The notes below the pieces were generated by a model. The model was given only the letters and a program-made list of their open reading frames with translations, was not told where the DNA came from and searched no databases. Positions 1-64,000 of a stretch of DNA of 64,000 nucleotides are shown here, one piece after another. Every line of letters begins with the position of its first letter. Positions within the stretch are counted from its first letter, which is position 1. The position numbers and the translations under genes are program-made. Source of the DNA: Myxococcota bacterium (GTDB lineage Bacteria; Myxococcota_A; Polyangia; Nannocystales; Nannocystaceae); contig JBCCHT010000003.1 in assembly GCA_039028615.1 (NCBI GenBank), positions 256,001-320,000 of the forward strand. The letters are read 5' to 3'.

Positions 1-2
1 GG

Positions 3-1877
3 ATGGCGATGACGCGCGGGACGGCGATCACGGCCACGGCCGAGGTCTTGAGCCCCGACGACCAGGCGGAGTTCGACGACTGGTCTTTCGCGATGTCGGC
101 CGACGCCGACTCCCTGCGCCTGACCAGCGTCGCCAGCCTCACCCCCACCGGGCGGAAGATCTGGGACGCCGCCGCCACGAAGCCGGTCGCCGCGCCCCGG
201 CTTCGCAAAGAGGTCGATGCCTCGCTCACCGTCGCGCTGGACATCGCGGCCGCGCTGGGCGAAGCGAAGGGGCACACCCTGCGGGAGGGATCGTTGGGAG
301 ACCTGGCGCGGACCTTCCAGAACTGCGGCGTGACCTGCCCGATGTTCAGCGCGCTGCGTTGGCCGGCCTCTGCGGTACGGACCCTCGCCCCAGAGGTCAG
401 CAGGACGGGCACCGGGGTCGCGAGCGCACAGCTGGTGATGCCCTCCTCGAGCGAGCCGGCTCGGGTCGCGGTCGCACTGGTCGGCGATGACCTGCCCGCC
501 GCCGAGGTACTGAAAGGGGCAGTCGGAGTGCTGGCGCGCCCGGGTGCGGCCGCCAAAGTCGAGGAAGGAACGCACGCGGGGCATCCGGCCTTGTTGGTCG
601 GCAACGGCATCGAGCCCGCCACCATCTTCGAGCTGGGCGCCGAGTCGCCCGAGCCTCCGGCGCTGCTGCGGGCGCAGGGGCGCCTGCCCGCGGAGCTCGG
701 GGGCGGCTCGCTCCGCTCCGCCATGCACCGAGCTGGCCCCGCGCTGACCTTCGAGTTGGTGTTCGGCCCCGGCAAGCTCCGTTCGTTGCTCGACTACTCG
801 GCGGCGACCTGGGACTCGCCGCTGGGATCGGGAGAGGCCACCAAGGCCAGTCGCTGTCTGCACGAGCTGGCGTGGGTTCTCGTGGACGACGTCAACTCCA
901 TCGCGATGGTGGCGGTCGACCAGCGGGCCACCACGGCCGTGACCGCGGCCGGCAAGATCGGGCCTCTGGTCACCTGTGCCGCCGAAGACCCCCAGCTCGC
1001 AGAGGCGGCACGAGGCTTGGCCTCGCTGATGACCGCGACGATGGCCGGGGCCTTGCTCGAGGTCCCCGACTACCGCGCGGCTCGGGCGGTGTTGCAGACG
1101 GGGTGCCCCGAAGGACGCTCCGACGGGCCCGCGTGCGAGCGACTCGCCGCCATGGCCGATGTCGCGATCCCCACGCTGCAGCAATTCTCGGTGCCCGAGC
1201 AGTGCCGCCCCGAGTACGACCCCGGCTTCGGTATGCCCGTGGTGGTCAACAGCGACGGAATCTTCATCGCGGGGCGCAAGGTCGCCGCCTCGAGCTCGGC
1301 CATTGCGGCGGCGGTGGTCGAGCAGATGAGCATGGACGGACGCAGTGAGAAGGTCGGGTCCACGCTCGCCCTGTGGGTCGAAGGGTCGTTGCCGTTTTCC
1401 GTGGTCGAACCCGTCGTCGCGGCGGCGGCGAGCCTGGACTCCGAGCTGGGGGCGGTGATCAACGACGAGTCCGGTAAGGCGATGCGCGTCGGGTGGGCGC
1501 GAGAGTGGCCGAAGACGGTGAGCATCGACTGGAAGGTCGACCCGACCTACGTGCCCGAAAAACGCTTCGGTGGCGGGCTCTATGACCCCGAGGAGCGAGC
1601 GCCCGGCTCTACCGGGCCCAAGGTGTCGCACACCCTGCTGCAGACCCGCGGCGGCTTGGTGGTGGTGCCTCCCGGGGGAACGACGCTGGCCGTGCCCAAC
1701 TCGTCGGCGCTGTCCGCCTATGTCGACGCGGAGCAATCCGCGGCCGGGCCGGGGCGGACGGTGCAGCTGACGTGGAAGGTCGCGCCCGATGTGCCCTGGA
1801 GCGAAGTGGCCGAGGTGCTCACGCAAACCTGCACCATTTTCGGTGCGGTGGTGCAGACTCCCGCGGGCACTCCATGA
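3..1877 (+). CDS. Hypothetical protein with C-terminal ExbD/TolR-like segments; probably 5'-truncated by the window edge
   Basis: Long ORF with GC3-biased codons. VVVNSDGIFIAGRKV...LWVEGSLPFSVVEPVVAAA and VAPDVPWSEVAEVL resemble ExbD periplasmic domains. Confidence 0.6.
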   Translation: MAMTRGTAITATAEVLSPDDQAEFDDWSFAMSADADSLRLTSVASLTPTGRKIWDAAATKPVAAPRLRKEVDASLTVALDIAAALGEAKGHTLREGSLGDLARTFQNCGVTCPMFSALRWPASAVRTLAPEVSRTGTGVASAQLVMPSSSEPARVAVALVGDDLPAAEVLKGAVGVLARPGAAAKVEEGTHAGHPALLVGNGIEPATIFELGAESPEPPALLRAQGRLPAELGGGSLRSAMHRAGPALTFELVFGPGKLRSLLDYSAATWDSPLGSGEATKASRCLHELAWVLVDDVNSIAMVAVDQRATTAVTAAGKIGPLVTCAAEDPQLAEAARGLASLMTATMAGALLEVPDYRAARAVLQTGCPEGRSDGPACERLAAMADVAIPTLQQFSVPEQCRPEYDPGFGMPVVVNSDGIFIAGRKVAASSSAIAAAVVEQMSMDGRSEKVGSTLALWVEGSLPFSVVEPVVAAAASLDSELGAVINDESGKAMRVGWAREWPKTVSIDWKVDPTYVPEKRFGGGLYDPEERAPGSTGPKVSHTLLQTRGGLVVVPPGGTTLAVPNSSALSAYVDAEQSAAGPGRTVQLTWKVAPDVPWSEVAEVLTQTCTIFGAVVQTPAGTP

Positions 1878-1983
1878 CGCGGTGACTCATCGTCGCGCCT
1901 TCGGGCCCGATGCACTCGGTCGGCGATCATGAACAGGTCGCGGGCGCACGAGTCGTCGGGCTCGATTATTTTCGGCTTCGCAT

Positions 1984-2011
1984 TTGACAAACCAATCCCA
2001 TTGCGTAAGTT
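1984..2011 (+). promoter_or_regulatory. Sigma70-type promoter for the leader/tRNA operon
   Basis: Perfect TTGACA (1984-1989), 16-nt spacer, TAAGTT (2006-2011), in an AT-rich patch of a very GC-rich sequence. Confidence 0.7.
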
Positions 2012-2031
2012 GGCTCGACAGGAAGACGACA

Positions 2032-2145
2032 ATGGTTGCCCACGAGTCCCTCGCCCACGTTTTCGAGTTCTGTCACGCCACGGCGTACGACAGTTCGTCT
2101 TCGTATGCGTACGTGCTCGGCAGTCGATCGTCATCTCGCTGCTAG
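2032..2145 (+). CDS. Putative Ser/Tyr-rich leader peptide, 37 aa: MVAHESLAHVFEFCHATAYDSSSSYAYVLGSRSSSRC
   Basis: Hand-translated (below the ORF-track size cutoff). AGGAAG Shine-Dalgarno-like sequence at 2020-2025. Contains 9 Ser and 3 Tyr codons and lies directly upstream of Ser/Tyr tRNA genes. Confidence 0.75.
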   Translation: MVAHESLAHVFEFCHATAYDSSSSYAYVLGSRSSSRC

Positions 2146-2181
2146 AGCACGTCGTGCACGACGGCCACGGGCCGTTTCGTT
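2111..2181 (+). promoter_or_regulatory. Putative attenuator (alternative hairpins plus weak terminator)
   Basis: ACGTGCTC(2111-18) pairs with GAGCACGT(2145-52). ACGGCC-ACG-GGCCGT(2161-75) is followed by TTCGTT. Competing pairings exist for 2156-2166. Confidence 0.5.
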
Positions 2182-2279
2182 CGCGTCCCCGCCACGGGTG
2201 ACGTAGCCGGACTCGTTCGCGCTGCGCCCGATGGGTCGTCGGTCGTCGAGCGGGCCTCGTCGTGCCCAAAAACCAAAGA

Positions 2280-2363
2280 GGAGGGGTGGCCGAGTGGTAA
2301 GGCAGCGGCTTGCTACGCCGTCGTCTGGTAATGCCAGCGTGGGTTCGACTCCCACCCCCTCCG
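2280..2363 (+). tRNA. tRNA-Ser(GCT)
   Basis: Acceptor GGAGGGG/CCCCTCC with G73; anticodon arm GCGGC-TTGCTAC-GCCGT; long variable arm CTGG/CCAG; T arm GTGGG-TTCGACT-CCCAC; CCA not encoded. Confidence 0.95.
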
Positions 2364-2369
2364 CTCCAT

Positions 2370-2456
2370 GGAAGGTTGGCCGAGCGGTAAGGCACTCGCT
2401 TGGAAAGCGACGGTCCGGTCGAGAGATCGGCGGGGGTTCGACTCCCTCACCTTCCG
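2370..2456 (+). tRNA. tRNA-Ser(GGA)
   Basis: Acceptor GGAAGGT/ACCTTCC with G73; TCGC-TTGGAAA-GCGA; variable arm CCGGTC-GAGA-GATCGG; T loop TTCGACT. Confidence 0.93.
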
Positions 2457-2458
2457 CC

Positions 2459-2541
2459 GGAGGGTTCGGCATTGGCAGGCCAAGCCGCCTTGAACGCGGT
2501 GGGTCCTTCGGGGCCTGGGGGTTCGACTCCCTCACCCTCCG
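2459..2541 (+). tRNA. tRNA-Ser(TGA), atypical D arm
   Basis: Acceptor GGAGGGT/ACCCTCC with G73; GCCGC-CTTGAAC-GCGGT; variable arm with TTCG loop; T arm GGGGG-TTCGACT-CCCTC. Confidence 0.9.
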
Positions 2542-2550
2542 CCCTCATCG

Positions 2551-2636
2551 GGAAGGAATGTCATTTGGTTTGACGCGCAGTTTCGAAAACTGTCGGGGTA
2601 CTGCCCCAGGGGGTTCGATTCCCTCTCCTTCCGCCA
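2551..2636 (+). tRNA. tRNA-Ser(CGA), A at position 8
   Basis: Acceptor GGAAGGA/TCCTTCC with G73 and encoded CCA; D stem GTCA/TGAC; GCAGT-TTCGAAA-ACTGT; variable arm GGGG/CCCC. Confidence 0.92.
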
Positions 2637-2637
2637 C

Positions 2638-2723
2638 CCGCGGGACGCCCATTCGGTAGGGCAGCGGACTGTAAATCCGTGGCGCTTTGGCGCATGCAGG
2701 TTCGAATCCTGCCCCGCGGACCA
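2638..2723 (+). tRNA. tRNA-Tyr(GTA) with C1:G72
   Basis: Acceptor CCGCGGG/CCCGCGG with A73 and encoded CCA; GCGGA-CTGTAAA-TCCGT; variable arm GCGC-TTTG-GCGC; T arm GCAGG-TTCGAAT-CCTGC. Confidence 0.93.
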
Positions 2724-2772
2724 TCCCATCAAAACGTCCGGCCACGGCGAGACCGCGGCGGGTCGTGAGCAC

Positions 2773-2811
2773 GCGGAGGCGGCCGAGTCGACGGGGCTCG
2801 GTCGTCTCCGC
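2773..2811 (+). terminator. Strong stem-loop closing the tRNA array
   Basis: GCGGAGGCGGCCGAG pairs with CTCGGTCGTCTCCGC (15 bp, two G-U pairs on the + strand); no U-tract. Confidence 0.45.
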
Positions 2812-2820
2812 CCGCTGGCT

Positions 2821-2940
2821 GCGTACGAGCAGCATCGCGCCCACGCTCCGGCCGGCGATGCGGGCGTAGGCCTGCTCCCACTCATCGAGCGCGTCGGCGA
2901 ATTGGCCGACGCAGTAGGCGGCCTCGCCCTCCCGGTAGGG
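2821..2940 (-). pseudogene. TPR-like gene remnant
   Basis: Start-less frame PYREGEAAYCVGQFADALDEWEQAYARIAG looks like a TPR helix pair and is preceded in frame by TGA. Confidence 0.4.
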
Positions 2941-2991
2941 GCGCGACGAGAGTGTTCATCGGTAGATTCCGTGGGGCGGCGGCCGTGGGTC

Positions 2992-4668
2992 TCAGCGGGG
3001 TCGACAGGCACGAGTGACGAAGATGTCGGCATCGCCCGCGTTGGGCCCTCCGAGGTCTCCGCGAGAGAACCCGGCCGCGTAGATCTCACCCTGGGGACCG
3101 ATCTCGACGGCCCGAAGCGTGTCGGAGGCAGGTGTACCGAGCAGCTCGACCCACTGCAGCTCGCCCTCGGGGTCGAGCGCGACGATGCTCGCGTCTTCTT
3201 CCCCGACCACGATGCCGTCGCCGAAGTCTCCGAGGCTGTGCCCGACGACGTAGACCGTGCCCTCCGCGTCTACGGCGATGTCGAGGGCGACGTCGTCGAC
3301 GCTGGTGCCGAACTGCGAAGACCACTGCTTTTGTCCGTCGGGGTCGAACTTGACCACGAAGTTGTCCTGGCCTCCGAGGGGGTCCTGCAGGTCGAAAGAC
3401 CCGAGGGTGGTCCCGGTGACGTACACGTTGTTGTCCGCGTCCACGGCGACGCGGGCGGGGTTGTCGTCGGCTTCCCCGCCGACCTGCGCCGCCCACAGCA
3501 GCACGCCATCACCGTCGAACTTGGCGACGAAGGCGTCGCTGCCGCCCCACGCCGTTCGCCCTTCGAAGGACTCGCCCGTGAGCCCGGCGACGATGATGTC
3601 GTCGTTGCCGTCGACGGCCAAGCCGTACGCGACCTGGAACGAGCGGCCACCGAGCTGTCGATTCCAAAGCTCGGTGCCGTCGGTGTCGAGCTTGATGAGC
3701 AGCATGTCGGACGAGCCCGTGTTCGGCGTGCCGTCGTAGCTGCCCGTGGTGTAGCCGGCGAGATAGCCCCGGCCGTTGCTGCTCAGCCCCACCGACTGGA
3801 TGCGGTCTTCCAGCTCGGTGCCGAACTGGAGGGTCCATTCGACGTCTGCGCCCGCGTCATAGCGGACCGCGATCCCGTCCGACATCCCCAGGTGGGTGTG
3901 GCCCTCGAGCGCGCTCTCGGTTCGGCCCGGCACGAGAAAGCTGCCGTCGGCGTCGACCGCGATGTCCTCGCTCATGTCGAAGAGCATCGTGCCGAGCTGG
4001 CGGGAGAACAGCGGGGTGCCGTCGGGCTGGAACTTGCTGACGAAGAGGTCGGAGTCGCCGGCGGAGGCGTTGCCGTCGAGCGGGCCTTCGACGCGACCGG
4101 CGATGTACAGGTCACCCTCGTCGTCGATGGCGATGCCGCGGGCCTCGTCGGAGCCGGGCGTGCCGTACTGGATCCGCCAGCTGTCGCACGCCGGAGCACA
4201 GGTGTCGACGTAGCAGTCGGTGGACTCGCAGTCGCCATCGTCGAGACAGGCTTGGCCCTGCGCGCAGGGCCCACAACCGCCTCCGCAGTCGACGTCGGTC
4301 TCGTCGCCGCTGAGCAGGCCATCGTCGCAGCTGGGCAGGGCGCAGGCGCTGGTGCAGTCGTCGGTCTCGTCGTCGTTGCCGTCGTCGCACTGCTCGCCGG
4401 GGTCGACGACTCCGTCGCCGCAGGTGCCATCCCCGGTGACGTCGGCCTCGGTCTCGAGACCGTCCCCACTATCGTCGGTGAGGACGGATGCTGTCGTGCC
4501 CTCCGACGTCTCCGCGGTCCCCGAGCTGTCGTCCTCGGCGGGCGTGGGCCCCTCGGCGTCGGTGAAGCATCCGCTGGCACTCATCACCCCCGCGAGTGCG
4601 ACGGTGGCCATTCCACGCAGACGTGAGGGGAGCAGATCTTCGAGGTCGAGGCTCGTCGTGGTTTTCAT
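2992..4668 (-). CDS. Lipoprotein with myxococcal Cys-rich repeat and SBBP beta-propeller repeats
   Basis: ASGC lipobox; CGDGVVDPGEQCDDGN; repeated D.FV.KFD.DG...W..Q.G blades. Confidence 0.85.
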   Translation of the reverse strand: MKTTTSLDLEDLLPSRLRGMATVALAGVMSASGCFTDAEGPTPAEDDSSGTAETSEGTTASVLTDDSGDGLETEADVTGDGTCGDGVVDPGEQCDDGNDDETDDCTSACALPSCDDGLLSGDETDVDCGGGCGPCAQGQACLDDGDCESTDCYVDTCAPACDSWRIQYGTPGSDEARGIAIDDEGDLYIAGRVEGPLDGNASAGDSDLFVSKFQPDGTPLFSRQLGTMLFDMSEDIAVDADGSFLVPGRTESALEGHTHLGMSDGIAVRYDAGADVEWTLQFGTELEDRIQSVGLSSNGRGYLAGYTTGSYDGTPNTGSSDMLLIKLDTDGTELWNRQLGGRSFQVAYGLAVDGNDDIIVAGLTGESFEGRTAWGGSDAFVAKFDGDGVLLWAAQVGGEADDNPARVAVDADNNVYVTGTTLGSFDLQDPLGGQDNFVVKFDPDGQKQWSSQFGTSVDDVALDIAVDAEGTVYVVGHSLGDFGDGIVVGEEDASIVALDPEGELQWVELLGTPASDTLRAVEIGPQGEIYAAGFSRGDLGGPNAGDADIFVTRACRPR

Positions 4669-4968
4669 GGGCGGGCGTGCAAGAGCGCGACGCCCTCGCG
4701 AGCCCGTAGGCTGGGATCGCGAGGAGCGTCGCGTTGGGACGTGGGGAGGAAAACACCAAGCGCCATCGCTCGGCTTACCAGGGGGTATGACGACCGCCGG
4801 CCGCTTCTTTCACTCCCCTTCGACTTTTTTGCCGCCGCCGCGGGGTCTCGGCATACTAAAAAAGCACAGCAGTCTCGAAGACTTGCGGTGTTTGGGGGGC
4901 AGGGACCTCGGGCCCTCCCCGACGGTGGCGACCCGCCTGTACGAGCGGGTCGCCCTCGCCGACCGTGC

Positions 4969-7014
4969 TCAGTTGAAGTCGGCGATCGCGATGTTGCGGC
5001 CTGCCCAGTCCCCGTCGGTGGGCAGCGACCAGCGACTACACTGAGACGAGTCGGTCACGCGCCCGATGCAGCCGCTGGTGGGAATGGAGAACGTGCAGAC
5101 CTGCTTGGTCCCGCCCTTGTCGGCGGTGATCTGATAGTTGTCGCCGTCTCCACTGGTGGCGGTGAAGATCGCGTCTCCGGTCGTCGGGTTCACGGGGGTC
5201 GTGCAGGAGCCGGAGCCGTCGCAGCGGTCGATGGTCAGCGTGATGCCCGAGGGAACCCCCACGGTGAAGTTCGCGGCGGTGAAGCCCTTGGGGACCGAGG
5301 CGGTGCAGGTGGCGGTGGGGGGATCGATCCCGGCATCCCCCGCGGCGCAGAACGTGATCTCGTAGTCGGTGGTGTTCTGCCCGCCGCCCGTGGTCGCGCA
5401 GGTGAAGGTCGAGAACGGGTCGTCGAACTGGAAGGCGTAGGCCAGCGGGCACCCCTCCTTGATCGGCTTCAGCACGGGCAGGATGTTGGTGGTCCAATAC
5501 GTGGTGTCGACCCCGTCCACCGCGGCATCCCCCGGCGCCATCGGCATCGCATTACCGTCGAAGGTCCAGTTCTCGAAGCCGCAGCAGGTATCGTTCTTCA
5601 CCGTGGTGTTAGCGTTGAAGCAGCTTCGGCCGGGGCCCTGGTCGGAGATGGAGGTCTGGTTGACGCACTCGGCGTAGGCGAGGGTCTTGGCATCGTTGCA
5701 GGCGATGTTCAGGCTCGCGTTGGCGTAGGTGCTGTTGGCGGCGCAGAACTGGGCGTAGTTCCAATAGCCGATGCGGTCACCGCAGGTGGTCTGCGTGGAG
5801 CCGGCCTTGACGGTGGCTACGGTGAGTCCGCAGGTCGAGCCGGTCGACGCGCTGCTGCAGTCGGCGTCCTTGCTGCACGACGGCGCATTGTCTCCCGGGT
5901 CGGAGTAGACCGCGTTGTAGCCGCTGTCGTCGCTGGCGAAGGTGGTCGAGTAGTCGTTGGCGCACGCAAAGGTGGACAGGTCGTCGTTGCCTTTGATCCC
6001 GTTCTGACTCTGGAAGGTGGTGACCTTGCCGATGGTGCCGCTGTCACCCCCCGCGACCATGCAGCGATAGGGATCGTCGGATTCGTAGTCGAGGTTCGTG
6101 GCCGGGGTGGGGTACATCGCGGCGGGGGCGTTCATGCCGTTGATGTACGAGACGTCGTACCAGTCGTTGTCGTTCTGGAACGTGTACTCGATGAGCGTGG
6201 CGGGGGCGCCCTGCGTGTTGTCGGACAGGCAGTTGCCGCTGACGGTACAGGCACTCTTGGCGAAGAACTTGCCGCTGGCCACGATCGCGCTGGCGTCGGT
6301 CACCGAAAGGTCGATGGACAAGGTCGTGGTGCCGCCCTTGGCGTCGACCTTGCCGTCGTTCGAGAACTGATAGCCCCAGTAGCACTGGTTCGTAGTGCCC
6401 GCGGGTCCACAGATCTGGTTGGCGGGGCAGTCGCCGTTGGTCGAGCAGGTGCACTGGCCCCACTGGTCGGACTTGGTGTCCGTCTCGACCGCGCCGGACT
6501 TGCACTGGGATGCGTCGAGTGTGATGTCGGTGGGGTCGCTCACCGGGAACGTCTTGGCGGTCGTGGTTCCCGGGACGCAGTAGTTGGTCGCCGCATTCTT
6601 GTTGTAACAGATGAAGTCGGCGGCGCAGTTGCCCTGCGCGTTGGCGTCGCTGGGCGTGCACGGGAGCATCGAGGCGTTCGAGCCCACCGAGTCCAGCCAC
6701 AGGTCGAACCCGCATTGGTTGGTGAAGGTCATCGTGCGAGTGGACGCGGCTGCGGTCGCGCCTAGGCCTTCGGCGGCCCCTGCTTTGGTGCTACCCGCCT
6801 TGGCGTCGCCCGACTTGGCGTCGCCCGCTTTGGCGTCCCCGGCCTTGCCCTTGCCCTCCGCCTTGGTCGCCTTGCCGGCGTCACCTTTGCCGGGTCCGTC
6901 TTTGGGCCCGGGGCATCCCAATGCGAGGCACGCGAGAAGCGAAGGAGCGAGGAGGGGGAAGGGCGGGAAGCGACACTCGGCCATGCCGGCAGTATCGAGG
7001 TCGCGGCGCAGCAT
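4969..7014 (-). CDS. Thaumatin-like Cys-rich lipoprotein (alternative start 6984)
   Basis: TFTNQCGFDLW, ATLIEYTF...DWYDVSYING.NAP, CPLAYAFQFDD..STFTC, YEITFC; LALGC lipobox. Confidence 0.85.
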   Translation of the reverse strand: MLRRDLDTAGMAECRFPPFPLLAPSLLACLALGCPGPKDGPGKGDAGKATKAEGKGKAGDAKAGDAKSGDAKAGSTKAGAAEGLGATAAASTRTMTFTNQCGFDLWLDSVGSNASMLPCTPSDANAQGNCAADFICYNKNAATNYCVPGTTTAKTFPVSDPTDITLDASQCKSGAVETDTKSDQWGQCTCSTNGDCPANQICGPAGTTNQCYWGYQFSNDGKVDAKGGTTTLSIDLSVTDASAIVASGKFFAKSACTVSGNCLSDNTQGAPATLIEYTFQNDNDWYDVSYINGMNAPAAMYPTPATNLDYESDDPYRCMVAGGDSGTIGKVTTFQSQNGIKGNDDLSTFACANDYSTTFASDDSGYNAVYSDPGDNAPSCSKDADCSSASTGSTCGLTVATVKAGSTQTTCGDRIGYWNYAQFCAANSTYANASLNIACNDAKTLAYAECVNQTSISDQGPGRSCFNANTTVKNDTCCGFENWTFDGNAMPMAPGDAAVDGVDTTYWTTNILPVLKPIKEGCPLAYAFQFDDPFSTFTCATTGGGQNTTDYEITFCAAGDAGIDPPTATCTASVPKGFTAANFTVGVPSGITLTIDRCDGSGSCTTPVNPTTGDAIFTATSGDGDNYQITADKGGTKQVCTFSIPTSGCIGRVTDSSQCSRWSLPTDGDWAGRNIAIADFN

Positions 7015-7149
7015 TGTCGACGTTCGAGTCCGCGCCCCACCCTTTCGAGTGGGCCTACATCTCAGACCTCGAGTTCAAAATGTGCACTCAATTGGGCCAG
7101 TTTATGAATGCAACAAATGTCGACTGATTTCGGCGACGGCGACGAGGCA

Positions 7150-8226
7150 CTATGACAATTGCTCGGTACGCCATTCGGACGGTGTTCGTCCCGTCCACCG
7201 ACGGAAGCTCCGATAGAACGCGCGCGGGTTCGCGTAGCCCAGGCAGAACGCGACTTCGCCCACCGACATGCGAGGCACCGAAAGCAGCTGTAATGCTCTT
7301 TTTTGCCGGACCTCCTCGAGCATGCGCCCGAACGAGGTGCCGCGCTCCTCGAGTCGGCGCTGCAGGGTCCGTGGGCTCATGCCGAGCGTGCGGGCGATGG
7401 AGGCCTGATCGCTGGTGCCCACCATCAAGTGATCGTCGATGAGCGACCGGACGCGGTCGTCGAAGGGGGCATCGGCGGGCGGCGGTGCATGGGCCTCCAG
7501 CTGGGCGTCGGCTTGCTGTCGGAGGTACTTGCCGATCTGCGGGTCGGCCCCGGTGATGGGCCGATCGAGAATCGCCGCGTCGAACGCAAAGCCGCACCAG
7601 CCCGCCTCGAAGGTCACCGGGCACGGCAGGTGCTCGGCATAGACTTCGGGCGCATGCTTGGGCGCATGCACGAACGCGACCTCGGTCGCCGTCGGGCCGC
7701 GCCCGTCCGCCCCGGACAGGTCGTGGACCAGGCTGGCCACGAACATCTCGATCGGCTCGATCATCGCCAGGACCCGCGGCTCATGGTTCACCGACAGGCG
7801 CGCGAGTCCATCGGCCTCGGTGAGCTCCAGCGAAAGCCGGGGGAAGGTCATGGGGCAGTAGCGGACGAACAGCTCGATCGATTGCCGCATGTCGCGACAG
7901 TGCTGCACCGCGTAGCCGAACACGCCGAGCGACTGGCGACGAACCTGCGCGCCCTCGCGGGCCATGATGAGACCCAGAGGTGGCTCGGGAAACCGCCCCA
8001 GCACGAACTCCCACACGCGAACGAGTGCCTCGTAGTCGACCAGCGCATCGGGATCGTCGAGCGCCCCGGGAACGAGCCCGCTGGCATCGGCGAGCTCGGC
8101 CGGCGTCAGGCCCAACGCGGTGAACGCCCCCATCGTCCCCTGGACCACGGCGGCGAGCACCTGATCGTCGTCACCCGCGAGGGCGGTGGGCTCGGAGCTC
8201 GACGGGGGATCGGACGCAGCGGGCAC
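7150..8226 (-). CDS. AraC family regulator (OruR/VirS-like)
   Basis: IARTLGMSPRTLQRRL and EVAFCLGYANPRAFYRSFRRWTGRTP helix-turn-helix motifs. Confidence 0.92.
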   Translation of the reverse strand: MPAASDPPSSSEPTALAGDDDQVLAAVVQGTMGAFTALGLTPAELADASGLVPGALDDPDALVDYEALVRVWEFVLGRFPEPPLGLIMAREGAQVRRQSLGVFGYAVQHCRDMRQSIELFVRYCPMTFPRLSLELTEADGLARLSVNHEPRVLAMIEPIEMFVASLVHDLSGADGRGPTATEVAFVHAPKHAPEVYAEHLPCPVTFEAGWCGFAFDAAILDRPITGADPQIGKYLRQQADAQLEAHAPPPADAPFDDRVRSLIDDHLMVGTSDQASIARTLGMSPRTLQRRLEERGTSFGRMLEEVRQKRALQLLSVPRMSVGEVAFCLGYANPRAFYRSFRRWTGRTPSEWRTEQLS

Positions 8227-8360
8227 GCCTTCGAGTCTAGCGAAGCGGTCCGCGCGTTTCCCGTGGGTCGCGCAGTGACGTCGGCTGACGCCTTTGGTGA
8301 CCCGATTGACGTCAATGGACCCTTGAGGGCCCAGGAGACTGCTCTAGGCTGAATTCGTCC

Positions 8361-9254
8361 ATGTCGAGCCCACCCGAGACCCCCTCCGCCGATGTTCGCT
8401 CTCGTACGTGGGCCACGGTCACCGCCTATCCCCTGCTGCTCGTGGTCGTCGCCGGGTCGTGTACGGGAGCGATCATGGCCCGGCTCGACCTCGAGCGGAT
8501 GCTCATCGTTTTCTTCCTCGCCGTCATCACGATCTTGTGCGGGCTGGAGCGCATCATGCCGTATCGGTCGCAGTGGCGGCCCACCGGTCGCGAGGTGGGC
8601 CGTGACGCCCTGTATTTCGTGCAGGGCATGTTCTTCGGCGGCCTGGCGCAGGTGCTGACCGGAGCCACCGCCATCGCGCTGGCCACCGAAGAAAACAGCC
8701 TCCCGCTGTGGATCGCGGCGCCGCTGGCCGTGGTGCTCATGGACTTGTCGACCTATGCGTTCCACCGCTTCGTCCACGTCAACGGCTGGATGTGGCGCGA
8801 GCACGGCATCCATCACTTGCCCGGCAAGGTCAACACGCTCAACTCCAACACGGCCCACTTCCTGGACATCCTGGGCAACAACCTCATGGCCTATGCGCCG
8901 CTGTTGCTGATGGGCTTTTCCGCCGAGTCGGTGTTCGTGGCCAGCATCGCGCGGCTCGTGCAGACGCTCGGTGTCCACGCCAACATCGACGTGCGCGTGG
9001 GGTGGCTGCGGCACTTCATCATGACCCCGCAGCATCACCGCATGCATCACAGCGTGGACCCGGAGCAGGCCGGCAACTACGGCACCGTCCTGACGCTGTG
9101 GGATCGGGTCTTCGGCACCCTTCGTGGCGAGACCGAGCCGGTGAAGCAGGTGGGGGTCCTCGAGGATGCGGCCTTCCCCGCCCCCGAGCGCATCCTGGCG
9201 TGTGCACGCCATCCCTTCGCCCCCGAGCGCCCCGTCGCGAGCCCGACTCCGTGA
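8361..9254 (+). CDS. Sterol desaturase/fatty acid hydroxylase family protein
   Basis: His boxes HRFVH, HGIHH, HANI, HHRMHH; NYG..L.LWDR.FGT; transmembrane segments; divergent from the AraC gene. Confidence 0.92.
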   Translation: MSSPPETPSADVRSRTWATVTAYPLLLVVVAGSCTGAIMARLDLERMLIVFFLAVITILCGLERIMPYRSQWRPTGREVGRDALYFVQGMFFGGLAQVLTGATAIALATEENSLPLWIAAPLAVVLMDLSTYAFHRFVHVNGWMWREHGIHHLPGKVNTLNSNTAHFLDILGNNLMAYAPLLLMGFSAESVFVASIARLVQTLGVHANIDVRVGWLRHFIMTPQHHRMHHSVDPEQAGNYGTVLTLWDRVFGTLRGETEPVKQVGVLEDAAFPAPERILACARHPFAPERPVASPTP

Positions 9255-9359
9255 CCCCCGCGGGTCGGGTGCCCGGCGATGCCCCGGGGCCCGAGGGCCC
9301 CGGAAAAAACTCCGAGCCTCGCAATCCCTCGCCGACTCGATCGGACTTGGGGTTGCGTC

Positions 9360-10193
9360 ATGCTTCGACGAATCCTGCTGCTCGGAACCCTCCCCCCCGC
9401 CTTGTTCGCCACCGCGCTCGTCGGCCCGCCCGTGGCCCAGGCCGACGACTACGAGAACTGCGAGCTCGCCCGCCAGGAGTACTGCTACGGCGCGGGCAAT
9501 GCCTTCGAGGATTGCTACGACGAGACCGACCCCGACAAGCGGGCCGCCTGCATGCGCAGCACGGTGAAGCTGTGCGAGACCATCCTGGTCGTGGTGTGCG
9601 AAAAGCTCGACGGCGGCCCTTCGTCGGCGGGCAGCGTGTCCTATGCCGTCGAATGTCCGCCCGGCACCCAGCCCGACCCGCTGGGGCGCTGCGTCGCCAA
9701 ACTACGGGGGCGCAGCGACGGGCCCGATCTCGATCCCACCGACTGGTGCCCGCCGGGCTTCGTGCCCGGACCCACCGACGAATGCGTGCCCGCGATGCAC
9801 ACCGTGCGCTTTACGCCGTCGTCGTCGGGGGGCTGGGGCGTCTCGTGCCCGCCCGGATCGAAGCCCGGCCCGATCGGCGGCTGCGTGCTCGACCTGGGCG
9901 TCGGCGAGGGCACCTCGGGCGAAGAGACCCAGTGCCCGCCGGGCATGGCTCCCGGCCCCGACGACGGCTGCGTGCCGCGGACCCTGGTGATGAACCTCGG
10001 CAACATCGAGGGCGCGCTGGCCATGGATGCGCTCAACCAGTCGGGGACCCTGGCGATGATGCCGGAGCAGAGCGAGCAGATGCTGGCCGACGTGGGGGTC
10101 GCGATGGTCAGCGACCCGGTGCAGGCGCTCGAGGCCACGGCCGAAGCGATGGGCGCAGACGTGGTCGACCCCGGCGAGCCCGGGCAGTGGTGA
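9360..10193 (+). CDS. Secreted Cys-rich protein with four CPPG repeats
   Basis: Signal peptide ending AQA; CPPG-x(7-8)-CV repeated four times. Confidence 0.75.
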   Translation: MLRRILLLGTLPPALFATALVGPPVAQADDYENCELARQEYCYGAGNAFEDCYDETDPDKRAACMRSTVKLCETILVVVCEKLDGGPSSAGSVSYAVECPPGTQPDPLGRCVAKLRGRSDGPDLDPTDWCPPGFVPGPTDECVPAMHTVRFTPSSSGGWGVSCPPGSKPGPIGGCVLDLGVGEGTSGEETQCPPGMAPGPDDGCVPRTLVMNLGNIEGALAMDALNQSGTLAMMPEQSEQMLADVGVAMVSDPVQALEATAEAMGADVVDPGEPGQW

Positions 10194-10302
10194 AGCGGAG
10201 ATTCGCCTAGATCGACGCCCAGGGGGGACTGGGCTCGGTTTCGGGGTGATGGGGGCCGGCTCGCGCTTGCGGGCCGGCCCGGTGCGTCGCACGCTGCTGG
10301 GC

Positions 10303-11049
10303 ATGTCGTCGATGCGCACCCGCTTCATGGCCGGTCTGTCCGCGAGCTGGGGAGGTCTGAAGGCCGGAACGCGCAGCGCGGGCGTGCGCCGCACCTACCT
10401 GCAGATGGTGCTGGCCCTGTTCCTCGTGAGCGCGGTGCTCGACGTGGCTGGCATCTGGGCCGTGCTGCACTGGACGGACATCAGCACCGACGCCGCCTGG
10501 TACACGAGCGTCGGCCTGTGGATCGCACGGATCCTCGGCATCCTCATCGTGTTGTTGGCGGCACCGCTTCTGTCGCTGACGGTGGTCAACCTCGTGTTTC
10601 CGTTCCTGGGCGAGCGGGTCTTCCTCGCCTCGATGCGGGGCGTCAATCCCGCGCGAGCCGAGCAGCTCGCGGCGGCCCCCGGCCTGCCGATCATGCCGTC
10701 GGTCTGGATTCAGGTCCGCCGCCTCGTGACCTTCGTGGGCATGACTCTGCTCGTGTTTCTGCTCTCGTTGCTGCCCGTGGTGGGCCAGGTCCTCGCGCCC
10801 GTGTTGCAGGGGTACGTATCCTCGCGCGGTCTGGCGTGGGAGCTGCTCGATCCCTACTTCGACAAGCTCGGGCTTCGCTACGCCGAGCAGAAGGCCGTGG
10901 TCTCTCAGCACGGCGCCTCCATGGTGGGCTTCGGCTTGCCGCTCACCTTCGTCATGGCCATTCCTCTGGCGGGTCCGCTGTTCTTCGGCCTGGCCCAGGC
11001 CGCTGCGGCCCAGCTGGTGACCGAGGTCATCGAGGCACCGACCGCGTAG
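10303..11049 (+). CDS. EI24/CysZ-like membrane protein
   Basis: Several transmembrane helices; LSLLPVVGQVL...LAWELLDPY; IPLAGPL. Start codon uncertain. Confidence 0.75.
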   Translation: MSSMRTRFMAGLSASWGGLKAGTRSAGVRRTYLQMVLALFLVSAVLDVAGIWAVLHWTDISTDAAWYTSVGLWIARILGILIVLLAAPLLSLTVVNLVFPFLGERVFLASMRGVNPARAEQLAAAPGLPIMPSVWIQVRRLVTFVGMTLLVFLLSLLPVVGQVLAPVLQGYVSSRGLAWELLDPYFDKLGLRYAEQKAVVSQHGASMVGFGLPLTFVMAIPLAGPLFFGLAQAAAAQLVTEVIEAPTA

Positions 11050-11128
11050 TCGCCCCAATCGGGCCACGTCCGCGAAACCGCGCCGTTGCGGTTTGCTCTG
11101 GCGATGGCGGGTCGCTATCACCGGGCCC

Positions 11129-12922
11129 ATGCCTGCGCCGCGCTCGTCGTTCGTGTTCGCTTCTGCGCTCGCAGTCCTCGCGTTCGCGACGGCATGTGAT
11201 TCGAACAAGTCCACGAACTCCCCGAACGGGAAGGGCAAGGCGAAGGCTGGCAGCACGGTCGAACCCTTCGTCTTCGACGATCCCTTCCCCGACGAGGCTG
11301 CGGTCGAGGCCATCGCGGCCCGCCCCGCGCCCGAGCTCACTCAGATGTTCGGGGAGCCGGAGTCACCGGTCGACCACTGGACGATGCACGGGGCTGGAGC
11401 CCAGCGCACCCCCGCGGCAGCCTACGAGGACGGGGACCGGGCGAGTGAACTCGCGGCCGAGGCCTTCGCGAGCAAGGACGAAGCGCGCACGGTCAGCCCC
11501 GGGTTGCAGTGCGCCGCTGCGGAGTTTGGCCACTTCGCGCTCGCCCATGGTGCCGAGCCGGCCGCCGACGTGCGGGGGTTCATCCTGGCGCGCTGCGGGT
11601 CGCTGGTCACCAACATCACCTTCTCCATCGATCTCATCGAGCCGAAGCGGGCTCCGAAGTCCGCCTTCACCACGCCGCAGCTGCGAGGCTTGTTCGCCCG
11701 CGTGGCCGACAGCTTTCCGCCGGACGCTCACGTCGGGCTCTGGGCTGGTCGAAGCGACCAGGGCGGCGCCGTCGTGCGCGTCTACGGCCAGCCTCGGATG
11801 GTGCTCGAGCCCGTGCCCTTGGCCAGCGGCAAGACCGGCTACGTCGAGCTTCGTGGCGAGATGCAGTGGGACGCCCAGAGCATTGTGGGCTACGCGACCG
11901 TGGGGGAGCAGGGATACTCCATCTGCAAGCGAAGCCCCGGGACCAATGAGCAAGCGCCCCGGTTCGCCCTGCGCTGCCGCGTCGACCCCAACGACGAGCG
12001 CGCGATGATCGAGCTCCAGGCCACGCCGCGCGGGCGCATCATGTCGCGCCGCGCCCTGCAGCTCATCGTCTCGCCCAAGGGCTCCGTGCCCGACGACTAC
12101 CAGGCGCCGCAGCTGTCGCTGCCCATCGGGGACGAGCGGGATGGCACCGCTTGGGCCACCGCCGTCACTGCGCTCCGCCGCAGCGCCGAGCTGTCGTCGG
12201 TCAGCCTCTCCGTTGGTCAGACCGACGTCGCGCAGAGCCTGCTGCCCCACTTGCTCGCCGCCCTGCGCAACTCCGGCCAGGCCGAGCTCCTCGACCAGAT
12301 CGCCATGGGCCTCATCGCCGGGCGCAAGATCGATGAAGACGTCGGCAGCGGCACCTTCTTTTTCTCGACCGTCCCGCGGGCGTGGACCCTCGAGCGCGAG
12401 CTCGCCGCGGTGCTCCAGTCCCCGCACGCGCGCTCCAAGATCTTCGACCCCGACCTGTCGACCCTGGCCGTCGCCTCGCTCGCCAACGAAGAGGGGCAGA
12501 TGCGCAGCTCCGTCATCGCCGGCTACACCGTGCTCCGCGATCGTGACTACTCGTGGGAGATCGCCGCGTTCTTCGATGCCGTCGATCGCCATCGCGTCGC
12601 GCGGGGCCTCGAGCCCGTCATCCGCGTCGAGGGTCCCAACGATCGCAAAGTGCTCGAGGCCTACGCGGGCCGCGTCCGCGCCGGGGAAATCGCGCCCTCC
12701 GAGGCGCTCGACGCCTTGCTCGACCACTTCGTCGAGGAGGCCAAGCGCGACTTCCACGGCATCATGTTCTCGCCCTACGCGTTCCTCGGCTGGGAGCCAC
12801 AGCTCGAAGGCACCCTCGTCGAGGCGGAGCGAGTCGCCGCTGCCGTCACCATCACCCACTTCGTGCCCGACGGGGCGGCGTGGGGGCGGTATTTGGTCCT
12901 GGTGACCTACACCAAGCTCTGA
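11129..12922 (+). CDS. Hypothetical lipoprotein
   Basis: ATAC lipobox; host-like codon bias; weak CAP-like segments (VDRHRVARGLEPV). Confidence 0.75.
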   Translation: MPAPRSSFVFASALAVLAFATACDSNKSTNSPNGKGKAKAGSTVEPFVFDDPFPDEAAVEAIAARPAPELTQMFGEPESPVDHWTMHGAGAQRTPAAAYEDGDRASELAAEAFASKDEARTVSPGLQCAAAEFGHFALAHGAEPAADVRGFILARCGSLVTNITFSIDLIEPKRAPKSAFTTPQLRGLFARVADSFPPDAHVGLWAGRSDQGGAVVRVYGQPRMVLEPVPLASGKTGYVELRGEMQWDAQSIVGYATVGEQGYSICKRSPGTNEQAPRFALRCRVDPNDERAMIELQATPRGRIMSRRALQLIVSPKGSVPDDYQAPQLSLPIGDERDGTAWATAVTALRRSAELSSVSLSVGQTDVAQSLLPHLLAALRNSGQAELLDQIAMGLIAGRKIDEDVGSGTFFFSTVPRAWTLERELAAVLQSPHARSKIFDPDLSTLAVASLANEEGQMRSSVIAGYTVLRDRDYSWEIAAFFDAVDRHRVARGLEPVIRVEGPNDRKVLEAYAGRVRAGEIAPSEALDALLDHFVEEAKRDFHGIMFSPYAFLGWEPQLEGTLVEAERVAAAVTITHFVPDGAAWGRYLVLVTYTKL

Positions 12923-13088
12923 AGCCGGGAGATTTTTCCCGAGCCCCGTCCAAAGTTCGCGGGCGCGGTGACTACTCGTTGTCGCGATCACGCACCTCGC
13001 TCGGCCCCCGAGGCCGGGCTCGTCTCCCCGCGGCGGCAGTTGTGAACGGCCCATCGGCGTGTCACCGTCGCCTCAGGGGTCATCTGCC

Positions 13089-13691
13089 ATGTCGAGCCCT
13101 CCCGTTCGCTTCAAAATCGGCCTGCTGGACTGCCTGCTGGTCCCGGCCCGCGACGTCCGCCGCATCGCCTCGCGCGACGAAGCGGCTGCGTTCCTGCGGG
13201 GGTGTGATGTGCCGGAGGACGAAATCGAGGGGCTGATCGAAGGGCTGGCCGATGGCTCGTTGGTTCCCGTACGGCTGGGGCGTGAGCCCGCGTTGATGGA
13301 CGCGCCCGAGATCCGCCCGCTCGTCGAGCCCACCCGGCCGACCGAGGACGAGCAGCGCAGCTGGGTCTCGATCGAGGTCATCCACGCCGCCGGGCTCGAC
13401 ACCGCGGGCATCGAGGTCGAGCTCGACCCGGCCAGCGGTGCAGAGGTATTCGGCCGACTCGGTGAGGGGGGCCGCTGGAGGGCCGACGGCATCGCCCGAG
13501 GGTCCTGCCGTTTATCGCTGCTCGACCACGCCGTGCTCCGGGCTCGGCCGCGGATCATGGGCGACGTGGGGTCGGTGTCCGACCAGGAGCTGTGGTGGGA
13601 AGCGGGTACCACCCGGAATCTCGAGCTGTCCACCGCGGCGCATCACCGGATTCGCATCATTACGCCCCGCGTTCTGCATTTCTCCGTCTAG
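13089..13691 (+). CDS. Hypothetical protein, first gene of the effector-like operon
   Basis: WVSIEVI...GRLGEGG...GIARGSC.L resembles a small beta-sandwich; 9-nt gap to the next gene. Confidence 0.65.
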   Translation: MSSPPVRFKIGLLDCLLVPARDVRRIASRDEAAAFLRGCDVPEDEIEGLIEGLADGSLVPVRLGREPALMDAPEIRPLVEPTRPTEDEQRSWVSIEVIHAAGLDTAGIEVELDPASGAEVFGRLGEGGRWRADGIARGSCRLSLLDHAVLRARPRIMGDVGSVSDQELWWEAGTTRNLELSTAAHHRIRIITPRVLHFSV

Positions 13692-13700
13692 CGAATCGCC

Positions 13701-15020
13701 ATGCGTACTCTTCGTCATCCGCTGATCGTCATCGCGCTGTTCGCTGGTTCGCCTTCGTGTACCGAGGCGGAGGCGCCGGGTACTGCCTCTTCTTCTGAGC
13801 CGGTTGCGCTGAAGTTCGATCTCCCGTCGGGCGTGGCGGTGGTCGTCGACGGCGAGCCGCGGGGGAGGACGCCGCTGGAGCCGCTGATGCTCGCAGGGGG
13901 CTCGCATCAGGTCATGCTCTCTACGGCCTGTGTATCGACGGAGTTGTCCGTGACGCTCGAGTCCGGCCGTGGGGAGACTATCGATCGGCCTCGGGCGGGG
14001 GCGCTCGGTTTTGCCACCGTGCAGATCACCACCAATGCGCTCGACGGCAAGGCTTTGCCGCATACGGTCACGGTGGATGGCGAACAGCGGAACGACGGTG
14101 CGTCATCGTCCACCTTCGAGCTGTCCGCGTGTGAGCATCGCTTGGGGGTGACGAGCCCTGGGGTCGCTTCCTGGAGCGAGGTGGTCACGCCCAAGGCCGG
14201 GGAGGCGCTCGAGCGGTCCATCACCCTCACCGAGGGGCCGGATGTCATCCGCATCCCGGGCAAGCGCTTTCGCATCGGGCCTCCCGGGCCCAGTCGGTAC
14301 ATCCCTGGACTACAGTCGACGGAGGATTTGACGAGGGAAGAGCAGCAGGGGTGGCCCTGGCTCGCGGTGATGGAGGTGGATGTTCCGACGCTCGACTTCG
14401 ACAAGTCGGAGGTTACGGCGGGGCAGTTTCATGCCTGCCGGAAGAGCGGCAAGTGCCCCTGGAAGTCGATGAAGCTCCGGTATACGAAAATGCCACCACG
14501 GGAAGACCGGACTCTGTGCACGACGGTGGAGAGGAGTCAGCGTGAGCCGCGACCGGGATGGGCCAATCGCCCGATGAATTGCATCTCCCGCTGGGAGGCC
14601 GAGATGTACTGTGAGGCGCACGGCAAACGACTACCGATGGACGCCGAGTGGGAGCACGCTGCTCGTGGCGGGCGCGAGGACTTCCATTGCCCGTGGGGAC
14701 CGCTTTCGGTCATGACGGAAGACAGCCGGGGTTACTGTGCGAAACCGGGGAAGCAGCACGCCATGCCGTCGGTGTGTGACGACGAAAACCCGGAGTGGTC
14801 CTTTGGCCTCTGCGGCATCATCGACGGTGTCGGAGACATGGTCGGCAAGACACCCGGGCGCACGATTTGGCCCAACGACCTCGAGAACCTCGGACCCGTG
14901 CGCGGAGGATCGTTCCGCAGTAAGGGGACGACCACGTTCGGAGACGGGGCGCTCGATGTGAACTCGGAGTCCGCGGATGTCGGTTTTCGCTGCGTGCGTG
15001 AGGTGGAAGGACCTCGGTAG
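13701..15020 (+). CDS. PEGA + formylglycine-generating-enzyme-like (FGE-sulfatase) domain exported protein
   Basis: VVVDGEPRGRTPL (PEGA); EVT..QF..C, RLP.DAEWEHAARG, RGGSF, VGFRCV. Confidence 0.88.
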   Translation: MRTLRHPLIVIALFAGSPSCTEAEAPGTASSSEPVALKFDLPSGVAVVVDGEPRGRTPLEPLMLAGGSHQVMLSTACVSTELSVTLESGRGETIDRPRAGALGFATVQITTNALDGKALPHTVTVDGEQRNDGASSSTFELSACEHRLGVTSPGVASWSEVVTPKAGEALERSITLTEGPDVIRIPGKRFRIGPPGPSRYIPGLQSTEDLTREEQQGWPWLAVMEVDVPTLDFDKSEVTAGQFHACRKSGKCPWKSMKLRYTKMPPREDRTLCTTVERSQREPRPGWANRPMNCISRWEAEMYCEAHGKRLPMDAEWEHAARGGREDFHCPWGPLSVMTEDSRGYCAKPGKQHAMPSVCDDENPEWSFGLCGIIDGVGDMVGKTPGRTIWPNDLENLGPVRGGSFRSKGTTTFGDGALDVNSESADVGFRCVREVEGPR

Positions 15021-15026
15021 GCGAGC

Positions 15027-18000
15027 ATGAGCTTCGAGCGCAATCCGGTGCCGGGCTCTCCGCCGCCGCTGCCCCTTCAGTGCAAGGACTTCGATCCGAT
15101 CACGGGTGAGCAGGTCGGCTCCGAGTGCCGCAAGCAGCAGCAAGCTCACCACGAGCGAATGCTCGAACTCGACCCCGAGGAGCGCAAGAAGCTCGGTCGG
15201 TTCGACTGTACGAAGCACGGTACGGGACGAAAGAACTGCAATCGTCGAACGTTCTTGTATCCACGAAAGGTCAACAAGAAAGGCAACTTTCACGTTCATC
15301 AGGGCATCGACCTGTTCCCTGGACCTCTGTCCGAAGGGCGCCCTTCTCCAGATCGAATCCTCTCCGTCACATCGGGCCAAGTGTGTTGCGTGCTCGAGTG
15401 GGACGGCGTGACGTCGGGGTACGGCAACGTCATCGCGGTCTACAACGACCGCCTCGATATGACCTTCTGGTACGCGCACTGCAAAGCGGTGTTCTTCAAG
15501 GAGGGAGAGACGGTTAGGGAACAGGAGTTGATCGCGATCGTCGGGAATACTGGATTCGCGGGTGGTCTGCACCTTCACTTCGAAGTTCATCGCGGGAAGT
15601 CCAAACACCCGTTGCGGGGCGAAAGAACGCCCTATGACGAGGGGGGCAGTCCTCGAAGGCTGAACCCGCACATCGTTCTCGAGTCTCTGGGTCCATGGGG
15701 CGCCACACAACTATTTTTGCCCGGAGGGACGGAAGTTGAAGACGCGACCGTCGCAGAACTCCACAAGGAAGTGGAAACCTCGCGTGAGGGCGGGTGCTTT
15801 CCGCTGGGTGCCAACAACCTATGGCATGGCGGGGTTCACGTTCGGACGCCCCCCCGTGCGGACCTGCATGCTCCCTTCGACGGTGACATCGTTGCCATAC
15901 GCCTCGACCCGGATCCGGCGACCGCGATGGGCCGCTTCGGAAGCATGAACTTCGTGCTCATGCGCCACGAGATCAGCGAGTCGATCTTCGAGCGTCTGCA
16001 ACGCAAGGAGCCCGGCGAACCCGAAGAACCCGAGCAGCCGGCACCCACCCGTCCCCCGGCGGTGGGGCGACGTTCGAGCAATCCGCCCGATCGAGTCGCG
16101 CAGGTCGAGCAGCGCCTACGCGAGCTGCTCGACGAGCATGGGCAGCCGTTCTACGCGTTCGAGGGCCCAGCGTTGCTCGAGGACGGCAAGCTTCGGCGCG
16201 AGTTCCAAGACGCGATCGAGGCATTTCAGAGCACACTCGACAGCCCCTACTCGCCGTCGAGGGCCTGGCCCGACGGCAAGATCTCCATCGGTGGCTACAC
16301 CTGGCGAGCGTTGTTTCCCGAAGGCCCGCCGGGGACCGACGACCCCGAAACGCCCGAGATACCGCCGCCCGCGGAAGAAGACCCCACCCGGGTGGTGTTT
16401 TCGTTGTTCATGCACGTGGGCGCGGTGCCGATCGACGCCGCGTTGGTCTCACGCATCCGCTGGCTCGAGCATGCGCGGATCCCCGGAGGCTCGAAGCCCG
16501 CGGACGACGACGACGCTCGGGCGGAGCACCAGGCCGATCTCGAGGAAGCCAAGTACCGCATCGAGACCGCGGTGGGCCGCGATCCCGACGAGCCGGGCTC
16601 CGAAGGCGCGCCCGCCGACATCGAGTGGGTGCAGCGTCGTCTTCAACGACATACGAGCTACCGCTTCCACGAGGCGACGGAAGCTGGTGTTTTCAGCGAT
16701 GCCCTCGATCGAGCCATCCGCGATTTTCAGGCGCAGTTCGTTCCATTTTTCGCCAGGCGGGGCCATGCTCCCGATGGGATCGTAGGCCCCCGCGGCAGCA
16801 CCCGGAGGACGCTGGCGAAGCCAGCCACCGAGTTGAAGCCGGCAGGAGTTCCCGTGGTCGATCCCGAGTTCCTGGCGGCCATCGAAGCGCGCGACGAAGC
16901 GGGACACGCCGCGGTCGTCTCGGGGTTGAAGATCCCGGTCGCCGCCAAGGACGTCTTGTGGGTCGCGGGCCAGACCCAGGCCATCCTCGCCGATGGCAGT
17001 GGGCCCATGCGTTCGATGGTGCACTGGGAGATCTTCTCGGAGCATCAGGTCATGGGTGCTTGGGACGATGCCAAGCTCGAAGACACCACTCTCGACCTCT
17101 CGCTCGATGTGCCGGAGCAGCTCTTCGACTTGGTGGAGACGCTCGAACTCCCCGGGGTGGCCAAGGACGACTTCATCACCCCGCTGGAAATGGTCGAGTT
17201 CTACGCGGGCGAGGACGCCAAGCTGCTCCGCCAGACGCCGTGCCGGTTCCTCAGCGAGTGGGGGCTCGATCTGCCCGCAGCCGTCGCCGCCGTGGCTCGG
17301 ATGGGGTTCGACACCTCGGGTCTCGAGGCCGACCTCGAGCCCTATCTGTGGTGGAATGCCGCCGCGGACGTGCTGCCTGCGTCTCCCATCGTCTGGCACT
17401 ACAACCCCATCGAGCTGGCGCGGGTCTATCAAGGCGAAGTCGATGCGCTCAAACCCAGGGAGTTCGACGACACGACGCATCCCACGCTGGTGGTCCGGGT
17501 GCTGTTCGACAACGGCGTGCTCATGCCGAAGGCGACGGTCTCGGTCATCCAAGGGGGCGCGACGATTGCCAGCGGTAGGACGCTCGAGGACGGCGAGCGT
17601 AGGTTTCGTGGGCTTCCGGTCGGGTCCTACGAAGTTCTCGTCGATGGCTCCAGCGTTGCGAGCCATCGGGTCGAGCTTTCGGGAGGACCGCCGACCTTAC
17701 TGGAGGTCGAGACGACCGTGCCCGGGCCGCCGCCCAAGCGCGGTACGATCTTCGTCAACGTTCGCAAGGAACACACCGGCCTACGGCCACGCTTCGATGT
17801 CGCCGTCTCGCTCCGGGAGGCGAGCGGCGCGGAAGTAGCCACGGGTGTTGCGAAGCGAGGCAAAGCGGCGTTCGAGAGCGTCGAGTTCGGTGACTATGTG
17901 CTGCACGCAGGGGAGGCGACACCGGTGGAGATCACCCTCGATCGCAAGAAAAAGACCGCCTCGACGCTAGTGCTGCCCCCTCCCATTCGTACTCTGACGG

Positions 18001-18500
18001 TGCAGGTGCTCGTCGATGGTGAGCCGGGGGCACGGAGGCCGGTGAAGGTCGTACGGCGCGGCCGCGATGGCGGGGCAACAGTGACCGGTCTGACAGATGA
18101 CGGCGGTGTCGCTCGATTCGAGCTCCCGGTCGCCCGATACAACGTGTTCGTCGGCGAGCACTCCCGCAAGGTCAAGGTCGCCGAAGAAGCCAGCGCCAAC
18201 AAACCGTTGGTGTTCAGGCTCTCGGCCGCGGATGCGCCCGGTCCGGTCGTCGATCCCGACGAAGGCTCGCTCGCGGTGACGGTGGTGGACCACGAGGAGC
18301 CTGAGCGCTCCGTGCCTGATCTGTTCGTCGTGGTCGAGGGGACCGATGGAACCAGCGAGGGGCAGTTTACCGACGTCGAGGGCACGGCCATCTTCGAGCT
18401 GGCGAAGGGCCGCTACGACATCGACGTCAACGGAGAAACGGCCCGCGGAGAGGTCCAGCCTGGTCGAACCACAGCCGTCACCATCGAGGTTGAACTCTGA
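15027..18500 (+). CDS. M23 peptidase + WHIX-like + peptidoglycan-binding + beta-sandwich repeat protein
   Basis: HQGID, GYGN, YAH, HLHFE (M23); FPLGANNLWHGGVH, VHWEIFS, VWHYNPI; AIEAFQ..DGKI and AIRDFQ..DGIVGP (PG-binding). Confidence 0.82.
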   Translation: MSFERNPVPGSPPPLPLQCKDFDPITGEQVGSECRKQQQAHHERMLELDPEERKKLGRFDCTKHGTGRKNCNRRTFLYPRKVNKKGNFHVHQGIDLFPGPLSEGRPSPDRILSVTSGQVCCVLEWDGVTSGYGNVIAVYNDRLDMTFWYAHCKAVFFKEGETVREQELIAIVGNTGFAGGLHLHFEVHRGKSKHPLRGERTPYDEGGSPRRLNPHIVLESLGPWGATQLFLPGGTEVEDATVAELHKEVETSREGGCFPLGANNLWHGGVHVRTPPRADLHAPFDGDIVAIRLDPDPATAMGRFGSMNFVLMRHEISESIFERLQRKEPGEPEEPEQPAPTRPPAVGRRSSNPPDRVAQVEQRLRELLDEHGQPFYAFEGPALLEDGKLRREFQDAIEAFQSTLDSPYSPSRAWPDGKISIGGYTWRALFPEGPPGTDDPETPEIPPPAEEDPTRVVFSLFMHVGAVPIDAALVSRIRWLEHARIPGGSKPADDDDARAEHQADLEEAKYRIETAVGRDPDEPGSEGAPADIEWVQRRLQRHTSYRFHEATEAGVFSDALDRAIRDFQAQFVPFFARRGHAPDGIVGPRGSTRRTLAKPATELKPAGVPVVDPEFLAAIEARDEAGHAAVVSGLKIPVAAKDVLWVAGQTQAILADGSGPMRSMVHWEIFSEHQVMGAWDDAKLEDTTLDLSLDVPEQLFDLVETLELPGVAKDDFITPLEMVEFYAGEDAKLLRQTPCRFLSEWGLDLPAAVAAVARMGFDTSGLEADLEPYLWWNAAADVLPASPIVWHYNPIELARVYQGEVDALKPREFDDTTHPTLVVRVLFDNGVLMPKATVSVIQGGATIASGRTLEDGERRFRGLPVGSYEVLVDGSSVASHRVELSGGPPTLLEVETTVPGPPPKRGTIFVNVRKEHTGLRPRFDVAVSLREASGAEVATGVAKRGKAAFESVEFGDYVLHAGEATPVEITLDRKKKTASTLVLPPPIRTLTVQVLVDGEPGARRPVKVVRRGRDGGATVTGLTDDGGVARFELPVARYNVFVGEHSRKVKVAEEASANKPLVFRLSAADAPGPVVDPDEGSLAVTVVDHEEPERSVPDLFVVVEGTDGTSEGQFTDVEGTAIFELAKGRYDIDVNGETARGEVQPGRTTAVTIEVEL

Positions 18501-18512
18501 GCGGCCGCCCCA

Positions 18513-19265
18513 TCACGCCGAGTTGTGCACGGCGGCCTCGAGATGCGGCTGCGGGGGCACGATGCCCGTGCGGCCTTGCCACTGCCCGTGCTCGCTGATG
18601 CAGGCGTAGCGCAGGGTGGTGAACTCGAGGTGGAAGTCTTTGCGGCTGCGCTCGGCCATGGCCGCGGCGTGGCGCTTGGGGGCGGGGACCTTGCTGTGGC
18701 CGTGCACCATGTCCTTCATCTCGCGGGCGTTGTGCCAGATGGTGAAGGTCGAGATGGTTCGGAAGGGGCGGGCGGCCGCGAGGGCGAGGGTGGTGCCGGG
18801 GTGATCCCGCACGAGGCGCTCGACCGGCTTGCCCCAACGAAGGAAGCGCGGCACCTGTAGGAATCGGACGCGGGCGATGGTGACGGCGACGGTAGGGGCG
18901 TCGAGGTCGGTCTCGGCGGCGGTGCGTGGGAGGCCTTCGAGGGCGGCGAGCGAGCCCCAGCGGCGGAGGAAGCGAAGGCGGACGTGCCAGCCCGCGGCGA
19001 GCGTTCGGCCCAGGCGGGTCTGGGCGAGGAACTCGTCGATGGCCGCTTCGCGGTCCCAGGCGGCGAACATGGCGAGGTGCCGCACCTGCCAGCGCCACGG
19101 GGAGAGAATGGAGGCGCCCAGGCGCATGGGGAACATGCACTCGGCGTGGCGCAGGCCGGGCACGGTGGCCGAGGTCGGCGGTCGCAGCAGGGCCATGCCC
19201 ACCCTCGCGAGGCCCGGTGCCGCCAAGTGGAAGGTATGCACCGTCACGGGGTCAACGTAGCGCAT
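18513..19265 (-). CDS. CrtA/DUF3291-like dimeric alpha-beta barrel protein
   Basis: VAVTIARVR...RFLRWGKPV...TFTIW....M...HAAAM...EFTTLRY. Start inferred inside the longer ORF. Confidence 0.65.
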   Translation of the reverse strand: MRYVDPVTVHTFHLAAPGLARVGMALLRPPTSATVPGLRHAECMFPMRLGASILSPWRWQVRHLAMFAAWDREAAIDEFLAQTRLGRTLAAGWHVRLRFLRRWGSLAALEGLPRTAAETDLDAPTVAVTIARVRFLQVPRFLRWGKPVERLVRDHPGTTLALAAARPFRTISTFTIWHNAREMKDMVHGHSKVPAPKRHAAAMAERSRKDFHLEFTTLRYACISEHGQWQGRTGIVPPQPHLEAAVHNSA

Positions 19266-19322
19266 GAAGGCGCACGCGTCCGGTCGATTGGGACGGCTCT
19301 GGTACTCTGCCGCGAACGATCC

Positions 19323-20342
19323 GTGCTGCTGACTTCCGCACTGTGGCTGGCGTTCGGAGGCCAACCGATCGAGCCGGAGATCGTCCCGCCCGATCCGCCC
19401 GCCGCGGACTACGTGCTGGACTGGGAGGCGCCCGCGTCGTGCCCCGATGCGAGCACGATCGAGGCCCGCGTGGCCGCGCTGACGGCGGGGCAGGAGCATG
19501 GCGAAGGCACGCTGGAGATCGTGGGCCGGGTGCAGGAGCAGGGCGCGGGGTTCGTGCTCACGCTGACCACGACGTTGCGCGAGACGAGCGGGGAGCGGCA
19601 GCTGCAGTCGACGCGCTGCGCCGAGCTGGCGGAGACGGTGGCGCTGGTGGTGGCGGTGTCGCTCGATCCCACGGTCTCGGGCTCGGCCCCGCGCAAGGAC
19701 GAGACCGAAGAGTCCGAAGCAGGGGTGCCGGATCCAAGCGAGGAGGCGCAGGCCGAAGAGCCGCAGGAGGTCCGCCCGTCGCGAACCACCTCGAGCACTC
19801 CCGAGCGCTCGGAACGACGCCGACCCGCGCGACGGTGGAATCGCCCCGGCCCGATCCTGCGCGCAGGCGTCGGCCCGGAGTGGGGAGCATTGCCGGGCAT
19901 CACCGCGGGGCTCCGTTTGGCGATCGGCATGGGCTGGCCATCGCTCCGCGTGATGGTCGTGGGCAGCTACCTGACGCCGCGCCGCGACGAGGGGCCGCCA
20001 CCGAGCGCCGCGCTGCATCAACAGGGCATGGTCGGCGTGCTCGGCTGCGGGGTGCCTCGCGTGGGGGCGTGGGCGTGGCCGCTTTGTGCAGGCATCGAGG
20101 CGGGCGGGGTGCGGATCGATGGGCGCGGGCTCCAGCAACCACGCACGTTCGTGGGCCCCTGGCTGGGTCCGGTGGCGAGCGCGGGGGTGGTGCGCCGCGT
20201 GGGACGCGTGGGGCTGTGGCTCGATGTCGAGGGCGTGGTGCGCGGGGTCGCGACCCAGGTTTTCATCTCGGAATCATTGATCTTTAGGCCGCGAGCGGGG
20301 TCGCTGCGGGCGCTGGCCGGGGTCGAAATTTCGTGGCCATAG
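19323..20342 (+). CDS. Exported protein with WxAPxxCP N-domain and C-terminal beta-barrel-like region
   Basis: GTG start; WEAPASCPD, RCAELAETVALVVAV; amphipathic strands ending GVEISWP. Confidence 0.75.
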   Translation: MLLTSALWLAFGGQPIEPEIVPPDPPAADYVLDWEAPASCPDASTIEARVAALTAGQEHGEGTLEIVGRVQEQGAGFVLTLTTTLRETSGERQLQSTRCAELAETVALVVAVSLDPTVSGSAPRKDETEESEAGVPDPSEEAQAEEPQEVRPSRTTSSTPERSERRRPARRWNRPGPILRAGVGPEWGALPGITAGLRLAIGMGWPSLRVMVVGSYLTPRRDEGPPPSAALHQQGMVGVLGCGVPRVGAWAWPLCAGIEAGGVRIDGRGLQQPRTFVGPWLGPVASAGVVRRVGRVGLWLDVEGVVRGVATQVFISESLIFRPRAGSLRALAGVEISWP

Positions 20343-20375
20343 ATTGCGGCCGAGCCGGACAATAGGTGATTCGAG

Positions 20376-21593
20376 GTGCCTTCTTCCGTGCTCGAGATTC
20401 GCGGTTTTCGCGCGGTGTACCGCGAGCACTACGGGTTCGTGTGGGCGGTCGTGCGGCGGCTCGGGGTGCCCACCGCGTTGGTCGACGACGCGCTGCAAGA
20501 CACCTTCGTGGTCGCGTATCGCCGTCGCGAAGAGTTCGCTGGGGAGTCGATCCGCCCGTGGCTGTACGGCATCGCGCGAGGCATCGCGAGCAACTACCGA
20601 CGGTCGGCGCAGCGATCGGCCCGCAAGCATCGGGCGATCGCACAGGCCTCGACTCGATCGACACGCTCGGCCGAGTCGCAGGTGGTGCTGCACGATCTCG
20701 ATCGCTTCTTGGGTGACCTGTCCGCGCGCGACCGAGAGTTGTTCGTGCTGTCGGAGGTCGAGGGCTTCACCGGGCCGGAGCTGGCGTCGGCGCTCGGCTG
20801 CAAGATGAGCACGGCCTACGGCCGAGTGCGATCGCTGCGGCAGCGCTTTGCGGAGCAAGGCGACGCGGGAGGCTTGCGGCGGTCTCGACAGCAGCGTCCA
20901 CGGGCGCGGGCGGGCGCATGGGTCGGCTTCGTGCACGCGGTCTCGGCCAAGCCCGCGGGGTGGCTGGGCTTGGGTGCGGCGGCCTCGAACCTGGTGGCGG
21001 CGGGTGTGGGGGCGACGACGGCGGGGTTGGTGATCGCGGGGGTGATCGCGGTGAGAGGCCCGGCCGAGCCCACCGCGTCGGCGCCGACCGAACACGTGGA
21101 GCCTGCGGTCGCAGCTCGCGACCGCCCTGAACCTGCTCGTGACTCCAGTCCTGCGGACGAGGCTCCCCCCTCGCCGCCGAGCGAGCCCGAGGTCGTGCCG
21201 GCCAAGGTCGCAGTTCAAACGCCCGCTCCGAGCTCGCCATCGCAAGTCCGTTCGGATCGGCCGGTGACGACCGAGCTCTCGCCTCCCCTCGCCCCGGATG
21301 CGCTCGCGGAGGAAAACGCCCTGCTGCGTGGTGCTGCGACCGCGCTCAGCGAGGAGGCCCCCGACCGTGCACTCGCGGCCATGCGCACGCATGCGCAGCG
21401 GTTCCCCGGCAGTGCCCTGTCCGATCTCCGCACGGCGTTGCGCATCGAAGCGCTCTGCGCCCTGGGCAACGAGGCGCAAGCGCGGGGTGAGGCCGCCGCC
21501 TACGAGGCCGCCCACCCGCAATCGCCGACGCTTCAGAGAATTCGACATGCATGTCCGGCACAAACCGCGTCGTCCGGACAATCGGAAGGTTGA
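20376..21593 (+). CDS. ECF sigma factor fused to a TM/Pro-rich/TPR-like domain
   Basis: DALQDTFVVAY, WLYGIAR, LSEVEGFTGPELA; then a TM segment and EENALL...HAQRFPGSAL...IEALCALG. Confidence 0.88.
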   Translation: MPSSVLEIRGFRAVYREHYGFVWAVVRRLGVPTALVDDALQDTFVVAYRRREEFAGESIRPWLYGIARGIASNYRRSAQRSARKHRAIAQASTRSTRSAESQVVLHDLDRFLGDLSARDRELFVLSEVEGFTGPELASALGCKMSTAYGRVRSLRQRFAEQGDAGGLRRSRQQRPRARAGAWVGFVHAVSAKPAGWLGLGAAASNLVAAGVGATTAGLVIAGVIAVRGPAEPTASAPTEHVEPAVAARDRPEPARDSSPADEAPPSPPSEPEVVPAKVAVQTPAPSSPSQVRSDRPVTTELSPPLAPDALAEENALLRGAATALSEEAPDRALAAMRTHAQRFPGSALSDLRTALRIEALCALGNEAQARGEAAAYEAAHPQSPTLQRIRHACPAQTASSGQSEG

Positions 21594-22945
21594 TGAGCGA
21601 GTTCCCCATTCATGGTCTTTCGATACGCGCCGCCCTGGTGGCCTCGGCACTGAGTCTCGGTGGTTGCATCATCGACGCCGACCTGGGCAATGCAGCGAGT
21701 GAATCCTCGGGCACGACCGGGGGCAGCATCACGGAAACCGGGCTGGGCGGGAGCGAGTCGACGGTCACCGACATGGGCCCTCCGGGCAGCGGCTCGGGCA
21801 ACGTCTCGACCTCGGGCGGCTCGTCGACCTCGGGTGATGCGAGCTCGAGCGGCGAGGACCCCTCGGCCGAAGGCTCCACGGGCGAGCCCATCTTCGAGTG
21901 CCCCGGGGCCCCGGGCGAGGCCCAGTGCAGCCCCTCGGAGCAAGATTGCCCCGCGGGTTTTCGCTGCATCCCTTGGGCCACCGACGGCGGCATTCAGCCC
22001 GATTCCTCGACCTGCGTGCCGCTCAGCGACACTCCGGCCGCGCGCTTCGAGCCGTGCGAGATCGATGCCGAGACCTGCAGCGACAACTGTGGCGCGGGTG
22101 ACTATTGCTTCCCCGACACCGGGTCCGGCGGAAACCTGTGCCTGGGCATCTGCGACCAAGACGGCGACGACGCGACCTGCGATGCGGGCGAGGCCTGCTC
22201 GACCTGCGCGAAGTGTTTCTTCGGGACCTGTTTCGGCGGCTGCGATCCCCTCGACCCGATGTGTCCCGAGGAGGCGTCGACCTGCGAGTGGGGCACGTCC
22301 ATCCAAGGCTTCGGCTGCCTGCCGATCCCCGAGGGCACGTCCGCGGTCGGTGAGCCCTGCGACGCTCTCGATCGCTGCGAGGAGGGGGCGATGTGCATCA
22401 GCGCCGAGCTGCTCGATTGCGGCGGGCCCATCGGGTGCTGCACCGAGCTGTGCGATCTCGAGGACGGCGACCCCGGGTGCAGCAATCCCGCCCACGAGTG
22501 CATCACGCTGTTCTTCCCCGATCCCGCCCCTCCGGGACAGGAGCACGTGGGCTACTGCGGGCCGCCCGAGCTCGACCCCTGCCTGACCCCGGGCAACTGT
22601 CCCCCCGAGGACATCGACGACAGCGTGCCGTGGTGCTCGCTGGCCAACGAAGGCAACTGCCCCACGGGCCTGGCGGTGGCGGGCTTCTTCAACGGCATCG
22701 ATTGCGAGCAGACCTGCACCTGCGAGATCCCGTGCATGGACGACATCGACTGCCCGGTGCCGGCCACGGGCACCGCGACCGGCGAGTGCGTGACCGAGCC
22801 CTTCGGCGTGGGCAGCCCCGTCACCTGCCTGTATCCCTGCGACGGCGGCGAGGTCTGCCCCGATGGCATGACCTGCTCCGACGAGCTGACCGGCGACTTC
22901 CACTGTGTCTGGGTCTCGCCGGGCGACCCCACCGAGTGCATCTAG
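21593..22945 (+). CDS. Very Cys-rich lipoprotein
   Basis: TGATG overlap with the sigma gene; LGGC lipobox; S/T/G tether; dozens of Cys residues. Confidence 0.85.
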   Translation: MSEFPIHGLSIRAALVASALSLGGCIIDADLGNAASESSGTTGGSITETGLGGSESTVTDMGPPGSGSGNVSTSGGSSTSGDASSSGEDPSAEGSTGEPIFECPGAPGEAQCSPSEQDCPAGFRCIPWATDGGIQPDSSTCVPLSDTPAARFEPCEIDAETCSDNCGAGDYCFPDTGSGGNLCLGICDQDGDDATCDAGEACSTCAKCFFGTCFGGCDPLDPMCPEEASTCEWGTSIQGFGCLPIPEGTSAVGEPCDALDRCEEGAMCISAELLDCGGPIGCCTELCDLEDGDPGCSNPAHECITLFFPDPAPPGQEHVGYCGPPELDPCLTPGNCPPEDIDDSVPWCSLANEGNCPTGLAVAGFFNGIDCEQTCTCEIPCMDDIDCPVPATGTATGECVTEPFGVGSPVTCLYPCDGGEVCPDGMTCSDELTGDFHCVWVSPGDPTECI

Positions 22946-22987
22946 CGGGGGAGCACCGCATCGGCGCTGGCGCGACGACGAGCTCGG

Positions 22988-24025
22988 GTGTTATGGCCAG
23001 GCGTGCCTTCGCGTCGCCTCATCGCTCGAGTTTGTCGTCCGCTCGTCGCACTCGGGCTCGTGGGGCTCGGCGCCTGCTTTGCCGCCGAGCCCTCGAACGA
23101 TGGCTCGGTCGCTCCGGTCGAGTCGGCGCAGACGGCCCGCAGTGCGGCCGAGGCCTCGCCCACCACGACGAAGGCCGCGGTCGAGTCGGGCTCGAGCGTC
23201 GTCGAGGTCGACGGGCACCCCATCAAGGTCTGGCACCGTCGCCCCGCCGACGCCCGTGACGTCATCGTGCTCGTGCACGGTCGGACTTGGAGCGCCCAGC
23301 CAGATTTCGATCTCCAGGTGCCGGGCGAGTCGCGCTCGACCATGGACATGCTGGTCGCCGAGGGCTTCGCCGTGTATGCGGTCGACCAGCGCGGCTACGG
23401 GGGCACGCCGCGGGACGACAGCGGCTGGCTCACCCCCGACCGCGCCGCCGAAGACCTGGCGGCGGTGCTCGCCTGGGTTCACGAGCAGCACCCGTCGCTG
23501 CCCGTGCCTTCGGTCTTGGGCTGGTCCCTCGGTTCACTGGTCGGCCAGCTCACCGCGCAGCGACACCCCGAAGCACTCTCGTCGCTGGTGCTCTTCGGCT
23601 ATCCCCGTGATCCCGATCAGCACTACCCGCAAGGCCCCGACGCTTCGGCTCCGCCTCCGCGCAAGGCCACCACGGCCGAGGCTGCGGCCGAGGACTTCAT
23701 CGTGCCCGGGTCGATCTCCAAGGCCGCGATCGACGAGTTCGTTCGGGCCGCGCTCCAGGCCGATCCGGTGCGCATGGACTGGCGAGGCACCGAGCAATGG
23801 AACGCGCTCGATCCCTCGGCCGTGAAGACGCCGACCTTGGTGATCCACGGCGAGCGTGATCCCTACGCTCCCGTCGCCAACCAGGCGAAGCTCTTCACCC
23901 GACTCGCGAGTCCCGACCGGCAATGGGTGATCGTGCCGGGTGGTGATCATGCTGCACACATGGAAAATTGTGCACCGCGGTTCTTGCAGTCGGTGGTGCA
24001 GTTTCTGCGTCGCCCCGTTGGTTGA
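22988..24025 (+). CDS. Alpha/beta hydrolase, exported
   Basis: VLVHG, DQRGYG, GWSLG nucleophile elbow, HGERD, GDHAAHME. Start uncertain. Confidence 0.9.
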   Translation: MLWPGVPSRRLIARVCRPLVALGLVGLGACFAAEPSNDGSVAPVESAQTARSAAEASPTTTKAAVESGSSVVEVDGHPIKVWHRRPADARDVIVLVHGRTWSAQPDFDLQVPGESRSTMDMLVAEGFAVYAVDQRGYGGTPRDDSGWLTPDRAAEDLAAVLAWVHEQHPSLPVPSVLGWSLGSLVGQLTAQRHPEALSSLVLFGYPRDPDQHYPQGPDASAPPPRKATTAEAAAEDFIVPGSISKAAIDEFVRAALQADPVRMDWRGTEQWNALDPSAVKTPTLVIHGERDPYAPVANQAKLFTRLASPDRQWVIVPGGDHAAHMENCAPRFLQSVVQFLRRPVG

Positions 24026-24114
24026 ATCCAGGTCGGCCGAACATTCGATTCGAATCGACGATCTGTCGCACCGCATTTGTTGACGACCGAGTGTCTGCTC
24101 GTCAGCATGTGTAG

Positions 24115-24618
24115 ATGCGACTGCGTTCGATCATTGTGGCTTCTGCACTGACCTTGACCTTCGGCTGTGGCGACGACAGCAGCGGTGACTCTGGAGCGGG
24201 CAGCGACAGCACCGGGCACGTCCACGAGACCGAGGGGCACGACACCGAAGACGAAGCGACCGAGACCGCCGAGCAGACGACGGGTGAAGACGGCGACAGC
24301 TCTTCGGGCGGCGACGATGCGGGCACCTCGACGGGCAGCGCCGAGTCGACGGGCAGCGCCGAGTCGACGGGCAGCGCCGAGTCCACCGGCGACGCCGGGG
24401 TCTGCATGGATTTCTGCGGGCGCTACTTCGCCGTCTGTGGAGAGAGCATGAACAACGACTACGGCGACATCGCCGGGTGCGAGGAAGCGTGTGCCGGGTA
24501 CAGCGAAGAGCAGTACGACTGCCGCCTCGAGCACCTCGAGAACGCAGAGAACGACATGCCCGAGCCGCACTGTGGCCACGCCAACATCGACGGCGGCATG
24601 CCCTGCGGCAACACCTGA
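24115..24618 (+). CDS. Small lipoprotein with a Cys/His C-terminal domain
   Basis: TFGC lipobox; acidic tether; CRLEH...HCGHA. Confidence 0.8.
   Translation: MRLRSIIVASALTLTFGCGDDSSGDSGAGSDSTGHVHETEGHDTEDEATETAEQTTGEDGDSSSGGDDAGTSTGSAESTGSAESTGSAESTGDAGVCMDFCGRYFAVCGESMNNDYGDIAGCEEACAGYSEEQYDCRLEHLENAENDMPEPHCGHANIDGGMPCGNT
24328..24381 (+). repeat. 3 x 18-bp coding tandem repeat (STGSAE)
   Basis: TCGACGGGCAGCGCCGAG repeated three times. Confidence 0.9.
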
Positions 24619-24632
24619 GCTTCCACCTTCGC

Positions 24633-24662
24633 CCGCCGACACCTCGCGCGTGGTGTCGGCGG
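24633..24662 (+). terminator. Stem-loop after the lipoprotein gene
   Basis: CCGCCGACACC / GGTGTCGGCGG, 11-bp stem. Confidence 0.5.
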
Positions 24663-24745
24663 TGGCTCGAGCAAGGGTGAGCGGCGCATCGTTTTGTGCT
24701 TCACTCGATGAACGACGCAATCACTTGTGTTGCTTTCCCTGTTCG

Positions 24746-24777
24746 TGCACACCGGTGTGCATCGACATGCACACCGG
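24746..24777. promoter_or_regulatory. Overlapping palindromes upstream of the lipid operon
   Basis: TGCACACCGGTGTGCA is a perfect 16-mer palindrome; it overlaps CCGGTGTGCAT-CGAC-ATGCACACCGG. Confidence 0.45.
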
Positions 24778-25078
24778 ATCCGTGTCAGGCGCAGTGAGTT
24801 TTGCGTCGGCGGTCAAAAGTAGGGTTCGTGCCGACCGCCGGTCGTGAGACTCCCAGAGTCCGGCCGCAAGCGTTCGCAATTACCCAGCATTCCTAGATCT
24901 CCCGTGCCGAGGCCCGACTGGGCGGGCCGGTCTCGACCGCCCTTGCGAAGCGCGAGCATGCGGGTATGCTGCCGGCCGCTCGCCCGTTGCCTTCCGACCG
25001 GTCAGTTGGCCTCGGAGGTCCCACTAGCACGCCGAAATCGGCGACTCGGGTTCTGGGGGAGCACAGGAGACAACGCCG

Positions 25079-25759
25079 ATGAGCGACAAGAACAGCGCGG
25101 CTTTCTTTCGAGCCGAGGGAGTTCTGATCTCGCGCGGGGTGGTCCACGCGGCGGCCTGGATGGCCTCGCAACGGGCTGGTCTGCGGGAACGAACGATTCG
25201 CTTCGGACAGGCAGCACTCGCGGCGCCGCTGTTCGGCCTGCTGGGCCAGAACGACCGCAGCCTGGGCAACCGCGTGGCGCACCTCGCCTACCGCGACATG
25301 ACCGAGGACCGGATCACGGTGCTCGCCGAGGAGTACGTCGACGACATCCTCGACGGGAAGATCCTCGACAGCGGGATCGAACTCATCAAAAAGGCCCGTA
25401 AGGAAGGGCACCGCATCGTGGTGCTCTCCGAGGGGATCTCCGAAATCATGGAGCGGGTCATCGAGCAGCACGTGCGCGGCGTCGACGATCTGGTCTGCAA
25501 CCACCTCGAGTACAAGGACTACAAGGCGACCGGCAAGCTGCTCGACCCCGTGATCGGGGGCTACGAGGGCGGCCGCTTCATTCGCGACTACGCCGAGGAG
25601 CACGGCATCGACCTGTCCCGCTCCGTGGCGTACGCCGGTCACGGCCCCGACCTGCTGCTGCTGTCGTCGGTCGGCCAGCCCTGCGTCGTCAACCCCGATT
25701 TCACCCTGCGCAAGGCCGCCAAGGAAGCGGACTGGCCCGTGGTGGACTACTCGGCCTGA
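25079..25759 (+). CDS. HAD-IB (SerB-like) fold protein with degenerate catalytic motifs
   Basis: AAFFRAEGVL, GHRIVVLS, GIDLSRSVAYAGH..DL.LL..VG.P.VVNPD..L. Confidence 0.85.
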   Translation: MSDKNSAAFFRAEGVLISRGVVHAAAWMASQRAGLRERTIRFGQAALAAPLFGLLGQNDRSLGNRVAHLAYRDMTEDRITVLAEEYVDDILDGKILDSGIELIKKARKEGHRIVVLSEGISEIMERVIEQHVRGVDDLVCNHLEYKDYKATGKLLDPVIGGYEGGRFIRDYAEEHGIDLSRSVAYAGHGPDLLLLSSVGQPCVVNPDFTLRKAAKEADWPVVDYSA

Positions 25760-25769
25760 GGGGGACGCC

Positions 25770-27470
25770 ATGGGGATACCGATTTCGATCCGCGAGTCCT
25801 ACGAAGGGCGTCACATCCTGGTGGCGGGCGGCTCTGGCTTCGTCGGCAAGGTCTGGCTGGCGATGGTCCTGGAGCGCATCCCGGACGTCGGCCGCATCTA
25901 CCTGCTGCTGCGTGGCAAGGGCCGGGGCGTCAAAGAGCGCTTCGAGAAGTTCGTCAACGACAACTACGTCTTCGCCTCGATGCACGATCGCTTCGGCGAG
26001 GGCCTGAGCGAGTACATCTCGAGCCGGCTCGAGGTCGTCGCGGGTGACGTCAGCAAGCCGGACCTGGGCCTCGATCCCGAGGTCGCCGAGCGCATGCGCG
26101 GCAAGGTGGACCTGGTCATCAACTTCGCCGGTCTGGTCGACTTCAACCCCGATCTGCGCGACGCGGTCGGCACCAACGTCATGGGTGGCGTGCACGTGGC
26201 CGACTTCGTGCAGAGCTGCGAAAAGGCCAAGCTCGTCCACATCTCCACCTGCTACGTGGCGGGCAAGCGCGACGGGTTCATCCCCGAGCAGGTCCAGCCC
26301 AAGTCGCCCAGCGGCGAGGTCATCGACGCCAAGGCCGAGCTCGAGCGGATGCACACCATCATCCGCGAGACCGAGGAGGAGAACAAATCCCCCGAGGTCG
26401 AGGCGCACCTGCACAAGGACGTCATCGCGCGACTGGCCGCCCGCGGGGCCGAGCCCAGCGAGCGACGGATCCTCGACATGGTCAGCCGGCTCAAGCGCAA
26501 GCGCCTGCGCGAGATGATGGCCCTGGCCGGCACCGAGCGCGCCAAAGAGCTCGGCTGGCACAACACCTACACGTACACCAAGGCCATGGCCGAGTACTTG
26601 CTGCTCGACCGCGGCGACGAACTCGACCTGGCGATCTTCCGACCGGCCATCGTCGAGAGCGCGGTGGAGTACCCCTTCGCGGGCTGGAACGAGGGCTTCA
26701 ACACCTCGGGCCCGCTCGTGTACCTCGCCAAGACCTGGTTCCGGCACATCCCCGCGATGCCCGGCAACCCGCTCGACGTCATTCCCGTCGACATGGTCTG
26801 CAAGGCCCTGCTGCTGTGCGGCGCGGCCCTGATGAAGGGCGAGCACGCGCCGGTCTATCAGTGCGGCTCCTCCGACCGGAACTTCCTGCCCATCGATCGC
26901 CTGACCGAGCTGTCGGCGCTGGGGCATCGCAAGTGGCTGCGCAAGAACGGTGAGAGCGCGCTGCACAAGGTCATCCTGTCGCGCTGGGACGCCCTGGCCG
27001 CCGACCCCGACCACGTGCTGAACATCGGCAACATCCGAAGCGTGCTCAAGCAGGTCACCCGCTACCTCAAGCACGGCCTGCCCGAGAAGATCCCGTCCGA
27101 GCTCCAAGAGGCGGCGGAGAAGCTCGCCAAGAACACGGAGAGCTCGAACAAGCGACTGCGGCAGATCGAGGACGTGCTCGACCTGTTCCAGCCCTTCACC
27201 CACGATCACTACTGCGTGTTCGAGTGCCGTGCCGTCGACCGCCACTCCGTGGCCGAGGACGACCTGCGCTTCGAGGTGGAGTCGATCGAGTGGCGGAGCT
27301 ACTGGCTCGACGTGCACATGCCGGGCATGCGCCGCTGGTGCTTCCCCGCCTACGAGAACAAGGACAAGGAGATCTACGATCCTCCCTTCCAGTTCTCGCT
27401 GATCGACGAGGTGCCGGCCACGGCCGCGCCCGCCGTCGCGGTGGCCGACGCTCACGAGAGGACCGGCTGA
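25770..27470 (+). CDS. Fatty acyl-CoA reductase (male-sterility family)
   Basis: [52 protein letters not shown]. Confidence 0.92.
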
Positions 27471-27471
27471 G

Positions 27472-28626
27472 ATGGCGCTCTTCCTGACCGGGATCACCGG
27501 GTATATCGGCTCCTACGTCGCGCACGGGCTGCTCACGCAGTACCCCGACGTGCGGCTGGCCGCGCTGGTGCGAGCCAAGAGCGACGACGCGGCGCGCGAG
27601 CGGCTGTGGAAGTCGCTGCAGATGCACGAGCCCGACTTCGATCGGTTCGCCGAGCTGCTGCCGCGCATCGACATCTACCGCGGCGACCTGACCTCGCCGG
27701 GGCTGGGCCTCGACGACGCGGACCGCGATCGGCTCATCAAGTCGGCCGACTCGGTGCTCCACATCGCCGCCTCGCTCAACCGCAAGTCGGCCAAGGCCTG
27801 CTTCAACGTCAACCTGCGGGGCACCCTCGAGATCATCAAGATCGCCCGGGCGGCGGCCGATCACCACGGCCTGCGTCGCTTCTCCGACGTCAGCACCGTC
27901 GCCGTCGCCGGCCATCGCAGCGACGAGATGGTGCGCGAGGCCGAGATCATCGACTGGGCGCGCAGCGACTACGACCCCTACGCGCGCACGAAGAAGTTCT
28001 GCGAGCACATGATGCACGAGCTGCTGCCGGACGTGCCGCAGACCGTGTTCCGCCCCAGCACCGTGCTGGGCGACAGCCGCTACCCCCAGACCACGCAGTT
28101 CGACATGGTGCGGGCCTTTGCCGCGCTGTCGTACATGCGGGTCATCCCGCTGCGCCCCGAGTGGCGCATGGACATCTGTTCGGCGGACTACGTCGCCAAG
28201 GGGATCATCAAGGTCCACATGGCGGACAAGCCGCTCTACGAGTCGTACAACCTCAGCTCGGGCGAGGCCTCGCCGACCTACGAGCAGATCGTGCGCTCCG
28301 TGAAGGACGCTGGCCACAAGCCGGTCTGCGTCTTCGCCCCTCGCCTGGGGCGGGCCTTCTCCACCGCGATCGAGGCCGCGATGAGCACCCCGCGCAAGCT
28401 GGGCATCGCTCCGGCCGCTTCGCTGATGAAGGTCTTTTGGCCTTACTTGACCAACAACACCGTCTTCGACAACTCGCGGATCGTCGAAGAGCTGGGCGGC
28501 GAGCGCCCCCGGCCCTTCCCCGAGTACGCGTACCCGCTGCTGCAGTTCGCAGTGGGGTCGGGATTCCAATACCCCTACCGCCCGTGGCCCCAAGATGGTG
28601 AAGCCCGGCGCAAGAAGGTGGCCTGA
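27472..28626 (+). CDS. Extended SDR/thioester reductase-like protein
   Basis: [27 protein letters not shown]. Confidence 0.9.
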
Positions 28627-28629
28627 ACG

Positions 28630-30114
28630 ATGGGCAGCCTGTTCAAGAGTGGGTCCCTATTCAAGACCGGCATCCTCGGTCGCCTCGCCGACGCCCTCGA
28701 GCCCGACCGTGTCCTCATGGAGGTCACCAACGGCTTCATCGAGGCCACGGCCGTCAAGCGGGCGCTGGACGTCGACCAAGAGACCTGGAAAGAGGGCAAC
28801 CCCCTCAAGCTCCTGCTGGCCGGCTACGTGGGCACCCGCAACACCGGGGCCGACGTCCGCGTCGAGGAGATGATCCGCCAGTTTCGGCACGTCGTCGGCG
28901 ACGACGACCTCGAGCTGACGATCATGTCGATCAACAAGCAGCGCACCGCGGGCTACTTCCGCACCGTGCGTCAGGTCGAGCTGCCGGTCCTGTTCCCCAA
29001 GTTCCTCTTCGACGAGTGCCCGAAGCACCACGGCGTCATTGCCTGCGAGGGCTCGATGTTCAAGTCGAAGTTCGCCTCCGCGCTGTCGACCATGATGGCC
29101 GGCTCGCTGGGCATGGCCGCGGCCGAGAACAAGCTCGCGGTGGGCTACGGCGCCGAGGCGGGCGCGATGAGCCCCGACCTGCGCGACTTCGTCAAGCGCC
29201 ACTGCGCCAACGCGCTGGTGCAGTGCCGCAACGTGCCCTCGCGCGAGGTCCTGGGTCGCCTGGGCGTTCGCACCACGGGCGGCACCGACACCGCCTGGAC
29301 CTTCGAGCCCGCGCCGCTTTCCGAGGGTGCCCAGCTGCTGCGCGAGCGCGGCTGGGACGGCGAGAAGAAGGTGCTGGTGCTGTGCCCCATCAACCCGTTT
29401 TGGTGGCCGGTCAAGCCCGACCTCGGCAAGTCCGCGGCGCGCACCCTGGGCGGGCAGTTCAAAAAAGAGCACTACCGCTCGATCTACTTCCATCACAGCT
29501 CGCCCGAGGCCGACGAGAAGTACGAGACGTACATCGACGGTCTGGCGGAGGCGGTCCAGAACTTCATCCGCGACCGCGACGTGTTCCCCATCATGGTGGG
29601 CATGGAGCGGGTCGACCGACTCGCCTGTGAGGCGGTCTCCCAGCGGGTCGACGGCAACCCGCCCTGCTTCATCAGCGACGACTACGACATGTACCAGCTG
29701 GTCTCCGTGCTTCGGAACTGCTCGTACATGGTCAGCTCGCGCTTCCACGCCATCGTCACCTCGATGCCGGGCCTCGTGCCTTCGGCCGGCGTGACCATGG
29801 ACGAGCGCATCCGCAACCTCATGAACGATCGGGGTCACCCGAACCTGTTCCTCGAGGTCGACGAGGACGACCTGGGCGAGAAGGTCTTGGCCATCCTCGA
29901 GCGCCTCGAGCGTGAGGCCGAGCAGATCTCCGCGGACATCGGTCGGGTCATTCCCCAGCAGCTCGAGCTGATGGGTCAGATGGGCATCGACTTCATGGAC
30001 GAGGTCTGCCGGGTCTACCCCGAGTTCCCGCGCAAGGACCTGCCGCGGACCTGGCAGGCGCACCTGCCCTCGCTGTCCCCCGAGCTTCAGGCGCTCATGG
30101 AGAAGTACGCATGA
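28630..30114 (+). CDS. Polysaccharide pyruvyl transferase family protein
   Basis: GYVGTRNTGAD, RNVPS, DTAW, SRFHAIV. Confidence 0.82.
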   Translation: MGSLFKSGSLFKTGILGRLADALEPDRVLMEVTNGFIEATAVKRALDVDQETWKEGNPLKLLLAGYVGTRNTGADVRVEEMIRQFRHVVGDDDLELTIMSINKQRTAGYFRTVRQVELPVLFPKFLFDECPKHHGVIACEGSMFKSKFASALSTMMAGSLGMAAAENKLAVGYGAEAGAMSPDLRDFVKRHCANALVQCRNVPSREVLGRLGVRTTGGTDTAWTFEPAPLSEGAQLLRERGWDGEKKVLVLCPINPFWWPVKPDLGKSAARTLGGQFKKEHYRSIYFHHSSPEADEKYETYIDGLAEAVQNFIRDRDVFPIMVGMERVDRLACEAVSQRVDGNPPCFISDDYDMYQLVSVLRNCSYMVSSRFHAIVTSMPGLVPSAGVTMDERIRNLMNDRGHPNLFLEVDEDDLGEKVLAILERLEREAEQISADIGRVIPQQLELMGQMGIDFMDEVCRVYPEFPRKDLPRTWQAHLPSLSPELQALMEKYA

Positions 30115-31820
30115 ACTTCCTCGAGCGGATCTTCGACAACCTCAAGGAACACCCCGAGCGCACCAAGCTCATCGAGGTCCAGAACACCTCGCTGCAGGGG
30201 ACCGATGGGGCGGGGATCCTCGAGCTCGTCGGGCGGGCCCGCACCTCGATCGAGGAGGCGGGCATCGAGCCGGGCGATCGAGTGGCCTTGCTGGCCCCCA
30301 ACTCCACCCGATGGGTCGCGGCCGACCTGGCCATCCTGGCCGCGGGCGGCATCGTGGTGCCGCTGTACGACCGCCAAGACCCCAGCGAGCTGGCGGTCAT
30401 GATGCGCAGCGCCAAGCCGCGCCTGCTCATCGCCGCCACCAAGAAGCTCGCCGCGCCGGTCATCGAGGCGTGGTCGGCCGACGCCGAGCTGCCCGAGGAC
30501 GCCACCATGGCGCAGCGGGCCGAGGCGATCGGCTGCACGGTCATCGACCTGCAGGCGCTGTTCGAGCCCGCGCCCTCGGCCAAGGGCCTGCACCCGCGGG
30601 GCGAGGACGACACCGTCGCGATCATCTACACCTCGGGCACCAGCGGCGAGCCCAAGGGCGTGATGCTGTCCCGGGCCAACGTCGACTACATGATCCCCAA
30701 GACGATCCAGCGGATCGCTCGGGTGGTCGGTGAGCGCGGCGGCCCCGATCGCGTGTTCCACTTCCTGCCGTTCTGCTTCGCGGCCTCGCGGATGATGCTG
30801 TGGACTCAGATGTCCCGGCCCAACCCGCTGATGATGTCCACCGACCTCAACAACCTCGTGGTCGAGATGGCGGTGGCCAAGCCCAACTACTTCCTCAACG
30901 TGCCCGCCGTGCTCGAGCGGATCCGCAACGGGGTGGGGGCGAAGCTCGAGGAGCGCGGCGGCATGGCCCTGACGCTCTACAAGAAGGCCGAAAAAGCGTT
31001 CCACAAGAGCCTCGAGGGCACCTCCAGCCTGGTCGACTCCATCGCCCTGGAGATCGGTCGCCGCGTGGTGTTCCCCAAGATCAAGGAGCAGATCGGGCCC
31101 AACCTCGAGTTCCTGATCTCGGGCTCCGCTCCGCTCTCCGCCGATACCCAGCGCTGGTTCCAGATGCTCGGCATCCCCGTCTACCAGGCCTACGGCCTGA
31201 CGGAGACCACGGGCATCGTCTCGCTCGACGACCCCGACCTGGTCGAGGCGGGCAAGGTCGGGCTGCCGCTCGAGGGCCAGACCCTCGAGGTCAGCGAAGA
31301 GGGCGAGCTTCTGGTCAAGGGCCCGAACATCTTCGCGGGCTACTGGGAGAAGCCCGAGGAGACGAGCCGCGCCATCGTCGACGGCTGGTTCCACACGGGC
31401 GACCAGGTCGAGTACGAGGGCAAGAACCTCCGCATCATCGGCCGCATCAAGAACCTCATCATCCCCGAGTCCGGGCACAACATCTCGCCCGAGCCCATCG
31501 AGGAGAAGTTCATGGCCGCGTGTCCTGCCGCCGAGCAGTGCATGCTGGTCGGGCACGGGCGGGCCCACGTGGCGATCATCGTGACGGGCGAGCCCCCCAA
31601 GGAGGCGGTCGACCGGGCGATGGAGCAGATCAATCCCGATCTGCCCTTTTACAAGCGCATCCGCGCTGCCCTGCGGCCTTCGGAGCCGTTCACCGTCGAG
31701 AACGGGCTGCTCACCGCCAACCAGAAGCTGCGGCGGCGGGTGATCGAAGATCACTTCAAGTCCGAGATCGAGGCCCTGTACGCCGAGGCGGCCAAGGCCA
31801 AGAAGGACAAGGGCAAGTAG
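30111..31820 (+). CDS. Long-chain acyl-CoA synthetase (AMP-binding)
   Basis: YTSGTSGEPKG, YGLTET, GWFHTGD, GRIKNLI. Confidence 0.93.
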   Translation: MNFLERIFDNLKEHPERTKLIEVQNTSLQGTDGAGILELVGRARTSIEEAGIEPGDRVALLAPNSTRWVAADLAILAAGGIVVPLYDRQDPSELAVMMRSAKPRLLIAATKKLAAPVIEAWSADAELPEDATMAQRAEAIGCTVIDLQALFEPAPSAKGLHPRGEDDTVAIIYTSGTSGEPKGVMLSRANVDYMIPKTIQRIARVVGERGGPDRVFHFLPFCFAASRMMLWTQMSRPNPLMMSTDLNNLVVEMAVAKPNYFLNVPAVLERIRNGVGAKLEERGGMALTLYKKAEKAFHKSLEGTSSLVDSIALEIGRRVVFPKIKEQIGPNLEFLISGSAPLSADTQRWFQMLGIPVYQAYGLTETTGIVSLDDPDLVEAGKVGLPLEGQTLEVSEEGELLVKGPNIFAGYWEKPEETSRAIVDGWFHTGDQVEYEGKNLRIIGRIKNLIIPESGHNISPEPIEEKFMAACPAAEQCMLVGHGRAHVAIIVTGEPPKEAVDRAMEQINPDLPFYKRIRAALRPSEPFTVENGLLTANQKLRRRVIEDHFKSEIEALYAEAAKAKKDKGK

Positions 31821-31823
31821 CCG

Positions 31824-32600
31824 ATGATCGAATGGGCGCTCAAAGAGGGGGTCTACGACCTCCGGCTCGGCCAGGAGCCCTGCAACGAGATCGGCACGAG
31901 CATGCTGTCGGCGCTCGAGCGCTTCCTCGACCAGGTCGACACCGAGTCGGCCCACTCGGTGGTCATCCGCAGCACCGTGCGCGGGGGCTTCTCCGCGGGG
32001 GCCGACCTGCGCGAGCTGTATAACGGCCTCAAAGACCGGCCCGAGTCCGAGCACGAGCAGGCGCTGCGCGAGTTCATCGACCGCATCCACTCGGTGATGG
32101 ATCGGCTCGACATGCTGCCGCTGACCACCATCGGCGTGGTGCACGGCATTTGCTTTGGCGGAGGATTCGAGCTGGCGCTGACCTGCGACATGCTCATCGC
32201 CGAGCGCAACGCCCGCTTCGCCTTCCCCGAGCTGCGCCTGGGCATCGTGCCCGGCTTCGGCGGCATCCCCCGGCTGCGACGCGACGTGGGCAACGCGGTG
32301 GTCCGCGACCTTTTGCTCACCGGGCGCAGCATCAACGCCAAGAAGGCGCAGGCGGTGGGGCTGGTCAGCCAGATGGTGCCCGTGGGCGAGGGCCTGCGCG
32401 CCGCCTGGGCCACCGCCCGCCAGGCCACCAAGTTCGACCGCGAAGCGGTCCGCACCTGCAAAGAGTTCATGAAGCCGCTGCCGGTCGAGGAACTCGCCCG
32501 CGAGAAGGAACACTTCATCCGCCTCGCGCAGCGACCCATCCTCAAGCTGGCCCTCAAGAAGTTCGTCGAGAGCGACGATCCGCGGCCCTACCTACCCTGA
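31824..32600 (+). CDS. Enoyl-CoA hydratase/isomerase
   Basis: FSAGADL, GGGFELAL.CD, FPELRLGIVPGFGG. Confidence 0.93.
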   Translation: MIEWALKEGVYDLRLGQEPCNEIGTSMLSALERFLDQVDTESAHSVVIRSTVRGGFSAGADLRELYNGLKDRPESEHEQALREFIDRIHSVMDRLDMLPLTTIGVVHGICFGGGFELALTCDMLIAERNARFAFPELRLGIVPGFGGIPRLRRDVGNAVVRDLLLTGRSINAKKAQAVGLVSQMVPVGEGLRAAWATARQATKFDREAVRTCKEFMKPLPVEELAREKEHFIRLAQRPILKLALKKFVESDDPRPYLP

Positions 32601-32613
32601 GTGGAGTTCGACG

Positions 32614-32847
32614 ATGAGCGAAGTTCTCGACCGACTGATCAAGCTCGCGGCCAAGAAGTACGACGCCGACGCGTCCGCGCTGAAGGCCGAGCACGACATC
32701 TTCGAAAAACTCGGGATCGACAGCTTTCAAGCGGCTGAGCTGATGTCCGATCTCGAGATGGAATTCGACGTGGAGATCCCCGACTACGAGCTCCAAGGGG
32801 TCGAGACCTTTGGTGCGCTCGCCGCGGTGATCGACAAGAGGCGCTGA
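32614..32847 (+). CDS. Acyl carrier protein
   Basis: LGIDSF phosphopantetheine site; LEMEFDVEIPD; 77 aa and acidic. Confidence 0.92.
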   Translation: MSEVLDRLIKLAAKKYDADASALKAEHDIFEKLGIDSFQAAELMSDLEMEFDVEIPDYELQGVETFGALAAVIDKRR

Positions 32848-34553
32848 TGCTCAAGCTTTCACGCATCCAGTCGGTGGGCGAAGCGATTCGCGACGCCACC
32901 GTCACCTTCAAGACCAACGAGGCTCTGATCGAGGCCGAGCGTCACCGTGAGAACGGACGCTGGACCTACCGCGAGCTCCGCAAGGAGGCCGAGGCCTTCG
33001 CGGCGCGGATTCAGGGCCAGGGCGTCGAGCCCGGCGATCGCGTGGCGATCGCCATGCAGAACCAGAGCAAGTGGATCTTCTCTGGTCTCGGCGCGCTGTG
33101 GGCCGGCGCCACGCTGGTGCCGATCGACTACAAGCTCAAGGCACACGAGCAGCTCGATCTGGTCGGGCACTGTCGGCCGCGGGTGCTCGTCACCGAGTAC
33201 AGCGCCTGGCGCGACATGCAAAAGGAGTCGGGCGAGGCGCTCGAGCGGGTCTTGGTGCTGGTCACCGAGGCGCCCGAGGGCGCCGACCTCGGCCCGGCTA
33301 AGCGCTGGGAGGACGGCGAGGGCACGTTCACGTACCAGGTGCGTCGTCGCGAGGACGTGGCCTGCATCGTGTACTCGTCGGGCACCTCGGGCACGCCCAA
33401 GGGCTGCGAGCTCACCCACGGCAACTACCTGTCGCAGGCCGAGATCCTCGGCAACATGTACCCGCTGGCGGAGGACGAGCGCTTCTTCTCGGTCCTGCCC
33501 ACCAACCATGCCATCGACTTCATGGTCGGGTTCATCGTCCCGCTGCTGATGGGCGGCGGCATCGTGCACCAGCGAACGCTGCGACCGCAGTTTCTGCGGG
33601 CCACGATGAAAAAGTACGGGATCACCCACATCGCGCTGGTCCCCACCATCCTCAAGAACATCGAGAAGCGCATCCGCGAGCGGCTCGACGACCTCGACGG
33701 CTGGCAGAAGCAAGCGGTCGACGGCCTGCGCCGGGTCAACGAGCTGGCGACCCGCAAGGAGCCCAACCATCGGCTCTCGAGCGCGCTGCTCAAGCCCATC
33801 CACGACGAGCTCGGGGGCAAGCTCAGCCACATCTTCGCGGGCGGCACCTTCGTCGATCGCAAGCTGGCCGAGTTCTTCTACGAGCTGGGCATCCCCGTGA
33901 TCATCGGCTACGGCCTCACCGAGGCCAGCACCGTCATCACCGTCAACGACCTCAAGCCCTTCCGCAGCGACACCGTGGGCAAGCCCGTGCCCGGCGTCGA
34001 CGTGGAGATCCGCAACGCCAACGAGGCAGGGGTGGGCGAGGTCTGGGTCCGCGGTCCCACCGTGATGAAGGGCTACTTCAATGCCCCCGAGCTGAGCGCC
34101 GAGGCCCTGGTCGACGGCTGGCTCCGCACGGGCGACCTCGGCTCCATGGACATCAGCGGGCACCTCAAGCTGATGGGGCGGGCCAAGAACATGATCGTGA
34201 CCGAGGGGGGCAAGAACATCTACCCCGAGGACATCGAGTCGTACTTCGAGGACCTGCCCGGCATCGAGGAGTACTGCGTGTTCGCGACCGACTATATCTG
34301 GCCGCGAGGCAGCATGACCGGCGAGCAGCTGGTCATCGTGCTGCGCCCCGAGGGCGAGGGCCTGAGCGACGAGTGCAAGAAGGAGCTCGAGGTCCGCAAC
34401 CGCAAGCTCCCCGACTTCAAGCGCGTCTCGGCGTATATCGTGGAGACCGAAGAGTTCCCGGCCACCGCGTCGCTGAAGATCAAGCGGGGTCCGCTGGCCG
34501 AGGTGCTGCGCAAGCGCTCCCGCGAAGAGGCCGTCCAACAACTGGGGAGCTAG
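32847..34553 (+). CDS. Second AMP-binding acyl ligase
   Basis: YSSGTSGTPKG, GYGLTEAS, WLRTGDLG, GKNIYPEDIE. Confidence 0.93.
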   Translation: MLKLSRIQSVGEAIRDATVTFKTNEALIEAERHRENGRWTYRELRKEAEAFAARIQGQGVEPGDRVAIAMQNQSKWIFSGLGALWAGATLVPIDYKLKAHEQLDLVGHCRPRVLVTEYSAWRDMQKESGEALERVLVLVTEAPEGADLGPAKRWEDGEGTFTYQVRRREDVACIVYSSGTSGTPKGCELTHGNYLSQAEILGNMYPLAEDERFFSVLPTNHAIDFMVGFIVPLLMGGGIVHQRTLRPQFLRATMKKYGITHIALVPTILKNIEKRIRERLDDLDGWQKQAVDGLRRVNELATRKEPNHRLSSALLKPIHDELGGKLSHIFAGGTFVDRKLAEFFYELGIPVIIGYGLTEASTVITVNDLKPFRSDTVGKPVPGVDVEIRNANEAGVGEVWVRGPTVMKGYFNAPELSAEALVDGWLRTGDLGSMDISGHLKLMGRAKNMIVTEGGKNIYPEDIESYFEDLPGIEEYCVFATDYIWPRGSMTGEQLVIVLRPEGEGLSDECKKELEVRNRKLPDFKRVSAYIVETEEFPATASLKIKRGPLAEVLRKRSREEAVQQLGS

Positions 34554-35459
34554 ATGTCCGACGAAGCGTACCTTGCCGTGATCAACCCCGCTGCCGGCGG
34601 AGGCCGCTGCGGCAAGCGCTTCCCGGCCGCCCTCGAGCGCCTGCGCGAGGCGGGCGTGCAGGTCGACACCGCCGAGACCTCGGGTCCCGGTCAGGCCACC
34701 GAGATCGTGCGCAAGGCCTGGGCCGAAGGCCGCCGCCGCTTCATCGCGGTGGGCGGTGACGGCACGGGCTACGAGGTCGTCAACGGGCTCTTCCCCGAGG
34801 CGGCCGAGTCCGAGGACACCCCCGTGCTGGGCTTCTTGCCGCTGGGCACGGGCAACTCGTTCCTGCGCGACTTCACCGATCAAGGGGCCGAGCACACCAT
34901 CGAGGCCCTGGCCAAGGGGGCGCGCCGCTCCTGCGACGTCATCCGGCTGCGGCACGCCGAGGGGCAGCTGCACTACATCAACCTGCTGTCGATCGGCTTC
35001 GTCGCCGACGTCAACGGGCTGCGGGCGCGTCGCTTCAAGCGCTGGGGCGAGTTCGGCTACATCCTCGCGGTGGTCACCGCGGTGGCCAGCCTGCGGGCGC
35101 GGGCCTACCCCATGAAGATCGACGAAGGCGAGCTCGACGAGGCGCTGCAGGTCTTTGCCTCGTTCAACAACAGCAAGTTCACCGGGGGCAAGATGATGAT
35201 GGCTCCCCACGCCAAGACCGACGACGGCAAGATCGCGGTGGTGCAGGTCGGCAAGCTGGGGCGCATCGGCCTGCTGATGACCTTCCCCAAGATCTTCAAG
35301 GGCACCCACGTCGAGCACCCCGCGGTCTCGACCTGCCACGCCGAGCGCGTCGACCTCGAGGTCGAAGAGCAGATCGACGTGATGGTCGATGGCGAGGCGC
35401 TCGAGGTGGTGCCGCGCGCGCTCGAGGTCCTGCCCGGCGCCCTACAAGTCGTCGTCTAG
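34554..35459 (+). CDS. Diacylglycerol/sphingosine kinase family (YegS/DagK-like)
   Basis: INPAAG, VGGDGT, PLGTGN, DDG, DGE. Confidence 0.92.
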   Translation: MSDEAYLAVINPAAGGGRCGKRFPAALERLREAGVQVDTAETSGPGQATEIVRKAWAEGRRRFIAVGGDGTGYEVVNGLFPEAAESEDTPVLGFLPLGTGNSFLRDFTDQGAEHTIEALAKGARRSCDVIRLRHAEGQLHYINLLSIGFVADVNGLRARRFKRWGEFGYILAVVTAVASLRARAYPMKIDEGELDEALQVFASFNNSKFTGGKMMMAPHAKTDDGKIAVVQVGKLGRIGLLMTFPKIFKGTHVEHPAVSTCHAERVDLEVEEQIDVMVDGEALEVVPRALEVLPGALQVVV

Positions 35460-35517
35460 AGCCAGCCTCGGGGTTGTCCGCCCGCGCGCGGGGTTCCGAG
35501 CTACGCTTGGGGAGCCC

Positions 35518-36198
35518 ATGGCGATGACGCTCGAGAGCACGACGACGTTTTCCCGCGCGATGTTCCGTGCCTTGCGGGACTCGAACGAGACGGACCAGCT
35601 GCTCGTGGGCGAGGAGATTTCCTCGGTGGGGCGCATGGCGGCGCTCGTACCCGTGCTGGAGGCCGATCCCGAAGGTCGGGCGATCCTGCACGAGCGGCCC
35701 CGGATCAGCACGACCGACGTCGACTTCGATCGCCTGCGAAGCCTGCCGTCGGGGACCCTGGGGCGCGCCTTCGTCGAGCACCTCGATCGCTGCGGCCTCG
35801 ACCCCGACACGATGACCGTGCCCGTGTCGCGCGGGCCCAGCGAGCAGAGCAACTACCTGCTGACCCGCGTTCGGCAGACCCACGACATCTGGCACACGCT
35901 GCTCGGCCTGGGCGCCCAGGGGCACGAAGAAGTGCTCGTGCACGCGTTCCAGTGGCCGCAGCTGCGCATGCCCTACTCGGCGCTGGTGGTGGGGTTCGGA
36001 ACCCTCAAGCACTTCATCGGCGAAGGTCGGCTGGCCGCGCTGCGCCACTCGATCCTCGAGGCGTACCGAGCGGGCCGGGACGCACGGCCACTACTCCCGG
36101 TGTACTGGGAGCGTCACTGGGAGGAGCCGGTGGTCGCGCTGCGCGAGCGCTTCGGCGTTCGTCCGGCCAGCCAGTGGCGGGGCCCCGCGCTCAGCTGA
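35518..36198 (+). CDS. Coq4 family protein
   Basis: LPSGTLGRAF, HDIWHTLLG......EE, WERHWE.P...LR. Confidence 0.85.
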   Translation: MAMTLESTTTFSRAMFRALRDSNETDQLLVGEEISSVGRMAALVPVLEADPEGRAILHERPRISTTDVDFDRLRSLPSGTLGRAFVEHLDRCGLDPDTMTVPVSRGPSEQSNYLLTRVRQTHDIWHTLLGLGAQGHEEVLVHAFQWPQLRMPYSALVVGFGTLKHFIGEGRLAALRHSILEAYRAGRDARPLLPVYWERHWEEPVVALRERFGVRPASQWRGPALS

Positions 36199-36224
36199 CG
36201 CGGACTCGGGTAGACTCTTCGGTC

Positions 36225-37067
36225 ATGAGCTTGCGTGCGATCGTCCTTGGTTGTGTGGGCATTGCGGTCGGAGTGACCGGGTGCTTCGAGGAAAATACGC
36301 CGGTCGTCATCACGACGAGCAGCGACCCCGAGACCGGGGCGACCGAGGACGGCGACACCGTGGCCAGCCCCGCCGAGGAGACGGCGGCCGAGACTCCCGA
36401 GACCACGACCACCCAGGGAAGCTCGCCGACCACCGAAGATCCCGACGGCACCGCCACCGAGCCGGTCAGCACCGAGGACACGGGCCCCGATCCCACCACG
36501 GGCTGTCAGCCGGAGTGCGACGAGCTGGCCTGCGGCATGGAGACCAACTGCGGCATGAGCTGCGGCGAGTGTGCGGCCATGGCCCAGTGCGCCGACGACC
36601 AGACCTACTGCGGCCTGCCCATCGGGTTCCCGAACGACTTCGGCGACGTCGCCCTCGTCAACGGGCTCGTGCAGCTCGGCTTCCGCTTCCAGGTCTTCGA
36701 GCCCCGCATCGTCCGACGGCTGGGCGTCATCGCGGGCGGAGCGGGACAGCAGGTTCGGCTGGCGCTCTACGACTCCGACGGGGCCGGCCCGGACCAGCGC
36801 GTGGTGCAGACGGGCGCGGTGGAGCTGTTCGCGGCGGGGCCCAACGAGTTCAACGTGGGCGCCACCGAGATCGAGCCCGGCGAGTACTGGGTGTTCCTGC
36901 ACACCTCGGCCATGACCCCGCTGGCGCGGACCTTCAACGGCGACAACGACTACGAGGAAGGCCTGCGGGTGAGCATCCCCTTCGACGACGGCTTCCCCGA
37001 GGTCATGGACGACGAGATGATCATCCAGGACTACCGGTACAACGTGTACATGGTGGTCGAGGACTGA
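36225..37067 (+). CDS. Lipoprotein with Thr-rich tether, Cys-rich repeat and beta-sandwich domain
   Basis: VTGC lipobox; C.P.C....CG....CG.SCG.C. Confidence 0.8.
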   Translation: MSLRAIVLGCVGIAVGVTGCFEENTPVVITTSSDPETGATEDGDTVASPAEETAAETPETTTTQGSSPTTEDPDGTATEPVSTEDTGPDPTTGCQPECDELACGMETNCGMSCGECAAMAQCADDQTYCGLPIGFPNDFGDVALVNGLVQLGFRFQVFEPRIVRRLGVIAGGAGQQVRLALYDSDGAGPDQRVVQTGAVELFAAGPNEFNVGATEIEPGEYWVFLHTSAMTPLARTFNGDNDYEEGLRVSIPFDDGFPEVMDDEMIIQDYRYNVYMVVED

Positions 37068-37083
37068 GCGTCCGCGCCTGCGC

Positions 37084-37779
37084 TCAGTAGGTCAGCTTGG
37101 CGAAGGTGCCCGAGACGGTGCCGTCGAGGGTGAACTCGTGGCTGGGCTCGCCCACCAGCGTGCCCTTGGCGCCTTCGAGCTTCAGCTCGACTTTGCCCTC
37201 GGCGAGCTCGGCCGGGGTGGTGGTGATGGTGCCCGCGGTGAAGCTGACGGCGTGGGGTTTGTCGCCGTCGACCAGCGCCATGCCGGTCATGCCGGAGCCC
37301 TTCAGGTCGGTCGAGCCCCCGGCGAGGCCGGTCATCTGCAGGCGGAACACGGGCTTGCCGTCTTGGTGCAGCTGCGCCACGTAGACCAGGCCGAAGCCGC
37401 CCTTGCTCCGCGGTTGGATGTTGCCGCACGAGGCCGGGGCCCGGCCGGCATCCCACACCGGGTTCTTGTCGTAGGTCGCCCCGGCATCCAGCGCGACGGC
37501 GAAGGGCTTGCCGTCCACCGTCATCTTCAGGTCCGCGGTGGCATCGGAGACCTGCTTGGTCATCAGCACGCTGGTGCATGACGCGGGGGGACCCCCGGCG
37601 GGCGGGGGCTTGGCGGGTCCCTTGGCGTCGTCGGCCCCCTTCTCGGCCGCGTCTGCACCCTTGGCCTCGGCGTCGTCTTTGTCCTTCGCCTTGCTCTCGG
37701 CTTTTTCGCCGTCCCCTTTGTCACACGAGGGCACGAGCACGAGCAGGGGCACGGACAGGAGCAGGGCGGGGGCCTTCAT
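37084..37779 (-). CDS. Hypothetical lipoprotein
   Basis: MKAPALLL...PSC followed by a K/D/A-rich linker. Start inferred inside the longer ORF. Confidence 0.75.
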   Translation of the reverse strand: MKAPALLLSVPLLVLVPSCDKGDGEKAESKAKDKDDAEAKGADAAEKGADDAKGPAKPPPAGGPPASCTSVLMTKQVSDATADLKMTVDGKPFAVALDAGATYDKNPVWDAGRAPASCGNIQPRSKGGFGLVYVAQLHQDGKPVFRLQMTGLAGGSTDLKGSGMTGMALVDGDKPHAVSFTAGTITTTPAELAEGKVELKLEGAKGTLVGEPSHEFTLDGTVSGTFAKLTY

Positions 37780-37817
37780 GCTCCCGACACTACCGCGGTT
37801 CGTGCTCGCGGCGGGCG

Positions 37818-38906
37818 CTACCCGGCCACACGCCGCAGCAACCACTCGGCGCCGTAGCGATACCCGACCCGTTGCCAATAGCGCGAGAGGAACAAGGCCA
37901 GCCCGAAGAACCCGAAGATCGCGACGAGGCTCAGCGTGGATGACAGGTTTCGCCACCAGTCCCACCACTCGAACCGCGTCCACTCGCGGAACACGACCAC
38001 GTGCACGATGAGCAGCGTTAGCGAGATGCGGCCCAGCGTGACCAACGGGTTGCTCGGCTTGATGGTCCAGCGTTTCTCGATGCCCGAGACGATGGAGATG
38101 AGCAGCAGCGCGCCGCCGAGCAACAGGCCCGCGATGGCCACCGACGAAGGGAAGAACCCGAGGTGCAGCTCGAACGCGCGTTGCAGATACGCGTTGTCGA
38201 TGCCGACGTTGTAGACGAGCACGCGCCCCAGCCCGCCCAGAGCCGCGAACGACAGGCCCAAGATGGCGACGGGCGCGATCCGGCCGGCCCAGATCCAGCG
38301 CCCGGCACAGAACCCGGCCAGGTAAAAGCACAGCCAGGGCAAGATGGGGAACTGACCTTCGGCCAGCGCGAGTCGGAGCGGACCGCCGGGCATGGTCACG
38401 TCGCGCATGCGCGGGTTGGTGAGCGACAGCGGGGTGTCGAGCCACAGCTGCACCGCGACGGTGGAGGCCAGCACGGCGCCGCAGCCCATGAGCAGGGCCG
38501 GCGTGGGCAGCCGCCGCCACACGGGGGCCAGCGCCATGGCGAAGCCCATCATGTGCAGCACGAACCAGGAGCCCCACGAAAACCAGTTGGGGGTCATCAG
38601 GTTCAGCGCGAGGCCGAAGCCCATCAGGGCGATGCCGCGACGAATGAGGGTGATGTCGGTGCGGGGTCGGTTGGCGGCGACCATGAGCGCGCTACCGACC
38701 CCGGCCAGGCTGACGAACAAGGGCGCGGCCATGCCCCCCAAGGCGTTGAAGCCCACGAGCAGGGGGTAGTCCATCATCTTCTCGCCGCGGGCCGGGCCTT
38801 CCCACAGCCAGATCCCCACGTGCTGCTCGATCATGAGGAAGACCGCGATGCCGCGCAGAGCGTCGAGGGAGTGCAGGCGTCGCTTCTTGGCGGGGGCGTC
38901 GGTCAC
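37818..38906 (-). CDS. DUF1624/heparan-alpha-glucosaminide N-acetyltransferase-like membrane protein
   Basis: RLHSLDALRGIAVFLMIEQH, APLF..LAG, FPILPW, LGRISL; many TM segments. Confidence 0.85.
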   Translation of the reverse strand: MTDAPAKKRRLHSLDALRGIAVFLMIEQHVGIWLWEGPARGEKMMDYPLLVGFNALGGMAAPLFVSLAGVGSALMVAANRPRTDITLIRRGIALMGFGLALNLMTPNWFSWGSWFVLHMMGFAMALAPVWRRLPTPALLMGCGAVLASTVAVQLWLDTPLSLTNPRMRDVTMPGGPLRLALAEGQFPILPWLCFYLAGFCAGRWIWAGRIAPVAILGLSFAALGGLGRVLVYNVGIDNAYLQRAFELHLGFFPSSVAIAGLLLGGALLLISIVSGIEKRWTIKPSNPLVTLGRISLTLLIVHVVVFREWTRFEWWDWWRNLSSTLSLVAIFGFFGLALFLSRYWQRVGYRYGAEWLLRRVAG

Positions 38907-38985
38907 GGCGGACCGGAAGGATAACAGCCGACGATCGCTTTGACCGGGCCGCGGCGTGCTACCGTTTGATCGGCTCGACTGCGCC

Positions 38986-40218
38986 ATGACGGCGGCGCCC
39001 TCCACGATCTTCCACGTCGACATGGACGCGTTCTTTGCGTCCGTGGAGATCCGCGACGACCCTTCGCTGAAGGGCAAGCCGGTGCTGGTGGGCGGGGTCG
39101 GGCGCCGAGGCGTGGTCGCGGCGGCCAGCTACGAAGCGCGACGCTACGGGTGCCACTCGGCCCAGCCCATGGCCATCGCGCTGCGCAAGTGCCCCGATGC
39201 GGTGGTGCTGCCCACGCGCTTCGATGCCTACTCGGAGGCCTCGGCTCAGGTGTTCGAGATCTTCGATCGGTTCTCGCCCTTGGTCGAGGCGCTGTCGATC
39301 GACGAGGCGTTCATCGACATGAGCGGCACCGAACGCCTGCACGGCCCGCCCCGAGACGCGGCCGAGGGCCTGCGCGCGGCGGTCTTCGAGCGCACGCGCC
39401 TGACCTGCTCGGTGGGCATCTCGGCGGTGAAGTTCATCTCGAAGATCGCATCCGCGAAAAACAAGCCGGACGGAGTCACCGAGGTGCGGCCGGGCACGGA
39501 GCTGGAGTTTCTGGCGCCGCTGCCCATCGGCAAACTGTGGGGGGTCGGTCCCAAGACGGAGCAGCGACTGCGCGACCACGGGATCAAAGAGGTCGGCGAT
39601 CTGCGGCGAGTCGACGCCGAGACCCTCGAGCGATGGTTCGGCGAGCACGGGCTGCACCTGCATGCGCTCGCCAACGCTCGCGATCCTCGGGCGGTCGAGC
39701 CCGGCCGGGGCCGCAAGCAGGTGAGCCACGAGGACACCTATGGCACCGATGTGATGGGCGCGACGGCGCTACGCCGCAAGCTGCTGTCCCAGGCCACGCG
39801 GGTGGCGGATCGGCTGACCAACAAAGGGATCCGCGGGCGCAAGGTCCAGCTGAAGATCCGCGACACCACCTTCAAGACGGAGACGCGGCAGTGCACGCTG
39901 GCCAAGCCCACCAGCGAGGCGAAGGTGATCTACGACGCCGCCTGTGCGCTGCTGGCCGACATCGATCTCGACCGGCGACGGTTTCGGCTCACGGGAGTCG
40001 CGGTGGGAGCGTTGATCTTCGAGGCCGAGCCCGAGCAGCTCGACTTGCTGGCTTCGGTCGAGCCCGAGCGCGAAGCCAAGGGCGAGCGGCTCCAAGGGGT
40101 ACTCAGCGAGGTCCGCAAGAAGTTCGGGCACCAGGCGCTGTTTCCGGCCGAAGCGGGGGCGAGCGAGCGGGCGGGCTCGGCCGGCGGCTTCAGCAAGACG
40201 CTCGAGGACGAAGACTGA
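38986..40218 (+). CDS. dinB: DNA polymerase IV (Y family)
   Basis: HVDMDAFFASVE, AASYEAR, SIDEAF, KIAS..NKPDG, LWGVG. Confidence 0.95.
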   Translation: MTAAPSTIFHVDMDAFFASVEIRDDPSLKGKPVLVGGVGRRGVVAAASYEARRYGCHSAQPMAIALRKCPDAVVLPTRFDAYSEASAQVFEIFDRFSPLVEALSIDEAFIDMSGTERLHGPPRDAAEGLRAAVFERTRLTCSVGISAVKFISKIASAKNKPDGVTEVRPGTELEFLAPLPIGKLWGVGPKTEQRLRDHGIKEVGDLRRVDAETLERWFGEHGLHLHALANARDPRAVEPGRGRKQVSHEDTYGTDVMGATALRRKLLSQATRVADRLTNKGIRGRKVQLKIRDTTFKTETRQCTLAKPTSEAKVIYDAACALLADIDLDRRRFRLTGVAVGALIFEAEPEQLDLLASVEPEREAKGERLQGVLSEVRKKFGHQALFPAEAGASERAGSAGGFSKTLEDED

Positions 40219-40241
40219 GCCCGGGGTGATACCCTGGTTCG

Positions 40242-41564
40242 GTGTTTAGCTTACGGTTGGCTTCGCTGACGCTATTGGCCTTGGTCGCGTGTGGCCCGAG
40301 CGTGGGTCCGGGCGGTGCAGCGGACGGGTCGTCGGGAGCGGTGAGCCAGGACTCCTCGGGGACGGGAGGCTCGGGTGCCATCGCGGACGACACGACGAGT
40401 TCGCCGGTCGATCCGAGCACGACCACGGGCGAGTCGACGGAAAGCAGCGGCACCACGGCGGTGGACCCTTGCGAGCCCGGCCAGGGCTGGGTGTGGTCCC
40501 AGCGGTTCGACGACGAGGAGTCCATTGGCGTGTTCAACGATGTCTTGGCGCTGGGCTCGGACTTCGTTGCCATCGGCACCGGGACGGACGAGTCGACGGA
40601 CCAACCGACCTGGATTCGGCGATACGACTCTGCCGGGAATGAGCTCTGGCGGACGGAGCTCGCGGGGCCGGGGTTTCTCTCTCGAGGGGTGATCGTCGAC
40701 GGCGAGGATGTCGTCGTGTGCACGTGGGACAACGAACAGGGGCAGTTCGTGCGGCTGTCGGGAGAAGACGGCGCGGTGCTGTGGTCTCAGGAGCAGGGGC
40801 AGTTCTGGTGCTGGGGGCTCGCGACCGATGTCAGCGGGGTCACGACCGTCGTGGGGACCCATTTCTTCGATGGTCAGCCGAACATCGACGAAGTGAGGGC
40901 CATCGACGGCGCCGGGAGTCCTTTGTGGACCTGGGAGTCCACGCCGAATCCCGGGACCGAGCTCGATGGGGTGACCATGGTCGATGGCGAGACGGTCGTG
41001 GTCGGCGACTTGCACGACGAATTCGGAGCCGACCGGGTTCGGCTCGCCCGACTGGATGCGCAGGGGCAGCTACTGTGGTCGACGACCTATGAGGGCGTCG
41101 TGTTCCCGAGCGAGCTGCGAGCGACCGAGATTGCCATCGAACCTGGGGGCGACATCGTGCTTGCTGGTCGCCAGCGACTCGGAGTTACGGGAGGAACCGA
41201 CCTGGTGGTTTGGCGCAGCACATCCGAAGGCGAGTTGGTGTGGATGACCGTGCATGACTTCGGCCATCCCGATGACCGCGTTCGCGACCTCTTGATATCC
41301 CCCAGGGGGGACATCATCGTGACGGGGGGAGTCGGCGATCAGAATCCCGCGCGTGGCAACATCCTTGGGGCCTTCGACGTGCTGCTGGCTTCGTTCGCCA
41401 GCGCCGATGGATCGCTCCAGTGGTCCGACACCCTCGGGTTGACGGAGATCGACTTCGGTCGCGGCTTGGTGCTCGACGAGTGCGGTGGCTTGATCGTGGG
41501 GGGCAGCTCGTTCGAGGAGAAGGAGTACGCATCCCGACCGTGGCTTGGCCGCTACATGCCGTAG
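40242..41564 (+). CDS. Beta-propeller lipoprotein
   Basis: LVAC lipobox; repeated D..G..LW blades. Confidence 0.8.
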   Translation: MFSLRLASLTLLALVACGPSVGPGGAADGSSGAVSQDSSGTGGSGAIADDTTSSPVDPSTTTGESTESSGTTAVDPCEPGQGWVWSQRFDDEESIGVFNDVLALGSDFVAIGTGTDESTDQPTWIRRYDSAGNELWRTELAGPGFLSRGVIVDGEDVVVCTWDNEQGQFVRLSGEDGAVLWSQEQGQFWCWGLATDVSGVTTVVGTHFFDGQPNIDEVRAIDGAGSPLWTWESTPNPGTELDGVTMVDGETVVVGDLHDEFGADRVRLARLDAQGQLLWSTTYEGVVFPSELRATEIAIEPGGDIVLAGRQRLGVTGGTDLVVWRSTSEGELVWMTVHDFGHPDDRVRDLLISPRGDIIVTGGVGDQNPARGNILGAFDVLLASFASADGSLQWSDTLGLTEIDFGRGLVLDECGGLIVGGSSFEEKEYASRPWLGRYMP

Positions 41565-41693
41565 CGCTCGAGCCCCGAAAACTCGAACCGATCGGCGAGG
41601 CTCGAACCCCTCGCACGCAGCGGCGCATCTTGCGGGGGCGCTGGCGCGTGTCGATCAATGACTATGTAATTACTGGATAAATTTCGATCTAAA

Positions 41694-41743
41694 TTGACTA
41701 TGAACTCATCGGTCATAAAATGACCAAGCAGTTCACAGTTCAA
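41694..41743. promoter_or_regulatory. Long imperfect inverted repeat, likely TetR operator/promoter
   Basis: TTGACTATGAACT...GGTCAT-AAA-ATGACC...AGTTCACAGTTCAA in AT-rich DNA immediately before the TetR start. Confidence 0.65.
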
Positions 41744-41746
41744 ATC

Positions 41747-42427
41747 ATGGGTCGACCACAACGCCGAGAGCGGGAACGTCAGCGTCGCCGCGAAGAGATC
41801 TGGGCCGCCGCCGAGCGAGTGTCGTCGGCCCACGGCTACGCGGGCTCCACCATGCAGCAGATCGCCGACGAGGCCGAGCTCAGCAAGGGCACGCTGTACC
41901 TGCACTTCGACAGCAAGGCCGCGTTGTTCGGCAGCGTGCTCGAGCACGAGCAGCTGCGATCGCTGCGGCGTGTGCAGGAGGCCGCAGCCGAGTCCACCAG
42001 CGGCCTCGCGCGACTGTGGAAGGTCGGCCTTGCCTACTGCGAGTTCATCGATCTGCACCCCGGCTTCGCCCGCTTGTTGCTCAGCCTCACCGCCATTCCC
42101 GGCGTGGCCGCGGACGAAGATGGCCTACTCACCGAGACCTTCCTCGACGCAGAGCGGCAGGAGGCCCAGCTCGTTCGGGAGATCATCGCGGCGGGTCACG
42201 AAGACGAGACGCTACGTCCAGAGCTGACGGCACCGCAATTCGAACGCCTCTGGTTCAGCCTGTTGGCGGTGCATGCCTCCGAGACGCTCTCACAGTTGAT
42301 GCCTACGCTCGCGCCCGGCGAGACCGTCCGTGAGCCGGACCCGCACGCCGTCCTCGACCATATGGAGGCCCTGTTTCGCGGGTGGGCCACTCGACCCGAA
42401 GATGTTTCACGTTTGCGCCGCGCTTGA
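41747..42427 (+). CDS. TetR/AcrR regulator
   Basis: TMQQIADEAELSKGTLYLHFDSK helix-turn-helix. Confidence 0.93.
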   Translation: MGRPQRRERERQRRREEIWAAAERVSSAHGYAGSTMQQIADEAELSKGTLYLHFDSKAALFGSVLEHEQLRSLRRVQEAAAESTSGLARLWKVGLAYCEFIDLHPGFARLLLSLTAIPGVAADEDGLLTETFLDAERQEAQLVREIIAAGHEDETLRPELTAPQFERLWFSLLAVHASETLSQLMPTLAPGETVREPDPHAVLDHMEALFRGWATRPEDVSRLRRA

Positions 42428-42510
42428 TCGTTTCACTCGGCGTCGCTCGTTCCTCTCCTCATCCCACGACTGTGCCACCGTATCGTGGCGCTCCCCATCG
42501 ACGAATCACC

Positions 42511-43332
42511 ATGCGCATCCCATTGGTTACGGCTTTGTTGTGCCTTCTTCCGCTTTCCTGTGCCCACGGGCCCACGCCCGCGAGGACCCAGCCCGACGCC
42601 GCGAGTCACGAGGCCCAGCCCGGCCACGAGTGGAGCTACGAAGGCGAGGCGGGTCCCGAGCACTGGGCCGAGCTCGAGGGGGCCGAGTGCTCCGGCCAGC
42701 GGCAGTCGCCGATCAACATCATCGAGACGAATACCGTGTTCACCGAGCAGACCGTCTCGGACGCGGGGGAGCTGCACTACGCCGAGTCCACGCACATCGA
42801 GTCGGTGACCAACAACGGCCACACCATTCGCTACGACTTCCGTCCGGGTGACAACTACTTGCGCGCCGAGGACCAGCGCTTCGACCTGATGCAGGTCCAC
42901 TTTCACGCGCCGTCCGAGCACACCATCAACGGGGTTCGTTATCCGCTCGAGATGCACCTGGTGCACCGCACCGACGACGGTGACTTCCTGGTCTATGCGA
43001 TCCTGGCCCAGCAGGGAGAGCCGAGCGCGGAGGCCCAGTTCCTCACTCGCCACCTTCCAGTACAGCCGGGGGAGAGCCGCCCCGTGGCCGAGAGCCACAC
43101 CTTCGAGGATGGCGGCGACTCGACCTTCTTCTACTACGAGGGCTCGCTGACCACTCCGCCGTGCACGGAGCGAGTGCACTGGGTCGTGTTCCGCGAGCCG
43201 GTGTCCGTGGGTGAAGAGCAGCTGGCCACGCTGCAGACGTTGATGCCGAAGGACAACTACCGCGATGCTCAGCCGCTCAATGGGCGCACCGTGTATCGCG
43301 GACACGAGCCGGCCGAGTCCTCGGGCGATTGA
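42511..43332 (+). CDS. Alpha-class carbonic anhydrase lipoprotein
   Basis: WSYEG, QSPINI, NNGHT, HFH..SEH, EMHLVH, YEGSLTTPPCTE, NYR..QPLNGR. Confidence 0.95.
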   Translation: MRIPLVTALLCLLPLSCAHGPTPARTQPDAASHEAQPGHEWSYEGEAGPEHWAELEGAECSGQRQSPINIIETNTVFTEQTVSDAGELHYAESTHIESVTNNGHTIRYDFRPGDNYLRAEDQRFDLMQVHFHAPSEHTINGVRYPLEMHLVHRTDDGDFLVYAILAQQGEPSAEAQFLTRHLPVQPGESRPVAESHTFEDGGDSTFFYYEGSLTTPPCTERVHWVVFREPVSVGEEQLATLQTLMPKDNYRDAQPLNGRTVYRGHEPAESSGD

Positions 43333-43652
43333 ACCTCTCGAAGCGGCGCGGCGAGGTGAGGGCGACGGCCCTCAGCGACTGGGGTGATCGGTGCTCGGGA
43401 ATGAAACCGGGGGCCGACTTCGATCGTTGGGAACCCGTTGGCTCCTGGGTCGTATAACGCCTTGGAATCGCCGTCCGTGGCGGTTTCACCCGGTCCACCC
43501 TTACGTCCAAGTACTTCGAGAGCACCCCGGAGGTGAGCGGCGACGCCCCCTGGGATGGCTCGGCGCGGTCTCCATTCATCCTCGGCGCGCGGGGTTGATC
43601 GAGCATCGGGTCGGGTCGCGCCGATCCGTGTCGCCGCCAGAGGAATCGTCGC

Positions 43653-46600
43653 ATGTCCATGTGCTCGAATGCCGCCGTGCTCGCACGGCGGGTCAAATCG
43701 TCGCGCCCGCTGCCGCTCGTGCGGCTGAGCTGGCTGGTCGCAATCCTGTGGGGAGTCGCCAGCGTCGCCGTGGCCGCAGAGCCCAAGTCCAAGCTCCGCT
43801 ACGGCCGCAAGGTCGACAAGGTCCGCACCCGCGGCGAGCTCGATGCCAAGTTCAAAAAGGCGCTCAAGGAGGCCGAGGAGGCCAAGCGCAACGGCAATGC
43901 GCCCTCCATGACGGGCGTCCAGCTGCCCCGCAAGCGCACCGACATCACGCTGGCCGCCATCGATGCCCAGCTGCTCACCATGCGAGCGCTGATCGAAGAG
44001 GCGGGCCCCGACGACAAAGAGTATCCCGAGTTCTTGTTCCGCTACGCCGACCTGCACCTCGATCGCAAGGCGATCCTCGAGGACCAGGCGGGGGCGCTCT
44101 TCGAGCGGATCCACGAGCTGAAAGAGGCGGGCAAGAAGGACGCGGCCAAGCAGGCCCGCGCCAAGCAGGCCAAGCTGCAGCGCATGGCCAAGGAGGCCAG
44201 CGAATCGGCGGCCAAGGCCTACGGGGCGCTGGCGGGCGGCGAGCGCTGGTCCAAGTGGCACCGCATGGACGAAGCCCTGTACTACTACGCGTTCGAGCTG
44301 GGGCAGCTGGGGCGTGAGGCGAAGATGCAGGAGGTCTTCGTGCAGCTGCTGCGCGACCACCCCACCAGCCGCTTCGTGCCGCAGGTCTTCATCAGCTTCG
44401 GTGACCAGCGCTTCGAGGCGGGCAAGGTCGACGACGCGCTCGCGCTCTACCAAAAGGTCATCGACGGCTACAAAGACAGCCCCGTGTACGCGTATGCCGT
44501 CTACAAGTCGGCCTGGTGCTACCTCAACCCGGTCGGGACGGCCGAGCCCGACTACGCCCGTGCGCTCGAGCGCTTCGTCGCCACCGTCGAGGCCACGCTC
44601 GAGGGGCGGGCGGGCAGCGAGGCCAACGGCGCCCAGCTCCGCCGTGATGCCCGGCGAGACATGGTCTTGGCCTACGTGCACGCGGCCAAGCCCTCCAAGG
44701 CGTGGGACTTCTTCGGCAAGGTGGGGCGGGGGCCCACCGCCGACCAGGAAATGCGCCGCGAGATGATGGTGCGCCTGGCCGCCACCTACTTCGGCGAGGG
44801 CATGTATGTCGAGTCCACCGCCACCTATCACCGCCTCCGCGACGAGCTGCCCGAGGACGCCGACCGCTGCGAGTGGCAGTACCGCGTGGTCATCAACGCC
44901 TTGGCCACCGACGACCCGAAGATCCAGTGGAAGGAGACGCAGGCGCTCAGCCTGGAGTGGGAGCAGATGAGCGGCAGCGATCAGCCCAAGCGCGTGCGCA
45001 AGGGGTGCCGCGATCACGCTCACGATTCCCTGCAGCGCATGGCCACGGTGTGGCACGAGGAAGGGGACAAGACCCACCGCCCAGAGATCTTCTCCTTGGC
45101 CGACCAGGCCTACGGCGAGTATCTGAAGCGCTTCCCCAAGTCCAAGTCGGCCTACGAGATGCAGTACTGGCACGGCGAGCTGCTGTGGCAGTACGGCGAG
45201 ATGCTCTACGACGATCGCGATCGGTCCGCGCAGGAGCGCGGCCGGGCGATGTTCCGCTCCGCCCACGACGCGTTCGTGCGTTCGCTCGAGATGAAGCCCA
45301 AGGGCAAGCACAGCGGTGAGGCGGCCTACGCCCAGATGCTGAGCATGAAGAACTACCTCGAGTACGACGAGACGGGCGGCAAGGGGCGGGCATGCAAGCC
45401 GCAGAGCGACGGCACCTGCGTCTACGCCACCTCCAACGACCGACGCACGGGCAACGACGAGCGGCTCGACGCCTCCGATCGATTCCCGATCAAGCCGTAT
45501 ACCGAAGACGAGACGCTCATGCTCGAGGCGTACGCGCGCTTCGAGAAATACGCCGAGGTCGCGGCCAAGGCCCATCCCGAGGAGGCGCCCAAGATCCTCT
45601 TCCATCGCGCGGTGCTCATGGTCGAGCACAACCGCTTCGACGAGGCTCGGCCCGTGCTCGAGGCCTTGATCGAGCAGCACGACGGCACCGTGTTCTCCGT
45701 GTGGGGGGCCGAGATGCTCATCGACACGCTCACCATCGCCTGGGCCGATACCCAGCAGACCCCGGAGCAGATGGTGAAGTCGGGCAAGGAGCTCGAGACC
45801 TGGGTCCGTCGCCTCGAGACGATGAAGCTGTACCGCCATGCGCAGGCCAAGACCCTGCGGGAGCACGCCCCGAGCCTGCTGGCATCCATCGGCTGGCGCG
45901 AGGCCGAGAACTGCCACGCGCAGGCCCAGCGCGGCGAGCAGTCCGAGAGCTTCGGCCGCTGTGCGCGGCTGTATCTCGACATCTACGACGAGCACGAGGA
46001 TCACGATCGCGCCGACGAGCTGCTGTTCAACGCGGCCCGATCCTTCGAGGCCGGCCACGAGATGGGCAACGCGATCTTGGCCCGCAACGCGCTGCTCGAG
46101 CACCATCCCGAGTCCACGCTCGCCAAGCAGACCCTGCGCGAGGTCGGCGAGAACTACCACGCCATCGCTTTTTACGACCGGGCGGCGCAGCGCTACGAGC
46201 AGTACGCCGAGCAGTATCAGGGCGACGACTACTCGGGCACGGCGCTCGAGAACGCGTTCCTGTTCCGCCTGGGCCTGGGCCAGAGCAACGAGGCGGCCGA
46301 CGACCTGAAGCGCTACGAGGGACTCTATCGTCGCAAAGACCCCAAGCGTGCGGCCGGCATCTTCTGGGCGCGCCACGACCTACTCGCCGATCCCGACGAG
46401 CAGCTGAAGCACGCCGAGGACTACATCCAGACCTACGGCAAGCGGGGCGGGGCCGATCGGCTCGCGGTGGCACACGCCACCGCCGGGCAGGTGCTGTGGC
46501 GCCGTTCATGTCCCAAGACGCTGCTGGGGGACGTCTGTGCCTCCATCAAGCGCGAGCGAGCGACGGTGGGCGAAGACACCCGGCAGCAGGCGGCGGATCT

Positions 46601-47402
46601 TCGTCGTCGCAACGGGCGGGCCGCCATTCCCAAGCGCTGCGGCACCTCGACCCAGGGCGTGATCACGGTGCATCGCCGCGATCCCAAGCTGGCCGCGGCG
46701 GCGCAGAAGCACTTCGACCGGGTGCTCACCCTCGCCAAGCGAGCCGAGCCCCCGGCCGACGATGCCGACCGTGCGACCGCCTACCGCGACGCGGTGGGGT
46801 CGGCGATGGTGTATCGCACCGACGCTCGCTACGAGGAGTACCTGCGCATCGAGATGCCGGAGAACCTCGACTTTTACATCGAGGAGTGGAAGAAGGGCTC
46901 CGGGCTCCCTCGCTACGAGCGTCAGTATCGGGCGCAGGTGGCTCGGGTCAAAGACACCCGCGAGCGGCTCCAGGCCTTCCTCGACTCCAAGACGGCCATT
47001 CGCGACGAGCTGATCGGCGACTACGGCAAGGTGCTCGACAGCGGGAGCCCGCACTGGGTGCTGGCCTCGGCCGCGCGCTCGGCCGTGGTGTTCCAGACCT
47101 TCGCCGACCAGCTGTATCGCGCCGAGGTTCCGCGGACGCTCAAGACCGAAGAGGCCTACGACGATTACTGCTTCGGTCTGGGAGACTACGCCCAGCCCTT
47201 GCAGGAGGCGGCGACCAACGCCCTGCGCTACTGCCTCGAGCGCTCCACGAAGTACCAGTACTTCAACGAGTTCTCGCGCATGTGTGAAGAGGAGCTCCAG
47301 CAGCGGTCCCCGGGCGAGTTCCCGGCGACCAACGAGATCTTCGGAGAGAGCGAATACACCCGGGCGCGGCTGGATGTCGCGGGGGTCCAGCTCGATCTGT
47401 AG
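43653..47402 (+). CDS. Large exported TPR protein, AgmU/GltD-like gliding-motility family
   Basis: Signal peptide and many TPR units; C-terminal W..ASAAR......FADQLYRAEVP...C...L pattern recalled from myxobacterial Glt TPR proteins. Confidence 0.8.
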   Translation: MSMCSNAAVLARRVKSSRPLPLVRLSWLVAILWGVASVAVAAEPKSKLRYGRKVDKVRTRGELDAKFKKALKEAEEAKRNGNAPSMTGVQLPRKRTDITLAAIDAQLLTMRALIEEAGPDDKEYPEFLFRYADLHLDRKAILEDQAGALFERIHELKEAGKKDAAKQARAKQAKLQRMAKEASESAAKAYGALAGGERWSKWHRMDEALYYYAFELGQLGREAKMQEVFVQLLRDHPTSRFVPQVFISFGDQRFEAGKVDDALALYQKVIDGYKDSPVYAYAVYKSAWCYLNPVGTAEPDYARALERFVATVEATLEGRAGSEANGAQLRRDARRDMVLAYVHAAKPSKAWDFFGKVGRGPTADQEMRREMMVRLAATYFGEGMYVESTATYHRLRDELPEDADRCEWQYRVVINALATDDPKIQWKETQALSLEWEQMSGSDQPKRVRKGCRDHAHDSLQRMATVWHEEGDKTHRPEIFSLADQAYGEYLKRFPKSKSAYEMQYWHGELLWQYGEMLYDDRDRSAQERGRAMFRSAHDAFVRSLEMKPKGKHSGEAAYAQMLSMKNYLEYDETGGKGRACKPQSDGTCVYATSNDRRTGNDERLDASDRFPIKPYTEDETLMLEAYARFEKYAEVAAKAHPEEAPKILFHRAVLMVEHNRFDEARPVLEALIEQHDGTVFSVWGAEMLIDTLTIAWADTQQTPEQMVKSGKELETWVRRLETMKLYRHAQAKTLREHAPSLLASIGWREAENCHAQAQRGEQSESFGRCARLYLDIYDEHEDHDRADELLFNAARSFEAGHEMGNAILARNALLEHHPESTLAKQTLREVGENYHAIAFYDRAAQRYEQYAEQYQGDDYSGTALENAFLFRLGLGQSNEAADDLKRYEGLYRRKDPKRAAGIFWARHDLLADPDEQLKHAEDYIQTYGKRGGADRLAVAHATAGQVLWRRSCPKTLLGDVCASIKRERATVGEDTRQQAADLRRRNGRAAIPKRCGTSTQGVITVHRRDPKLAAAAQKHFDRVLTLAKRAEPPADDADRATAYRDAVGSAMVYRTDARYEEYLRIEMPENLDFYIEEWKKGSGLPRYERQYRAQVARVKDTRERLQAFLDSKTAIRDELIGDYGKVLDSGSPHWVLASAARSAVVFQTFADQLYRAEVPRTLKTEEAYDDYCFGLGDYAQPLQEAATNALRYCLERSTKYQYFNEFSRMCEEELQQRSPGEFPATNEIFGESEYTRARLDVAGVQLDL

Positions 47403-47562
47403 CGACGTCCGGTTCGGGGGCGCGGGGGGAGGTTCGCCGAGCGGGCCTTCCCCCGCGGCATTTTCGACGGGTGCGTTCAGCCGATGTCGTGATCGGACAA
47501 CCGATTGTCAGGGTCGGGCACTGCTCGTCGGGGCGTCGAGAGGTCACGCTGAGGGCGTGTCG

Positions 47563-48324
47563 ATGCGTACCTTCTGTTTTCTGGCGTTGGCGTCCGTGTT
47601 CGGGGGCTGTCACGGCGGTTCCGCGTCCTCGGCTCCGGGTGCTGCGGACGAAGTCCAGGCCCCGGCGGCGGGCCTCGGGGAGCTCATCTATCGCGGGGAG
47701 GTCGTGCCCCAGGGTCACGACACCGTGGACTTCGTGTACGAGCGCTGGGTCTCGCATGGCGACGAAGAATGGACGAGCGCCCACCTCACGCGGGCGGCGG
47801 GGTCCGAAGCGCTGCTCGTGGCTCAGCACGCGGTGCACTCCCCGGACTACGCGCTGCGGCGCTTCGACGAGGTCCATCGCCAGACGGGCACCGTGAGTTC
47901 GGTGCTCGTGCACGAGGACGGCCGGGTCGACTACGAGACGACGCGGGGGGGTCGAGTGAAGCGGCGAACGGAGGCCGCCGGGGTCCCGGTCGTGGTCGGG
48001 CCGACCTTGTTCGGGTTCGTGCGTCGGCACTGGGAGGCCCTCGAGCGGGGCGAGGCGGTGCCGCTGCGCTTTGCCGCGGCCGATCGAGCCCGCAGCTACG
48101 GCTTCACGCTACGCCGGGGCGAGGCGGGCCCGGGGACCACTACGATCGAGATGGTGGCCGACCAGGCGCTGGTGCGATGGAGCGTCGGCCCGATGTTCAT
48201 GGTCTTCGACACGCAGCAGCGGACGATCGTGCGCTATGTCGGCCGGGTTCCCCCACGCCTGGACGAGCGACGGGCCATCGGGGCGAGGGTGGACTACGAG
48301 CAGGTCGCGACCGTCTACCGTTGA
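47563..48324 (+). CDS. Hypothetical lipoprotein
   Basis: MRTFCFLALASVFGGC lipobox. Confidence 0.75.
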   Translation: MRTFCFLALASVFGGCHGGSASSAPGAADEVQAPAAGLGELIYRGEVVPQGHDTVDFVYERWVSHGDEEWTSAHLTRAAGSEALLVAQHAVHSPDYALRRFDEVHRQTGTVSSVLVHEDGRVDYETTRGGRVKRRTEAAGVPVVVGPTLFGFVRRHWEALERGEAVPLRFAAADRARSYGFTLRRGEAGPGTTTIEMVADQALVRWSVGPMFMVFDTQQRTIVRYVGRVPPRLDERRAIGARVDYEQVATVYR

Positions 48325-48349
48325 GAAGCTGATATCCTCCCGGCCTTCG

Positions 48350-49339
48350 ATGGTCGCCTGGATCCCGGCTGCCGTGCTCCTGCTGAGTGCCCCCGAGGTG
48401 GAGCCCGAGGTCGTGGCGCGGGGAGCCTGTGACGACGGGGCGGCCTTGCGGCAGCGGGTCGATGCGTTGGTCCCTTCGCCTTTGCCCGTGGCCTCGGTAC
48501 GGCTCGAGGCACGACAGGTGGAGCCGGTGGTGTGGGAGGGCACGCTGCACTTCGAGGTGGAGGGCACCGCCCACGAGCGGGTGATGTCGGCCGAATCATG
48601 CGCGGCGCTATACGAGGCCTCGGCGCTGGTCATCTCGCTCGCCGTGCAGCCCATGCTCGAGCAGGGCCCGGAGACGCCACCCCCCGAAGTCGTGCCCGCG
48701 CCTCCGTCGGAGTCGGAGTCCGAGCGCGAAGCCGAGGCCGTGGCCGAGCCGCTGCGATCGGAAACCGAGTCCACACCGAGCCCCGGCGCCGACGCGTCGC
48801 GCCCCTCGCAGGACGCTCCGCCCTTGCGCGTACGCGGACGGGTGGGGGCCGGAGTCGCGGTGGGGCTATTGCACCCCGTCCACGCCACGACCACGTTGGG
48901 GGTGGACCTGGTGGGGTCGCGCTGGGCGGTGGCACTCGATGCGCACTACCTGCCGCCGATCGCCGACGAGCCCGCGACGGACGTGCAGATCACGATGCAG
49001 ATGCTGGCCTTCGGTGCCCGCGGTTGTGCGATCTGGCGCTTCGTCGACGAGCGCATCGCGGTACCCCTGTGCGCAGGGCTCGCGGCGGGTCCGGCCTTCG
49101 GTCGAGGCGAGGGCACGGGCCTGCAGGGACGGAGGGGTCGGCAGCCGTGGTTCGGTGTGCTCCTCGGGCCGCGATTGCAGCTGCATTCGCGCTGGGGCGG
49201 CGATCTGTGGCTGGCCACCGAGGTCGTGGCCCCCGTCCAACGGCTCAATTTCGTCGTTGGTTCGGTCGGAACGGTATGCTGTGAGCAACCTCTCGGGTTC
49301 ATGATGTCGGTGGGGGCGGCGTTTTCTGGGCCACGCTGA
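48350..49339 (+). CDS. Exported barrel-like protein, paralog of 19323-20342
   Basis: ER.MSAESCAALYEASALVISLAV; PLCAGL.AG...G.G; PWFG. Confidence 0.75.
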   Translation: MVAWIPAAVLLLSAPEVEPEVVARGACDDGAALRQRVDALVPSPLPVASVRLEARQVEPVVWEGTLHFEVEGTAHERVMSAESCAALYEASALVISLAVQPMLEQGPETPPPEVVPAPPSESESEREAEAVAEPLRSETESTPSPGADASRPSQDAPPLRVRGRVGAGVAVGLLHPVHATTTLGVDLVGSRWAVALDAHYLPPIADEPATDVQITMQMLAFGARGCAIWRFVDERIAVPLCAGLAAGPAFGRGEGTGLQGRRGRQPWFGVLLGPRLQLHSRWGGDLWLATEVVAPVQRLNFVVGSVGTVCCEQPLGFMMSVGAAFSGPR

Positions 49340-49396
49340 CGGAATCGTCGCAGTCACGACATCCACCTCTTGGGCCCTTCGAGGCCCTTCGTCCCC

Positions 49397-49951
49397 ATGC
49401 CCGCGTCTGCGCCCACTGTCGATCCGCCGTCTACGGACCATGCGGATCGGCTCGCCATGGTCGAGCGGCTCTATGCCGAGCACCATGCGTTCGTGTGGCG
49501 CGTCGCGGGCCGTTTCGGGGTCGCGCCCGACGAGCGTGAGGACGTGGTGCAGGACGTGTTCGTCGTCGTCTACCACGCGCTCGATCGCTACGAGAACCGC
49601 GGGGCGATGACCTCGTGGCTGTTCGGGATTACCCGCGGCGTGTCTCGCAATCGCGTGCGCACGCAGAATCGTCGCCGCCGATCGCTACGCGCCCTGCCGC
49701 CCCCCGAGGCGGCGAACGATCGCACCACCGAGGACGTCGAGGCGGCGCAGATCCTCGAGCGCTTCTTGGCCACGCTGTCGCCCAACTCCCGCATGGTCTT
49801 CGAGCTGGCGGAGATCGAGGGCCTGACCGGTCCCGAGATCGCGGTGGCGACCAAGTGGAAGCTCAACACGGTCTACAGCCGGCTCCGCACGGCTCGCCGC
49901 GCCTTCACCCAGTTCACCCGCGACCACCTGAACGAGGACCGCCATGAATGA
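49397..49951 (+). CDS. ECF sigma factor
   Basis: EDVVQDVFVVVY, SWLFGI, ELAEIEGLTGPEIA, NTVYSRLRTAR. Confidence 0.93.
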   Translation: MPASAPTVDPPSTDHADRLAMVERLYAEHHAFVWRVAGRFGVAPDEREDVVQDVFVVVYHALDRYENRGAMTSWLFGITRGVSRNRVRTQNRRRRSLRALPPPEAANDRTTEDVEAAQILERFLATLSPNSRMVFELAEIEGLTGPEIAVATKWKLNTVYSRLRTARRAFTQFTRDHLNEDRHE

Positions 49952-50849
49952 GCTCGAGCGTGTGCAGCAGCGCTGGCTAGACGCGGCGCGGAAGCAGCAG
50001 GGCCCGCCCCGCGACGCCGTGGCTCGCATGCGTCGGGGCCTGGTCAGTCGGATCGCGGCCGCCGAGCCCCCGCCCATCTGGCAGGCCGAGCCCATGGCCG
50101 AAGCCACGCCGGCCACGGCCCCCGTGCGCTGGGGCCCATGGCTGATGGGCGGCGGGGTGCTCTTGGCCGCGGCCACGGTCGCGGTGTGGATGGGGGTCCG
50201 ACCCACGCCCGAGCTGAGCCGTGCCGCCGATCCCAACGCGGCCGGCTACGGCGTCGAGTCGGGTCGGCACCAACGAGTTTCACCCGCGGTGCAGGGGGAG
50301 CCTGTCGCACCGCGGGTGCAGGGGGACGAGTCCCAGGGGGAAGCCGGGGAGGGTGGCGTAGCACCGGGAGAGGCAGTGCCATCCACCCCGGCTTCGGCCC
50401 CGGGTGCCGTGCCGTCGCGGGGCGGGGCGGCATCGGCCTCCGACGCTCGCCGAAGTACGCGCTCCGCCGCGAGCGAGAGCGACCCACCACCAGCGGCCGC
50501 CTCGGCTCCGCCTCCGATCGCGCGGCCGTCGGGAATGCCGACGCCCGCCGAGCAACCCGCCGAACAACCGGGGGCGGGTCTCGACGTCGCGGGAGAAGCC
50601 GCGCTGCTCAACCGGGTCAAGGTCGCCATCGATGCGGAGCAGTGGTCGGTCGCGGCGTCTCGGCTCGACGAGTATCAGCGCCGCTACGACGGCGGCGTGT
50701 TGGCCCCCGAGGCAGGCGCGCTCGACGTGGTGGTGGATTGCGGCCGCGAGGCGGCGGGGGCTCCGGGGCGAGCCCGTCGCTATCTGCAGCGGCACCCGAG
50801 CTCCTCGCTGCGAGAGCGCGTGCGTCGAGCGTGCAAGCTCGAGCCCTGA
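49944..50849 (+). CDS. Putative anti-sigma (TM, Pro/Ala linker, TPR-like end)
   Basis: Overlaps the sigma stop; EAALL...LDEYQRRY..GVL.PE......DC...P.S...R...AC. Confidence 0.75.
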   Translation: MNELERVQQRWLDAARKQQGPPRDAVARMRRGLVSRIAAAEPPPIWQAEPMAEATPATAPVRWGPWLMGGGVLLAAATVAVWMGVRPTPELSRAADPNAAGYGVESGRHQRVSPAVQGEPVAPRVQGDESQGEAGEGGVAPGEAVPSTPASAPGAVPSRGGAASASDARRSTRSAASESDPPPAAASAPPPIARPSGMPTPAEQPAEQPGAGLDVAGEAALLNRVKVAIDAEQWSVAASRLDEYQRRYDGGVLAPEAGALDVVVDCGREAAGAPGRARRYLQRHPSSSLRERVRRACKLEP

Positions 50850-50896
50850 TCGCCACCGTGGCTGACGGATCGTGCGTGGTCGCGACACTCACTGGC

Positions 50897-51775
50897 ATGC
50901 TGCTTCGTTCTTCCATCCGTGGCGTGGTTGCGCTCGGTGCTCTGGTCTGTGCCTGCGTCAACGAGCCGACCTCGCTCGGAGAGCAAGAGTCCGAGGGGGA
51001 GGGGTCGGGCACGGCCGCAGGCACGACCGAGGACGACCCCAGCGCCAGCGGGCCCATGGACGGTACGGGGGCGGTCGATGGCACGGGGGCGGCGACCACC
51101 GACGTCTCCACGACCTCGGCGGAGGCAGAGTCGACCTCCGGCGAGACGGAGAGCGACACCGACACGGCCAGCACGGGGGAGCCCGACGACCCACCCATGG
51201 CGGCGGCGATCGTGTTCGTGAACTTCGATGGCGTCACGCTCAGCGCGGGCGTCGACGATGCCACCATGGATCAGTCCGCGCTCGCGGGCAGCTTCGATGG
51301 CATGCCGCTGGCGCCCTACGGCGAGGGTCCCAAGCGGGCGCAGATCATGGCGGCGCTCGCCGACGACTGGGCGCCCTTCGACGTGGCGGTGACCGACGTT
51401 CGGCCGGCATCGGGGGACTACGCGATGATCGTGGTGACGCCGACCAACCCCATCGGCATGGGGGTGCTGGGCGTGGCCAGCCAGGATTGCGGCGACATCA
51501 ACCCGGGGAGCGTGGGGATGGTCTTCGCCAGCGCCGACGATGCGCTCTCGGCCACCCTCACCGCGACCGTCATCAGCCACGAAGCGGGTCGCGGCCTCGG
51601 CCTGGAGAACGTGGTCGCCATGGGGGCGATCATGAACACGACCGCGAGTGAAAACGGCAGCTTCATGGACGCGTGCCACGACCTGCAGGGCGACCCCGCC
51701 TGCGATCACACCGCGTTTTGCCCGGCGGGGCAGCAGAACAGCCACGCCGAGCTGTCGGCGCTATTCCCCCTCTGA
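50897..51775 (+). CDS. Lipoprotein with a degenerate metzincin-like domain
   Basis: CAC lipobox; VFVNFDG, GVLGVA..DCGD.N, SHEAGRGLGLEN, IM Met-turn. Confidence 0.8.
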   Translation: MLLRSSIRGVVALGALVCACVNEPTSLGEQESEGEGSGTAAGTTEDDPSASGPMDGTGAVDGTGAATTDVSTTSAEAESTSGETESDTDTASTGEPDDPPMAAAIVFVNFDGVTLSAGVDDATMDQSALAGSFDGMPLAPYGEGPKRAQIMAALADDWAPFDVAVTDVRPASGDYAMIVVTPTNPIGMGVLGVASQDCGDINPGSVGMVFASADDALSATLTATVISHEAGRGLGLENVVAMGAIMNTTASENGSFMDACHDLQGDPACDHTAFCPAGQQNSHAELSALFPL

Positions 51776-52996
51776 GGCGCCGCCGGCCAGCTCGAGCACG
51801 AACTCGGCGGTGACCTGCGAGCCGTCGCCGTTGAAGTGCCCGTCGTGGGCCAGATAGTCGTCGGCGGTCAGCCGCGTCAGCAGGCCCAGCTGTGGGGCGA
51901 CCCCCAGCTCCTCCAGCGCGGGCAGGACCTCCTGGTTGACGGGCGACCACTCGCCGGCCAGCACCTCGCCCTTGGCCGGGATGATGACCACGTGCAGGTC
52001 GACCTTCTTCTTGTCGGCCAGGCTCTTCATCTTGGCCACCTGGGCGACGAAGAGGGTCTGGTACTCGGCATCGAAGGCGCGGCTGGGCAGGCCGGTCATG
52101 CGCAGCTGTTTGTCGCGCATCGCATAGCTGATGGCACCCAGGCGCTGCAGCGCGGTGACGCTGGTGACCCAGGCGACGAAGGACCAGCTGTGGTTGGCGT
52201 CGAGCAGCGGCCCGAGGTTTCGATCGATCTGCTCGTCGGTCAGCGTGGTGCCGTCCCGACGCATGCGCGGGACCATCAGCCCCTGCCGGACCGTCCGCGC
52301 CTCGGGGTAGACGTTGTCGAAGGTCAGGTCGTTGACGAAGTAGAAGTAGACGATGGCGCGGCCCTGCCACGGCACGCGCTCGACCTCGAGGGTGGCCTGC
52401 GGTGCGCCCCAGCCGGGCACGCCCGTATTGTAGGCGGTGACCTTGCCCTCGCTGGCGGCCTCGATGCGGGCCTCGATGGTGTCGGCGCGCTCGATGCCCA
52501 TGCCGAAGGTGAACGAGTCTCCGACCAGGAGCAGATCGTCATCGACCACGGCGGGATCGGCCGGCTCGTCGTCGCGGTGTCCGAGGCTATTGAGCTGGAT
52601 CTGCGAGCGCTCGACGCCGTCGAAGTAGGTGCCTTTGTAGTTGGGGATCAGCTTGTAGCCGTAGTCGGGGTCGGCCTCGGGCATGTTCTGCATGCTCAGC
52701 ACGAACACGTGGTGCTGGGCGCGAGGGCTGAGCGACAGCACCATCTCGATCAACACCAGCGCGACATAGGTCGAGCCGACCACCAGGCACGCTCGCACGG
52801 CGAGCTTGCGGACCTTGGCGGGGGCGGGCAGCCAGGTCACCGCGACCAAGGTCGCGCCCAGGCCCCCGACGATCATGGTGCCCAGGCCAGGCGCGGCGAA
52901 GCCCCGCGCGGCCTGGACCGCGAGGGCAAACAAAACCATGACCAATCCGACTTTGCCCGCCAATGGGCGCCCAGTACCCGCCGCCATCCACACCAC
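51761..52996 (-). CDS. SGNH/GDSL hydrolase-like membrane-anchored protein
   Basis: NSLGHRD, GDSFTFG, NTGVPG, ND, DGHFN. Confidence 0.87.
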   Translation of the reverse strand: MVWMAAGTGRPLAGKVGLVMVLFALAVQAARGFAAPGLGTMIVGGLGATLVAVTWLPAPAKVRKLAVRACLVVGSTYVALVLIEMVLSLSPRAQHHVFVLSMQNMPEADPDYGYKLIPNYKGTYFDGVERSQIQLNSLGHRDDEPADPAVVDDDLLLVGDSFTFGMGIERADTIEARIEAASEGKVTAYNTGVPGWGAPQATLEVERVPWQGRAIVYFYFVNDLTFDNVYPEARTVRQGLMVPRMRRDGTTLTDEQIDRNLGPLLDANHSWSFVAWVTSVTALQRLGAISYAMRDKQLRMTGLPSRAFDAEYQTLFVAQVAKMKSLADKKKVDLHVVIIPAKGEVLAGEWSPVNQEVLPALEELGVAPQLGLLTRLTADDYLAHDGHFNGDGSQVTAEFVLELAGGASEGE

Positions 52997-53301
52997 GTTA
53001 TCACTCGGGCTTCCGGGGCGCGGGCCGAGTGTGCCGCCGATGATGAACGGTGAGGCACGGAGCGAAGATGCGTGGGGGAATCAATGACGGGACCCCATTT
53101 CACTCGCACGATGTGCCCGGACTTGGGCCACTCGTGCCTTCGGAAACGACGATAACGACTCCTGCATGTAGGCAGCATCGATGCTGGGATTTCGATGGAC
53201 GAACAATGGCCGACGTCGCCTGCACGGGTTCGCGTCGCACGTAAGGGGTTTTGGCGGCCGCTTCTAGTGCGGGTGGCGGCCCGGTGCTATCCCCTCTCGC
53301 C

Positions 53302-54150
53302 GTGGAGCTGTTCTCGATCCAGGGAAACTCGCAACGACTCGACGGAGGAGCCATGTTCGGCAATTGCCCCCGGGCCCTGTGGTCACGGTGGTGTCCGCCC
53401 GATGACCAAGGGCGGATCGCGCTGGCCTGTCGAGCGATGTTGGTGCGCGAGGACAGTGGGCGCCATGTCTTGCTCGAGACCGGGATCGGTACATTCTTCC
53501 CGCCGAAGCTGCGGGACCGCTTCGGGGTGCAAGAAGCCGAGCACGTGTTGCTCGAGTCGCTGCGTGCCGTCGGGGTCACGCCGGCCGACATCGACGTGAT
53601 CGTGCTGTCCCACTTGCACTTCGACCACGCGGGCGGGCTGCTCGAGCCATGGGCCGAGGGCCAGTCGCGGTCGCTGTGTTTTCCGCAGGCCGCGTACGTG
53701 GTGGGAGCCGAGGCGTGGGCGCGGGCCAAGCAACCCCATGCGCGCGACCGGGCCTCGTTCATCCCGGAGCTGCCCGGCTTGCTCGAGGGGACGGGGCGGC
53801 TCGAGGTCGTCGAGGGCGAACACTCCACGACCTTGGGCGAGGGCTACGACTTCGCGGTGTCGCATGGACACACACCGGGCTTGTTGCTGACGCGAGTACA
53901 GTCGCCGCACGGGCCGGTCACCTTCATGGGTGATCTCGTGCCCGGCGTGCCGTGGGTGCACCTGCCGATCACCATGGGCTACGACCGCTTCCCCGAGCTG
54001 CTCATCGAAGAGAAGCAGACGCTGCTCGATCGAATCCATGGCGAAGACGGCTGGATGTTCTTCACGCACGACGCCGAGGTCGCGGCCGCAAAGGTCGCGA
54101 TCGACGAGCGTGGTCGCTACGGCGTGAACGAGTCGCGAACGCAGTGGTGA
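53302..54150 (+). CDS. MBL-fold hydrolase (YtnP-like)
   Basis: [37 protein letters not shown]. Confidence 0.92.
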
Positions 54151-54190
54151 GCGGCGGCTTCGCTTCGACTGCGATACGACGTCGAACACG

Positions 54191-55063
54191 ATGTTCTCCG
54201 AGCACGCCGTCGAGTGCGCGGGACGAATCGAGGCTCGAGGAGCGTTCGAGAACGCGCATGGCGTCTGCTGACAGCCGCTGTCGGGAGCCCGCCAGATCGC
54301 GGGTGATCGAGCGGAGCTGACGTGCGAGGATGGGTGCTTCCCGGCGAAGACGCCGGGGCTGGTCATCATGTCCGTGTCGTTGTCGTCCGTCTTCGTGACG
54401 TTGCCTCTGTTGGCGCATGCTCCCAACGGGGTCGCGCCTGCATCCTCCTTGCTCGCCCTGGCGCCGGCCGGTGACACCACCGCCGCGCCGACCCAGGACG
54501 AGGAAACCGCCGAAGAAGAAGAGGACGAGCCCAAGACCCGCCGCCCCCGAAGACAGCGTGGGCTGGTGGTTCGCGGCTACGGCAAGACCGGCACCGTCGG
54601 CCTGCCGGGCATCGGGTTCGGCGGTGGCTTGAGCGTCGGCTGGATGCGCAAGCGCTTCCGACTCGACCTCATGGGCGGGGGCCAGCTCAATCGCTCCGCC
54701 TGGTATCCCGGCAACACGGTGGGCGGCGACTTCAGCCTGTGGCGGGCCGGCGTCCGGGCGTGTCTCAACTTGGGATCGGGTCGGGTCTCCACGCCGATCT
54801 GCGGCGGCGTCGATGGTGGCTTGGTCACCGCGACCGGGGTCGGCGTCGACTCGGCGGTGACCGAGCGACAGCCCTGGGCCTCCGGCTTCGGCGACATCGA
54901 CCTGGTCTGGCACGTGCTGCCCAACGTCGGGCTCGTGACCACCAGCCGCTGGATGGTGCCCTTCGTGCGGCGCCAGTACTACGTGGGCGAGCGCGGCACG
55001 CTGGTCACGACGCCGTCCTTCGGGGTCGAGATCGGTCTGGGTGTCGAGCTCATCTTGCCCTGA
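54191..55063 (+). pseudogene. Decayed third copy of the barrel-like gene (intact frame 54368-55063)
   Basis: C-terminal half has PICGGVDGG...G.G, PW and GVELILP. The upstream in-frame segment resembles the paralog N-domain but has TGA at 54269-54271. Confidence 0.55.
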
Positions 55064-55120
55064 GTCCCGCCCCTACCGGCAGCGCTCGGGCCCCTGGTCC
55101 GAAGAACGAGGATGATCGCA

Positions 55121-55618
<498 letters not shown>

Positions 55619-55638
55619 GAACCGAATGCGAGCGGGCC

Positions 55639-55679
55639 TCGGAGTCCTGCGCGGCATCCATATTCCGCGAGGACTCCGA
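55639..55679. terminator. Stem-loop between convergent genes
   Basis: TCGGAGTCCT / AGGACTCCGA with inner CGCGG/CCGCG. Confidence 0.6.
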
Positions 55680-55697
55680 AGCCGCCCCTGCGTCCGG

Positions 55698-56231
55698 CTA
55701 TAGCTCGTTGTAGCAGGTGCCGATGCAGTAACCGAGGGCACGACGCTGCCCGAAGCAATCGTCCATGCACTGATCGACGGCGGACATCGGCTCGTCGATC
55801 GGCTCGGTCGACCCCGTGCCCCCGCCACGGCCCGTGCCGACCACTGCGAGGCGGCCGGAGTCGAGCTCGCGATCGGCATCCGCCGTGTTCAGAGCGACCC
55901 ACAGGGCATCGTCGTCTTCATTGGCGGCCGAGAGCGAATAGGGGGACGCCGTCTCGGCGAATTGATGATCGTCGATGCACGGCAGCAGGCCGCGCTCTTG
56001 CACATTGAGCGTGGACTCCAAGGCCCACTGGTCGTCCGTCTGCATGTCGTCGGTGGACTCGACGAAAGTCAGATACGGCACCCGGGAGACGCGGGGCTCG
56101 AACACGAGGCTGGCCATCGCATCATCATCGGTGGCAGCGATGGTGTCTTGTTCGCTGTTCGTATCGATCTGGGCGAAGGGGGTCGGAAGCCATAACGCGA
56201 GCGCGGCCAACAGGGAGGAGACAGTATTCAT
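55698..56231 (-). CDS. Hypothetical exported acidic protein
   Basis: Signal-like N-terminus; C-terminal CMDDC...CIGTC. Confidence 0.6.
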   Translation of the reverse strand: MNTVSSLLAALALWLPTPFAQIDTNSEQDTIAATDDDAMASLVFEPRVSRVPYLTFVESTDDMQTDDQWALESTLNVQERGLLPCIDDHQFAETASPYSLSAANEDDDALWVALNTADADRELDSGRLAVVGTGRGGGTGSTEPIDEPMSAVDQCMDDCFGQRRALGYCIGTCYNEL

Positions 56232-56578
56232 CACGGACCTCGTTCAAGACTGTCGACCACGCACGAGCGTGCGTGGCCGACAGGTGGGGGACTTCACCTC
56301 GAAGCACTCACCGACCTCGTCAGAAGAGACGTCGGCCAGTGCACCGGGGCACACCCGCATAGTGATTCGCGACGAAGAAAGTGACCGGCGAAACGGTCCC
56401 TGAACGAACAAAAGTATCGTGCGTGTGTGTTTCTTCCCGTTTGTGACAAGCGTGAAGGGATGAACTCACCGTCGCACGAGATCAAAAATCATAGTGCGCA
56501 TCTGCGCGGCTCCAGGGACCCCGATCACAACGGTGATCACGAGTCATGGGTGTCATCGTGGTGGACTTCGGCCGTTTC

Positions 56579-56899
56579 TCAATTGGTGCCGTCGCCGGTC
56601 ATCGGCTCGGGAGGAGGTGGACACATGTCGACTTCACCCGCATCGCGCCACCACAACTGTCCATCGTCTTCGTCGGCCTGGCACACATGGCGACGCATGA
56701 CGGGGCCACAGTAGTAGCAAGTGGCATCGACCTCGTCGCAGGGCTCGAGCGGGTTGAGGTTGGGTTGATCGGGCGGGCAGCTGTCCGCGTTGTCGCAATC
56801 GGCACAGATCGGGGGCCCGCTCGGCGTGGGCTCGGGCTCTTCGACGCAGCTGCCCGCCAGAGACATCAGCAACACCAGGCCGGTCATGGTCCGTCGCAT
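56579..56899 (-). CDS. Small Cys-rich lipoprotein
   Basis: MRRTMTGLVLLMSLAGSC lipobox. Confidence 0.65.
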   Translation of the reverse strand: MRRTMTGLVLLMSLAGSCVEEPEPTPSGPPICADCDNADSCPPDQPNLNPLEPCDEVDATCYYCGPVMRRHVCQADEDDGQLWWRDAGEVDMCPPPPEPMTGDGTN

Positions 56900-56998
56900 C
56901 GCCGCGCATCCTACAACGTCGCCGCGCCCCCTCGAAGCAGGGGGCATGACGTTGCATCCTGCATGCTACGCATCGAGTTGGACTGTGATTGTCCGACG

Positions 56999-57457
56999 AT
57001 GAAGCTGCCGCGAATTCAACCCCATCGTTCCTCGCGACGTCACCCCGGCATCGCCTCGAGCCGCGTCGGCGGACGCGTCGTGCCGCAGGTGACCCGCCAA
57101 CAGCGCGACGACGCACAGGACTACATCAACAGAAACTGTCACGGGCTCTCCAACTGCGCCAACGAGGGATGCGCCGCTGCGAGATCGGCACAGGCCAACG
57201 CCAATCGGTGTGTCGCGGAACGCGAGACGGTCATGGACTACTACTCGGAGCGAAATATCGACGACCCGGGAGATCACCCGGGTGCGCGCGACCACGACCA
57301 GGCGGTCGCCAACTCGTGTGCACAGCGATTCAACTCGCGCAGTTGTCGGACACACCCCGCCAACCACGGCGTGGGGATCCACTGGAACGACAACCCTCAC
57401 CGAGACTGCCGGTGTTGCTACCCCCCGATGTCGGGTGCGCCCGCGTACTGCCCCTAA
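56999..57457 (+). CDS. Small Cys-rich protein with basic leader, Ntox16-like (tentative)
   Basis: MKLP...VVPQ leader, then QDYINRNC.....C....C...NANRCVAER...GDH...NSC. Confidence 0.55.
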   Translation: MKLPRIQPHRSSRRHPGIASSRVGGRVVPQVTRQQRDDAQDYINRNCHGLSNCANEGCAAARSAQANANRCVAERETVMDYYSERNIDDPGDHPGARDHDQAVANSCAQRFNSRSCRTHPANHGVGIHWNDNPHRDCRCCYPPMSGAPAYCP

Positions 57458-57608
57458 AGCGCCTTTGGGCGTAGAGCGAGGCGATCCGCGCGGTCTCGAA
57501 CGCGGGCCCGTACGTCGTCCGGCGAGCCAGTGGCCCACGAACGTGATGCAATCCCCGATAGCGAGGACCCTCGCAGCAGTGGGCGCCGATTCACGGTATC
57601 GTCCGGGA

Positions 57609-58901
57609 ATGCGCCTTGTTTCTATCCTTGGGGGGTCGTCGTTGCTGGCAGTGTCGGGGTGTTTCTCGCCCGACATGAGCAACATCGACGATGGCACGGG
57701 AGACTCGGGTTCCGACACCTCGGCGGGGTCGCAGGTCGGCGACGCCACCGAAGCTGCCGATGAGGCCTCGGGCACGGGCTCCGGTTCGGGGGCGGACTCG
57801 GAGTCGGGCAGCGAGTGCCCGGCCGAGCCAGAGTGCGCCATCGGGGACCCATCGACGTGTGAAGAGGGGGTCTCGGTCGCGTGCGTCGAGGATGCCGAGG
57901 GGTGTCCGCGAGTGGAGACGACGGACTGCCCCACGGGCGAGTGCGACGGCGACGTGTGTGCGGGAGCCTCGGGAGGCTGTGGCGACGGCGTGGTCGATGA
58001 CGGAGAGGACTGCGACGACGCCAACCGAGACGCGGGCGATGGGTGCTCCGGTACCTGCACCGTCGAGGATGGTTGGACGTGCATGGGCGAGCCCAGCAAC
58101 TGCGGCGCCCCCGACCTCACGGTGCGGATCACTGGCGTCGAAGAGGTCGGCAACTCGCTCCAGGTGTCCTATACCGTGCGCAACGTGGGGAGCGGTCCCT
58201 CGGGCCCCTATCGCCTCGATTTGTGGCCGCAGCGGCCCGACAACGACTGGAGCGCGCCACCCTCGTTCGGTGAGTCGGGGACGGTGACCTTGGTCGACCA
58301 GCCGAGCCTGCTGCCGGGCGAGTCCGACTCGGGGCAGGAGAGCTTCATGGGCATCGCGAACAACGCCACCGGGGCCGCGTTCGCGGTGGTCGACTCGGGG
58401 GAGACGATCTTCGAGCTCGACGAGAACAACAACTTCAGCCTCGGCAGCGGCTGGAGCCGCAACGGCGGCGTGAATGCGCGGAGCTTCACGCTGACGGGCG
58501 AGCCCGTGACCCTCATGCCGGGTCAGGCGGTCACCTCCAACATCGACATCACCTACAACGAGCTGTCGTTCATCACGTACATCATCGGGGTCAACGCCAC
58601 GCACCCCGACGTCTCGGGCATCGAGCTGTCGGTCATGTCTCCCAGCTCGGCGAGCCGGGTGCTGGTCGACGGTGGACTGGCGGGAGAGAACCTCCAGAGC
58701 ACGACCTTCTCCGACTTCGGGGGCGCCGGGCCCATCGTCAGCGGCTTCGCGCCTTACTCCGGGCAGTTCGACGCCGCGGAAGACTGGGTGGGAGGCCCCT
58801 CCGCCGACGGTACCTGGCAGCTGCAGATCACCAACAACTCCGACGAGCCGGGGCGGCTCAACGAGTGGAACGTGACGGTGTGGGAAATCTTTCCGCAGTA
58901 G
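57609..58901 (+). CDS. Lipoprotein with myxococcal Cys-rich repeat, CARDB and proprotein-convertase P-like domains
   Basis: VSGC lipobox; CGDGVVDDGEDCDD; YTVRNVG...ELDENNN; GTWQLQI....G.LNEW. Confidence 0.85.
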   Translation: MRLVSILGGSSLLAVSGCFSPDMSNIDDGTGDSGSDTSAGSQVGDATEAADEASGTGSGSGADSESGSECPAEPECAIGDPSTCEEGVSVACVEDAEGCPRVETTDCPTGECDGDVCAGASGGCGDGVVDDGEDCDDANRDAGDGCSGTCTVEDGWTCMGEPSNCGAPDLTVRITGVEEVGNSLQVSYTVRNVGSGPSGPYRLDLWPQRPDNDWSAPPSFGESGTVTLVDQPSLLPGESDSGQESFMGIANNATGAAFAVVDSGETIFELDENNNFSLGSGWSRNGGVNARSFTLTGEPVTLMPGQAVTSNIDITYNELSFITYIIGVNATHPDVSGIELSVMSPSSASRVLVDGGLAGENLQSTTFSDFGGAGPIVSGFAPYSGQFDAAEDWVGGPSADGTWQLQITNNSDEPGRLNEWNVTVWEIFPQ

Positions 58902-58920
58902 CACGTCTGCGCACTCCGTA

Positions 58921-58967
58921 GAAAAAGAAGAACGCCTCCCCGCTGCGGCCGGGAGGCGTTCTTTTTC
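58921..58967. terminator. Bidirectional intrinsic terminator
   Basis: AAAAAG-AAGAACGCCTCCC / GGGAGGCGTTCTT-TTT between convergent genes. Confidence 0.9.
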
Positions 58968-58982
58968 GTCTGGCGTGGCGGT

Positions 58983-59939
58983 TCAGCAGCCCATGTAGCG
59001 AGCCTTGTTGCCCCAGTCGTAGTTCGAGTCGCTGCTACCCCAGTTCCAGTTGGTCGAGGCGAACCAGCGGCGGCGCTGGCTGGAGCTGCCCGGGTACCAG
59101 GTCCACGTGGCGGCGCGCCATTGGTCCTCGCACCACGTGCCCAGGTAGTCCGTGCTCTCGCAGAAGTAGGTGTCCCAGACGATGGTCCAGGTGCCCGTGT
59201 TGCCGCACGACGAGTTCTGGGTGATGTAGTCCACCGAGCCCCACTGGAAGCCCTGCTGCTGGCAGTGGAAGGTGCGGTAGCGGTTCGTGCCGCTCTTGGC
59301 GTAGCTCACCTCGTTGGTGGTGCCGTAGACACACGAGCCGCTGTTGTAGATCCCGCCTTGGCCGCAGTAGTTGCTGCCCCAAGAGTTCGAGCAGTTCACC
59401 CACTCGGTGGGATCGTTCACGGCCGCGAGGTCGTTGATCTCGTCCATGATCCAGCCGCGCGTCACCGCCTGGACTTGCTCGGTCGCCAGCGCCCCCTCGC
59501 GGGCGACCAGGTGAGCCTGCTGAGCGATCAACCCCGCGGGCACTTCGACACCCTCATGGGTCAGACCCCAGAACAGCTCGAGCGGCGTGAGGTCGACATA
59601 CTCGGGCTTGGCCACCAGCACCGCCGCCGAGGGTCCGCCCTCGAGCACACCGACGCTCTCGTCGTCGTAGGTATAGAAGCGGACCGCGTTACCGCTCGGC
59701 AGCGGAATCTCGACCTCCGGGGTGTCCTCGACCACGCAGGTGCGGTCGCGTACGCACTCCGGTACGTCCTCGGCGGTGAAGTCGTCGGCGCCCGCGGGCA
59801 ATGCCACTGGCGGCTCGTCTACGTCGACGGGTTCGGTGAGCTCGCTGCGCTGCGCATCATCGAAGCTCTCGAGCTCCTCCACATCGCAACCGGCAGACAA
59901 CGACAACAGTGCCGCCGTTGCTCCGCATAGACCCGTCAC
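58983..59939 (-). CDS. Hypothetical lipoprotein with acidic N-region and W/Y/N/S/C-rich C-domain
   Basis: SAGC lipobox; start uncertain. Confidence 0.75.
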   Translation of the reverse strand: MTGLCGATAALLSLSAGCDVEELESFDDAQRSELTEPVDVDEPPVALPAGADDFTAEDVPECVRDRTCVVEDTPEVEIPLPSGNAVRFYTYDDESVGVLEGGPSAAVLVAKPEYVDLTPLELFWGLTHEGVEVPAGLIAQQAHLVAREGALATEQVQAVTRGWIMDEINDLAAVNDPTEWVNCSNSWGSNYCGQGGIYNSGSCVYGTTNEVSYAKSGTNRYRTFHCQQQGFQWGSVDYITQNSSCGNTGTWTIVWDTYFCESTDYLGTWCEDQWRAATWTWYPGSSSQRRRWFASTNWNWGSSDSNYDWGNKARYMGC

Positions 59940-60274
59940 CCTGACCCAATGATTGATGTCTTTACCGTGTCCCAACGTGTCGAACGTATAGGAGCACTTG
60001 CAGGGCAGCAAACGCGCGGATTGGCCCGTAGACTCCGTTCCGCGAGCCGCAACGGCAGTCGGAGAAGATCTCCACTCTCAGGGAATCTCTGATCGAGACA
60101 CTCGATGACAGTGACAGTTTCGATTCGTTGGTCGGACGGCTTACCGACGCGACATCAATGTGCGGTTCGACTGAAGACGCGCAGCAAAGTGGCAGAAAAG
60201 GGCGTCGAACGAGGTGCTCGGTTGGTTCGACTTTTCTCGGCCGCATGCGGTGGGCGTGCTCACGGCCACCTGCA

Positions 60275-61549
60275 CTAAAAACGCAGCCCCGCGGCGAAGC
60301 CCGGCCACCATCGCACCCGGACTCCGCTGTCGACGTACGCTTGCGAGCCCCAGCCGTAGCCGGGTCGAGCGACGGCGGACGAAGTCGAGTCGACGAGCAC
60401 GTTGAAGGTCGGGCCGCCCCAGATGGCAAAGCGCGGTCGTGGTTGCCACGAGACCATGGCGCGGGCCTTGGCCAGGCTGCCCACGGGCGGGGCCGCGCGC
60501 AGGCCCGAGGTCACCACCCAGGCCGAGAGGTCGCCGTCGATCGAAAACTGCTTGCTGACGGGGATGTGACCGCCGTAGCCCATGCCAGCCATCAGCGCGG
60601 TGCCGGGCCGCCGCGTGCCCGCTTCGACGTTGGTGCTCGGCGTCTGTCCGCGGCCCCAGGGATGGAGGCCTCCGGCGAAGAATGCATAGGTGTAGTTGGC
60701 GGGCAGGCGAATGCCGACGTTGATGGCCGCGGTGTCGCTGGTCCACACTTCCGGGTGCACGCCGCCCTTTTTGGTCACGGGCAGCAGCGCGAACGAGGCA
60801 TCGGCCTCCCCCGCGTAGTTGATGAGCCCGAACTGCACGCCGCGAATCTGCCCGCGACTGAGGTTGAGCAGGCCGAACTGGGCGCCGCGGGCCTGGTGCA
60901 CGTGGTTGATGGTGCCGGTCTGGATCCCGCGCAGGTCGTGGGCGTGGTTGTAGAACTGGGCGGCCTGGATCCCGCGGTGTTCGCCGTGCGTGAGGTTGGC
61001 GCCCAGGGCCCACGTGATGCCCTGCGCATCCTCGTCCACGATGGTCGCTCCCATGGCGACCGCCGCTCCCTCGAGGCGATCGACGCGTGACCACAGCAGC
61101 GATGCGCTGAGGGTGTTGCGGATCTTGCCGCCGCGGCGATTCGCTCCGTTGACGCTCAGCGAAGGCGTGACACCGATGTTGATCGGGACGTTCACGTACT
61201 CCGGCGTGGCCGGGGGGGCGGCGGTGGCCGACGGCGTGGGGGTCGGGATGATCGCGGTACGCGGGGGGGTGGATGTCTCGGTCGGCGTCGGGGCAGGCGT
61301 CGCTGCACTCTCGGCCGACGCTGCCGTGGTCGCATCCGAGCCGGGAGCGGGGGCTGTCGCCGCGGCGGGGACCGGAGCGGCCGCGGGAGCGGGGGTGGAC
61401 GCTGGTGCTGCGGTGGCCGCGGGTGCTGGCGCAGGCGCGGGAGCGGGCGCAACGCCGTCAGAACCGGGGGCAGGGGCAGCCAGCGCGGTCACGGGAGCGA
61501 GCATGCCCGCGGCGAGCAGGAGCGAGGGGAGAGGACGGACGAACGCCAT
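60275..61549 (-). CDS. Exported protein with LA_2272-like GxQxGxxN repeats and barrel-like C-terminus
   Basis: GIQAAQFYNHA, GIQTGTINHV, GAQFGLLNLS, GVQFGLINYA; ends WPGFAAGLRF. Confidence 0.8.
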   Translation of the reverse strand: MAFVRPLPSLLLAAGMLAPVTALAAPAPGSDGVAPAPAPAPAPAATAAPASTPAPAAAPVPAAATAPAPGSDATTAASAESAATPAPTPTETSTPPRTAIIPTPTPSATAAPPATPEYVNVPINIGVTPSLSVNGANRRGGKIRNTLSASLLWSRVDRLEGAAVAMGATIVDEDAQGITWALGANLTHGEHRGIQAAQFYNHAHDLRGIQTGTINHVHQARGAQFGLLNLSRGQIRGVQFGLINYAGEADASFALLPVTKKGGVHPEVWTSDTAAINVGIRLPANYTYAFFAGGLHPWGRGQTPSTNVEAGTRRPGTALMAGMGYGGHIPVSKQFSIDGDLSAWVVTSGLRAAPPVGSLAKARAMVSWQPRPRFAIWGGPTFNVLVDSTSSAVARPGYGWGSQAYVDSGVRVRWWPGFAAGLRF

Positions 61550-61811
61550 GGTCACCGGTCGAACACCGACGACGCCGCTGGGTGTCACCGTGCATTCGAC
61601 GCAAAACGACCACCGCCTGCTCGGGTGATCCGCGGCCCCCGCTGGGGGACCTCCACCACCATGGGGGACAACAAATCGCTAACGCGGGGGTCTCGGCCCA
61701 CGCTCATCGCCGTTCGAACCGCCTGCTCGAGGATCGCGGGTCCCACGTGGACTCCGCCGGGCTACGCGGTGATGCGCCGCGCTCCGAGCCCGGTCGGGCC
61801 GATCCCGGCGA

Positions 61812-63851
61812 TCAGCTCGGAGTTTCAAACAACACTTCCACCTCCGAGCCTTTATCCACGGGCCCGGGGGGGTGGCTTTGCATCACGGCGATTCCGGTCC
61901 CGCGCGGCTTCAGAGTTAGTTCCAACCGCTCCGCGACGTCCAGTGCCTCGACGAGGGTGAGCCCGGTGAGGTCGGGAAGCCCGGCGGTGACGCTGGGGCG
62001 GCGCTGCCCGGGGAGCCGCGGCTCGATGTCGGCGGTGGGGGTGAAGCCTTCGACGAGCTTGCTGTTGTCGGCCATGAGCCGGATGGGGTCCAGCGCGGGG
62101 CGGGTGCCGTCCTGCCGCTCGACGCCCAGGTGGGTCATGATGCGCGCGCCCAGCCGCGAGAAGGTGGGCGCGGCGACCTCGTTGCCGTAGTGCCCGCCCT
62201 GGGGGCTGTCGACGGAGACGAGGATGACCACTCGCGGGTCTCCAGAGGGCACGGCACCCACGAACGAGGCGAAGTAGTCGTGCTCGGCGTAGCCGCCCGA
62301 CTCGCGGTTGGCCTTCTGGGCGGTGGAGGTCTTGCCCGCCACCTGGTAGCCATCGATGGCCGCGTTGCGACCGGTGCCCTTGCGGGTGTGAACCACGCTC
62401 TCGAGCATCTCGATGACGGTGCGGGCGGTGGAGCGTCGGACCACGCGCTCGGGCTCGGAGCGGGGCATGTCGATGGGCTCACCGCTGGCGTCGATCACCT
62501 GTCGCACGATGGTGGGCGGGTGGTAGACGCCGCCGTTGGCGAGCACGGAGAAGGCCGCGGCCACCTGCAGCGGGCTGGCGGTCATGCCCTGGCCGAACGA
62601 GATGTTCGCGCCCTTGATGTCCGACCACTCTTCCCAGGGCAGCAAGATGCCCTTGGTGGCGCCGGGCAGCTCGATCTCCGGGCGCTGCCCGAAGTGAAAG
62701 CGGCGCGCCCACTTGTACATGTTCTCCTTGCGGAGGGTCTCGTAGATCTTGGTGGTGCAGATGTTCGACGATACGGCGAGGATCTCGGTGACGCTGAGCC
62801 ATTCCGAGCGCTTGGTGTCCTTGATCGCGTGCTCGTCGGTGTACTGCCACTTGCCGTTCTCGCAGAAGAAGCTCTGGTCCTTGCGGATGGTGCCCTGCTC
62901 GAGCGCGGCGGCCACGGTGATCGCCTTCATCGTCGAGCCGGGCTCGAAGTCGGCCTGCACCGCCTGGTTGACGGTCTGCGAGAGCGTGTCGATGCCGTGG
63001 TTGGGATCGAAGGTGGGGCGGCTGGTGACGGCGAGGACCTCGCCCGTGGCCGGGTTCATCACCACGATGGAGGCGCTGACCGGGGTCCAGTTCTCGACCA
63101 GGGTGTTGATCTCCTCCTCGGCCATGGCCTGGATGGCGGAGTCGATGGTGAGCACCACGGTGTTGCCCCGCGACACGCCCGGATCGGGGAAGCCCTCGAT
63201 GAGCAGCTTCTTGCCGCGGGCGAAGTAGGCGGGGCTCATGGCGTCGCGCCCCCGCAGGAACTGGTCGAGGCCGTACTCGATGCCGAGGTTGCCCTTGCCC
63301 TGGGCGTCGACGCGGCCGAGCACGTGCGATGCGAGCAGCTTGCGCGGGTAGACCCGCACGGGCACGGGCTCGAGGCTCACGCCCGGCAGCTGCTTGTCTC
63401 GCAGCGCCTGGCTCTGGGCGTCGTCGAGCACCATCCGCAGGCGCCGGTAGGCCTTGTCGCGGTGCAGCTCCTTTTGCAGGTACTCGACGTCCTCGTCCGG
63501 GAACAGCTCGAGCATGGCCGCGATGATCTCGTCTTCGTGACCCTGGGCGGTGATGAGCCGCGGGTTGAGCACGACCTTGTGCACGCGGTCGGTGACCGCC
63601 AGCGAGATGTAGCTGCGGTCGACGATGTCGCCGCGGCTGGCCTTGACCTTGTAGCTGCGCAGCTGCTGGCGGTTGCCTTGCTCCGCGTACTCGTCGTGGT
63701 GGGTCACGGCGACCGCCCACGAGCGCAGGCCCAGGCCGAACAAGCCCAGCATGAGGGCGCCCGCCACCAGCCAGCCGCGACGATGCACGGCCCGCAGATC
63801 GCTGGCCATCGGCCGCATCATGAGTTCTTGGGAGCGTCGCAGGAGGTTCAT
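61812..63851 (-). CDS. ftsI: Class B PBP (FtsI/PBP3) with PASTA domain
   Basis: RGDIVDR, RVYP, GIE, EPGSTMK, SSN, GKTSTAQK; C-terminal PASTA; ATGA overlap with ftsL. Confidence 0.92.
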   Translation of the reverse strand: MNLLRRSQELMMRPMASDLRAVHRRGWLVAGALMLGLFGLGLRSWAVAVTHHDEYAEQGNRQQLRSYKVKASRGDIVDRSYISLAVTDRVHKVVLNPRLITAQGHEDEIIAAMLELFPDEDVEYLQKELHRDKAYRRLRMVLDDAQSQALRDKQLPGVSLEPVPVRVYPRKLLASHVLGRVDAQGKGNLGIEYGLDQFLRGRDAMSPAYFARGKKLLIEGFPDPGVSRGNTVVLTIDSAIQAMAEEEINTLVENWTPVSASIVVMNPATGEVLAVTSRPTFDPNHGIDTLSQTVNQAVQADFEPGSTMKAITVAAALEQGTIRKDQSFFCENGKWQYTDEHAIKDTKRSEWLSVTEILAVSSNICTTKIYETLRKENMYKWARRFHFGQRPEIELPGATKGILLPWEEWSDIKGANISFGQGMTASPLQVAAAFSVLANGGVYHPPTIVRQVIDASGEPIDMPRSEPERVVRRSTARTVIEMLESVVHTRKGTGRNAAIDGYQVAGKTSTAQKANRESGGYAEHDYFASFVGAVPSGDPRVVILVSVDSPQGGHYGNEVAAPTFSRLGARIMTHLGVERQDGTRPALDPIRLMADNSKLVEGFTPTADIEPRLPGQRRPSVTAGLPDLTGLTLVEALDVAERLELTLKPRGTGIAVMQSHPPGPVDKGSEVEVLFETPS

Positions 63852-64000
63852 GGCTGGGTCTCCTCGAGGAGGCGAATGGGCTGCACGAGGTCGGGAGACA
63901 TCGGCACCATCTGGAGTCGGTTGCGGGCGACCTCACCGATATGGTTGGGGTGTCGCAGGTAGGCGCGCTCGGCCGCGAGTCGACGGCGCTCGTCGAGCAG
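63848..64000 (-). CDS. ftsL: Cell division protein FtsL, 3' part
   Basis: Hand translation LLDERRRLAAERAYLRHPNHIGEVARNRLQMVPMSPDLVQPIRLLEETQP*, directly upstream of ftsI. Confidence 0.8.
   Translation of the reverse strand: MLDERRRLAAERAYLRHPNHIGEVARNRLQMVPMSPDLVQPIRLLEETQP

What the first reader, a model, noticed from the sequence alone, without database searches (positions are those of the whole stretch)
1984..2723. tRNA operon apparently controlled by a leader peptide that senses its own tRNAs (Ser/Tyr attenuation)
Seen: a promoter, then a Shine-Dalgarno-like sequence, then a 37-codon ORF (2032-2145). 11 of its last 19 sense codons are Ser or Tyr: TAC GAC AGT TCG TCT TCG TAT GCG TAC ... 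AGT CGA TCG TCA TCT. With the earlier TCC, these codons cover every anticodon in the array 134 nt downstream: AGT by GCT, TCT/TCC by GGA, TCA by TGA, TCG by CGA, TAC/TAT by GTA. AGT, TCT, TCA and TAT are visibly uncommon in the ordinary genes of this window. Established: leader-peptide attenuation controls amino-acid biosynthesis operons (trp, his, thr) and pheST. I do not recall it being described for a pure tRNA operon. Inference: ribosome stalling when tRNA-Ser or tRNA-Tyr is uncharged, cleaved or modified switches on replacement tRNAs.
Basis: partly seen in the sequence, partly recalled or inferred. Interest (0 to 1): 0.95.

Follow-up and report, generated by a model that had tools for sequence, protein, structure and literature searches.

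The report
Codon-matched leader gating spare tRNA genes
A tiny gene written largely in serine and tyrosine codons sits in front of a spare set of serine and tyrosine tRNA genes in a marine myxobacterium and its relatives, and probably lets ribosomes tie the making of these tRNAs to how well exactly those codons are being read, a kind of control not described for tRNA genes.

Summary
A 37-codon ORF (2032-2145) lies 134 nt upstream of five tRNA genes: four tRNA-Ser and one tRNA-Tyr. Of its last 19 codons, 11 are Ser or Tyr, and 5 of its 9 Ser codons are rare ones.

The array is a second, divergent copy of tRNAs that the genome also has elsewhere.

The ORF is kept in 11 loci, with the motif SSSYAYVLGSRSSS and synonymous Ser swaps. 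The loci come from 9 of the 73 genomes of the order plus 2 metagenome contigs.

The pattern generalises:
- At least six other spare arrays in the same genome have small upstream ORFs rich in their own amino acids. The true leader-array pairing was the best of 40,320 permutations.
- A set of 14 leaders chosen only by a stop-codon motif also matched their arrays (0 of 100,000 permutations as good).

No canonical terminator or clean antiterminator switch was found, no RNA data exist, and the direction of control is inferred.

Eight literature searches, seven of them on leader or attenuation control of tRNA genes, found no description of such control. This scan's earlier notes report similar leaders on phage DNA.

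Verdict: a real, conserved, very probably translated sensor. It is a new variant of ribosome-mediated attenuation whose mechanism is unresolved.

The parts
1949..1974 (+). terminator-like hairpin plus T-rich tail, ending the upstream gene's unit just before the array promoter
   Evidence: This is the only terminator-like site in 1700-3100. It shows that hairpin-plus-T-tract sites do occur in this genome.
1984..1989 (+). -35-like hexamer TTGACA
   Evidence: Read. TTGACR sits at the same relative place in 7 related loci, by eye. The consensus scan does not call a promoter.
2006..2011 (+). -10-like hexamer TAAGTT, 16 nt after the -35
   Evidence: Read. A TAnnnT hexamer is kept at this spacing in the related loci. 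It matches only 3 of 6 to TATAAT.
2020..2025 (+). Shine-Dalgarno-like AGGAAG, 6 nt before the ATG
   Evidence: Purine-rich GGAG/GAGG/GGAA motifs lie 5-12 nt before the ATG in 7 of the 8 loci printed.
2032..2145 (+). leader ORF, 37 codons plus TAG: MVAHESLAHVFEFCHATAYDSSSSYAYVLGSRSSSRC
   Evidence: It is conserved as a 33-39-codon ATG ORF in 11 loci. A profile search finds it in 9 of the 73 genomes of the order.
2086..2136 (+). Ser/Tyr codon tract (Y19 to S35) with the rare codons AGT, TCT, TCA and TAT
2111..2152 (+). hairpin whose 5' arm is the Tyr-Val-Leu-Gly-Ser codons; its 3' arm spans the last Cys codon, the stop codon and the 7 nt after it, and the last Ser codons lie in its loop region
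   Evidence: RNAfold. The equivalent pairing beats shuffles at p<=0.07 in 7 of 11 loci. G000 itself gives E=-15.1 and p=0.14, and the pairing is absent in 3 loci.
2153..2185 (+). second hairpin (13 pairs) whose 3' arm holds the only T-rich stretch of the spacer (GTTTCGTT)
   Evidence: It persists in every ribosome-masked fold. It is not followed by a T tract, so its role as a terminator is not shown.
2280..2364 (+). accessory tRNA-Ser(GCT)
   Evidence: Six stem pairs show compensatory changes across 11 loci.
2370..2458 (+). accessory tRNA-Ser(GGA)
2458..2544 (+). accessory tRNA-Ser(TGA), with an atypical D arm
2551..2636 (+). accessory tRNA-Ser(CGA), low G+C (56%), with an atypical D arm
2638..2723 (+). 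accessory tRNA-Tyr(GTA) with a C1-G72 first pair
2773..2811 (.). 17-pair hairpin after the array, without a T tract; a possible end of the unit
   Evidence: z=-2.6. Its function was not tested.

Best explanation
The 37-codon ORF is a translated leader. It reports how fast ribosomes decode Ser and Tyr codons, deliberately including the rare ones, so that each of the five anticodons is sampled. It couples that reading in cis to transcription, or survival, of the RNA that continues into a spare Ser4-Tyr tRNA array.

The most likely logic is negative feedback on tRNA supply. When charged tRNA-Ser or tRNA-Tyr is short, the ribosome lingers on the Ser/Tyr tract. There it occupies or opens the hairpin that encloses the stop codon, and more transcripts reach the tRNA genes.

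**Shown:** the anatomy, conservation of the ORF and its codon bias, the match between leaders and arrays across many arrays, and conserved RNA pairings at the stop codons.

**Inferred:** translation, stalling, the direction stall = ON, and how transcription is stopped. The stop could be Rho-dependent, with the C-rich and G-poor 5' half of the ORF acting as the loading site. It could instead be a hairpin terminator without a T tract.
For: 1. **The array is a spare set.** The genome has 86 tRNA genes, and canonical Ser(GCT, GGA, TGA, CGA) and Tyr genes lie elsewhere. The array copies are strongly divergent from them.

2. **The array tRNAs are maintained.** Across 11 loci, 2-9 stem pairs per tRNA show compensatory changes, and few cells are unpaired.

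3. **The ORF is conserved.** All 11 loci with the array have an ATG ORF of 33-39 codons ending 73-340 nt before tRNA-Ser(GCT), with the motif SSSYAYVLGSRSSS. A profile search of all 73 genomes of the order finds it in 9 (E<=8e-10); the next best hit has E=0.007.

4. **Ser positions vary synonymously.** In the last three Ser columns of the six same-genus genomes, 17 of 18 cells are Ser, spelled with TCG, TCC, TCT, TCA and AGC.

5. **Rare codons are favoured across the 11 leaders.**

| codon | observed | expected |
|---|---|---|
| TCT | 14 | 2.2 |
| TCA | 6 | 1.3 |
| AGT | 14 | 2.3 |
| TAT | 20 | 5.1 |
| AGC | 6 | 28.6 |

6. **It generalises within this genome.** Eight arrays have upstream ATG ORFs, and 7 of the 8 match their own array's amino acids best. 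The true pairing is the single best of 40,320 permutations.

7. **It holds in a set chosen without looking at composition.** The stop motif CGTGTTGAGCGKTYY gave 19 hits in 73 genomes. Fourteen have an ORF and tRNAs downstream, and five have neither. Leader-array matching beats all 100,000 random permutations, both for all 14 and for 9 non-orthologous groups.

8. **Leader content shifts with array content between orthologues.**
- Asp,His has 1 Asp codon, while Asp,Asp,His has 3.
- Arrays with tRNA-Met have 3-4 internal Met codons, against 1-2 without it.

9. **A same-genus genome (G005) repeats the pattern for three more arrays.**

10. **RNA pairings sit on the stop codons.** The hairpin enclosing the stop appears in 7 of 11 Ser/Tyr leaders. 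In the motif-defined leaders, a start-stop helix is paired in 94% of 126 cells, with 2 compensatory pairs. Only 2 of 500 shuffles reach its covariation score, and slid controls pair 24-55% of cells.
Against: - **No terminator.** No hairpin plus T tract lies between the ORF and the tRNAs. Spacers of 10 of 11 loci have no 8-mer with 5 or more T.
- **No switch in folding.** Masking a ribosome footprint at Tyr, at Ser or at the stop leaves the second hairpin in place, so no terminator/antiterminator switch appears.
- **The leader is not unusually stable.** It folds no better than shuffles: z=-1.35, and 19 of 200 shuffles fold as well.
- **Weak selection on the peptide.** pN/pS is 0.84 overall, 0.95 in the N-terminal half and 0.71 in the C-terminal half. 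The peptide sequence as such is hardly constrained.
- **The stop-enclosing hairpin is not universal.** It is not significant in G000 itself (p=0.14) and is absent in 3 of 11 loci.
- **Tracking is loose.**
  - G017's array has only Ser(GCT) and Tyr, yet its leader keeps 3 TCG and 1 TCT.
  - G004's array looks partly decayed: 3 tRNAs by ARAGORN, 2 by Rfam at E<=0.01. Its leader still has 9 Ser codons.
- **The motif-defined set is imperfect.** Two of the 9 groups show no enrichment (z=-1.1 and -0.3). Only 5 of 9 leaders rank their own array first.
- **Possible selection bias.** The eight leaders of G000 were picked by eye from ORF lists before the permutation test.
- **The scan statistic is not specific.** Some single-tRNA units for Arg, Ala and Leu also score high in G+C-rich DNA.
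- **No direct evidence.** There are no expression or ribosome-profiling data.
Confidence: 0.65

Rival explanations
1. The ORF is translated and acts in cis, but with another logic. Translation of the leader would simply be needed to carry RNA polymerase into the untranslated tRNA region, giving protection from Rho or from RNases. Stalling at Ser/Tyr codons would then lower array expression, or the leader would merely set a basal level and not be a deficit sensor.
For: - No antiterminator structure could be modelled.
- The first 60 nt of all 11 leaders are C-rich and G-poor: (C-G)/60 is +0.08 to +0.23, against a genome mean of 0 with sd 0.108. This would suit a Rho loading site that ribosomes cover.
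- Tracking of array content is loose.
Against: - A leader needed only for coupling has no reason to be written in the array's own amino acids, yet this match is the strongest signal.
- It also has no reason to prefer rare synonymous codons.
- Switching spare tRNAs off when their codons are read slowly gives positive feedback, which has no obvious use.
Confidence: 0.15
2. The region is a conserved RNA or DNA element that is not translated, such as a processing signal, a pause site or a protein-binding site. Its Ser/Tyr look would be a by-product of TCG/GTC-rich sequence.
For: - The block GTGCTCGGCAGTCGA is nearly invariant at the nucleotide level and forms a hairpin arm.
- pN/pS is close to 1.
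- Open frames are cheap in 67% G+C DNA.
Against: - Start codon, stop codon and length (33-39 codons) are kept in 11 of 11 loci, with an SD-like motif in most.
- Ser columns change only synonymously, including between TCN and AGC.
- Unrelated leaders before other arrays carry those arrays' amino acids in frame. An RNA-only element does not predict this.
Confidence: 0.07
3. The ORF encodes a small peptide with a function of its own, such as a signal, a toxin or a precursor of a modified peptide. It would merely be co-transcribed with the tRNAs.
For: A C-terminal motif (YAYVLGSRSSS) is conserved.
Against: - The N-terminal half drifts almost neutrally (pN/pS 0.95).
- No modifying or export genes lie next to it. 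The neighbours are an unknown protein, a beta-propeller repeat protein and a thaumatin-like protein, and the flanks are not shared between genomes.
- The association is with the tRNA array only. Other arrays have leaders of quite different sequence but matching composition.
Confidence: 0.05

Closest known systems
Leader-peptide (ribosome-mediated) transcription attenuators of amino-acid operons and of pheST in enterobacteria (trpL, hisL, pheL, thrL, leuL, ilvL, pheM). Named from general knowledge; pheL as in PMC3082878 (search listing and abstract only).
   Same: - A short upstream ORF in the same transcript, packed with the codons whose decoding is to be sensed.
- Rare synonymous codons are used.
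- The stop codon lies inside an RNA hairpin, as in the 1:2 hairpin of trpL.
- Only the regulatory codons are conserved, not the rest of the peptide.
   Different: - The regulated genes are tRNA genes, so the sensed molecules and the products are the same kind of molecule.
- Two amino acids and five anticodons are sampled at once.
- No intrinsic terminator with a T tract and no modelled antiterminator were found.
Rho-dependent leader-peptide switches (tnaC of the tna operon, mgtL of mgtA). Recalled, not read here.
   Same: A leader ORF whose ribosome occupancy could decide whether a termination factor gains access. The C-rich, G-poor tract in the leader is a possible loading site.
   Different: The candidate loading site lies upstream of the stall codons, not just after the stop codon. 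Rho involvement is untested.
The L-array (trn operon) of Anabaena sp. PCC 7120: a cryptic supernumerary tRNA operon induced by translational stress (PMC8421152; abstract and passages read).
   Same: A supernumerary tRNA gene array beside a housekeeping set, apparently meant for times when translation is impaired.
   Different: - The Anabaena array has 23 functional tRNAs in one operon.
- It is controlled through direct repeats overlapping the -10 box, a putative repressor site.
- The words leader, attenuation and terminator do not occur in its text.
- Here there are many small arrays, each with its own codon-matched leader.
T-box riboswitches (tRNA-sensing leaders of aminoacyl-tRNA synthetase and amino-acid genes).
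   Same: A cis-acting 5' leader that reads the state of a specific tRNA.
   Different: T-boxes bind uncharged tRNA directly and need no translation. No T-box or other Rfam leader family matches here.
This scan's own earlier notes on phage tRNA arrays behind codon-matched leader ORFs (e1-5886956, e1-5735293; AI notes, unchecked).
   Same: The same idea: a short ORF written in the codons of the tRNA block that follows.
   Different: - Those are AT-rich phage genomes with clear terminators, according to the notes.
- This is a bacterial chromosome of a 12-Mb G+C-rich myxobacterium.
- The phage collection holds no similar sequence beyond 44 nt of a tRNA-Ser.

Membership tests
Classical leader-peptide transcription attenuator (trp/his/phe/thr/leu type) | Short ORF with a start signal between the promoter and the regulated genes | tested here: met
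   ATG ORF of 37 codons with an SD-like AGGAAG, located 20 nt after the -10-like hexamer and 134 nt before the first tRNA.
Classical leader-peptide transcription attenuator (trp/his/phe/thr/leu type) | ORF enriched in codons of the amino acid(s) tied to the regulated genes | tested here: met
   12 of 36 residues are Ser or Tyr, against 2.8 expected. 11 of the last 19 are Ser or Tyr. 0 of 300 shuffles reach the observed window.
Classical leader-peptide transcription attenuator (trp/his/phe/thr/leu type) | Regulatory codons and reading frame conserved in relatives | tested here: met
   11 of 11 loci with the array keep the ORF and the Ser/Tyr block.
Classical leader-peptide transcription attenuator (trp/his/phe/thr/leu type) | Intrinsic terminator (G+C-rich hairpin followed by a T/U tract) between the ORF and the regulated genes | tested here: not met
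   No site lies in 2146-2279. Spacers of 10 of 11 loci have no 8-mer with 5 or more T.
Classical leader-peptide transcription attenuator (trp/his/phe/thr/leu type) | Mutually exclusive antiterminator that forms when the ribosome stalls on the regulatory codons | tested here: not met
   Constraint folding with masked footprints shows no switch. A hairpin enclosing the stop codon exists in 7 of 11 loci, but its partner structures are unclear.
Classical leader-peptide transcription attenuator (trp/his/phe/thr/leu type) | Translation of the leader and a regulatory response to shortage of charged tRNA | not testable with these tools
   No RNA holder is listed for this DNA.
Rho-dependent leader-peptide switch (tnaC / mgtL type) | C-rich, G-poor unstructured Rho loading site whose access depends on the leader's ribosome | tested here: inconclusive
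   The first 60 nt of all 11 leaders have C>G (+0.08 to +0.23), each at the 76th-98th percentile of genome windows.
Supernumerary tRNA gene arrays | Densely packed tRNA genes that duplicate anticodons of a dispersed housekeeping set | tested here: met
   Five tRNAs lie in 444 nt. Each anticodon also occurs elsewhere in the genome in a canonical, divergent copy.
Supernumerary tRNA gene arrays | Long arrays (up to 43 genes) spread by horizontal transfer, as for the L-arrays of PMC8421152 | tested here: not met
   The arrays here hold 2-10 genes. The neighbours are not mobile-element genes. The flanks differ between genomes, which leaves mobility open.
T-box riboswitch | Match to the T-box covariance model (specifier loop, T-box sequence) | tested here: not met
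   Rfam at E<=1 over 1500-3300 gives only tRNA-clan hits and three chance-level hits.

The most novel reading that the evidence does not exclude
These marine myxobacteria (record titles name Nannocystaceae) keep an almost complete second tRNA set. In this genome it covers 17-18 of the 20 amino acids. The set is broken into small arrays, each gated by its own codon-matched leader peptide. The cell would thus run a separate closed feedback loop on the supply of each group of tRNAs.

The spare tRNAs are strongly divergent from the housekeeping ones. They have odd D arms, and the Tyr copy has a C1-G72 first pair. They could therefore serve as replacements that are switched on when the ordinary tRNAs are cleaved, modified or left uncharged by tRNA-targeting toxins of competitors, prey or phages.
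Probability: 0.3. Interest if true: 0.95.

Novelty: new variant of a known kind. Interest (0 to 1): 0.87.

Why it matters
How bacteria set the level of individual tRNAs is largely an open question. Known controls act on promoters globally, through growth rate and the stringent response.

A leader peptide written in the codons of the tRNAs that follow it would be a direct demand-and-supply loop for single tRNA families. This genome seems to hold a whole network of such loops.

It would extend ribosome-mediated attenuation from amino-acid biosynthesis to the decoding machinery itself. It would also give spare tRNA arrays a clear rationale.

It is testable. One locus with the same leader and array comes from a record titled as a cultured strain (L096, Paraliomyxa miuraensis SMH-27-4).

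The leader-array pairs could also serve as natural, codon-specific sensors of translation stress.

Tried and rejected
- **Terminator scan.** The consensus scan found no terminator in the leader. A T-richness scan of all 11 leaders found none either.
- **Ribosome-masked folding.** Three stall positions and two transcript lengths were tried. No switch appeared.
- **Whole-leader fold.** It is not more stable than shuffles (z=-1.35).
- **Long-range pairing of the 5' UTR or start with the spacer.** It is notable only in G000 (p=0.01) and not in the other 10 loci, so it is not a conserved feature of the Ser/Tyr leaders.
- **Known RNA families.** Rfam gives nothing for the leader.
- **Selection on the peptide.** pN/pS is 0.84, so there is no strong purifying selection.
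- **Synteny.** Neither flanking protein is found within 1.5 kb of the array in the related loci.
- **Mobile or phage origin.** The neighbours are not mobile-element genes. The phage collection gives only a 44-nt tRNA-Ser match in 7 Brevundimonas phages.
- **Dedicated synthetases.** The genome has one SerRS N-terminal domain hit and two class-Ib hits, as expected for TyrRS plus TrpRS, so no extra enzyme is evident.
- **Expression data.** No RNA holder is listed for this stretch.
- **The search for related loci.** It could not be used: the alignment was too variable and the peptide too short. A degenerate DNA pattern was used instead.
  - In the metagenome contigs, 2 of 8 hits were real.
  - In the genome contigs, 5 of 6 hits were real, and all five repeat loci already found.
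- **Not attempted.** Structure prediction and complex prediction: the peptide is a 37-residue leader with no proposed partner.
Full report
**1. What is in the window**

- ARAGORN finds five tightly packed tRNA genes on the + strand: Ser(GCT) 2280-2364, Ser(GGA) 2370-2458, Ser(TGA) 2458-2544, Ser(CGA) 2551-2636 and Tyr(GTA) 2638-2723.
- Rfam hits all five. Three score 52-62 bits as tRNA. The Ser(TGA) and Ser(CGA) genes score best as tRNA-Sec, at 41-43 bits and below that family's cut-off, which reflects atypical D arms. No other RNA family reaches significance in 1500-3300.
- Upstream lie TTGACA (1984-1989), a 16-nt spacer, TAAGTT (2006-2011), AGGAAG (2020-2025) and an ATG ORF at 2032-2145. The ORF encodes MVAHESLAHVFEFCHATAYDSSSSYAYVLGSRSSSRC.
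- The consensus promoter scan does not call this promoter.
- The same scan's only terminator-like site (1949-1964 plus a T-rich tail) lies just upstream, so the array looks like a transcription unit of its own.

**2. Is the Ser/Tyr bias more than chance?**

- Eleven of the last 19 codons are Ser or Tyr. P is 3e-8 at the genome's 7.8% Ser+Tyr.
- The best 20-codon window upstream of the array, over any frame, holds 11 cognate residues. Dinucleotide shuffles average 6.6 (sd 1.0), and 0 of 300 reach 11.
- In that test 59 tRNA units of the genome were scored. One unit at a contig end was dropped. This unit ranked second.
- The test is not very specific. Some single-tRNA units for Arg, Ala or Leu also score high, as expected for G+C-rich DNA.
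- Codon usage from 222,974 residues of long, high-GC3 ORFs gives AGT 2.6%, TCT 2.5% and TCA 1.5% of Ser codons, and TAT 15% of Tyr codons.
- The leader uses AGT x2, TCT x2 and TCA x1 among its 9 Ser codons (P=1.3e-4).

**3. The array is a spare set**

- The genome has 12.27 Mb in 94 contigs. The window is G000:C3:256001-320000.
- It has 86 tRNA genes by ARAGORN.
- Canonical Ser(GCT), Ser(TGA), Ser(CGA), Ser(GGA) and Tyr(GTA) genes lie on other contigs, and the array copies differ strongly from them.
- The spare tRNAs are not decaying. Across 11 loci each keeps its cloverleaf, with compensatory changes in 6, 6, 2, 6 and 9 stem pairs and few unpaired cells.
- The genome has one SerRS-type hit and two class-Ib hits, so no dedicated synthetase is evident.

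**4. Conservation of the leader**

- A DNA search of 60 relatives found homologous arrays, and separate matches to the 3' half of the ORF.
- In eight loci an ATG ORF of 33-39 codons ends 83-340 nt before tRNA-Ser(GCT). It follows a purine-rich SD-like motif and a TTGACR-16 nt-TAnnnT element.
- A profile of the peptides, searched over all 73 genomes held for the order (one family), finds the leader in 9 genomes:

| group | genomes with the leader |
|---|---|
| the window's genus | 6 of 6 |
| a second genus | 2 of 8 |
| a third genus | 1 of 1 |

- The next best hit has E=0.007 and lies inside a long frame.
- A degenerate DNA pattern found two more loci on long metagenome contigs; the other six hits were chance matches in coding DNA.
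- The same pattern hit 5 titled genome records that repeat loci already seen, plus one chance hit. The titles name Myxococcota, Nannocystaceae and Paraliomyxa miuraensis SMH-27-4.
- The shared motif is ...Y.(G)SSSYAYVLGSRSSS...
- In the last three Ser columns of the six same-genus genomes, 17 of 18 cells are Ser, spelled with five different codons including AGC.
- Over all 11 leaders the rare codons are strongly over-used and the common AGC is avoided:

| codon | observed | expected |
|---|---|---|
| TCT | 14 | 2.2 |
| TCA | 6 | 1.3 |
| AGT | 14 | 2.3 |
| TAT | 20 | 5.1 |
| AGC | 6 | 28.6 |

- Against a strong protein-level constraint: pooled pN/pS is 0.84, with 0.95 for the N-terminal half and 0.71 for the C-terminal half. 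This is what one expects of a leader in which only certain codons matter. By itself it does not prove translation.

**5. The decisive support: other arrays have their own matching leaders**

The same genome holds further small arrays of duplicated tRNAs. Upstream of them are ATG ORFs such as these (tRNA content checked with Rfam):

| leader ORF | tRNAs downstream |
|---|---|
| MKRTTTKTHTTTNPVAMGSFTASNSRKFGSC | Thr, Phe, Asn, Lys, Lys |
| MNRSAQTHRHHHVVIVHSMHDICPC | Asp, His |
| MERFTTTTPMNTERMFGMGFMFGTC | Met, Phe |
| MTTKVQARSLRRDSQRTLGGRLRLRLRVGGRRLLRVA | Arg, Leu |
| MLRFPTELSTNAVCTAGVVVLIGCQQQCACVCG | Cys, Gln |
| MERFTNISTPASAQAAALWSLVRLAGEIVAC | Ala, Trp, Cys, Val, Ile and two odd tRNAs with Ser anticodons |

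- Housekeeping-type clusters have no such ORF.
- In an 8 x 8 table of leaders against arrays, 7 leaders match their own array best. The Pro-Pro array is the exception. The true pairing is the single best of 40,320 permutations.
- I picked these ORFs by eye, so I repeated the test on a set defined without regard to composition. Four of the leaders share the sequence CGTGTTGAGCGKTYY across their stop codon.
- That pattern occurs 19 times in the 73 genomes. Fourteen occurrences have an in-frame ATG ORF of 50 codons or fewer and tRNA genes downstream, and five have neither. Examples:

| genome | leader ORF | tRNAs downstream |
|---|---|---|
| G022 | MKRSTKYDHASTVTVVVDIVTHVGDKIHTC | Thr, Thr, Val, Asp, Val, Asp, Val, Asp, Ile, Ile |
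| G022 | MIRSTNMMYMYTPGARFMCVMAPC | Met, Met |
| G002 | MNRSTTDSHHHMRDHVVFVHSMHDICPC | Asp, Asp, His |

- The true pairing beats all 100,000 random permutations, both for the 14 units and for 9 non-orthologous groups.
- Only 5 of 9 leaders rank their own array first, and two (G081, G084) show no enrichment.
- Between orthologues the content shifts in the expected direction. There is 1 Asp codon with one tRNA-Asp and 3 with two. There are 3-4 internal Met codons where a tRNA-Met is present and 1-2 where it is not. These numbers are small.
- A census of tRNA clusters in a same-genus genome (G005: 75 tRNA hits, ten clusters fetched) shows three further clear leader-array pairs (Thr/Asp/Val/Met; Arg/Leu x3; Glu). 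One is ambiguous (Gly), and six housekeeping-type clusters have none.
- In G005 the Arg/Leu array holds Leu(GAG), Leu(CAG) and Leu(CAA). These are the anticodons needed for the CTT, CTG and TTG codons that the G000 Arg/Leu leader uses. This points to matching at the level of anticodons.

**6. Within the Ser/Tyr family the tracking is loose**

- Loci with four tRNA-Ser have 7-11 Ser codons.
- The two loci lacking Ser(CGA) have 5-7.
- The locus with only Ser(GCT) and Tyr has 5 Ser and 3 Tyr codons, but these still include TCG x3 and TCT.
- One array (G004) seems partly decayed, yet its leader has 9 Ser codons.
- The housekeeping tRNAs read the same codons, so the leader would sense the total pool. 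That makes strict tracking unnecessary, and this test is therefore only weakly informative.

**7. RNA structure and mechanism**

- In the window the codons Tyr-Val-Leu-Gly-Ser (2111-2123) pair with 2139-2152. That segment covers the last Cys codon, the stop codon (2143-2145) and the 7 nt after it.
- The equivalent pairing beats shuffled controls at p<=0.07 in 7 of 11 loci. It gives p=0.14 in G000 and is absent in three loci.
- The 3' arm differs in sequence between genomes while pairing is kept. Examples are GCCGAGCAC, GCTGAGCAC and GCCGA-CC-GCACG.
- A second hairpin (2153-2185) follows at once.
- No hairpin with a T tract exists in the spacer.
- Masking a ribosome footprint on the Tyr codons, on the last Ser codons or on the stop codon does not remove the second hairpin.
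- The leader as a whole folds no better than shuffles.
- The motif-defined leaders have a clearer architecture.
  - The last codons and the stop form the 5' arm of a long hairpin.
  - The same nucleotides (GAGCGTTTC) can instead pair with the start of the ORF (GAAACGCTC).
  - On alignment A3 this start-stop helix is paired in 94% of 126 cells, against 24-55% for slid controls.
  - It has 2 pairs with compensatory changes, and 2 of 500 shuffles reach its covariation score.
- So alternative structures centred on the stop codon are a recurring feature. How they act is not established.
- One further hint: the first 60 nt of all 11 Ser/Tyr leaders are C-rich and G-poor. (C-G)/60 is +0.08 to +0.23, against a genome mean of 0 with sd 0.108. 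This would fit a Rho loading site that queued ribosomes cover. It is an inference.

**8. What it most likely is**

It is a translated leader that samples decoding of the codons served by the array behind it and controls, in cis, how much RNA reaches the tRNA genes. The likely direction is slow decoding = more tRNA. I put 0.65 on this.

The rivals:

| rival | weight |
|---|---|
| translated leader with another or reversed logic | 0.15 |
| untranslated RNA or DNA element | 0.07 |
| free-standing small peptide | 0.05 |

The match between leader composition and array content across unrelated leaders argues against the last two.

**9. Comparison with what is known**

- It works like the leader-peptide attenuators of amino-acid operons and pheST. 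It fails two of their defining features that could be tested: an intrinsic terminator and a modelled antiterminator. I therefore do not file it as a member.
- The nearest functional analogue for spare tRNA arrays is the Anabaena trn operon. That operon is induced by translational stress through promoter repeats. Its text contains no mention of a leader or of attenuation (PMC8421152; abstract and passages).
- Eight full-text searches were run, seven of them on leader peptides or attenuation with tRNA arrays, operons, clusters, phage tRNAs or myxobacteria, and one on Nannocystaceae tRNA genes. None returned a paper describing leader-peptide control of tRNA genes. For the papers listed there I saw only listings and abstracts, except PMC8421152.
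- This scan's earlier AI notes describe similar codon-matched leaders before phage tRNA arrays on other DNA. I did not test those.

**10. Context**

- The neighbouring genes encode an unknown protein, a beta-propeller repeat protein and a thaumatin-like protein.
- The flanks are not shared with the related loci.
- No similar module is in the phage collection.
- No RNA run is listed for this DNA, so expression could not be examined.

**Verdict**

- It is a new variant of a known kind of control, of high interest, and experimentally accessible.

Noticed in passing
G000 contigs C23:6428-7400, C27:159100-159577, C27:171191-172600, C43:29499-30010, C43:37444-37920, C9:257480-257854 (loci L031-L036): Six further spare tRNA arrays in the same genome each have an upstream ATG ORF rich in the array's own amino acids. 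Together with the window's array and a weak Pro case, they cover 17-18 of the 20 amino acids; Gly and Glu are missing.
   Followed up: yes
L068, L069, L071, L072, L074-L078, L081, L083-L086 (alignment A3): A family of leaders shares CGTGTTGAGCGKTYY over the stop codon and ATG-RAA-CGC at the start. The two ends can form a 9-bp helix with compensatory changes. The stop region is also the 5' arm of a long hairpin.
   Followed up: partly
window 2638-2723 and the Tyr genes of the 10 related loci: The accessory tRNA-Tyr has a C1-G72 first pair in all 11 loci. The housekeeping tRNA-Tyr (G000:C6:14633-14718) has G1-C72. C1-G72 is, from memory, the archaeal/eukaryotic Tyr identity pair.
   Followed up: no
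G000:C27:171191-171263 and 172144-172216 (L032): Two 73-nt tRNA-like genes with Ser anticodons (GGA, CGA) lack the long variable arm. They score 49 and 27 bits in Rfam. The leader of that array has three TCG codons.
   Followed up: no
window 2032-2091 and the same part of the 10 other Ser/Tyr leaders: The 5' half of every leader ORF is C-rich and G-poor, although its amino-acid sequence drifts freely. It is a possible Rho loading site.
   Followed up: partly
window 2119-2127: GGC-AGT-CGA (Gly-Ser-Arg) is identical in 9 of 11 leaders; one has AGC and one has CGT. Both AGT and CGA are uncommon codons here.
   Followed up: partly
window 1949-1974: A hairpin followed by ATTATTTTCG, the only canonical terminator-like site in 1700-3100, lies 10 nt before the array's -35 hexamer.
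   Followed up: no
window 2773-2811: A 17-pair G+C-rich hairpin lies 50 nt after the last tRNA, with no T tract on either strand.
   Followed up: partly
L071:65-764 (G022): Five tRNA genes of about 81 nt lie directly upstream of a motif-type leader and its ten-tRNA array. Their identity and any leader of their own were not examined.
   Followed up: no
window 2012-2049 with 2209-2251: In G000 only, the 5' UTR, SD and first codons can pair with the distal spacer (duplex E=-44.7, p=0.01 against shuffles). This is not seen in the other 10 loci.
   Followed up: yes

Follow-up and report, generated by a model that had tools for sequence, protein, structure and literature searches.

In bacteria, tRNA genes are usually regarded as housekeeping genes controlled by growth rate; to our knowledge, the way in which the supply of individual tRNA species is matched to demand is largely unknown. 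Leader-peptide attenuators are familiar from amino-acid and synthetase operons, and include trpL, hisL, thrL, the ilv leaders, pheL and pheM-pheST. T-box riboswitches work independently of translation, by direct binding of uncharged tRNA, and the genes under their control encode synthetases, transporters and biosynthetic enzymes. The identity rules of tRNA-Ser, derived from E. coli work, comprise the G1-C72, G2-C71 and A3-U70 pairs, G73 and a long variable arm.

The pheL leader is described as a leader-peptide attenuator in the available part of PMC3082878. In Anabaena sp. PCC 7120, the trn operon (L-array) is repressed by TrcR and silent until translational stress, according to the accessible passages of PMC8421152 and PMC10272220. 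tRNA array units, defined by a minimum of 20 tRNA genes and a density of 2 or more per kb in the text available from PMC4758250, occur in Mycobacterium, Acidithiobacillus, Firmicutes and phages (excerpts of PMC4758250, PMC5966550 and PMC12803027). In its accessible sections, PMC5370408 gives the G1-C72 pair as the rule for bacterial tRNA-Tyr, and reports that candidate-phyla-radiation bacteria have a C1-G72 tRNA-Tyr with a variable arm, paired with an archaeal/eukaryal-type TyrRS. A literature search with thin coverage of subscription journals found nothing linking tRNA gene clusters to leader peptides or attenuators. PMC8297930, considered as a precedent for leader control of a tRNA cluster, was unrelated in the portion available.

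The window, that is, the whole 64-kb stretch of DNA analysed here, contains five tRNA genes by ARAGORN, all located at 2280-2723 on the + strand. The array begins with tRNA-Ser(GCT) at 2280..2363 (84 nt to G73, CCA not encoded; Rfam 61.6 bits) and tRNA-Ser(GGA) at 2370..2456 (87 nt, followed by CC and the next tRNA; 52.1 bits). These are followed by tRNA-Ser(TGA) at 2459..2541 (83 nt, D arm unusual, CCA not encoded), tRNA-Ser(CGA) at 2551..2633 (83 nt, with A8 and an A/T-rich D arm, and CCA at 2634-2636) and tRNA-Tyr(GTA) at 2638..2720 (83 nt, with C1-G72, A8, A73 and a long variable arm, and CCA at 2721-2723; 56.9 bits). All Ser isoacceptors and one Tyr tRNA are thereby held in 444 nt. The first-pass annotation had described such a compact array with spacers of 6, 2, 9 and 1 nt, and the remeasured gene coordinates gave the same values, counted from the discriminator base (or encoded CCA) to position 1 of the next tRNA. 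Spacers of 1-9 nt leave no room for promoters inside the array. Its further observations also stand: the long variable arm is found in all five tRNAs, G1-C72, G2-C71, A3-U70 and G73 are present in all four Ser genes, and CCA is encoded by Ser(CGA) and Tyr only. Neither a Leu tRNA nor rRNA is present, since an Rfam gathering scan of the whole window returned tRNA matches only; no T-box was detected in the window by this type of scan. A reading frame at 2231-2659, passing through four of the tRNA genes, was rejected as a G+C-rich chance frame rather than a kept ORF, because the longest stop-free stretch covers about half of the array in three of nine arrays (282 of 497 nt in L003, 177 of 358 nt in L006 and L052).

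The earlier proposal that the array is a supplementary set and not the housekeeping one was confirmed by a tRNA search of the whole 12.3-Mb genome, in which ARAGORN found 86 tRNA genes. The array copies are not its only Ser/Tyr tRNA genes: canonical copies of all five, each passing the Rfam tRNA model, are located on contigs C17 (Ser GCT), C11 (Ser TGA), C83 (Ser CGA and Ser GGA) and C6, where a G1-C72 tRNA-Tyr lies within the usual Thr-Tyr-Gly-Thr cluster.

The array is preceded by a promoter-like site and a short Ser/Tyr-rich frame, both of which were overlooked in the first reading of the window. The upstream gene (3-1877) is followed by a terminator-like hairpin with a T-rich tail (1949..1974, +), which separates that gene from the putative array promoter. 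This is the sole terminator-like site in 1700-3100, and it is weak alone, as shuffled sequences average 1.1 sites. The promoter-like site at 1984..2011 (+) consists of TTGACA at 1984-1989, a 16-nt spacer and TAAGTT at 2006-2011; it lies 48 nt before the leader frame and is the only conserved promoter-like site. The layout of TTGAC[A/G], 16 nt, TAnnnT and then 9-22 nt to the ATG recurs in all eight leader-bearing loci examined. A generic promoter scanner made no call at 1984..2011 because the second hexamer fits the consensus at three of six positions. A Shine-Dalgarno-like AGGAAG (2020..2025, +) ends 6 nt upstream of the ATG of the putative leader frame, which occupies 2032..2145 (+) and consists of 37 codons and TAG.

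Ser or Tyr accounts for 11 of the final 20 codons of this frame, a score of at least 11 being reached by 5 of 6000 and 4 of 4000 random windows from the same genome. The nine Ser codons are AGT (two), TCT (two), TCA (one), TCG (three) and TCC (one), and the Tyr codons are TAC (two) and TAT (one), so that every one of the five array anticodons has at least one cognate codon in the leader. The genome-rarest Ser codons, AGT, TCT and TCA (2.4%, 2.2% and 1.2% of the Ser codons counted over 1157 long ORFs), make up five of the nine. Over eight leaders, these three represent 25 of 65 Ser codons, and TAT represents 15 of 28 Tyr codons vs 15% genome-wide; in this comparison the null is G000 usage for all loci, and the loci are related to each other. 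The sequence contains two elements of a leader-peptide attenuator: a short ORF with a start codon and a predicted ribosome-binding site downstream of a promoter-like site, and a cluster of cognate codons. It is likely that the array is a spare co-transcribed Ser/Tyr tRNA set gated by the leader frame, which would act as a ribosome-speed gauge. From the conserved, codon-matched leader frame we infer that the array may be stress-inducible, as the first-pass annotation had supposed. Among sequencing runs matched to 1900-2800, no RNA run carrying this sequence was listed, and the best DNA match was a single marine metagenome run.

In six further multi-tRNA blocks of the same genome, the leader matches the amino-acid set of the block itself; as high a score was reached by 0, 1, 8, 9, 44 and 91 of 4000 random windows. 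Together with the Ser/Tyr array, these make seven blocks, in which 17 of the 20 amino acids are represented. No leader match was found for six canonical tRNA clusters (931-4000 of 4000 random windows as high), and none of 47 single tRNA genes had 15 or fewer of 3000 random windows scoring as high.

The Ser/Tyr array is present in all six genomes of the genus. A homologous Ser/Tyr-rich leader precedes nine of ten related Ser/Tyr arrays in four genera, and its Ser positions alternate between TCN and AGY codons among orthologues. The G006 array, with five Ser genes, has no recognisable leader. At the codon level, the match between leader and array is imperfect: only Ser(GCT) and Tyr were seen in the G017 array, yet its leader has TCG and TCT codons, and G019 and G043 keep TCG codons in their leaders without having Ser(CGA). 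Another genus has this same C1-G72 Tyr tRNA within arrays of Pro, Leu and Tyr tRNAs, in six large genomes. There, Leu, Pro or Tyr constitutes 15-16 of the final 20 leader residues in five scored loci (the sixth leader was judged by eye), and 15 such residues were reached by 0 of 6000 random windows. The amino-acid make-up of the leader tracks the downstream tRNA content both within the genome and across genera.

These observations bear on the explanation that the array is a constitutive extra tRNA operon adding Ser/Tyr gene dosage, the small frame being a conserved 5' leader or a small protein and having no part in sensing. It is common for tRNA clusters to have promoters of their own, and a terminator/antiterminator pair could not be defined here. 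However, a constitutive operon is improbable given that leader composition follows tRNA content in seven blocks, that it switches from Ser/Tyr to Leu/Pro/Tyr around the same Tyr tRNA lineage, that rare cognate codons are enriched in the leaders, and that the canonical clusters and the 47 single genes lack such frames.

An untranslated spacer of 134 nt (2146..2279, +) extends from the leader stop to the first tRNA and contains a weak hairpin (2161-2175, +) followed by TTCGTT. In the free-RNA fold, the stop codon and the bases beyond it (2145-2152) are paired to codons 27-29 (2111-2118), which gives a candidate hairpin at 2111..2152 (+) with the final Ser codons in its loop. The 12-nt box at 2116-2127 inside this hairpin is invariant or nearly so in relatives. 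RNAalifold predicted a 14-pair consensus helix at the leader stop from eight loci, with an unsupportive covariation term of +0.78; a helix joining the conserved box to the stop region is present in most loci. With z = -1.64, the free fold of 2012-2285 shows no unusual stability, and constrained folds with the ribosome at the stop vs stalled four codons earlier revealed no common switch across the eight loci. No canonical intrinsic terminator was found between leader and tRNAs by a generic scanner, and terminator-like hairpins were found in two of eight loci, no better than shuffled sequences (at least one site in 18-53%). The leader-tRNA spacer varies from 83 to 340 nt across loci and aligns poorly. 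In a related genus, it is conserved and structured, with eight compensatory pairs and no U-tract terminator. The 12-nt box was also tried as a search pattern (one mismatch) in 73 family genomes and was discarded as too unspecific, giving 10-105 matches per strand vs 3-71 in the reversed control.

Under the proposed mechanism, a scarcity of charged or intact Ser/Tyr tRNA would stall the ribosome in the final leader codons. The leader-spacer RNA might then refold, or access to it might be blocked, and more transcription would extend into the tRNA genes. The five tRNAs would be freed by RNase P, trimming of their 3' ends and addition of CCA. Once decoding was restored, the ribosome would clear the leader and the output would fall, which would complete a feedback loop. 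Candidates for the output step are Rho, RNA processing and a hairpin terminator that lacks a U tract. Extra tRNA would presumably be useful against tRNA loss and of no help in plain amino-acid starvation, which makes the physiological trigger a weak point of the proposal.

The array tRNAs, although partly non-canonical in ways that the first reading of the window had not noted, look functional judging from their cloverleaves, compensatory changes and canonical loop features. U33, a purine at position 37 and a GG in the D loop are found in all of them, and the T loop is normal. The Ser genes have the features of class II tRNA-Ser, i.e. the long variable arm, G73, the identity pairs and a 7-nt loop that contains U33 and the Ser anticodon. 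The Ser(TGA) and Ser(CGA) genes fall below the Rfam tRNA threshold in both the window and the genome-wide search, and their 11-24 pair is not C-G. Ser(TGA) nonetheless folds as a class II cloverleaf with five pairs showing compensatory change across seven orthologues, and Ser(CGA) folds as a cloverleaf with five compensatory pairs across five orthologues. The array Tyr has the long variable arm, A73 and GUA anticodon of tRNA-Tyr and carries C1-G72 and A8 instead of the bacterial G1-C72 and U8. Both are retained in all 31 distinct related Tyr copies listed, whose acceptor stems show compensatory changes. A single TyrRS, of the bacterial type (TIGR00234, 385 bits), is present in the genome. Since C1-G72 breaks the bacterial rule, charging of the spare tRNA-Tyr by this enzyme is uncertain. 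A second synthetase for the odd tRNAs was considered and rejected, as the genome contains one TyrRS, one TrpRS and one SerRS N-terminal-domain match.

The non-canonical character of two Ser tRNAs and the Tyr tRNA could also suggest service in a non-ribosomal tRNA-dependent pathway (peptide or cell-wall modification). In another form of this explanation, the Ser/Tyr/Cys-rich frame, with its Ser-rich tail and terminal Cys, would be the precursor of a modified peptide. Either version is highly unlikely. The full set of four Ser anticodons is retained, and anticodon switching has even restored it: the CGA gene of G002 has a GGA-type body (84% vs 65%), and the GGA gene of G004 has a CGA-type body (78% vs 71%). 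This indicates that the anticodon set is maintained by recruitment, which makes sense only for decoding. Furthermore, no biosynthetic enzyme genes adjoin the array, and the precursor reading was rejected both for this reason and because the leaders of the other blocks match quite different amino acids.

A further explanation extends the leader-gated reading without excluding it: the array may be an inducible replacement set against tRNA damage caused by competitor toxins or nucleases, phage defence or toxin-antitoxin systems, with divergent bodies that escape the damaging agent. The spare and housekeeping copies differ in the acceptor stem (C1-G72 of Tyr), at position 8 and in the D arms. Array tRNA-Tyr has 80-94% identity within the genus vs 95-99% for the housekeeping copy in four of five same-genus genomes, a comparison indicating that the spare copies evolve faster. 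More tRNA would counter tRNA loss, and mycobacterial tRNA arrays are called a putative anti-defence system in the accessible text of PMC12803027. On the other hand, the anticodon loops of array and housekeeping copies are identical in two of five pairs, and in the other three a single loop position (32 or 38) is different, so that both sets would probably be cut by anticodon-loop nucleases. The array has no adjoining toxin, immunity or repair gene, and damage replacement remains a doubtful, though serious, extension.

A broader reading combines these elements. The Ser/Tyr array would be a module of a genome-wide, self-gauging tRNA replacement system in which each block stands behind a frame written in its own codons. 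The cell would thereby rebuild just those tRNA species at which its ribosomes falter, and the divergent bodies would survive what disables the housekeeping copies. Such a system might confer inducible immunity to tRNA-targeting toxins. This reading is put forward tentatively and is itself rather unlikely.

Another explanation has the array left behind, or carried as cargo, by a phage or other mobile element. The flanks, about 1 kb on each side, are unshared among the six genomes of the genus. Shared flanks were seen only between G019 and G043, the two arrays that come from a single other genus; two flanking proteins gave no tblastn matches in the relatives' loci. The unshared flanks suggest that the promoter-leader-array cassette relocates. 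A mobile origin is nevertheless quite improbable. As noted in the first-pass annotation, there is no integrase nearby, and none of the ten genomic PF00589 matches lies on the contig of the window (C3). No mobile-element domains were found in nine neighbouring ORFs scanned, and flanking repeats are absent. The G+C content of the array (65%) is close to the genome value. Phage records gave only a 44-nt generic tRNA-Ser match in seven records, and the array is found in six of six genomes of the genus.

If the leader-gated reading is true, a leader that tests specific codons and then releases the tRNAs for them would constitute a direct, species-specific feedback on tRNA supply, and the logic of the trp and his attenuators would be put to a new use. 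The presence of a second, divergent copy of most tRNAs in these very large genomes would be explained as well. The spare C1-G72 tRNA-Tyr beside a sole bacterial-type TyrRS is relevant to the rules of tRNA identity and to the design of orthogonal tRNAs.

Like the leader-peptide attenuators, the locus has a short putative frame behind a promoter-like site, with the relevant codons near its end and downstream genes tied to the corresponding aminoacyl-tRNAs; like the thr and ilv leaders, the frame is multivalent, in this case for Ser and Tyr. Unlike these attenuators, the genes presumed to be controlled are tRNAs rather than biosynthetic enzymes or synthetases, the leader is also enriched in rare synonymous codons that cover each anticodon, and a terminator/antiterminator pair with a U tract is not definable. 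The resemblance to the T-box lies in a cis-acting leader proposed to report the state of one tRNA species and to control the same decoding pathway.

With the tRNA array units, as far as the available parts of their descriptions go, the locus shares dense supernumerary tRNA genes, some of them non-canonical, and the duplication of the housekeeping set. Its gene density is high, and its five genes are fewer than 20. The array units are often located on mobile elements, whereas here five genes of two amino-acid identities have no mobile-element genes nearby. The spare tRNA-Tyr resembles that of the candidate-phyla-radiation bacteria, in the account given by the accessible text, in that the long variable arm is kept together with the archaeal/eukaryal C1-G72 pair; unlike in those bacteria, the sole TyrRS is of the bacterial type and a normal G1-C72 tRNA-Tyr is kept as well. 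As in the Anabaena trn operon, tRNA genes are split into a housekeeping set and a supernumerary, apparently conditional operon. The Anabaena array, from what its available descriptions state, comprises 26 genes on a megaplasmid, spreads by horizontal transfer, and has a protein repressor responding to general translation stress. The present array, in contrast, is chromosomal, has five genes and is one of seven blocks, every one of them with a leader frame specific to its amino acids.

All five tRNA genes that ARAGORN finds in the 64-kb window lie inside 2280-2723 on the forward strand. Together with reading of the sequence, it places the gene bodies of tRNA-Ser(GCT) at 2280-2363, Ser(GGA) at 2370-2456, Ser(TGA) at 2459-2541, Ser(CGA) at 2551-2633 and tRNA-Tyr(GTA) at 2638-2720 (all +), separated by gaps of 6, 2, 9 and 1 nt. 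CCA is encoded only in Ser(CGA) and Tyr, a long variable arm is present in all five tRNAs, and G1-C72, G2-C71, A3-U70 and G73 are common to the four Ser genes. The first-pass annotation had described the five-gene array, its spacing, CCA ends and serine identity pairs correctly. It had also noted that no rRNA or integrase lies nearby; a whole-window Rfam scan at gathering thresholds returned tRNA matches only, and none of the genome's ten integrase-domain matches is on the contig of the window. Two features were absent from that description: Ser(TGA) and Ser(CGA) score under the Rfam tRNA threshold, and Tyr carries C1-G72 and A8. The spare Ser(CGA), like the spare Tyr, has A at position 8, the usual U8 being absent.

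The array is a second set, as the first-pass annotation had proposed in calling it supplementary. The window is C3:256001-320000 of a 12.27-Mb assembly (94 contigs, G+C about 68%). There the whole-genome ARAGORN scan gave 86 tRNA genes, with Ser and Tyr tRNAs outside the array and canonical copies of all five array species among them: Ser(GCT) on contig C17, Ser(TGA) on C11, both Ser(CGA) and Ser(GGA) on C83, and Tyr on C6 within a Thr-Tyr-Gly-Thr cluster that has Trp close by. All pass the Rfam tRNA model and have ordinary sequences; the canonical Tyr has G1-C72 and U8. Two further ARAGORN calls, a Ser(GGA) at C5:75919-76005 and a tRNA-Ser at C21:26368-26439, have no Rfam tRNA match and look like false positives. 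Searches for synthetases in the genome gave a single TyrRS, of the bacterial type, a single TrpRS and one hit to the N-terminal domain of SerRS, so no dedicated synthetases serve the spare tRNAs. Bacterial tRNA-Tyr follows a G1-C72 rule (PMC5370408). The spare Tyr breaks this rule with C1-G72, yet the sole TyrRS is bacterial-type, which counts against reading the upstream leader as a ribosome-speed gauge that gates the spare set. The alternative idea that the spare set provides escape from toxins is weakened by the anticodon loops, which either match their housekeeping counterparts or depart from them at a single position.

When 41 genomes (the genome under study, G000, and 40 relatives) were searched at the DNA level, three congeners gave near full-length matches to the array, with 74-82% identity over about 443 nt, and others gave partial matches. 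By ARAGORN, G001, G003 and G005 have the identical set of five genes in the same order, G002 has a rearranged order, G019 and G043 of another genus have four genes without Ser(CGA), G004 and G017 have reduced forms, and G006 has five Ser genes. The last locus (L008) has gaps of 1-74 nt and no Tyr gene, and three of its clustered Ser genes have enlarged, odd D arms. When the three most unusual array genes were used as the query (E <= 1e-8), 16 of 73 family genomes, in 5 of 17 genera, matched. As judged from sequence comparison, the array copies are evolving faster than the housekeeping copies: between G000 and its five congeners, identity is 80-94% for the array Tyr and 65-93% for the array Ser genes, and the housekeeping Tyr keeps 95-99% in the four of five congeners where it was found. 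Despite this fast divergence, the array copies are under selection as tRNAs. Ser(TGA) over seven loci and Ser(CGA) over five each fold as a class II cloverleaf with five pairs altered on both sides; the Tyr acceptor stem shows compensatory changes, and C1-G72, A8 and A73 are kept in 31 of the 31 distinct copies listed. The CGA gene of G002 (L005) has a GGA-type body (84% vs 65%) and the GGA gene of G004 (L007) a CGA-type body (78% vs 71%), the anticodon having been switched in both. The anticodon set is thus kept up by recruitment, which argues for a decoding role.

Upstream of the array, a terminator-like hairpin (1949-1974, +) 3' of the preceding gene is followed by a promoter-like site (TTGACA at 1984-1989, a 16-nt spacer, TAAGTT at 2006-2011, +), AGGAAG at 2020-2025 (+) and a leader frame of 37 codons at 2032-2145 (+). 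Ser and Tyr make up 11 of the final 20 leader codons; among 450-nt windows drawn at random from this genome, 5 of 6000 and 4 of 4000 held a small frame scoring that high. The nine Ser codons (two AGT, two TCT, one TCA, three TCG, one TCC) and the Tyr codons (two TAC, one TAT) therefore provide a cognate codon for each of the five downstream anticodons. AGT, TCT and TCA account for 5.8% of Ser codons genome-wide (1157 long ORFs of G000) and for 25 of 65 across eight related leaders, in which TAT supplies 15 of the 28 Tyr codons, compared with 15% genome-wide; binomial values for this rare-codon excess are overstated, since codon usage in G000 was taken as the null throughout and the loci share ancestry.

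Nine of the ten related Ser/Tyr arrays examined have a homologous frame upstream, 33-39 codons long and rich in Ser and Tyr towards its end, the sole exception being L008 of G006, where no Ser-rich or recognisable leader was found within 700 nt upstream. The promoter layout is identical in all eight leader loci analysed in detail. Ser positions of orthologous leaders alternate between TCN and AGY codons, which points to selection on serine codons and not on the nucleotide string; a nearly invariant 12-nt box at 2116-2127 is an exception. The codon-level match between leader and tRNAs is imperfect in G017, G019 and G043. The strongest evidence that the leader tracks tRNA content is a natural swap: in another genus, six large genomes, most of them complete, place the C1-G72 Tyr lineage in Pro/Leu/Tyr arrays of 7-13 tRNA genes. 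There, Leu, Pro and Tyr form 15-16 of the final 20 leader residues in five scored loci (a sixth leader was judged by eye only), and none of 6000 random windows reached 15. These loci (L056-L061 and L071, in G059-G063 and G066) have up to five C1-G72 Tyr copies per array and T-rich spacers; the Leu/Pro/Tyr-rich leader and then a conserved, structured stretch of about 180 nt lie upstream of the array.

Frames whose composition likewise matches the tRNAs behind them precede other tRNA blocks of G000. Random windows scored as high as the block leader in 0 of 4000 cases for Met-Phe, 1 for Cys-Gln, 8 for Arg-Leu, 9 for Asp-His, 44 for a seven-gene array and 91 for Thr-Phe-Asn-Lys-Lys; for six canonical clusters the figure was 931-4000 of 4000, and none of 47 single tRNA genes came at or below 15 of 3000. 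The seven leader-bearing blocks jointly cover 17 amino acids, leaving out Glu, Gly and Pro, and each of their tRNAs has a twin elsewhere in the genome by reading of the ARAGORN list. The seven-gene array, outside the window at C27:171191-172216, encodes Ala, Trp, Cys, Val and Ile tRNAs, with a small frame rich in Ala/Trp/Val/Ile/Cys upstream; flanking this array are two tRNA-like genes of 73 nt with Ser anticodons CGA and GGA and no long variable arm.

In G000-G005, the six genomes of the genus, the promoter-leader-array cassette has different neighbouring genes in every case, and roughly 1 kb of sequence to either side is not common to them. The cassette seems to relocate. Shared flanks were found only between two arrays of one other genus. 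No mobile-element genes were found near the array and no flanking repeats at it, and among phage records the only match was a generic one of 44 nt to tRNA-Ser. The upstream ORF (3-1877, +, 624 aa) has no Pfam or NCBIfam match, and an ORF convergent with the array (2992-4668, -) resembles an SBBP beta-propeller lipoprotein with a myxobacterial cysteine-rich repeat.

We read the control of the array as probably of the leader-peptide attenuator type, and codon-sensing by the leader is well supported by the sequence comparisons. The layout is that of such an attenuator, with a promoter, a short frame bearing the regulatory codons at its end, an untranslated spacer and the controlled genes. Of the earlier term "stress-inducible", the inducible part is strongly suggested, rather than demonstrated, by the conserved codon-matched leader. 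It does not help the gauge reading that extra tRNA would be no remedy for simple amino-acid starvation. RNA folding in the window gives a candidate hairpin (2111-2118 with 2145-2152) with the final Ser codons in its loop; RNAalifold gives this helix with 14 pairs over eight loci, without covariation support. The leader-to-tRNA spacer varies from 83 to 340 nt across loci, and the number of terminator-like hairpins with a T-rich tail found in it does not exceed that in shuffled sequences. Among the Pro/Leu/Tyr arrays of the other genus, the spacer is both conserved and strongly structured, with eight compensatory pairs and helices that include leader codons; no U-tract terminator was found in it. 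The output might be a hairpin terminator lacking a U tract, Rho-dependent termination that a stalled ribosome would mask, or control of processing.

The literature search found no paper tying tRNA gene clusters to leader peptides or attenuators. Classical leader-peptide attenuators such as pheL are among the closest described systems. The second of the two closest to the Ser/Tyr array is the Anabaena trn operon, a silent array of 26 genes that translational stress induces via the TrcR repressor (PMC8421152, PMC10272220).
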